A DNA stretch of 29,243 bases from Candidatus Hydrogenedentota bacterium (lineage in GTDB: Bacteria > Hydrogenedentota > Hydrogenedentia > Hydrogenedentales > SLHB01), in assembly GCA_034408725.1 (NCBI GenBank), contig JAWXCN010000043.1:1-29243 (forward strand), written 5' to 3'. The translations under genes and the position numbers were made by a program. Below the pieces are notes generated by a model that was not told the origin of the DNA, did not search any database, and saw only the letters and a list, made by a program, of their open reading frames with translations. Positions 1 through 29,243 of the stretch are shown here, piece by piece (position 1 is the stretch's first letter; each line of letters begins with the position of its first letter).

Positions 1-402
1 CATATATGGGCATTCTGGGATTTCTTGCCGACCGCGTGCGAACTTGCCGGTGTGGCCGCACCCGCCGCGATTGACGGAATCTCAATCGTTCCGGCGCTCG
101 CTAAGTATGGCGTCCCCAACCCGGCCGGAATCCAACAAGAACTTCACGAGTTCCTGTATTGGGAATTCCACGAACAGGGAACCCGGCAGGCCGTGCGGAC
201 CGGCAACTGGAAAGCCGTGCGCATGCGTCTGGGCGCGCCCCTCGAGCTGTACGACATCGTCACCGACCCCGGCGAATCCCACGACGTCGCCGCCAATCAC
301 CCCGAAGTCATCGCGAAAATCGAAGTTTACCTCAAGGATGCGCGTACTCCGCATGAAAACTGGCCCCTGAAAGCACGTCCCGCCGGCGCGACTGACCGCT
401 GA
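1..402 (+). CDS. Arylsulfatase-family protein, C-terminal part (5'-truncated by window edge)
   Basis: Frame 1 is open from base 1 (HIWAFWDFLPTACELAG...IDGISIVP...FLYWEF...AVRTGNWKAV...ELYDIVTDPGESHDVA), the typical sulfatase C-terminal motifs. Confidence 0.85.
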   Translation, partial: HIWAFWDFLPTACELAGVAAPAAIDGISIVPALAKYGVPNPAGIQQELHEFLYWEFHEQGTRQAVRTGNWKAVRMRLGAPLELYDIVTDPGESHDVAANHPEVIAKIEVYLKDARTPHENWPLKARPAGATDR

Positions 403-439
403 TTCGGGTTAATGCACTGCGCTCCATCCGGAGGGATTA

Positions 440-468
440 TTGCGCCCCGCCCCCTTTTCGTGTAAAAT
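440..468 (+). promoter_or_regulatory. Putative sigma70 promoter of typA
   Basis: TTGCGC(440-445)-N17-TAAAAT(463-468), 53 nt upstream of the ATG at 522. Confidence 0.5.
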
Positions 469-521
469 ACCCTGTTTGCTCATAGAACAATTTTGCCCAA
501 AAATAGGTAGTTTTACGACCC

Positions 522-2399
522 ATGCGAGACTCCGGCCAGATTCGAAATGTAGCCATTATCGCGCACATTGACCACGGGAAAACGACGTTAATCGACTCGA
601 TTTTCCGTGCCGTACACACGTTTCGCGACAACGCGCGGGTGAATGACAGGGTCATGGACAACAACGAAATCGAGCGCGAGCGTGGCATCACGATCCGCGC
701 AAAGCATTGCAGCGTCGAGTGGAAAGACTACCTTATCAACATCATCGACACCCCCGGCCACGCCGATTTCTCCGGCGAGGTCGAGCGCGTGTTGTCGATG
801 GTGGACTCAGTGCTGCTGCTGGTCGACGCCAACGAAGGACCCATGCCACAGACGCGGTACGTGCTGATGCGCGCACTCAGGCTCGGCCTGAAGCCCATCG
901 TCATCGTAAACAAGGTGGACCGGCCGAACGCGAACCCAGCGGACGCGCTGGACAAGACCTTTGACCTGTTCATCGAACTGGGCGCCAGTGACCAACAGGC
1001 TGACTTTACCGTGCTCTACGGCTCGGGCCTGCACGGATGGATGGTGCGCGATCTTGATACGGACGCGCGTGATGGCATGGATTCACTGTTCGAGACGATT
1101 ATCGAGAAAGTACCCGCGCCGATAGTGATTCCCGACGCGCCGTTTCTCATGCAGGTAAGCACGCTGGCCTGGCGCGAGCACATCGGGCGCGTGGGCTGCG
1201 GCAAGGTATTGCAGGGCGTGCTCCGCAAAGGACCGAGCTTTCAGCGCATCTCGACGCGCTGGAAGGGTTACAACACGAACGAAGGCTGGGAAGTCGTCGA
1301 CGTGCAGGACGAGCGCGCCACGCACCTCTGGGTGACGCGCGGCCTCGACATGATCGATGCGGACAGCGTGTCTGCTGGCGATATCGTGTGGGTCGCGGGT
1401 CCAAAGGACATCATGATCGGCGATACCTTTGCCGCGCTCGAGATGGAGAACGCCGCGCTGCCGCCGCTCGATATCGAAGAGCCGACCGTGTCGATGCTGT
1501 TCCTGGTGAATAGCGGTCCGCTATCGGGAAAAGAAGGCCGCGCAGTCACTATTCGCCAGATTCGCGATCGGCTCGCGCGCGAATTGCGCACAAACGTAGC
1601 ATTGCGTGTTGAAGACATTGATCGCGCCGATGGCGTGAAGGTGAGTGGACGCGGCGAACTGCATCTCGCGATTCTTATCGAGGAAATGCGGCGTGAAGGC
1701 ATGGAACTTTGCGTGTCCGCGCCGGAAATTATCACGCATACGGATGCGAACGGCAAACTGCTCGAGCCGATGGAAGAATTGCTCATCGACGTGCCGCTGG
1801 ATTTTCAGGGTGTCGTGATCGAGAAGATCGCCAAGCGCAAGGGCGAACTCACGTCGATGCACAACAGCGGCACCGGCATGCTGCGTCTGGAATTTAACAT
1901 TCCCACGCGCGGCCTCATCGGTTATCGCAACGAATTCCTGACCGACACGCGCGGACTTGGCATTATGGCGTCGCGGTTTAACGGTTACGGCCCGTGGTGC
2001 GGCGACGTGGTGTCGCGCCAGCGCGGGTCGTTGTACAGCACCGATGCGGGCGACGCGACGGGCTACAGCCTCGCCAACCTGCAACAACGCGGCCTGATGT
2101 TTATCAAACCGATGGACCCGATCTACGCGGGTATGGTCGTGGGCGAGAATTCGCGGCCAGGCGATCTGCCGTGCAATCCGACCAAGCGAAAAGCGCTTAC
2201 CAACCATCGCGCGGCAGGCAAGGACCACGAAGTGCAGCTCGACGTGCCGCGCACGCTTACACTCGACACCGCACTCGAATGGATCGGCAATGACGAACTC
2301 GTAGAAGTGACGCCGAAGTCCATCCGGTTGCGCAAGACCATCCTCGACCTCGAAGAGCGAAAGAAAATGGAAAAGCGCGCCGCATCCGCCGCCGGGTAG
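522..2399 (+). CDS. typA: Translational GTPase TypA/BipA
   Basis: [67 protein letters not shown] and C-terminal [14 protein letters not shown]. Confidence 0.96.
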
Positions 2400-2402
2400 A
2401 TT

Positions 2403-2477
2403 CCGGAGCGCGGGTTTTCCAACCCGCGATTGAATTATCTTCTACGGAAATCGCGGGTTGGAAAACCCGCGCTCCGG
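2403..2477. repeat. Perfect 29-bp inverted repeat (REP doublet, second family); probable bidirectional terminator between convergent typA and HEPN
   Basis: CCGGAGCGCGGGTTTTCCAACCCGCGATT (2403-2431) and its exact reverse complement (2449-2477), 17-nt loop. Each arm is GGAG plus the hairpin CGCGGGTT-TTCC-AACCCGCG. Confidence 0.85.
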
Positions 2478-2478
2478 G

Positions 2479-2872
2479 TCAATCGTCTGGCAGAAGCCCA
2501 AGGTAGACTCGGGCAGATGCGCGGAATGCCGTGCATGCTTTGATTGCGTCATGCGCCATTTCTTTCGTAGAAGTTTCACCTGGATACCGAAAGGTTACGG
2601 CGTAATCAGTGATCATTGCGAGCGACGATCTAAATGGCTCGAGCAGCGGTGCAACATGGACAACCGCATCAAGCAGCACGACAAGATCGTGTATCTTGGC
2701 AAACGGGATTTCGTTTTCCTGAAGAGTGCCTTTGAGGTATTTCTCCGCGCACTGCTGGGGTGTGAAAGCTGACGGCGTCGTAGTTTGGAGATTTTCGCGC
2801 GCGCACTTCACGGCGCGCGACTACGAAATCGCCTTCCGCCTTGTCAATCCACTCGCGCGTAAGCGGCTTCAT
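2479..2872 (-). pseudogene. HEPN-domain protein (toxin partner of MNT), split by a +1 frameshift at 2757-2760
   Basis: MKPLTREWIDKAEGDFVVARRE...YDAVSFH is in one frame and QQCAEKYLKG...KIHDLVVLL...TFRYPG in another. Removing one C from the minus-strand ACCCCAGCAG restores FH-T-QQCAEKYLK. Confidence 0.85.
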
Positions 2873-3179
2873 AAAGTATTTTCCCATTTGTGACAATGTC
2901 GCGAACGAAGTAGTCGTTCCAGGCAAGCCGCTGTGCGACTTGTGCGGGAGAACGTACGATAATATCGAGTGGGAAGTGCGCTGGAACTGCCTTGCGGATT
3001 TCGACGGAGGTTCTTATCTTCGACTTCGTCTTGGGCATGATCACGAATAAATCCACATCGGAGTCGTTTGTAGCGGTTCCATGCGCATACGAACCAAAAA
3101 GTATGACTTTCTCCGGTTCGTAGCGTTGGACCAGGCGGTCCACAAACATTTTGATTTGTGACATGGATACCATGTTCAT
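2844..3179 (-). CDS. Minimal nucleotidyltransferase (MNT) antitoxin
   Basis: VILFGSYAHGTATNDSDVDLFVI fits GS-x10-DxD; C-terminal IVTNGKILYE; overlaps the HEPN start. Start is ATG 3179 or 3173. Confidence 0.9.
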   Translation of the reverse strand: MNMVSMSQIKMFVDRLVQRYEPEKVILFGSYAHGTATNDSDVDLFVIMPKTKSKIRTSVEIRKAVPAHFPLDIIVRSPAQVAQRLAWNDYFVRDIVTNGKILYEAAYARVD

Positions 3180-3305
3180 AGTGTAGCGCAATTTGCCGTA
3201 CTTTGGGAATGCAGGGTGCTGACCCGCGATGTTGGCACTCAGCCGCCGCCAGGCACGACCAAACAGCAACTTGCCGACATATGATCGGAACGGTAGTCTC
3301 ATTCC

Positions 3306-4001
3306 ATGAATACACTGCTATTAATCTTGGCCCTTGTGATGGCGGCCGCGTTCGTCGTCACGTTTTCACTTGTGCCCTGGCGCGCGAGAATTTCCGGCTG
3401 GCGGCGCTGGGTAACCGCGATTGGTTGTGTTTTTGTGATCGTTGGCGCGCTCTGTTTTTTCGCGCCGCTGATTTCCTGTTTGGGCGGGCTGGACTGGCTC
3501 CCTTCCACGTTTGAATGGCCCATCGGTTTGGCAAAAGGTGTAATAGCGACCGAGTCGGGCTTGCGCGTCGTGCCGCATGCGCCGTCAAATCGCGTCCAGG
3601 TGTACGAAGCGGACTGGCGGTATCTTCGCGGGTGGCGCGTTGACGCCGCGGGTGGCGCGATAGCGTTGCGCCCTGCGGAGGACGGCAACTTCGACGTATT
3701 CACCGCGCGCGGAAGCAGGCACTATGTCTACACGGTTGATGGCGCGCTGCTGTCGACGGGTGAATCTGCGAAATACCCCGGTGATTTGGGATTGTCCGTA
3801 TTCGTCCCAACACCGTGGTGGGCGGTTCCATTGACGCATCCGTTTGGTGGTTGGGCAATTGCCGCGGCGGGATTGATCGCCGTTGTAATCGCGGACCGTG
3901 GCGGGAAGAAGGACGCCGCTGATGCGCGGAACGAATCGAAATTGTTGAACAGGTTGCTGGCATATGTGCAACGCGAAACCGGCAAAGGATCTCATTCGTG
4001 A
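3306..4001 (+). CDS. Hypothetical membrane protein (2 N-terminal TM, beta-rich NHL-like loop, C-terminal TM)
   Basis: Hydrophobic N-terminal segments, SNRVQVYEADWRYLRGW, C-terminal hydrophobic helix. GTGA overlap with the next gene. Confidence 0.65.
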   Translation: MNTLLLILALVMAAAFVVTFSLVPWRARISGWRRWVTAIGCVFVIVGALCFFAPLISCLGGLDWLPSTFEWPIGLAKGVIATESGLRVVPHAPSNRVQVYEADWRYLRGWRVDAAGGAIALRPAEDGNFDVFTARGSRHYVYTVDGALLSTGESAKYPGDLGLSVFVPTPWWAVPLTHPFGGWAIAAAGLIAVVIADRGGKKDAADARNESKLLNRLLAYVQRETGKGSHS

Positions 4002-4525
4002 AGGAAACGTGGAATACGCGCAATGTCCAGTTCGAGGGGAAGATTTTTAAGGTCGAAGCTGGCGACGTGCAATTGGAAGATGGCATGATCGCATGCCGCG
4101 AAATTGTACTGCACGGCGGCGGCGTAGGTGTCGTTCCTGTCCTGAATGACCGCGTAATTCTCGTGCGGCAATTCCGGATCGCGGTCAACAAGGAAGTGCT
4201 CGAAATTCCCGCGGGACGCCTCGAACCCGGCGAGTCAAATGAAAATCGCGCGCGCGCCGAACTCGAGGAAGAGACCGGCTACTGCGCGGGCCGCCTCGTT
4301 CACGTCGCGTCATGTTACTGCTCGCCAGGATTCACCAATGAGCGCGACCACATCTTCCTCGCGTTTGATTTGGAAAAAACCAGACAAAGCCTTGAGGAAG
4401 ACGAACGCGTGGAAATTGTCGAACTGACGTTCGATGCGTGCAGGGCAATGCTGGATCGATGCGAAATCGAGGACGCGAAGACGATTATTGGTCTGCGCGA
4501 GTTGTTCGCGCGCGGTCATAAATAA
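3998..4525 (+). CDS. Nudix hydrolase, ADP-ribose pyrophosphatase-like
   Basis: REIVLHGGGVGVV, LVRQFR, LEIPAGRLEPGE...AELEEETG, SPGFTNE, IEDAKTIIGL. Confidence 0.9.
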   Translation: MKETWNTRNVQFEGKIFKVEAGDVQLEDGMIACREIVLHGGGVGVVPVLNDRVILVRQFRIAVNKEVLEIPAGRLEPGESNENRARAELEEETGYCAGRLVHVASCYCSPGFTNERDHIFLAFDLEKTRQSLEEDERVEIVELTFDACRAMLDRCEIEDAKTIIGLRELFARGHK

Positions 4526-4654
4526 CCCGTCCCCTTCGATGGAAATTGGAAAGCCGGCTGCCATTGCATCGTGCGCCTGTTGTGACTACGCTGTTTGGAA
4601 TTGTTTGAAGCACGGGCAATGCCACGACCGCGCGTGACCGCGCATATTGGAAAC

Positions 4655-5626
4655 ATGGTGAATAAATCTGAATCGAGCGAACTCGCGCGGGATTTTGCCG
4701 GCGTGCTGGTTGATCCCATATCGCGAGGAGAACTTCACCTTCGCGATGGCGCGCTGGCGTCGGGAGATGGCGTTCGCACGTTTCGGCCCGGCACGGACGG
4801 CTACTTCGATTTCACGATCGGAGACCAGTTCTACGACATGGAATCGACGAGCGAGGAATATGCAGGCGAACAGCAGGAATCCTGGCGGAGATTCTACGAG
4901 GCGTATTTGAAGCCGTGGGTAGACCGCGAATCGGCGCAACGCGTCCTCGAAGTCGGTTGCGGCATGGGTCTCGGTATCCGGTTTCTACGCGACGACGGTA
5001 TCGAAGCGTACGGAATCGATATCCCATGTCTTGCGCGGTTCTGGGCACGCGCCGGAAATGACCCCGCGCATTTCATCAACTGCGACGGCGCGCGCATGCC
5101 GTTTCCCGATGGTTACTTTGACGCAGTGTATACCCTGGGAACGATTGAACACATTGGCACAAAGGCCGGGCACTACACCCTGAAAGACGATTACTGGGAC
5201 ACGCGCGTTGCGTTCGCAAAGGAAATGTTGCGCGTGACGAAGAAAACCGGGCGCCTGCTCGTGACCTGCCCGAATAAGTCGTTTCCGATCGATATTCATC
5301 ACGAACCCACCGACGCCGCAACGCCGCCCGGAAAAATGAAATGGCGCAGACACATTTTCGACACCTACGGCATGACACTCCACTGGCCGTTTGGAAAGTA
5401 TCACCTGTTTTCATATTCGGAGTTAAAGGGTCTCTTTTGCGAGTTCAATCAGGCGGCGTCCATTGAACCACTGCCATTGAAAGATTATTTCGCATTCAAG
5501 CGCACCGGTTCGCTGGGCATGTTGCGCCGATTAAAAAACGTAATCACGCGCTATATCGAGACCATGCCCGCTGCGTTGCGCAAAAGCCCGCTGAATCCGT
5601 TCCTGGTGGTGGAAGTGCGGAAATAA
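4655..5626 (+). CDS. Class I SAM-dependent methyltransferase with Trm112-like N-terminal segment
   Basis: VLEVGCGMG (motif I), DGARMPFPDGYFDAVY, IEHI, EMLRVTKKTGRLLVTCPN. Start uncertain (4595/4619/4655). Confidence 0.85.
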   Translation: MVNKSESSELARDFAGVLVDPISRGELHLRDGALASGDGVRTFRPGTDGYFDFTIGDQFYDMESTSEEYAGEQQESWRRFYEAYLKPWVDRESAQRVLEVGCGMGLGIRFLRDDGIEAYGIDIPCLARFWARAGNDPAHFINCDGARMPFPDGYFDAVYTLGTIEHIGTKAGHYTLKDDYWDTRVAFAKEMLRVTKKTGRLLVTCPNKSFPIDIHHEPTDAATPPGKMKWRRHIFDTYGMTLHWPFGKYHLFSYSELKGLFCEFNQAASIEPLPLKDYFAFKRTGSLGMLRRLKNVITRYIETMPAALRKSPLNPFLVVEVRK

Positions 5627-5649
5627 CGCCGCTAAACCGCGCGAAGTAC

Positions 5650-5880
5650 TTTGGAGCGCGGCCGCGGTAGAAAGCAGTGTCTGCGCTACCCGCTTCGCCA
5701 CCGCAGTCCAAATAGTCCTTCTCCCCAAACCTCCTCCTAACAAGAAGCCTATTTGGACTGCGGCGGCCCCTAAGGCGCCGCTTTGGCTGTTTATCACAGT
5801 TGGTCTACCCTCACCGTGCGCGCACGAAGTCCTCTCCCGCAAACAGCCGAAGCGGTGTCTACCGCTACCGCGCTTCAAAA
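5650..5880. repeat. Array of four REP-like units (two inverted doublets, BIME/REPIN-like)
   Basis: TTTGGAGCGCGG(5650)...CCGCAGTCCAAATAG(5701-5715) / CTATTTGGACTGCGG(5749-5763, perfect IR)...CCGCTTTGGCTGTTT / AAACAGCCGAAGCGG...CTACCGCGCTTCAAAA(5880). Lies between convergent genes. Confidence 0.8.
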
Positions 5881-7805
5881 TTGTTTTCGCACAGCAGCAA
5901 CAGTCCATCCACAAACGTCGAGCGCTCCGGCATTCTCCACCACTCCGGGTACACAACTTGATTCAATCGCGCAATTTCACTGTCAGCGAGATCACGAGCG
6001 CGCTCGATGTGCTTCGCATCACTCGTCGCGCGAAACAGCGCGACAGACGCTTTGATGTACTGTCCGCTGGCGCGAAACGTCCACCGGCCCTCATCGGTAA
6101 ACGCAGCGGATTGCGCGCGCGATTCGGCTAATGCGTCGTCGAGAATACGCGTAACCCGCCCGATAAGTTCCTCGTTGTTGGTGATGCGGGCGGTCTCCGC
6201 CAATTCGTAAACGATGCTCGTGCCCGCGCAATGCTCCCAATACGACGGATCGCGATACAGCCCCGTACCCGTGTAAACCGCGACTTGCGCCATTGCCGGG
6301 TCTCTTTTGATCGCCTCATCCTTCTCGGCTTGCGTCCGGAAAGTGTAACGCGCGGTGGATTCGTAGGGCTTCCCGTCGAGCTGTAAGTGTTCGATAAAAA
6401 GTTTCCGCGCGCCGTCGTATGCGTGACGGGCAACGCCCAGCGCCATTTTCTCCGCCATGCTGGTGAGTTGCTCTGCCAGCGCCTCACCCCCGGGACGTTT
6501 CCGCAGGGCTGCCGCGGCATCGAGATAGCCAAGCGCGGCGAGCGATACTCCGCGGCATTCGGCCCATTCGCCCGGTGGCATCGGTGCGCCCGGCTGCGTC
6601 GCGACCGCGCCGAAGAAATCCGGGACCAGTCCCGATTCGGGATGCTGTACCGCGCGCCACTTGTCGGTCATGCGTTGCGCGTAATCGAGGCAATCCAAGT
6701 CACCGGTGCGCGCGAAACATTCCGCCCACCAATGGATCATTCGCGCGCCAACCGATTCGAATGCGCAATGCGCCGGGTTCTGTTCCAGCACATGCTTATC
6801 ATCCGCGTCGTTCCAGTGATAGTGGCAGTACCGGTTGTAGTCCATACTCGCAGGATCGGTAATCAGACCGAAGTACATGGAACGGCACATGCGGCGCATC
6901 TGTTCCGGCTCGTGTTGCCACAGCAGGTCCATTGGCAAGCGTGGATCGTTTCCGGAGTTCTTTGGTTTAAATTGCGGGTCTTCCACACCGTGCTTCGTTG
7001 AAACAGCGCGATTACGGCGAACGTCAAGCCCCGCCTCTTCACCGAAATAGGCTAGACCATTGGCGCCGTCAAACCCGGCTTTTGCAAACGCGATGGCCAT
7101 CGCGTTGGCCGATGCACTGTATTGTGGATCGCCCGTTGCTGTGCTGGCGCGGACCAACAATGGCCAGAGGTCAAGATCGGCCACGAATGGTTCGTAATCC
7201 ATAGGCGCTTCGGGAAACCAATAATGTTCAAACGTGCCATCACCCTTTTTGAATCCTATCGACCGATAGCTGCGATACACAGGCCGCGTGACGGAGAGGA
7301 ATGCGGCGCCATCACGAGTGTCGCCCAGGCGCGTTGTCTGGTGCGTGGAGATTTTTTTTAGCGCGTCGATTAGAAATGCGCGGTAGCCGTCAATTGAAGG
7401 CGTTTCGGTTTTTGGTGCGTTGTCATTCAATTGGCGGACGCAAAACACCGGACCGGGTTTTGAATCCATTTCATTCTCGAACGCACCCGAAAGCGTGTGG
7501 TGACCTCCTGGAAGCGCGCCTACTGGCACTGCGAACGTCGCGGCACCATCGGCGCCAAGTTCGACGTGCGCCGTCCAGGGCGTGCTCGCGTCGTCTATGC
7601 GCGTCGCATATACGCGTATTCTTGTGCCTGCGGGCAAAATGCCCGCGCGGGGAAGAATTTTGCCTTGCAATTCCGCGCGCGTATCAAGTACCTGGTAGGT
7701 GTCCAGTTCGAATCGCAGGGATGCGTTGAAGACTTCGCCATGTGCCAGCGCCGATACCGCCGCGCACAAGCACATACAGACGGCGGAACGTACCTCCAAG
7801 ATCAT
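5865..7805 (-). CDS. Secreted alpha/alpha-toroid protein, distantly similar to PL2 pectate lyases
   Basis: Signal peptide MILEVRSAVCMCLCAAVSALAHG; ATG 7805 overlaps the upstream stop (ATGA). Segments TGDPQY, GLAYFGEE, MDYNRY and AFESVGARMIHWWAECFARTGD...HPESGL parallel the order of PL2 motifs. Confidence 0.6.
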   Translation of the reverse strand: MILEVRSAVCMCLCAAVSALAHGEVFNASLRFELDTYQVLDTRAELQGKILPRAGILPAGTRIRVYATRIDDASTPWTAHVELGADGAATFAVPVGALPGGHHTLSGAFENEMDSKPGPVFCVRQLNDNAPKTETPSIDGYRAFLIDALKKISTHQTTRLGDTRDGAAFLSVTRPVYRSYRSIGFKKGDGTFEHYWFPEAPMDYEPFVADLDLWPLLVRASTATGDPQYSASANAMAIAFAKAGFDGANGLAYFGEEAGLDVRRNRAVSTKHGVEDPQFKPKNSGNDPRLPMDLLWQHEPEQMRRMCRSMYFGLITDPASMDYNRYCHYHWNDADDKHVLEQNPAHCAFESVGARMIHWWAECFARTGDLDCLDYAQRMTDKWRAVQHPESGLVPDFFGAVATQPGAPMPPGEWAECRGVSLAALGYLDAAAALRKRPGGEALAEQLTSMAEKMALGVARHAYDGARKLFIEHLQLDGKPYESTARYTFRTQAEKDEAIKRDPAMAQVAVYTGTGLYRDPSYWEHCAGTSIVYELAETARITNNEELIGRVTRILDDALAESRAQSAAFTDEGRWTFRASGQYIKASVALFRATSDAKHIERARDLADSEIARLNQVVYPEWWRMPERSTFVDGLLLLCENNFEAR

Positions 7806-8728
7806 TTTTCCAGGAACTCCAATATCGCTTCGGCTGTTTCCTGCGGCCTCTCGTATTGTGGTGAATGGCCGCACTCCTTGAACACGACGTATTTCGATCC
7901 ATTGATTGCCTTGTGATACGCCTCGCCGACCGCAATATCGATTAATTGGTCCTTGTCCCCCCACAACACTAGTGTGGGCGCAGTAATCGCGCTGATCCGG
8001 TCGTTTAGAATCGCGTCCGGGCTCTTGCGAATGTCCGCGCGAATACGGTTCTGCCACTCAAAGTTGCCCTGCGCCTGCTGCACAAAGTATTGCTTGAACG
8101 CGCCGGGTATGGGCGGTTTCTGTACAAATACTTTGTCCATGTACGCGTCAAATTCCTCGACGGTCGTCACCGGTTTCGCCGCGTCCTGATAGGGCACGTC
8201 ATCATTCACCGTGATACCCGCCGCGTCGATAAGAATTACGCTCTTGACATCTTTGGGATACAAGAGCGTATACGCCGCGGTAATGTGGCCGCCCATCGAG
8301 TTGCCGGCGAGATGGAATGAGGTGAGGCCAATTTGATGGAAAAACTTGTGGAAACGCTCCGCCTGCGCCCGCGCGCCATAATCGAGCGTAGCATCTCGCG
8401 CGGTATCGCCGAACCCCGGCACCTCCGGCATGATTACGCGATACTTTGGCGTCAGCCATTTCGCCGATTGCACAAACGAGATCATGCTGTCGCCAAATCC
8501 GTGGATCAACACCAGCGGCTCGCCGGTCCCGCCTTCGTAATAGGGAAAGGTATAGCCGTCCACGACAGCGGCCTTCCGGGTGACATTCGCGTCACGCGCG
8601 TACTGCGCGCGCATGACATCGAGAATCACTTGCGGGAAATAGGTGAAAACGATAAACGCGGAGGCTGCGACAAGCAGCACAACTGAGAACAGTCCGATAA
8701 ATATTTTGCGCTTCGTGCTCGCGGGCAT
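7802..8728 (-). CDS. Alpha/beta-fold hydrolase (lipase/esterase), N-terminally anchored
   Basis: HGFG, GNSMGG nucleophile elbow, WGDKD, CGHSP; GGAGG RBS before ATG 8728; N-terminal TM helix. Confidence 0.9.
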   Translation of the reverse strand: MPASTKRKIFIGLFSVVLLVAASAFIVFTYFPQVILDVMRAQYARDANVTRKAAVVDGYTFPYYEGGTGEPLVLIHGFGDSMISFVQSAKWLTPKYRVIMPEVPGFGDTARDATLDYGARAQAERFHKFFHQIGLTSFHLAGNSMGGHITAAYTLLYPKDVKSVILIDAAGITVNDDVPYQDAAKPVTTVEEFDAYMDKVFVQKPPIPGAFKQYFVQQAQGNFEWQNRIRADIRKSPDAILNDRISAITAPTLVLWGDKDQLIDIAVGEAYHKAINGSKYVVFKECGHSPQYERPQETAEAILEFLEK

Positions 8729-8887
8729 TCTAGTTCCTCCCAACCGGATAGCTATCATGCCGGGTATGCGCGGCGAGAGCAACCCATCATCGGAAGAATC
8801 CGTCGAATCGGCATTCTGGCGCTGCAATTAATACCTTGGCGCCAAACTTGATTCCGGCGGGAGCGCGCTCAATTGGCAGGCGCGAAT

Positions 8888-9700
8888 CTACCCCTGTTTC
8901 GCGTTCAGATTCGCGTAGGTTTCCCGGATTGCGTTCGACTTGTCCAGCGCTTCTTTGGCTTTTGCGGCGTGGCCGAGTTTTGCGTGCAGCAATGATTCGG
9001 CGTGCAACCGGATTGCAACGTCAGGATGTTCTTCGCCGAGGACTTCATCCTGGACGCGCTTTGCTGTCGCCAGCGATACCTTCGCTTCGTCGTATTTGCC
9101 TTGGTCTGTGTAGAGAATGCCGAGGTTGATCAGCACGGTTGCCATGTATGGGTGTTTGCCGCGGTTGCCGTGGAAATGCACCTTGACGGCGCGCTTCAGC
9201 AGGTTCTCCGCCTCCGCGAGATTTCCAGCGTCCGCGGCAACCAGTGCAAGGCCGTTCAGGCTGCGCCCCACTTCCACACTGTAGGGATCGTGCTCGTTGA
9301 TATCCAGCGCTTCGCGGTAGAGGCATTCCACCTTGTCCAGATTACCGGCGATATAGTGCAGGTCTGCGAGGTTGTTCAATGTCGAAGGAACGAAGCGGCT
9401 CTCTTCGCCGCATTCTTCCTTGCGCAGGCACAACGCGCTTTGGAAGCACTTTTCGGCATCCGCATATTCGGTGAGCGCCATGTGGTTCATTCCCATCGTG
9501 TCGAGGGTGAACGCTTGCCGGTACGCCGCGGACGTCTCGGTGTGCGCTTTGGCCAGCAGGGCCTGCGCGTCGCGGTACTTTCCGGCATTGTACGACTCGA
9601 CACCCTGATAGTAGTACGACACCCATAGGTGCAGCTCCGCATGAGCCGCCAATGGGCTGATCGCCAATGCCATGAGGACGAAAATGATCGGCTTCTTCAT
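8888..9700 (-). CDS. Secreted tetratricopeptide-repeat protein (kinesin-light-chain-type TPRs)
   Basis: Signal peptide ending AAHA; repeats TLNNLADLH, SLNGLA, HPYMATVLINLG, LGEEHPDVA; AGGAGG RBS. Confidence 0.88.
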   Translation of the reverse strand: MKKPIIFVLMALAISPLAAHAELHLWVSYYYQGVESYNAGKYRDAQALLAKAHTETSAAYRQAFTLDTMGMNHMALTEYADAEKCFQSALCLRKEECGEESRFVPSTLNNLADLHYIAGNLDKVECLYREALDINEHDPYSVEVGRSLNGLALVAADAGNLAEAENLLKRAVKVHFHGNRGKHPYMATVLINLGILYTDQGKYDEAKVSLATAKRVQDEVLGEEHPDVAIRLHAESLLHAKLGHAAKAKEALDKSNAIRETYANLNAKQG

Positions 9701-9748
9701 CGAAAAACCTCCTGGTGCTCCCGCACGACGGGCCTGTTCATACTACGA

Positions 9749-9777
9749 AGGATAATAGGACGGAATTGTTTTGTCAA
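9749..9777 (-). promoter_or_regulatory. Putative sigma70 promoter of the TPR gene
   Basis: TTGACA(9777-9772)-N17-TATCCT(9754-9749); the -35 overlaps the upstream gene's stop codon. Confidence 0.6.
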
Positions 9778-11582
9778 GAGTTAACTTTGCTTGCCCCCAT
9801 TTCGTCGCTATCGTCCGACACCATCAGTGGCGCCGCAAATGTCGGATCCCCGAAAAGCTCCTTCCGAATCCGGTATTCTTCCCGGTCGATCTGATCACCG
9901 ACCGCGCCAAGCTGGCGAAGGATGAATTCGGTCATCGTCAGCGCGACCTCTCCTTCGCCCGAAAACACGACGTCCGCGCCTGCTTCCTTCAGACTCGGCA
10001 CATCTTTAAGGAATGCCGTGCGCGCGATGACGCGAATTTTGGGGTTAATCTCCCGGCATTGCCGGATCATTTCTTCACGCCCGTGTACGTCGGCGGTGCT
10101 GAGGATCAGGGCCACTGCGCGAGAGACGTCTGTCTTGTCGAAGGTGGCAAAATGGGTGGCGTCGCCGCAAATCGCGTTGATGCCATCTTCCTTTAATTGG
10201 CGTACCGTGTCTATGTTCAGTTCCAGCACAATGGGCTCGACCCCGTTTTCGCGTAGCAGCCGGGTAACTGTTCTCCCGACCGGGCCATATCCCACGACGA
10301 TGGCCGCCGGCTCGTTCGAACGCGAGCGCTTGCGGCTCTGATCTTCAATACCGTCCGCCAGGTGTTTGCGGTCTCGCGGCGTGCCAAACCAAAGCCAGAA
10401 TCGGGGATGTTTCCGCGCCCAGGATTCGAGACGCCTGTTGAGGCGGTATAGAACTGGATTGATGCTGATTGAAATAATCGCGGCGGCCACGAGCGCGTTG
10501 GTCGCCGTGTCCGGCAGAATACCCAGGCTACCGCCGAGCGTGGCGAGAATAAACGAGAATTCGCCGATTTGCGCCAATGCGATCCCGATCGTGAGCGCGG
10601 AATGGACTGAGCAGCCGAGAACGGACACAATAAGAATCGCGGCAAGCGGTTTTCCAATGAGGATGATGGCCAGAGTGCCAGCAATTAGCCACGGGTTCTC
10701 GATCAAATACCGCGGGTGAAACAGCATCCCGACGGAAACGAAAAAAATGACGGCAAACGCGTCGCGCATCGGCAAGGCCTCGGACACCGCGCGGACGCTG
10801 AACTCGGACCTGCCGACAACCATGCCGGCGAGGAAGGCGCCGAGGGCCATCGATACGCCGAAAACTTTCGCGGAGCCTATGGCGATCCCGAGCGCGATAA
10901 CGAGGACTGTCAACGTGAACAATTCCCGCGAGCGCGTGGCCGCGGCGTGTTCCAGCAATTTCGGGATAACACGGCTACCGGCCGCGAGCATGATCACCAT
11001 CAGCAGAATGAGCTGTCCCACTGCCCAGGCGACCGACGTCGCGATTGCGCCCGCGCTTTGCGTCTCGCCACCGAACAATGCGGGAAGCAGCACCAGCACG
11101 AGAACAGTGAAGATGTCTTCGACCACGAGCCAACCCACTGCGATATGGCCCACGGGCGTATGCAGATCGTTGCTATCGGAAAGAACCCGGATGAGCACGA
11201 CGGTGCTCGCGACGGACACCGCCAGTCCGAATACGATGCCCGTTGACCAGCTCCATCCGAATTGAACGCACAGAAGTGCGCCAAGAGCAGTCGCCGCGAG
11301 GCTCTGGCAAATCGCTCCGGGGATCGCGACGCGCCTGGTCTTGAGCAGGTCTTCGAAATGGAATTGCAGGCCGACGCCGAACATCAGCAGGATGACGCCT
11401 ATCTCCGCGAGTTGATCGGCAAGTTCCTTATTCGCAGTGAAGCCCGGCGAACCCGGTCCGAGAGCGACGCCCGCCAGCAGGTAACCTACAATGGGTGATA
11501 GACCGGCGCGATGCGTGACGTATCCGCAAACGAGTGCCGCAGTTAGCGCTGCCGTCAATGTAATTATAAGATCGAGATGCAT
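9774..11582 (-). CDS. CPA2/Kef-type cation:proton antiporter with TrkA-N (KTN) domain, YbaL/RosB-like
   Basis: LSPIVGYLLAGV, LAEIGVILLMFGVGL, SVASTVV, GWLVVED, ALGAFLAG, LAQIGEFSFIL; C-terminal VVGYGPVG and GDAT. Confidence 0.92.
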   Translation of the reverse strand: MHLDLIITLTAALTAALVCGYVTHRAGLSPIVGYLLAGVALGPGSPGFTANKELADQLAEIGVILLMFGVGLQFHFEDLLKTRRVAIPGAICQSLAATALGALLCVQFGWSWSTGIVFGLAVSVASTVVLIRVLSDSNDLHTPVGHIAVGWLVVEDIFTVLVLVLLPALFGGETQSAGAIATSVAWAVGQLILLMVIMLAAGSRVIPKLLEHAAATRSRELFTLTVLVIALGIAIGSAKVFGVSMALGAFLAGMVVGRSEFSVRAVSEALPMRDAFAVIFFVSVGMLFHPRYLIENPWLIAGTLAIILIGKPLAAILIVSVLGCSVHSALTIGIALAQIGEFSFILATLGGSLGILPDTATNALVAAAIISISINPVLYRLNRRLESWARKHPRFWLWFGTPRDRKHLADGIEDQSRKRSRSNEPAAIVVGYGPVGRTVTRLLRENGVEPIVLELNIDTVRQLKEDGINAICGDATHFATFDKTDVSRAVALILSTADVHGREEMIRQCREINPKIRVIARTAFLKDVPSLKEAGADVVFSGEGEVALTMTEFILRQLGAVGDQIDREEYRIRKELFGDPTFAAPLMVSDDSDEMGASKVNS

Positions 11583-11702
11583 GCGCCACACTATCCACTA
11601 TTTATACGCGCGATAACAACGCTTTTTCGCGCGCGAATGTTCCAATCGCGGTGATGCCAATTCGCTTGCGCTGTTTTCCCCACGAAGCATTCGGAAAGAA
11701 GC

Positions 11703-11829
11703 GCCTTGGAGTGCGGTAGCGGTAGCTACCGCCTTGGGGAAGCAGTGAGACTTGCCCTGCGCGCGCGATAAGAAGCGCTGAAAGTCTCCGAATAGAAAGC
11801 GGCAGCTACCCGCTATCGCACTCCAAGGC
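11703..11829. repeat. REP doublet (REPIN-like)
   Basis: GCCTTGGAGTGCGGTAGCGGTAGCTACCGCCTT...AAAGCGGCAGCTACCCGCTATCGCACTCCAAGGC, inverted arms each carrying an internal hairpin. Confidence 0.85.
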
Positions 11830-11835
11830 CAAGAC

Positions 11836-13161
11836 CTATTGCGGAACCATTGTTACGGTGCCCACTGTCGGCCCTGCGGTTTGGGGTGTCCGTGTCCGAT
11901 ACCACGCCGCGAGTGCGGAAGTTTCCGGTCGCGGTGCAGGACCAGCTAATACATGACCACCGGATTCCGGTTCCGGACTAAACCCGCCATGCACGTCAAA
12001 CGCGAGGATATCGTTTGCGCTATAGCGCACCGGTACGCGCACAGCTCCGGTTGGGCTTGTTTCACCGGTATTCACAACCCAAACCTCGAACAGTCCGGGA
12101 CTCGGCGCGCGCAGTTCCGCATTGATCGCAGTAACTGGGGTGCGGCCTTCACGAACCGCTACCAAGGCGGGCCATGTCCAATTGAGCGTGTCCGTCGCGA
12201 CGGGCAGACGAAACCATGCTATTCCGCGCAACGTCGGCGGGTGCATGCGCTGCAATGCACGAACCACCTCCGCGACGGACGCGGCGTCCGTCATGACGGT
12301 GCGTATTGTGTAGCCAGGCTGCAGCTCAGGTTGCGGGCCTTCGGCGAAAATCGCCGTGAACTTCCCATCGCCGTCGAACACAAACCGATACCCATACGTG
12401 GGCAATGCTATATAGAAGGGGACATTTAACGCCGCGGCGCGCCGGAGATAACCGGGAATGAGGGTGGTATCGCAGAGTATCACGTCGTCATCAATCGAAG
12501 CGGGCGCATCGAGTGAATGCACCTGAAGCACATAGTACGAAAGTTTTCCGGCGAGCTCGGAGAATGCGGCCCATTTGAGCCAGGTGGGTAACGCCGTAAT
12601 GGACAATTCGTACGCGCCAAACCGCGCGCGCCACGCATCCACCAACGCGGCATAGGACTCCAACTTCGAGCTGGGACAATCGTAGTCCAGTTGCAATCCC
12701 GCGATGGACACACCCTTCGCCTCGGCTTCTTCAAGGACGCGGGCAAAGGTATCGCACACGAATGCCGCGGCGCCGCTTTGGGCGTCAAACTCGAGCGCGT
12801 CGCCAAGCGCAGCGTTCGCGCGGACAACCAAAGTAAGCGGCGTGCGATACGCCGCAAGCGCATTCCAGCCGGGATACGCGGGATCAAGCCGCAACGCGCC
12901 ATTTGCCGCTGCATTAATCTCGCCGGCGAGCACCATGAAAGCGTGCGCATCCGCGTCGGCGCGCGACACGGATTCGCGCACATCGCCGTTCCACTGTTTT
13001 TGCCATACGTAGTATGCGTGTTCGAGTGGCTTGGGCACGACCGCTGGCGGCGCGAGCGCCCACAATGCCGCGAAAACGCCCGCGGCAATCGCAACAGCCG
13101 CCGCATACCACAGGACATCGCGCGACTTGTTGTGCGTTGCATTCAATGTTTCGCGAGACAT
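11836..13161 (-). CDS. DUF3142-family protein (GH18-like barrel), N-terminally anchored
   Basis: AYYVWQKQW, GLQLDYDCPSSKLESY, LSITALPTW, YVLQVHS, ALPTYGY, GIAWFRLPV; TM helix near the N-terminus. Confidence 0.75.
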   Translation of the reverse strand: MSRETLNATHNKSRDVLWYAAAVAIAAGVFAALWALAPPAVVPKPLEHAYYVWQKQWNGDVRESVSRADADAHAFMVLAGEINAAANGALRLDPAYPGWNALAAYRTPLTLVVRANAALGDALEFDAQSGAAAFVCDTFARVLEEAEAKGVSIAGLQLDYDCPSSKLESYAALVDAWRARFGAYELSITALPTWLKWAAFSELAGKLSYYVLQVHSLDAPASIDDDVILCDTTLIPGYLRRAAALNVPFYIALPTYGYRFVFDGDGKFTAIFAEGPQPELQPGYTIRTVMTDAASVAEVVRALQRMHPPTLRGIAWFRLPVATDTLNWTWPALVAVREGRTPVTAINAELRAPSPGLFEVWVVNTGETSPTGAVRVPVRYSANDILAFDVHGGFSPEPESGGHVLAGPAPRPETSALAAWYRTRTPQTAGPTVGTVTMVPQ

Positions 13162-13186
13162 GATTCGGATCAGTGTATCGGATTGG

Positions 13187-14050
13187 TCAGCCGAACGCGC
13201 TTGATGCGCCAAAATAAACGAGGCCAACGGCGAAAAGTGCGGCGGCGAATACCGCAAACAGAATGATAAACTCGGCAACGGCAAGCTCATAGTATTTGTA
13301 GAGAATCACAATCGAAGCAATGACGCCGATACACGTACTGTTCAGCAGCGTCACGGCGACGGACATGAACACGGTGTTGATGAGATTGTCGGTCAACGAA
13401 TCATAGGGCAGTTTGCCGCGGAGGCGCAGCGTGAAAAACAGTGCAGCCGTCAGGGCCACGACCTGCATAATCAATGTTATCCCCAACATCGTCACCAGGC
13501 TCATGTCCGCGCCAAGCGGAACCGCGGCTGCGTCAGGGGCCGGCAATGGCGCGCCTTCCTGCCGCCCTCCAGAAAAGGCAAAGAACGCGCCAAGCAAAAC
13601 CACGAGAAGGACTGCCGCGGCGCTGCCGATGATCACCCAGTTCGGGCGGCGCGATTCCTTCCCCGCGGGCAACGGTGGCGGTGATTCGGGCTGGCCCAGC
13701 AGGTCGTCAAGCACGCCCGCATGCGCATGCTGGTGAAGTCCTTCAAGGACCATGGCGGACGCTGGCAGTGGCGTCGGGTCCGTCGCCGCGTTCCGGTGGG
13801 TGCGGATGAACTCGCGCAGTTGGACCGCGCGAAGATCGCCGCAGCGGGTAATAAGATCATCGCAGATGGAGAGCGCCTCTTCGTGGCGGCCCAAACGGCG
13901 CATGCACCGCGCCAGTGGAAACAATACGTTGGGCGTGTTCGGGAATGCTTCGTCGAGTTCGATCAACCGATCAAGCGCCTCGTCGTATCGGCCCTCGCGG
14001 TAGAGCGTGTCAGCATCGTTGAAACGAAGTTCTGCCGTTCGGGCGTCCAT
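13187..14050 (-). CDS. TPR + Pro-rich linker + multi-TM membrane protein
   Basis: N-terminal TPR (ADTLYREGRYDEAL...LGRHEEAL), PESPPPLP linker, several hydrophobic helices at the C-terminus. Confidence 0.75.
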   Translation of the reverse strand: MDARTAELRFNDADTLYREGRYDEALDRLIELDEAFPNTPNVLFPLARCMRRLGRHEEALSICDDLITRCGDLRAVQLREFIRTHRNAATDPTPLPASAMVLEGLHQHAHAGVLDDLLGQPESPPPLPAGKESRRPNWVIIGSAAAVLLVVLLGAFFAFSGGRQEGAPLPAPDAAAVPLGADMSLVTMLGITLIMQVVALTAALFFTLRLRGKLPYDSLTDNLINTVFMSVAVTLLNSTCIGVIASIVILYKYYELAVAEFIILFAVFAAALFAVGLVYFGASSAFG

Positions 14051-14142
14051 TGCACCTATCCCCCACCGCTAGGTCAGTGGGCTGGATCGAGTGTGGCGTA
14101 GCAGGGGTATGATGTCAAGCAGCATAATGACAAGGGGCGGAT

Positions 14143-14679
14143 ATGCAAGGACTTTGTGTCTATTGCGCGTCGAGCAATAATGTTGACGCAGTGTACTTCG
14201 ACGCTGCGCGCGCGCTCGGCCGCGAAATGGCGCGGCGAGGCCTGCCGCTGATCTATGGCGGAGGCAACGTAGGACTGATGGGCGCGCTGGCCACGGCGGT
14301 CCATGCAGGTGGCGGCCAAGTGATCGGCGTCATTCCTCATGCGCTGCGTGATCGCGAACTTGCATACCTGCTCGCGGACGAACTTATCATCACCCCGGGG
14401 ATGCGCGAGCGAAAAGCAGAAATGGAACGGCGCGCGCTCGGGTTCGTCGCGTTACCCGGAGGACTCGGCACGCTGGAAGAAGTTTTGGAGGTGTTGACCT
14501 CGAAACAATTGCAGTATCACGCCAAGCCCATCGTGTTTCTCAATACTGCCGGGTTCTTCGATCCGCTGTTCTCCCTGTTCGACCACATGCGCGAACACCG
14601 GTTTACGACGCACCATTCCGTTCCGCTGTACCAGATTGCAGGCGCGCCTCTCGATATATTCGCGCATCTCGATTCGTGA
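14143..14679 (+). CDS. LOG-family nucleotide phosphoribohydrolase (TIGR00730 type)
   Basis: CVYCAS, LIYGGGNVGLMG, MRERKAEM, ALPGGLGTLEE. Confidence 0.92.
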   Translation: MQGLCVYCASSNNVDAVYFDAARALGREMARRGLPLIYGGGNVGLMGALATAVHAGGGQVIGVIPHALRDRELAYLLADELIITPGMRERKAEMERRALGFVALPGGLGTLEEVLEVLTSKQLQYHAKPIVFLNTAGFFDPLFSLFDHMREHRFTTHHSVPLYQIAGAPLDIFAHLDS

Positions 14680-14695
14680 GATAAGTTTAAAATCC

Positions 14696-14866
14696 GCCTT
14701 GGAGTGCGGCAGCGGGTAGCTGCCGCTTTCCATTTCCCGATCAAGATCGCTTCGCAATTAAGCGCGATTGGCCTGGTTTCGTTCACGTGAACCAGAAGCC
14801 TGCGTATTAATTGAAGCATTCGATTATCCGAAGAGAAAGCGGCGCTGACACGCCGCACTCCAACGC
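14696..14866. repeat. REP doublet with long internal imperfect hairpin (REPIN-like)
   Basis: GCCTTGGAGTGCGGCAGCGGGTAGCTGCCGCTTTC...GAAAGCGGCGCTGACACGCCGCACTCCAA; inner pairs CAATTAA/TTAATTG and CTGGTT/AACCAG. Confidence 0.82.
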
Positions 14867-14932
14867 GATCACTATCGCCGATAATTGATCCACGCGCCCG
14901 CGCTATACTGTCGACACGCCGGGAGGAATTCC

Positions 14933-15415
14933 ATGCTTCTAGCCAAACTTGTGCGCACGCAAGGGCCGCCCGCTGTCCTGCTGGTGCGGCTGATGGTTGG
15001 CGCGGTATTTCTTTCCGAGGGCATACAGAAATTTCTGTTCGCCGAAGCGCAGGGCGCCGGCCGGTTTCACCGCATAGGCATACCCGCGGCCGATGTCATG
15101 GGACCGTTTGTAGGCGCCACGGAAATTATTTGCGGCGTGCTGGTCCTTGCCGGACTGTTCACGCGCGTAGCTGGATTCGCGCTGCTAATTATCATGTCAG
15201 TCGCGATTCTTTCCACAAAGGTTCCCATTCTGCTCGGTCACGGGTATTGGACTTTTGGCCTACCAAAAGTCTCGCACTATGGATTTTGGAGCATGGCGCA
15301 CGAAGCGCGCACCGACTTCAGCATGTTGCTGGGGTCCTTGTTTCTGAATATCGTGGGGGCGGGTGCGTGGTCGTTCGATGCCGCGCTCGCGCGACGGCTT
15401 GACACAAACGGGTAG
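14933..15415 (+). CDS. DoxX-family membrane protein
   Basis: LVRLMVGAVFLSEGIQKFL, EIICGVLVLAGLFTR, HEARTDFSML, GAGAWSFD; GGGAGG RBS. Confidence 0.9.
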   Translation: MLLAKLVRTQGPPAVLLVRLMVGAVFLSEGIQKFLFAEAQGAGRFHRIGIPAADVMGPFVGATEIICGVLVLAGLFTRVAGFALLIIMSVAILSTKVPILLGHGYWTFGLPKVSHYGFWSMAHEARTDFSMLLGSLFLNIVGAGAWSFDAALARRLDTNG

Positions 15416-15473
15416 CGCGCCAGCGATGCGCTGCGCGCGTTGATCAGGTACAATCTAAGTGGAGGCCGGGCGC

Positions 15474-16277
15474 ATGGATTCGGCAATGGCCGAATGGGTT
15501 TTGACGTTCAAAAATCTCTGTTTCCCGATTTTTTGCAAACAATGCGGTGCCCGCTTGTTGACCGAGGAAAACAGGTTTTTTTGCCCAACCTGTTGGGACC
15601 GAAGCCCTCGCATCGAGCGGCCCTTTTGTCCGTCCTGCGGGAAACCACACCCCGCAGGCGTTGGCCTTGGCACACGGTCCAATTTTTTTTGTGGGCCGTG
15701 CATCACTTCGGGTGTCTCGCGCCCGATGCGGCGGGTGCTCGCTGCCGCGCGGTATGACGAGGCAATCGAATTGGCGGTGAAACTGCTCAAGTTTTATGAT
15801 AAACCACTATTGGCGACGCCGTTGGGCGAGTTATTGCGAACGTGCGCCGCGCAGGAACTCGATTGCGCGGAGTATGATTTCGTCATCCCTGTCCCGTTGC
15901 ATCGGGTCCGGCAGCGCGCGCGCGGGTTTAACCAGGCTGAGTTGTTGGCCCGGGAAGTCCTGCCCGCATTTTCCAACGCGCGGCTGGATGCCTCCCTCGC
16001 GCGCATTCGTCCGACCCGTGTGCTGAGCCGGTTGCACACGGACACGGACCGTAAATCAAGTGTGCGCGGCGCATTTCGCGTCGCGCGCGCTCCACACCTG
16101 GTGGGCGCGCGCGTTTTACTGGTGGATGATGTGGTAACCTCGGGCGCAACAGTCTCGGAGTGCGCAACGGCATTAGTGAAATCGGGGGTCGCGACGGTAG
16201 ATGTGCTTGCCGTGGCGCTCGCCTTGCCTCGGTCGCATGACACCGTTCGCAATACTGCATTCGATGACCTGGCCTAG
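15474..16277 (+). CDS. comF: ComF-family competence protein (double zinc ribbon + phosphoribosyltransferase-like domain)
   Basis: Four CxxC motifs, LKF, PVPLH, RGFNQAELLA, VLLVDDVVTSGATVSECA; GGAGG RBS at 15461. Confidence 0.9.
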   Translation: MDSAMAEWVLTFKNLCFPIFCKQCGARLLTEENRFFCPTCWDRSPRIERPFCPSCGKPHPAGVGLGTRSNFFCGPCITSGVSRPMRRVLAAARYDEAIELAVKLLKFYDKPLLATPLGELLRTCAAQELDCAEYDFVIPVPLHRVRQRARGFNQAELLAREVLPAFSNARLDASLARIRPTRVLSRLHTDTDRKSSVRGAFRVARAPHLVGARVLLVDDVVTSGATVSECATALVKSGVATVDVLAVALALPRSHDTVRNTAFDDLA

Positions 16278-16304
16278 CCCCGGGCGAAGATAAAGGAGTT
16301 GTAC

Positions 16305-16535
16305 ATGCCCCAGCTTAAGGAATGCTTTGGCCAATGCGGGAACCTGACTATAAAATTCCGTGACCATTCCAAGCAGCACTATCTACGTGTAGACGAGGAA
16401 AAACTCAAGGAATGCGATGTATGCCCCCTGTTCTCGAAGTGCATGTTCCTTCGATACAACGAGTTGATAAAGGAGCTTCTAAAACTGGTAGACGGCAAGG
16501 CCGCTGCCGATCCCTCCGGAACCCGGCTGGGTTAA
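16305..16535 (+). CDS. Small Cys-rich hypothetical protein (76 aa)
   Basis: AAGGAG RBS 6 nt before ATG; ECFGQC...ECDVCPLFSKC; begins 27 nt after the comF stop. Confidence 0.75.
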   Translation: MPQLKECFGQCGNLTIKFRDHSKQHYLRVDEEKLKECDVCPLFSKCMFLRYNELIKELLKLVDGKAAADPSGTRLG

Positions 16536-16549
16536 ATTCCCCCACGAAT

Positions 16550-16738
16550 TTATTTGACGGAAGCGGTGAACCCCATGAAAAAGCCGGATTGACCCCGGAT
16601 TTTCTGCAGCTTCAGGTTTTCCACCCGGTACTTGCGGAGTTTTTCGGCTGCCTCTTCTTTCGTGTCGGCGACGACCGTCCCGTGCTCGACGCAGTCGTCT
16701 TTGTAGGCAATGGTGCCTTTGTAGCGATAAACGGCCAC
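16550..16738 (-). CDS. Small protein (62 aa) resembling the N-terminal segment of PilC/GspF
   Basis: AGGAG RBS, then GTG start: MAVYRYKGTIAYKDDCVEHGTVVADTKEEAAEKLRKYRVENLKLQKI...; own promoter upstream. Confidence 0.7.
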   Translation of the reverse strand: MAVYRYKGTIAYKDDCVEHGTVVADTKEEAAEKLRKYRVENLKLQKIRGQSGFFMGFTASVK

Positions 16739-16886
16739 GGTGATGGGTCTCCTGTGAAAAACTGGCATGCACAAAAACGTACTGAAACAACCACTCGATT
16801 ACTACGCAACTGCCAGCGATACACGTGCGGTCAGCCCACGCACTTGCATGATAGGGCGAATCCTTCCGCAGAATTCACACGCCTGT

Positions 16887-16916
16887 ATAGTAGCAAAAGG
16901 AATTGCCAGGCGTCAA
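16887..16916 (-). promoter_or_regulatory. Putative sigma70 promoter of the 62-aa gene
   Basis: TTGACG(16916-16911)-N18-TACTAT(16892-16887), with extended -10 TGc. Confidence 0.55.
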
Positions 16917-16974
16917 TAGATTTGAGAGGCCTATCCGGACGAAACTAGACGTGTGTCGCGTGTAACTTAACTAA

Positions 16975-17754
16975 TTACAGCAGGTTAGATGGTTTATCCG
17001 CTTCTGGCGCCACCTCGGCGGTCATAGCCTTACCGCGCACGCGGATGTTAATGACCTCGACAAATAACGAAAAGGCCATTGCGAAATAGATATACCCCTT
17101 CGGGATATGTTGTCCCAGACCGTCGGCTATCAGCATGACCCCGATCAACAACAGAAACGATAGCGCGAGCACTTTGATAGTCGGATGGCGAGTGATAAAT
17201 CCACTGACGCTTCCAGCGAATACCATCATGGCGCCAACCGCAATCATGACTGCGAGTATCATGATTGAGACCTCCTGCGCCATTCCCACCGCCGTAATCA
17301 CCGAGTCGAGCGAAAATACAATGTCGAGCAGGACAACTTGCACGAGTATTGACGCGTAGGAGACTTTACGGATGCTCTTCCCGGTATGGTCAGTTCCTTC
17401 AACACGCTCGTGCAGCTCGAACGTTGCCTTCGCGACAAGAAACAATCCTCCCAGCAGCAGAATCAAATCGCGGCCGGAAATCTCCGCGCCGAGCACGGTA
17501 AACAAGGTTTGCGTCAGTCCCATAATCCAGGTCAGGGTGAGAAGGAGGAGAATACGCATGATCATCGCTAGCGCCAGGCCAATCCGGCGAGCGCTGGCTT
17601 GCTTTGATTCATCGAGCTTCCCGGTAAGAATCGCGATGAACACAATATTGTCGATGCCCAGCACTATTTCGAGCGCGGTAAGGGTCACCAGCGCGATGAG
17701 GTTGTCGAATGTCAGCAGCGCCATTAAGTTGTCAGAGGAAAAGAATTCGGTCAC
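16975..17754 (-). CDS. TerC-family integral membrane protein
   Basis: LTALEIVLGIDNIVFI, GRDLILLLGGLFL, DIVFSLDSVITAVGM, HPTIKVLALSFLLLIG, PKGYIYFAMAFS. Confidence 0.93.
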   Translation of the reverse strand: MTEFFSSDNLMALLTFDNLIALVTLTALEIVLGIDNIVFIAILTGKLDESKQASARRIGLALAMIMRILLLLTLTWIMGLTQTLFTVLGAEISGRDLILLLGGLFLVAKATFELHERVEGTDHTGKSIRKVSYASILVQVVLLDIVFSLDSVITAVGMAQEVSIMILAVMIAVGAMMVFAGSVSGFITRHPTIKVLALSFLLLIGVMLIADGLGQHIPKGYIYFAMAFSLFVEVINIRVRGKAMTAEVAPEADKPSNLL

Positions 17755-17848
17755 CGCAAAGATCTCCCATCATGTAGAGCCATCAACAATATTTATCGCA
17801 ACCTCATTCGGGGATTGCATTTTTAGTTATTCACTAACCGGATCGAGA

Positions 17849-18832
17849 TCAGATTGGGACGGTCTTTACCACGGATTTATACGAAAGTTCGATCGGCAAC
17901 GATTGGCTGCCCAACTGGGGCGCCTTTACAGAAATATTGCCGGGAATCGTGCCAGTGCCCGTCCAATCTTTCAACCAACCGGTGGTTTCGTCGAATTGCA
18001 TGGTCCCTGCGCCTTGGCCGGAAATTTCAAGCGTAACGTCGAATCCATTGCCCCCGCTGCCCAATAAATCACCGTGTGGGCGAATGTCCACCTGGGCGAG
18101 TGAATCAACAGTGACGACGCCGCCTGCCCGTTCCTTTACAGTAAAAGTTGTGGCCTGCGTCGCTTCGACAAACGCGTTGGCTCTGGTCATCGTTCCCTGC
18201 CAGTTGTCTCCGGCGCGAAGTTTCTTGTCGGGTCTGGCGACAAAGACATGCGCCAGTGTATTCTTCATGGCGTCGTCGCCGAGTGATTCGCGGAATGTCG
18301 TCCGGATAGGCACGGGTGGTGAGGGCAAGCCCTTGGGCGCTTTATATGCAGCAGCCGCCTTTTCCGAAAGCGCATCGGCGCCACGCACCTCAAGAACTTC
18401 GCCGAATTTACTGACGGTAGCCGTAAACGATTGTCCCTCGACGGTCTTTACCGCAGCGTGCATCGCCTTCAAACCCTGAGGATCGTCCGTCGTGACGGTT
18501 GCAGAGGCGCCTCGACCCGGCATGCTTCCCATCAGGGCATCAAGGCCGGTCAATTCGACTTTCATGGATTTGAAGATGACCTCAAGGGTGACCGTTCCCG
18601 ATTCGTCCACACTTTGGGGTATCATTTCGAAGCTGCTTTCGGTCGCGGCGCCAAAACCCAATTGAACACCCATCAAATTGATGGAGAAATTCATGACGTC
18701 TTCGGTATCGACACTTTGTTTCGCGTTTGGCTGGGGCTTGAACAGGAGCTTGTTTTTGTCGGGATTACAACCGGAACCAAGCGTGGTGGCCAATAGCGTC
18801 GCGACGATTAAGCCAACGAACCTGACGCGCAT
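17849..18832 (-). CDS. Beta-rich lipoprotein, DUF6263-like
   Basis: Lipobox in MRVRFVGLIVATLLATTLGSG-C; GQSFTATVSKFGEV, GDNW, FDETTGWL; GAGGAG RBS. Confidence 0.7.
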   Translation of the reverse strand: MRVRFVGLIVATLLATTLGSGCNPDKNKLLFKPQPNAKQSVDTEDVMNFSINLMGVQLGFGAATESSFEMIPQSVDESGTVTLEVIFKSMKVELTGLDALMGSMPGRGASATVTTDDPQGLKAMHAAVKTVEGQSFTATVSKFGEVLEVRGADALSEKAAAAYKAPKGLPSPPVPIRTTFRESLGDDAMKNTLAHVFVARPDKKLRAGDNWQGTMTRANAFVEATQATTFTVKERAGGVVTVDSLAQVDIRPHGDLLGSGGNGFDVTLEISGQGAGTMQFDETTGWLKDWTGTGTIPGNISVKAPQLGSQSLPIELSYKSVVKTVPI

Positions 18833-18833
18833 T

Positions 18834-19826
18834 TTATGCTCCTCTTTCTTTGTCTGATTTGAAATGATCAAAACCGGAACTGTCCGCGGCCACCCCATCT
18901 ACGCGCACGCCCAACCATTTGTCCGTCACGATGCCGATGACGGTGGTCTCCAGCCGGAATTCGTGGTGAAACGCCTGCAACAGGGCATCAATTTCGCCCG
19001 CCGGCGCGGCAAAGGCCAGTTCGTAATCTTCGCCCCCGTTCAAATACAACTGTTGCGCATTCAACCCGTGCTGCTCGCAATACTCGCGCAAGGGTTCCGC
19101 GATGGGAATCCCCGCCAGATTGATATCAATCCCAAGATAACTGAACGCTGCGATATGTCCCAAATCCTGCAATACCCCGTCACTAATATCAATCATCGCG
19201 TGTACACCGCGCCGCGACAACCATTGCCCCTCGGAGATTCGCGGCGCCGGGCGTTGGTGCGCGGTTATCAATTCCGGCGCGTCGTGCCGATGGCGCAAGG
19301 CGTGCAAACCCGCCGCGGACATTCCGCACCGGCCTGTGACAACGATAGCATCGCCTAATTCGGCGCCATGCCGGGGCACATAGCTTTTCCCCGGAGCTTC
19401 GCCCAGCACGATGACATCGAGCATGATCCCCGAGGCCGCGGACGTGGTGTCTCCACCGACAATTACCGCGCCGAACCGGGACACCGCACTGGAGATTCCC
19501 TGATAAATTTCTTCAATGAGCGCACTGGGCGTATCCGCCGGGCACGCGATCGACGTCAGACAAAACTGGGGCGCGCCACCCATGGCGGCAATATCACTCA
19601 GGCTGGCTGCCGCCGCTTTCCAGCCGATATCTTCGGGCGTGGACCAGTCGCGCCGGAAATGGGTGCCTTCCACAAACAAATCCGTGGACGCGAGCAGCAG
19701 CCGATCGCCCACGCGCAATACGGCACAGTCATCGCCAATGCCTTCGACAACGAGTGGCGAGGTGGGTAGGAAGCGTTCGAGCCGGTCTATGAGTCCGAAC
19801 TCGCCCAGTTCCCGCAACGTGCGCAT
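18834..19826 (-). CDS. thiL: Thiamine-monophosphate kinase
   Basis: GEFGLI, GIGDDCAV, EGTHF, GWKAAAASLSDIAAMGG, VGGDT, MIDISDG, GGEDYELAF. Confidence 0.95.
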   Translation of the reverse strand: MRTLRELGEFGLIDRLERFLPTSPLVVEGIGDDCAVLRVGDRLLLASTDLFVEGTHFRRDWSTPEDIGWKAAAASLSDIAAMGGAPQFCLTSIACPADTPSALIEEIYQGISSAVSRFGAVIVGGDTTSAASGIMLDVIVLGEAPGKSYVPRHGAELGDAIVVTGRCGMSAAGLHALRHRHDAPELITAHQRPAPRISEGQWLSRRGVHAMIDISDGVLQDLGHIAAFSYLGIDINLAGIPIAEPLREYCEQHGLNAQQLYLNGGEDYELAFAAPAGEIDALLQAFHHEFRLETTVIGIVTDKWLGVRVDGVAADSSGFDHFKSDKERGA

Positions 19827-19829
19827 GCC

Positions 19830-20708
19830 TTATTCTCCCTCGATCTGCCGCCAGGCGCGGGGTAACGCTTCCAGCAGGTCCCGCGCAATCATACCGCGCC
19901 GGGAACGTTCCTGTGCGGCAATATCACCCGCGACGCCGTGTGTGTACACGCCGGCGCGAGCGGCATCCGCCGGGGATACCCCCTGCGCAATCAGCCCGGC
20001 GATCAAACCGCCGAGCACGTCGCCCGTGCCGCCAGTCGCCATGCCGCTATTGCCCGTGGGATTCACGTGGCATGAGCCGTCCGGCGCGGCGATGACAGTC
20101 CGATGACCCTTGAGCACGACGATGGTCTTATACCGGATCGAGAACTGGATCGCGACTGCTTCCCGATCGCGTTGCACATTTTCAACCGGCATCCCCGCCA
20201 GGCGGGCCATTTCGCCGGGATGCGGAGTAACCACAATCGGCGCCAGGGCATTGGCCAATACGCCGGGATTGATTCCGGCAATGTTGAGCGCATCAGCGTC
20301 AAGCACCATCGGCGTGACGCATTGTTTGAGAAAGTCCAGCACGAACCGGCGCGTATCATCCTGCGTCGAGACGCCGGGGCCGATTACGACAGCCTGCCGG
20401 GCAGCGGCAGCGGCAAGCGCTGGCGCGGTCGCCTCCGCTGCGAAGGTATCCAGCTTTGTCGCGGGCAAGCCGATCCACATGGCTTCGAGCAGTTTCGATG
20501 CAATGATGCCAATGACCGGCTGGGGTGACGCAACAGTGACGAGGCCCGCGCCGGAGCGCCCTGCGCCTTCGGCGGCAAGTATGGCCGCGCCGGTGAACCC
20601 GCGCGATCCGGCAATCACAAGCACATGACCAAACGTGCCCTTGTGGCCGGTGTCCGGGCGCGGCGACAGCATGCCGCGGATATCGTCGAGTGTGAGTTCG
20701 GTTGCCAT
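19830..20708 (-). CDS. nnrD: ADP-dependent NAD(P)H-hydrate dehydratase (stand-alone YjeF C-terminal domain)
   Basis: HKGTFGHVLVIAGS, GAGLV, IGPG, VLDADALN, TPHPGEMARL, VLKG, MATGGTGDVLGG. Confidence 0.93.
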   Translation of the reverse strand: MATELTLDDIRGMLSPRPDTGHKGTFGHVLVIAGSRGFTGAAILAAEGAGRSGAGLVTVASPQPVIGIIASKLLEAMWIGLPATKLDTFAAEATAPALAAAAARQAVVIGPGVSTQDDTRRFVLDFLKQCVTPMVLDADALNIAGINPGVLANALAPIVVTPHPGEMARLAGMPVENVQRDREAVAIQFSIRYKTIVVLKGHRTVIAAPDGSCHVNPTGNSGMATGGTGDVLGGLIAGLIAQGVSPADAARAGVYTHGVAGDIAAQERSRRGMIARDLLEALPRAWRQIEGE

Positions 20709-20722
20709 GTGCGCCAGCGCGC

Positions 20723-20751
20723 ATCCTAGACGGCGGCATCGGACAGTTCAA
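20723..20751 (-). promoter_or_regulatory. Putative sigma70 promoter of nnrD-thiL-lipoprotein
   Basis: TTGAAC(20751-20746)-N17-TAGGAT(20728-20723), only 14 nt before the ATG and with no SD. Confidence 0.5.
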
Positions 20752-20845
20752 CACAGCAGGGATGTTTGGGTCTGGCGACGGCAAGGTAACTGGGCTGGGG
20801 CAACTGTGCGTCACGTTGCGGCCTCGAAGACAGCGACCGCTGCCG

Positions 20846-20991
20846 CAAGGCCTTGGACTGCGGTAGCGAAGTCCGCTTCGGACGCAGCTACCGCTTTCAC
20901 TTCGGATTGGAAGTGGTCTGGACTGATGCGTGGCGCTGCTGCCCTCTTGACGTCAAAGCGGCAGCTACCGCCACCGCACTCCAAGGCCTTG
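20846..20991. repeat. REPIN/MITE-like element, about 145 bp
   Basis: Terminal IR CAAGGCCTTGGA / TCCAAGGCCTTG; 20850-20909 is 58/60 identical to 29105-29164. Confidence 0.88.
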
Positions 20992-21095
20992 ACTGCGCAA
21001 GGACGTGTCCAATCCCGGAATTGGTATACTGTCGCCGGTAATTGCAGGGAACTCGCCGGGGCGTTCCATTTCAGTCGGGTTGCAGGATAGATGAT

Positions 21096-22343
21096 TTGGA
21101 TTCGGAAGTCGTAACAGAAATACCCGAAAATACCGATGCTGGTCTCTGCCCGCACTTTCCCGAGTGCGGCGGGTGCACCACGCAGGACGTGCCGTACGAG
21201 CAACAGCTTGCCCAAAAGCAGGCCGTGCTTGCCGCGTTGTTCAAGGCGCATTGGGCCGATTCCATTCCTATCGAGGCGTCCCCGTCGATTTGGAACTATC
21301 GCAACCGCATTGACCTCACGTTTGGCCGCCGGCAATACCCCGAACCGCCGCCAAAGGATTTCGTCCGGGAAACCGTGCTGGGCTTCAAGCGCGAAGGCAA
21401 ATGGTTTTGGACCATCGACCTTTCTGAATGCCGCATCGGGCCGAAAGGGAATCCCGCGCTTATCGAGGCGGTGCGGACGTGGGCGCGTGAACGAAACCTG
21501 ACGGCGTTCAGTTCAAAATCGAAAGACGGTTTTCTACGCGTACTGCTCGTGCGAGAGGGAAAACGTACTGGCGAGCGCATGGTCGTGTTGGTCACGAGCG
21601 ACGGCGATATGGACGAAGCGTCATTCGTCGATGTCGTCCAGGCGGCATGGCCGTGCACTAGCATTCAGCACGCGATTTTTCGCGGCAGGGCCGAGATCAC
21701 TGCCGCGGACGAAATCCGTGTGTTGTATGGCAACCCCTACATCATGGAAGAATTGCATATCCCGGACGGCAACTCGACGCGAAGCATCCGCCTCCGGATT
21801 TCGCCTTTCAGCTTTTCCCAGACGAATTCCGCCGCAACAGAAATTCTCTACGGCATCATTCGGCAATGGGTCAAAGAGGGCCGTCCCCGTTTTGTGTATG
21901 ATTTGTACGGAGGCGCGGGCGGCATCGCAATCAGTGTCTCGGACCGGGTAGACCGCGTGACCTCCGTCGAAAGCGAGGAAGGCTCGTCCATCGATGGCAC
22001 GTTTAACCGTGAGATGAATGACGCGGACAACGTGGTTTTTTTGACGCAGCCCGTCGAGGACTATCTCCGGGATTCGATTTCGATGCAGGGCGGTCTACTG
22101 CCACAAAGCCTCGTCGTGCTTGACCCGCCACGCGCGGGACTCCATCCGAAGGCTATTAAACGGCTGATGACGTTGCGCCCACAGGAAATTATCTATGTCT
22201 CGTGCAAGCCATCGGCATTTGCAAAGGAATTGCCGCTGTTTCTGGCCGAGTATGAGATCACCGCGATGCACGCCGTGGACCTTTTTCCACACACCGAGCA
22301 TGTTGAATTGCTCACGAGATTGCGCGCAAAAGATCCGGTTTAA
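21096..22343 (+). CDS. rlmD: RlmD/TrmA-family RNA (uracil-5)-methyltransferase without TRAM domain
   Basis: CPHFPECGGC Fe-S motif, YRNR, SFSQTN, DLYGGAG, LDPPRAGL, IYVSC, DLFPHTEHVE. Start uncertain (TTG 21042 or 21096). Confidence 0.85.
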   Translation: MDSEVVTEIPENTDAGLCPHFPECGGCTTQDVPYEQQLAQKQAVLAALFKAHWADSIPIEASPSIWNYRNRIDLTFGRRQYPEPPPKDFVRETVLGFKREGKWFWTIDLSECRIGPKGNPALIEAVRTWARERNLTAFSSKSKDGFLRVLLVREGKRTGERMVVLVTSDGDMDEASFVDVVQAAWPCTSIQHAIFRGRAEITAADEIRVLYGNPYIMEELHIPDGNSTRSIRLRISPFSFSQTNSAATEILYGIIRQWVKEGRPRFVYDLYGGAGGIAISVSDRVDRVTSVESEEGSSIDGTFNREMNDADNVVFLTQPVEDYLRDSISMQGGLLPQSLVVLDPPRAGLHPKAIKRLMTLRPQEIIYVSCKPSAFAKELPLFLAEYEITAMHAVDLFPHTEHVELLTRLRAKDPV

Positions 22344-22395
22344 GAAGAACGCGAACGACGCAACAGTCCTGAATGTCGTATTGCCTTTAGCAGGC

Positions 22396-23202
22396 TCATC
22401 CCAATATTCCGAGCACCGGCTTCCCACTTGTAGCCTGCCACAGAAGCAGCGCGAACATGAGCAAATACACCGCGGCGAAAACAACAATGGCCGCCACCTG
22501 ATTGCGTGCCGGCATGCGCGCGTGCCGGCCGATCAGGAATCCCGCGAACGGAATGATTTGAAGCGCGTGCAGGCCCATGAAATGCGCAACGCGCAAATCA
22601 CCGGCTTGCGTGCTCCAGTTTACGATGGGAAGTCCCGGCCCTCCATCGGGAACGCCAATGGCGTGCGCGTCATTCGCGACGATGAATCCACCTTCCGCGC
22701 TGCCCGCCAACATCATCAGCAGTCCCATCCGAATGCCCCAGAGATACGCCGGCGGAAGATCGATGCGCGCGCAGAACAGGATGAACAACAAAAACACCAT
22801 GACCGTATTTAACGCGATCATGTTGCCCATCAGACTGAAGACCGCGCCGTCAAACGACGTGGCGTTGTTGAAATGCGACGTAGTGCCGCGAACGGCCTGC
22901 ATTACGATGCACACAATCTCGACGGACATGGCTACCGCAACGCCCCAGGTAATCACAAGCAGGGTTTTTCGGAAACGCGCGACGTAGCCGGAGAACCATG
23001 CAACGGTCCACACAAAGATGAAGATCGACACCGCGAATTTCATCGGCTTGATCCATGGGTCGATTCCCATGATGACCCGGTCGTCGAAACGCGCGATCAG
23101 TAGCATGCCCGCGAATGCCGCCAACATGCCCCATCCGGTAACCGCGAGAACGGGATTGCGTGAATAGACTGCGGCAAGAAATTCACGCAGCTTCGTTTTC
23201 AA
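22396..23202 (-). CDS. Conserved multi-TM membrane protein, partner of ABA4-like gene
   Basis: WIKPMKFAVS, QAVRGTTSHFN, GDLRVAHFMGLHALQ; about 7 hydrophobic helices; overlaps the upstream gene's 3' end. Confidence 0.8.
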   Translation of the reverse strand: MKTKLREFLAAVYSRNPVLAVTGWGMLAAFAGMLLIARFDDRVIMGIDPWIKPMKFAVSIFIFVWTVAWFSGYVARFRKTLLVITWGVAVAMSVEIVCIVMQAVRGTTSHFNNATSFDGAVFSLMGNMIALNTVMVFLLFILFCARIDLPPAYLWGIRMGLLMMLAGSAEGGFIVANDAHAIGVPDGGPGLPIVNWSTQAGDLRVAHFMGLHALQIIPFAGFLIGRHARMPARNQVAAIVVFAAVYLLMFALLLWQATSGKPVLGILG

Positions 23203-23626
23203 CGATAAACACCTTTCGCTTGATCGCCACGCGAAGCACGAAGTACGCGAGCAGACCTATCGGGCCGAGCATGAACGTGAGGAAAAGGCAGGGGATGACG
23301 AGCAAATGGTGAATACCGAGACGTTGCGCATCGCGCACTTCCCAACTGCCGATGAACAAGTCGAATGCGAGATAGTGTATCCACCCGGCAAGCAGCATGC
23401 CCGGATTGCGAAACATGGTTCCCACGTCTGCAAGCGAGCCGAAACCGCCTTCAGCGCCGCGAAAATATAGCGCGATTAGAACGAGATACGCGACGCCCAG
23501 TGCCAGGGGAATGATAACGCCGCAAATAAGACTCGCCGCCCACTTCCAACGCGGCAGAAAGACCAAGAGCAACCAGCCTGCCATCACAAGCGTGCTGCAT
23601 GCGGAGAAAATACCTTCGAGTGACAT
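23183..23626 (-). CDS. ABA4-like (DUF4281) membrane protein
   Basis: GWLLLVFLPRW, GFGSLADV, LLAGWIHYLAFDLFIGSW, PCLFLTFMLGPIGLL. Confidence 0.88.
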   Translation of the reverse strand: MSLEGIFSACSTLVMAGWLLLVFLPRWKWAASLICGVIIPLALGVAYLVLIALYFRGAEGGFGSLADVGTMFRNPGMLLAGWIHYLAFDLFIGSWEVRDAQRLGIHHLLVIPCLFLTFMLGPIGLLAYFVLRVAIKRKVFIVENEAA

Positions 23627-23684
23627 GGCGCACCTTTCTCGAACAATCGGCGCGCGCCGGCTTGAGCACGCTCGCCGCGTCAAA

Positions 23685-24653
23685 CTATTTCGCCTTCTTG
23701 CGGCGCTCCATCATCTCGCGCCACGTAGTGAGCACGAATTTTTCGTCTTCTACAAATTTTTTGAATTCCGGATCGGTCATCAAGCGCATGTCATTCAAGC
23801 GCGTCTCGCTCGAACCCGTAAACAAGGGCCATTCCTCATTCGGCTTGGCGCAATGCAGAATGCACATGGTCACGCCGGGCTTCATCGTGCGCAGTTCTTC
23901 CATCAGCTTGAACTTTTTTTCTGTGAACGTTTTCCAGCCATAGGTGCGGTTGTGCAGATCGTCGAGCACCGGCAACCCGCCTTCCCACACCTGTTCGGCG
24001 AGGTTCGTGATGGCCAACTGCCGCGTCGCGTCGGGTTCATCGCCTGAAATAAACTGCATGTGACCGCCCATGATCATGATCGGAATCTGTTTCTCGATGC
24101 CAACTTTCACGTACGCCGCCGTATACTCGGGCTTGGCGTAGAGCGTGCCCATGTGCGTGTCGAGATGCGTGATGGGCATGCCAAGCGTCACAGCGCGGTC
24201 CAGTTGCGCGCGAATTTCCGTTTCCACTTCCTCCGCGCTCGCGTTCGTGGTGACGGAGATGACGTTTGACCACAGACACCCGGCCGGGTCGACAAGGCCT
24301 GGCACGGCTGCTTTTCCCGCGAGCGGTCCCCAACGATAATTGTGCCATTCCGCGGTGAGGGTCAGGTGCAGACCGTTATCGACGTTTGGATGGTCCTTGA
24401 GATAGTCCGCGAACTCCGGCACCCACGGGCACGGCATCATCGTGCTGACCGAGGTGAGTACGCCGTATTCGAGCGCGGCAATAGCCCCCTGGTTCTGTCC
24501 GTGCGACATGCCGGCGTCATCGCAATGAAACATGATGACGCGCGCGTCCTTGGGCCAGCCAAGGCGTTCGGCATAGGTGGGCTTTTCCTGCGCGTGCGCG
24601 ATGAGCGCCGCGCACGGAATCAACATTAACGAAGCCAGTCTGCGTAGTATCAT
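23685..24653 (-). CDS. Secreted YdjC/ChbG-family carbohydrate deacetylase
   Basis: Signal peptide ending IAHA; HCDDAGM, GLHLTLTAEW, EIRAQ, THLDTHMG, PGVT..ILH. Confidence 0.85.
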   Translation of the reverse strand: MILRRLASLMLIPCAALIAHAQEKPTYAERLGWPKDARVIMFHCDDAGMSHGQNQGAIAALEYGVLTSVSTMMPCPWVPEFADYLKDHPNVDNGLHLTLTAEWHNYRWGPLAGKAAVPGLVDPAGCLWSNVISVTTNASAEEVETEIRAQLDRAVTLGMPITHLDTHMGTLYAKPEYTAAYVKVGIEKQIPIMIMGGHMQFISGDEPDATRQLAITNLAEQVWEGGLPVLDDLHNRTYGWKTFTEKKFKLMEELRTMKPGVTMCILHCAKPNEEWPLFTGSSETRLNDMRLMTDPEFKKFVEDEKFVLTTWREMMERRKKAK

Positions 24654-25249
24654 TTCGTGGTCCTTCCCGTGTATTTTTCATCCAATGTTTTCGTGGCCAT
24701 GATTTCGCCAGTCTCGACAAATGCATTCAAAAGCGAGCGGCGCACTTTACCCCCGCCTTTTTCACCCGTGACGGCGTCAATCGCGCGGATGTTGATGTAT
24801 CCCCCCGCATCAAAGTAATAGACCCAATAGGGATAGTGTATCAACCGGACGCGGACGGTGTCGCGCGGTTCCGGTTTTGCAAGAGAGCCGCGCTGGCGGA
24901 GAATGAACGCGAGCAACCCCGCGCGCGCGTGCGCCTCCGCTTCGGATTCATTCATGCTGGCGGAGAACACCGGCCCGGGCGCATCGCCATCGACGACCCA
25001 TGCATCCATTTCGAAAATCGTAAACATGCCTGAATACGAATCGACACACGCCGTCAGCGGGTGTTCATCTTTGCCGAGCACACAGCGAATATCGAAGAGG
25101 TGGCGCGGAAGCCATACAATTTCCAGCTTTGGCAGCGCGGCAGTGCCGGGCATCCGCCGGAAATTCAGCGCAATACGCGCGCGGCGAAAGATTCCGGGCG
25201 ACAGCCGCCGCATCGCCACCGTTTCCGGCATTCGCGCGGCAATGTGCAT
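24650..25249 (-). CDS. Hypothetical soluble protein (199 aa) in SSS operon
   Basis: Starts 4 nt after the upstream stop and has an ATGA overlap with the deacetylase; motifs VWLP, CVDSYSG, HYPYWVYYF, AIDAVTGE. Confidence 0.75.
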   Translation of the reverse strand: MHIAARMPETVAMRRLSPGIFRRARIALNFRRMPGTAALPKLEIVWLPRHLFDIRCVLGKDEHPLTACVDSYSGMFTIFEMDAWVVDGDAPGPVFSASMNESEAEAHARAGLLAFILRQRGSLAKPEPRDTVRVRLIHYPYWVYYFDAGGYINIRAIDAVTGEKGGGKVRRSLLNAFVETGEIMATKTLDEKYTGRTTK

Positions 25250-25253
25250 GGCG

Positions 25254-25484
25254 CTACCGGAGGCGGCCGCGGAGTTTCAGGCCCCAGAGGAACATGCCCG
25301 CGCCGATGAGGAACAACACCAGGCCCGCCACGCCATTCACAACCCGGGCGTGGCCAGGGTCCTGAACAACAGTGGCGATCAGCACAATGATTGCGAGGAT
25401 GGCCAGGAAACCGCCGAGCATCAAAAAGGTTTCCGAATCGCGTTGTGTATGGTCTACCGGCGGCGGGTCTTGGCGCTCAGACAT
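25254..25484 (-). CDS. Small 2-TM membrane protein (76 aa)
   Basis: TGATG coupling to the upstream gene; two hydrophobic helices followed by a basic tail. Confidence 0.78.
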   Translation of the reverse strand: MSERQDPPPVDHTQRDSETFLMLGGFLAILAIIVLIATVVQDPGHARVVNGVAGLVLFLIGAGMFLWGLKLRGRLR

Positions 25485-25843
25485 CAGTCACTCCACTTTG
25501 CGAAATAGAGGTAGACAATAACGTGCGGCGTCATCGAGATGACGGTCCAAAGCCGGAGGTCGTACAGAATCCCCTTGCCGGGCGAATCAAGATTTACATA
25601 TTCCTTCTTCAACAGGAACACCCAGAGCATTCCGGCGCCAAACAGGCCCAGGGAAAACAATGTCGCCCAGGGCATATAGACGGAATTCAAAAAGTTGTTG
25701 ATCGGATCGAATATCGGCGACAAGATGGGTTTGAATACGGCGGTAATTCCGTCACTGACCGCCGTGCTGACGCGCTCCATGAATGCGCCAAACGCGGTGC
25801 TGGCGCGTTCAATGAATGATGGCTCGGCTACTGCTTCAGACAT
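25484..25843 (-). CDS. Small membrane protein (119 aa)
   Basis: TAATG coupling to the symporter; amphipathic N-terminus, two TM helices, DLRLWT...HVIVYLYF. Confidence 0.78.
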   Translation of the reverse strand: MSEAVAEPSFIERASTAFGAFMERVSTAVSDGITAVFKPILSPIFDPINNFLNSVYMPWATLFSLGLFGAGMLWVFLLKKEYVNLDSPGKGILYDLRLWTVISMTPHVIVYLYFAKWSD

Positions 25844-27423
25844 TACGACACCCTATCCAACAAGACACGCTGAATCTTGCCGTCCTTGATCACCTGGCCA
25901 AAGATCAGGCCGCGCAGTTTTTCTTCCGGCTCGGGCGGCGTACACAGGCTCACGATGACCGTTACGCCCACGGTAAACACAAACGACCACATGGCGACAA
26001 AGAGAAACGGATCGGATATCGTGAACAAGCCTTGGGTATTATGCAGAACGGTGCTAAAAGCCACGCCCAGCAACAGCCCAGCTAGCCCGCCCCATTGCGT
26101 CGCGCGTTTCCACATTATGCCAAGCAGCAAAATTGCGAAAACGGGCCCCTGGAACATGGACAGCGCCTTTTGTATGAACGTGTACATGCTCGGCGTCTGG
26201 CCGATGGGATACGCCATCAGTACCGCGAATATCAGGAAGACAATCGTAAAGATCCGGCCAACGATCAGGCCGTGGCGCTCGTTCAACTCTTTTCCGAATC
26301 GGAATTTATAGAAGCGCCCATACAGGTCCGTCGTCCAGATGGTTGACGCGGAACTGAGATAGGTGTCGGCGCTGGACATGAACGCCGCGACCAGCGCCGA
26401 GAAAGTCAGACCTCGAATGCCTGCGGGCAGCAACTTGTTGATCATTTGCGGTACCGCGTCGTCGCCCGTCGCCAAACCCGGCACGATGACGACCGCGGCA
26501 AGCCCAGGCACGGCCACCATAAACGGGATGAAGGATTTAAGGAAACCACCAAACAACATGCCGGCTTTCGCGTCCCATTCCGTGCGGGCCCCAAAGCAAC
26601 GCTGTACGATGCCCTGGTGTCCACTGAAATAGGCAGTGGACATGACAAGTCCGAGACCAAACACAATGCCGGCCCAGGGATACGGCGTCGTCGTATCGTT
26701 GGGCAGCATGATCGTGAAATGATCGGCATACTTCGGGTCAACGGTTTGCGACATGACGCCGATTTGTTCTTTCAGGCTTTCCCAACCTCCCACTTCCCAC
26801 AAGCTCAACACCAGTAGCGCCATGCCGCCGACAAACATGACTATCAACTGTATAACGTCCGTCATGACCACCGCGGCAAGTCCGCCGGAAAGCGTGTAGA
26901 TTCCAACCACGACGACAGTGATCGCAATGGAAACGGGAATGGGCCAGCCGACCGTAGTATTGAGAAACTTCGCGGTCGTCCAGAAAATGACCGCGAGCAT
27001 GACGACCATGAAAACGCCCCAGATTCCGGCGTGAATGATCTGCACGGCGGTGTTATAGCGTTTGCCGAGGAATTCAGGAATGGTGTAGACGCTTGAGCGC
27101 CAGTAGTACGGCATGAATACAAACGCCGCGATGGCCATCGCCGGCATCGAGCCCATCCAGTCGAAGTTCGCCGCCGAAATGCCGTAGGAATACGCTGCGC
27201 CGCCCACAAATATGAAATCGGTCGCGCCGATGTCGCTTACGACAATCGACATGCCAATCGCCCAGAACGGCAGCGCGCGGCCCGCGAGGAAAAAGTCCGT
27301 GGCGGATTTTACGTATTTGCCGAAGTATGTGCCGATGGCGAGAATGCCCGCCATGTACGTGATGATGATGGCGAGATCGAACCCCGAAAGACCAGTGGTC
27401 GCAACCTGAGCGGCCCCATCCAT
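25843..27423 (-). CDS. Sodium:solute symporter (SSS/SLC5, sugar/inositol-type)
   Basis: DFFLAGRALPFWAIGMS, TIPEFLGKRY, YTLSGGLAAVVMTDVIQ, QGIVQRCF, AAFMSS, TTDLY. Confidence 0.94.
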   Translation of the reverse strand: MDGAAQVATTGLSGFDLAIIITYMAGILAIGTYFGKYVKSATDFFLAGRALPFWAIGMSIVVSDIGATDFIFVGGAAYSYGISAANFDWMGSMPAMAIAAFVFMPYYWRSSVYTIPEFLGKRYNTAVQIIHAGIWGVFMVVMLAVIFWTTAKFLNTTVGWPIPVSIAITVVVVGIYTLSGGLAAVVMTDVIQLIVMFVGGMALLVLSLWEVGGWESLKEQIGVMSQTVDPKYADHFTIMLPNDTTTPYPWAGIVFGLGLVMSTAYFSGHQGIVQRCFGARTEWDAKAGMLFGGFLKSFIPFMVAVPGLAAVVIVPGLATGDDAVPQMINKLLPAGIRGLTFSALVAAFMSSADTYLSSASTIWTTDLYGRFYKFRFGKELNERHGLIVGRIFTIVFLIFAVLMAYPIGQTPSMYTFIQKALSMFQGPVFAILLLGIMWKRATQWGGLAGLLLGVAFSTVLHNTQGLFTISDPFLFVAMWSFVFTVGVTVIVSLCTPPEPEEKLRGLIFGQVIKDGKIQRVLLDRVS

Positions 27424-27442
27424 GCGCTATGCTCTCCCCTAT

Positions 27443-27506
27443 GTGTCTTGATCCCAAGCAAGACACCCGCGGCCGCTACGATAAACGATGGCGCGGCAGG
27501 GGTCAA
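27443..27506 (-). promoter_or_regulatory. Promoter of SSS operon with downstream palindrome (operator or leader hairpin)
   Basis: TTGACC(27506-27501)-N17-TATCGT(27483-27478); GTGTCTTG-N8-CAAGACAC at 27443-27466, just before the AGGGGAG RBS. Confidence 0.6.
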
Positions 27507-28952
27507 CTACGATGCAATTTCGACGGTGTCCGCCCTCTCGGCCACCAGGGATTCGCCTACCATCGTGAGGCACATCGCGGATGGTGCGATTAGCCCGCAC
27601 GAGACTACGGCCTTGATCGCGTCTTCAACGCTGAGTTCGCACCGGTGGACACCGCCCGACGCGAACAATTCCAGCAAACCCACGGAAATGTTGGGTGCGG
27701 TCGGCACGAAAACCCGGTGGTATACGTCGCCTGTCGTGCTGCGCGACTGCCCTACGAGAAAGCCCACTGCAAACACGCCCGGATACGGAAATTCGACCAG
27801 CACGGCTTCCTTAAACCCCATGCCGTCTTTCTTGAACAACAATGTCTCGACGATCTGCTTTGATGCGCCGTATACCGTCGCGATGAGGGGTATGCGGTTC
27901 AGAATCGCCTCCCCAATACGAATGATGCGTCCACCCACTACCCATGTTGCAATATAACCGGTGACGTACAACGCCGTGAGCATGAGGAAAATCGATACCA
28001 CCGCCGTCACTACGGGCGATACCTGTGGCGACAAGTAGGGGGCCAGCGGCCGGAGCAAACTTTGAGTCACCGGTTCAATACGGCCCGCGGTGAAGTCATA
28101 CAGGAATTGGACGATGAACGCCGTTATCGCCAGGGGCACCAGCACAAAAAAACCCGCTAATATCCGTTTGCGGAAGACGTTCTTGGTGAACTCCCAGAGT
28201 GTGGTACGTTTGGCGATGGCGACCTGCGCGCTATGTCCCGCCGCCACAGTGGCCTGTCCACTGGGAACCTCGGCCTTCCTCGCATCAACCGTTGTGTCGA
28301 TCACCTCTGGAACGAGAATTCCCGCGGACATAACAGCCTTTACCGCGTCTTCGACAGTCAAATCGGACTGCTGAACCGCCTCCGCAGGCATGAACTCGAG
28401 GTAGCCGCTGGTGGGATTCGGCGTCGTGGGAACAAATATGCGGTAGTATTCGCCACGTCCGTCGATCTGCGTGCGGCCTACTACAAACGCAATTGTCTTA
28501 ATGCCTGGACCAGGGAAATCAACGATCACGGCCTCCTGGTAAACCGGCCCGGCATCCTCCTTGGGCTGAAGCACATCCATGACCTGTTTCGACGCCGCAT
28601 AAATGGTCTTCACCAGGGGAATGCGCCTGAGAAGTCCTTCACCTACCCCGATAACCCATCGGCCAAGGACTACAGCCGTGGCCAAGCCGATGAGATAGAG
28701 CATCGCAAAGAACAGGACTACTGAAATCAGCGCAACGGCAAACGGCACCGCGCGATCCGGAATTGGAATTTGAAATTTGGAGACCCACGGCGCGAGATTC
28801 GCCGCTGTGAGCCGATAGCACAGAATCAGCGCGTAAGCTGTCACGCCAAGAGGGACAAGCACCAACAAACCGCGCAACATATAGCCCTGCACGGTCGTGC
28901 GCAGGCGAACCAACAGTGGTTTCCGCGCGGGGCGGTGGCGGGGGATTCTCAA
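27507..28952 (-). CDS. Tandem DUF502-DUF502 membrane protein
   Basis: Two copies of GxxVLVPLxxT...RIPL..T.Y.ASKQ...V.FP.PG...FVPT.PN...G.LE....L.VEDA.KAV.S.G. GGAGG RBS before TTG 28952; start uncertain. Confidence 0.88.
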   Translation of the reverse strand: MRIPRHRPARKPLLVRLRTTVQGYMLRGLLVLVPLGVTAYALILCYRLTAANLAPWVSKFQIPIPDRAVPFAVALISVVLFFAMLYLIGLATAVVLGRWVIGVGEGLLRRIPLVKTIYAASKQVMDVLQPKEDAGPVYQEAVIVDFPGPGIKTIAFVVGRTQIDGRGEYYRIFVPTTPNPTSGYLEFMPAEAVQQSDLTVEDAVKAVMSAGILVPEVIDTTVDARKAEVPSGQATVAAGHSAQVAIAKRTTLWEFTKNVFRKRILAGFFVLVPLAITAFIVQFLYDFTAGRIEPVTQSLLRPLAPYLSPQVSPVVTAVVSIFLMLTALYVTGYIATWVVGGRIIRIGEAILNRIPLIATVYGASKQIVETLLFKKDGMGFKEAVLVEFPYPGVFAVGFLVGQSRSTTGDVYHRVFVPTAPNISVGLLELFASGGVHRCELSVEDAIKAVVSCGLIAPSAMCLTMVGESLVAERADTVEIAS

Positions 28953-29104
28953 AACTACTGCACCTCCGGAAACCAAAATCGTTTTTTTACGGAAACCAAC
29001 AAGCCAAACACATCAATAAACCCATTCTACACAGTTGAAATGCCATTCGCGATTCCACATGATTTCAAAGCAATAGCACTTTTTTGAACTACGGTAGCGG
29101 CGCC

Positions 29105-29243
29105 GCCTTGGACTGCGGTAGCGGAGTCCGCTGCGGACGCAGCTACCGCTTTCACTTCGGATTGCATGAAGTCTCGACCCGTTGCATCGCGCTGCTGCAT
29201 TCCTAAAGTGAAAGCGGTAGCTACCCGCTACCGCTTTCCAAAA
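29105..29243. repeat. REPIN/MITE-like element, sister of 20846-20991
   Basis: GCCTTGGACTGCGGTAGCGGAGTCCGCTGCGGACGCAGCTACCGCTTTCACTT...AAGTGAAAGCGGTAGCTACCCGCTACCGCTTTCCAAAA; degenerate partial arm TTTGAACTACGGTAGCGG just upstream. Confidence 0.85.

Follow-up and report, generated by a model that had tools for sequence, protein, structure and literature searches.

Carriers of the sodium:solute symporter family (SSS, SLC5) are textbook single-chain secondary transporters, and the exceptions so far known to this rule add one small helix, as in MAP17 and the DUF4212-type partners. In bacteria, carriers with one small partner include the VC_2705-type proteins with DUF4212, ActP with DUF485/YjcH and PanF with YhdT, and DUF3311 is a further partner of this kind. 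The ChbG deacetylase of E. coli, a relative of one of the enzymes discussed below, is cytoplasmic. The helices of the SGLTs run from TM0 to TM13, and in human SGLT2-MAP17 the single helix of MAP17 binds and packs on TM13 (PMC10803289). The gene module reported here is not described in the literature surveyed on SSS accessory subunits, on Hydrogenedentota symporters and chitin, or on periplasmic YdjC/ChbG proteins.

The window analyzed, meaning the whole stretch of DNA under study, comprises 29,243 nt of a Candidatus Hydrogenedentota bacterium (GCA_034408725.1, contig JAWXCN010000043.1). A preliminary description of this DNA had proposed five coupled genes, and reading of the sequence confirmed both the open reading frames, all on the minus strand, and all four junctions:

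27424..27506, minus strand: intergenic region of 83 nt upstream of SSS, with one weak sigma-70-like match at 27506..27478
25843-27423, minus strand: SSS, 526 aa, SGLT-type sodium:solute symporter (PF00474 and TIGR00813)
25484-25843, minus strand: A119, 119 aa, small membrane protein of an unnamed family
25254-25484, minus strand: B76, 76 aa, two-TM hairpin protein of an unnamed family
24650-25249, minus strand: C199, 199 aa, soluble alpha/beta protein of an unnamed family
23685-24653, minus strand: YdjC, 322 aa, YdjC-family carbohydrate deacetylase with a signal-peptide-like N-terminus (PF04794)

SSS and A119 are joined through TAATG, A119 and B76 through TGATG, B76 and C199 through TAG, 4 nt and ATG, and C199 and YdjC through ATGA. 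The suggestion that a single promoter drives all five genes fared less well, with the 83-nt gap 5' of SSS yielding only one weak sigma-70-like site (9/12, a consensus match only); the region contained 7 sigma-70-like sites, against 3.6 expected. The stretch is present as DNA in 8 runs labelled microbial mat metagenome, with no RNA run among the matches listed.

The product of the SSS gene is a member of the sodium:solute symporter family, matching PF00474 over profile positions 1-406 of 406 (219 bits, cut-off 22.8; 1e-64; Pfam) and TIGR00813 with 262 bits (cut-off 184; NCBIfam). The nearest solved chains in a PDB sequence search were hSGLT1 (9e-63), vSGLT (1e-61) and SGLT2 (3e-49), with the SiaT (4e-25) and NIS (1e-16) structures being more remote, and sequence thus places this SGLT-type carrier in the same SLC5/SSS fold family as SGLT1, SGLT2 and vSGLT. 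The NCBIfam profiles ruled out the ActP, PanF and VC_2705 types in favor of the SGLT type, and the YidK type was also rejected (NF007790 equivalog, 214 bits against a cut-off of 401).

A salient feature of this carrier is its departure from the 14-helix TM0-TM13 architecture of the SGLTs. It presents about 13 TM helices and lacks the 14th (TM13): its final hydrophobic segment spans residues 477-495, no other follows residue 495 of 526 in the hydropathy profile, and its alignment to hSGLT1 and vSGLT does not extend beyond the equivalent of TM12. The extra terminal helix is retained in two paralogues (L112 and L113). The carrier ends in a conserved tail of 31 residues, shared by all module-type orthologues examined, that would be located in the cytoplasm, and transport would presumably be coupled to Na+. 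The source genome encodes approximately eight SSF paralogues, and an A119 partner lies beside only one.

The substrate site is also divergent. The ligand residues of vSGLT are Q69, E88, N260, K294 and Q428 (PMC8037263, section 6), and these align with D69, D88, T263, K296 and Q418 of the carrier, which hence keeps the Lys and the Gln and changes the other three positions. An Asp triad at substrate-site positions (D64/D69/D88) was present in 19/19 orthologues and in 0/4 paralogues, which have N/N/N/S, H/H/H/Q and E at these positions; in the sugar SGLTs the corresponding residues are N, Q/H and E. The triad is not universal, since the carrier of a KSB1-like branch reads N/D/E and lacks two of the three Asp.

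Hydropathy analysis supported the membrane and soluble labels originally assigned to the three accessory proteins, showing a single strong TM segment for A119 (60-78), a pair for B76 (22-40 and 48-66) and none for C199, which also lacks a signal peptide. Profile searches bore out their description as uncharacterized: A119, B76 and C199 could be assigned to no family in Pfam, NCBIfam or the PDB, PADLOC and PHROGs searches gave no useful match for any of them, and an Atlas search returned only unnamed clusters.

The AF2 model of A119 (pLDDT 71) encompasses helices at 10-77 and 96-117, the second being a C-terminal helix of 22 residues, and the alignment identified the invariant residues D95-L96-R97-x-W99. 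A layout consistent with these features would comprise an extracytoplasmic N-terminal segment, a TM helix, a conserved cytoplasmic loop and a C-terminal hydrophobic helix. Longer forms of the protein bear signal-peptide-like extensions. No Pfam or NCBIfam match exceeded threshold, and the A119 profile returned 0 matches at E <= 10 against PDB sequences, indicating no homology to MAP17 or to a solved accessory subunit. The 14 families matched by 24 A119 members at E <= 1 did not include DUF3311, DUF4212 or DUF485; one long form matched DUF3311 at E 0.039 (14 bits, cut-off 30), a match that was not reproduced. Comparison with the C-termini of TM13-bearing paralogues revealed no significant similarity (profile E 0.24 or worse), and it is therefore the layout of A119 that suggests it might replace TM13. 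The longer A119-containing proteins, only two N-terminally extended forms, included no SSS-A119 fusion, an absence that is weak evidence.

In B76, an invariant R15-D16-x-E18 motif precedes the first TM segment, and both termini would lie in the cytoplasm. Its Pfam and NCBIfam searches yielded nothing above threshold, the weaker matches being to generic two-TM families, PDB sequences returned only noise (e.g. FXYD at E 1.2), and DUF3311, DUF4212 and DUF485 were absent among the 25 of 58 families listed for B76 members at E <= 1.

C199 belongs to a family of 561 clusters at 50% identity with no sequence match in Pfam, NCBIfam, PADLOC, PHROGs or the PDB. Its AF2 model (pLDDT 94.1, pTM 0.86) is an alpha/beta structure with a duplicated beta-hairpin motif, for which Foldseek found no solved fold at E <= 0.1 (best E 0.12) and VIA gave best Z-scores of 5.1 (4exr) and 4.8 (5boi) over some 55 aligned residues, within the range of chance arrangements. 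The weak matches that recur are to PepSY-like domains (the YpeB C-terminal domain, YpmB and CD1622; Z 3.2-5.1, about 55 residues, also within the chance range), and C199 carries after a beta-hairpin a D-A-x-[ST]-G motif that we take to be PepSY-like. Unlike PepSY domains, which are typically extracytoplasmic, C199 has neither a Pfam PepSY match nor an export signal.

The expectation that homologs of the accessory genes accompany SSS genes was confirmed across the phylum. A119, B76 and C199 were each identified in 109/135 Hydrogenedentota genomes and the SSS orthologue in about 109/135, with matching patterns and usually in adjacent positions; the tallies per family were identical for B76 and A119, and the table revealed only two discordant genomes for the three accessory families, both fragmentary (G005 and G047). 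The SSS-A119-B76-C199 order, with overlapping or short junctions, was conserved in about 28/31 order-level loci. The recurrence of an identical gene order in dozens of genomes places this arrangement far beyond chance, although relatedness among the genomes, which are not independent samples, makes the co-occurrence counts look statistically stronger than they are. Both A119 and C199 were present in 108 genomes, no more than about 1.1 kb apart on a single contig in 100 of these, and C199 was apart from SSS in 8/108. Split modules retain all four genes, either as SSS-A119-B76 plus C199-YdjC (G007 and G133) or as SSS-A119 plus B76-C199 (G108). In five near-complete genomes the SSS orthologue is missing together with its partners, and the best SSS match in all five (5/5) was a paralogue with <=33% identity, compared to 55-91% for orthologues.

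The same order was observed in 8/12 distant metagenome loci, including low-GC contigs (43% GC) identical to proteins labelled KSB1, and is hence conserved across lineages that differ in GC content and share only about 30% C199 identity. The KSB1-like branch was missed by the related-locus search, which was built on the A119 alignment with a narrow peptide pattern. In one distant locus (L121), B76 and A119 are fused in a single protein through an additional TM helix, which fits the topologies proposed above for both proteins. In two of the 12 loci (L126 and L128), C199 follows a MoxR-like ATPase and no SSS gene lies within about 2 kb upstream.

The fifth gene of the window encodes a YdjC-family protein, with a match to PF04794 (181 bits, cut-off 29.7; 5e-53) that covers profile positions 2-265 of 266 and that it shares with ChbG and other deacetylases of this family. 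Assignment to the ChbG chitin disaccharide deacetylase was ruled out (NF002559 equivalog, 72 bits against 227), and the remaining NCBIfam equivalog cut-offs were likewise not reached ('carbohydrate deacetylase', 127 against 400; HpnK, 47 against 233). The signal peptide previously proposed for this enzyme is supported, with an N-terminal hydrophobic segment at 1-19 and a hydrophobic, signal-like leader in 12/12 N-termini inspected, a further difference from ChbG. The gene, present as one copy in the source genome, adjoins the module in only 11/31 order-level loci and 14/79 unique loci, and in 0/12 distant metagenome loci, and therefore counts as an optional accessory, outside the core of the module. 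Across the 135 genomes, 108 contained both module and YdjC, one only the module, 12 only YdjC and 14 neither, with six unlisted negatives assigned by elimination. The conserved leader and the presence of YdjC in 108/109 module-positive genomes make it plausible that extracytoplasmic deacetylation feeds the transporter. NagB is encoded in 116/135 genomes of the phylum, including the source genome, and this near-universal profile does not discriminate. No catabolic gene travelling with the module was found among the neighbors of the 79 unique module loci.

The conserved unit is thus composed of four genes, SSS-A119-B76-C199, and not of five. The absence of the last helix in SSS, together with its co-inheritance with three unnamed partners, suggests a multi-subunit transporter, and our favored reading, held with moderate confidence, is that these four conserved genes specify a Na+/solute symporter of SGLT type built from several subunits. 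The core of the preliminary proposal, an undescribed multi-subunit SSS system, is hence strongly supported by co-occurrence, adjacency, overlapping junctions, the B76::A119 fusion and joint loss, whereas its five-gene extent is not supported in that form, given the adjacency counts for YdjC. In such a symporter, the SSS protein would be the catalytic subunit, having lost the TM13 of SGLTs and ending in a conserved cytoplasmic tail, and would physically assemble and work with three dedicated partners. A119, whose gene always comes immediately after SSS, is a membrane protein of two helices that would probably pack at the position of TM13 or MAP17 in SGLTs. The conserved cytoplasmic N-terminus of the B76 hairpin is a candidate docking site, and C199 might act in the cytoplasm as either a structural cap or a gate. 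Four-chain complex predictions with C199 as the scored partner, run without controls, gave scores of 0.30 and 0.31, short of the 0.32 mark, and argue neither for nor against binding. The YdjC enzyme, which looks exported and would be co-transcribed in the source genome and some relatives, may generate the substrate outside the cytoplasm, and that substrate could conceivably be a de-N-acetylated, cationic amino sugar.

This module would resemble SGLT2-MAP17 in pairing an SGLT-type carrier with small membrane proteins, but its carrier lacks TM13, its partners are three instead of one and include a soluble protein of 199 aa, A119 and B76 have no meaningful PDB sequence match, and three substrate-site positions are Asp. 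With the one-partner bacterial systems it shares a carrier encoded beside a small membrane protein, and it differs from them in the downstream location and number of the partners, in the soluble nature of one of these, in the SGLT type of the carrier and in the lack of A119 matches to any of these partner families (0/24 members at E <= 1).

The same gene complement could be read as a regulatory device, with A119, B76 and C199 not being structural subunits. By analogy with GlnK on AmtB and SbtB on SbtA, C199 would plug the carrier from the cytoplasm or act as a sensor there, docking on B76 and the SSS tail as the metabolic state dictates, or would form part of a transceptor relaying substrate occupancy. 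The solubility of C199, its standing as the part most often unlinked from SSS and its occasional proximity to a MoxR-like ATPase are consistent with this role, as are a sigma-54 activator near the module in 8/79 loci and a histidine kinase in 5/79. Such regulators are nonetheless inconsistently linked to the module, Pfam, NCBIfam and structure searches revealed no recognizable ligand-binding or signalling domain in the accessory proteins, and the order of secondary structure elements in C199 differs from that of PII proteins. Moreover, strict co-inheritance with a TM13-less carrier suggests that A119, at least, is needed for structural reasons, and we consider this regulatory reading rather unlikely.

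Less probable still is a pathway with five obligatory components, the preliminary proposal in its full form. YdjC would be exported and would remove the acetyl group from an N-acetylated sugar outside the cytoplasm, leaving the product to be imported by the four-part symporter. The ATGA coupling of C199 and YdjC in the window, the conserved export signal, the C199-YdjC pair kept in both genomes that separate it from the rest of the module, and NagB in the source genome all agree with such a pathway, and a protonated amine would fit an acidic substrate site. The presence of YdjC in 108/109 module-positive but only 12/26 module-negative genomes points the same way, yet the gene is common in the phylum regardless (120/135), is seldom adjacent to the module and never so in the distant loci, scores far below the ChbG cut-off and has to be reconciled with a KSB1-like branch that lacks two of the three Asp. 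The sequences of A119, B76 and C199 give no readable function and C199 occurs without SSS in the two loci with a MoxR-like ATPase, which would also accommodate a non-transport role, such as in envelope or stress functions, with proximity to SSS merely reflecting inherited operon structure. We deem this highly improbable, as the four genes are lost jointly and retained jointly even if unlinked, their order persists across divergent lineages and their SSS partner has a specific structural deficit in the missing TM13.

A more elaborate version of the multi-subunit symporter can be outlined, although we regard it as speculative and, taken as a whole, fairly unlikely. The 14th helix would have moved to A119, A119 and B76 would anchor C199, with its unseen fold, on the SSS tail, C199 would gate or energize transport, and the D64/D69/D88 pocket would make the carrier select a cationic amino sugar set free by the exported YdjC. 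If true, no SSS carrier before it would have been shown to depend on a soluble subunit, and glucosamine-type substrates would gain their first SSS route. In broader terms, the module would represent a four-subunit version of an SSS transporter in which one component is soluble and cytoplasmic and the carrier is devoid of a helix that its relatives all retain, and would bear on the stabilization and regulation of LeuT-fold transporters. It defines three unnamed protein families, one of which spans several hundred clusters, and its divergent acidic substrate site provides a concrete, testable substrate hypothesis. For the Hydrogenedentota, a phylum for which we know of no cultured representative, the module would constitute a near-core nutrient-uptake trait.

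Open reading frame listing and direct reading of the sequence agreed on the five consecutive, tightly joined minus-strand genes that the preliminary description had reported in the window. Hydropathy analysis likewise upheld its account of three accessory products: a 119-aa transmembrane (TM) protein, a 76-aa protein with two TM segments and a 199-aa soluble protein (A119, B76 and C199).

Genes of the SSS locus in the window
25843-27423, minus strand: SSS, sodium:solute symporter, 526 aa; PF00474, 1e-64 (Pfam/NCBIfam); located by ORF listing and direct reading
25484-25843, minus strand: A119, one strong TM segment (hydropathy)
25254-25484, minus strand: B76, two TM segments (hydropathy)
24650-25249, minus strand: C199, no TM segment (hydropathy)
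23685-24653, minus strand: YdjC, deacetylase family, 322 aa; PF04794, 5e-53; hydrophobic N-terminal leader (hydropathy)

The junctions, read directly, are TAATG (SSS/A119), TGATG (A119/B76), TAG followed by 4 nt and ATG (B76/C199) and ATGA (C199/YdjC). The accessory genes were rightly described as uncharacterised, with none above the Pfam or NCBIfam threshold: A119 and C199 returned zero matches in these databases, and B76 only sub-threshold ones to generic two-helix membrane families. The 83-nt gap upstream of SSS contains one weak sigma-70-like match, and a single promoter for the five genes appears plausible. The gene beyond this gap (27507-28976, minus strand) encodes a 489-aa protein with two tandem DUF502 domains; because its place next to SSS is kept only by L011, L012 and L031, all from the same genus, it was placed outside the module. 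Almost gaplessly after YdjC (22396-23683, minus strand) lie genes for a 166-aa ABA4-like membrane protein (PF14108) and a 268-aa multi-TM protein without a family match. These look like a local insertion, since a tRNA U5-methyltransferase gene directly follows YdjC in the congeneric locus L011.

The comparative analysis outlined a conserved unit of four genes, not five. C199 was present in 32 of 41 related genomes, and tblastn combined with ORF tracing recovered the order SSS-A119-B76-C199 in approximately 28 of 31 fetched loci, with junctions mostly of -4, -1 or a few bases and a gap of 211-246 nt left in place of B76 where it was not detected. As a conserved unit, the proposed five-gene arrangement holds for these four genes but not for YdjC, which adjoins the module in only 11 of the 31 loci; apart from this, the surroundings of the core differ from one locus to the next, with unrelated genes on its flanks. 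Profile searches across the phylum Hydrogenedentota identified A119, B76 and C199 each in 109 of 135 genomes (73 of 86 high-quality ones), and the search tables revealed only two discordant genomes: G005, where A119 and B76 lie at the end of a contig and C199 is missing, and G047, with a C199 fragment only. A119 and C199 lie on the same contig, within approximately 1.1 kb, in 100 of the 108 genomes having both. In five near-complete genomes lacking the accessory genes, the best SSS match was a paralogue of at most 33% identity, versus 55-91% among SSS orthologues. The accessory homologues therefore co-occur with the symporter, as the proposal of the preliminary description required, and its orthologue is missing in these five genomes without them. 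The window genome encodes about eight SSF paralogues, and an A119 partner was found only beside the module SSS. Where the module is split, into SSS-A119-B76 and C199-YdjC (genomes G007 and G133) or into SSS-A119 and B76-C199 (G108), all four genes are retained.

The nearest solved structures to SSS were hSGLT1 (9e-63), vSGLT (1e-61) and SGLT2 (3e-49). SGLT helices are numbered TM0-TM13, and the single helix of MAP17 packs on TM13, as described in PMC10803289. The hSGLT1 and vSGLT alignments stop just past the TM12 equivalent of SSS, whose final hydrophobic segment (residues 477-495, by hydropathy) is followed by 31 polar residues, a tail kept in every module-type orthologue examined, distant ones included. 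L112 and L113, paralogues encoded in this genome and in a relative, end in one more helix, 35-45 residues beyond the corresponding point; judged by hydropathy, paralogues L110 and L111 probably do so too. Taken together, these features identify the module-type SSS, at the level of predicted topology, as an SGLT lacking TM13, in contrast to SGLT2-MAP17, in which TM13 carries the MAP17 helix. Six orthologues (L017, L020, L023, L024, L029 and L030; 617-657 aa) present an insertion of approximately 100 aa, located between the positions that correspond to residues 221 and 232 of the window SSS.

The A119 model (pLDDT 71) places a 22-residue C-terminal helix past a conserved loop, in a helix-loop-helix layout that resembles the C-terminal end of the paralogues, and no significant similarity was detected between A119 and the paralogue TM13 regions. 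A119 could replace TM13, or bind as MAP17 does. Its conserved core is a two-helix hairpin with the loop motif, given that A119 spans just 67-69 aa in KSB1-like loci. Some A119 proteins (P0151 and P0152; L038:6833-7813; L040:5215-5673; L041:5136-5579) are extended at the N-terminus, the added part being at its smallest a signal-peptide-like or TM segment and at its largest a domain of approximately 170 aa without a Pfam match. In one genus (G024:C176:19412-20080 and G122:C486:3933-4598), the B76 halves lie about 400 nt apart in one open frame of 249-314 aa, suggesting a domain inserted in the loop between the two TM helices.

A C199 profile search of 1.84 billion representatives yielded 561 clusters at 50% identity, and in all 150 clusters listed the homologues are stand-alone proteins of ~140-230 aa. 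One cluster contains NCBI proteins labelled 'candidate division KSB1', and one of these served as query to retrieve twelve metagenome loci. Eight present the order SSS-A119-B76-C199, among them 43%-GC contigs at 98-100% identity to the KSB1-labelled protein; of the other four, one is a 1-kb contig with B76-C199, one is cut at C199, and two (L126 and L128) have C199 but no SSS. In distant locus L121, a single 224-aa ORF begins with a domain resembling B76 (residues 10-75, E 6e-14) and continues through an additional TM helix and linker into one resembling A119 (155-221, E 1.5e-14), a fusion which argues that B76 and A119 would work within one assembly. Passing from a B76 C-terminus in the cytoplasm to an A119 N-terminus outside it would take such an additional helix, in agreement with the topology to which charge distribution and the A119 variants with a signal-peptide-like or TM extension point. 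A second, distant SSF paralogue (L121:5869-7680; 28% identity, other substrate-site residues, terminal TM helix) directly follows C199 in this locus.

The galactose ligands of vSGLT are Q69, E88, N260, K294 and Q428 (PMC8037263, section 6). In our alignment, with residues counted by hand, these correspond to SSS D69, D88, T263, K296 and Q418, and vSGLT N64 to D64. The 2xq2 chain has Ala at position 294 and is presumably the K294A mutant of vSGLT. D64, D69 and D88 are present in 19 of 19 aligned orthologues, whereas four paralogues have N/N/N/S at position 64, H/H/H/Q at 69 and E at 88. A pocket that combines three carboxylates with the retained sugar-carrier Lys, Gln and Tyr would be well matched to a protonated amino sugar. 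This reading fails for some branches: distant module-type carriers have D/D/D in L121 and L129 but N/D/E in the KSB1-like L119 and L123.

Hydropathy agrees with the secreted deacetylase of the preliminary description: a hydrophobic leader is present in each of the 12 module-linked YdjC sequences inspected, and in those that show the mature N-terminus an Ala-x-Ala-type site closes the leader and a conserved motif comes next. YdjC scores under the NCBIfam equivalog cut-offs for ChbG, 'carbohydrate deacetylase' and HpnK. It was found in 108 of 109 A119-positive genomes (the exception being 63% complete) and in 12 of 26 A119-negative ones, six unlisted negatives being assigned by elimination; the association is only suggestive, because genomes of shared ancestry do not count as independent samples and YdjC is widespread in the phylum anyway (120/135). 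NagB occurs in the window genome; across the phylum it was detected in 116 of 135 genomes, module-negative ones included. The pathway of the preliminary description, extracytoplasmic deacetylation followed by import, is compatible with these data but would apply to a subset of lineages at most; the argument for it comes from the acidic binding site. Recurrent neighbours beyond the core in 79 de-duplicated loci were YdjC (14), sigma-54 activator (8), ThuA (6), histidine kinase (5) and sulfatase (4). The ThuA-like genes (PF06283; L016, L022 and L027 among them), twice beside YdjC, hint at a shared sugar-processing context.

The main rival explanation assigns C199 a regulatory rather than structural role. 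In the confident AF2 model of C199, built on a 29-sequence alignment (pLDDT 94.1, pTM 0.86), two short helices lead into a long beta-hairpin; a helix separates this from another long hairpin, and a long helix forms the C-terminus. None of the solved folds could be assigned to it from Foldseek against the PDB (best E 0.12) or an exhaustive VIA search (top Z 5.1; PepSY-like entries at Z 3.2-5.1 over ~55 residues, a range within chance), and none of 29 homologues has an export signal. In L126:1087-2635 and L128:654-2213, C199 (profile E ~1e-29) directly follows a gene for an AAA ATPase that, from its N-terminal sequence, is putatively MoxR-like, with no SSS in the ~2 kb upstream.

We found no description of the SSS-A119-B76-C199 module in the literature searched, which takes in only a minority of subscription journals. 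The undescribed multi-subunit SSS system proposed initially is favoured by co-inheritance, fusion and partners matching no family, but YdjC does not belong to its core. What binds the accessory genes to this SSS in particular is that they are inherited with it, lie beside it and are lost with it, that two of them occur fused, and that the carrier shows a structural deficit to match. Physical assembly of the four products as a four-subunit SGLT-type symporter is the likeliest reading, with slightly better than even confidence; a functional link among the four genes is far surer.
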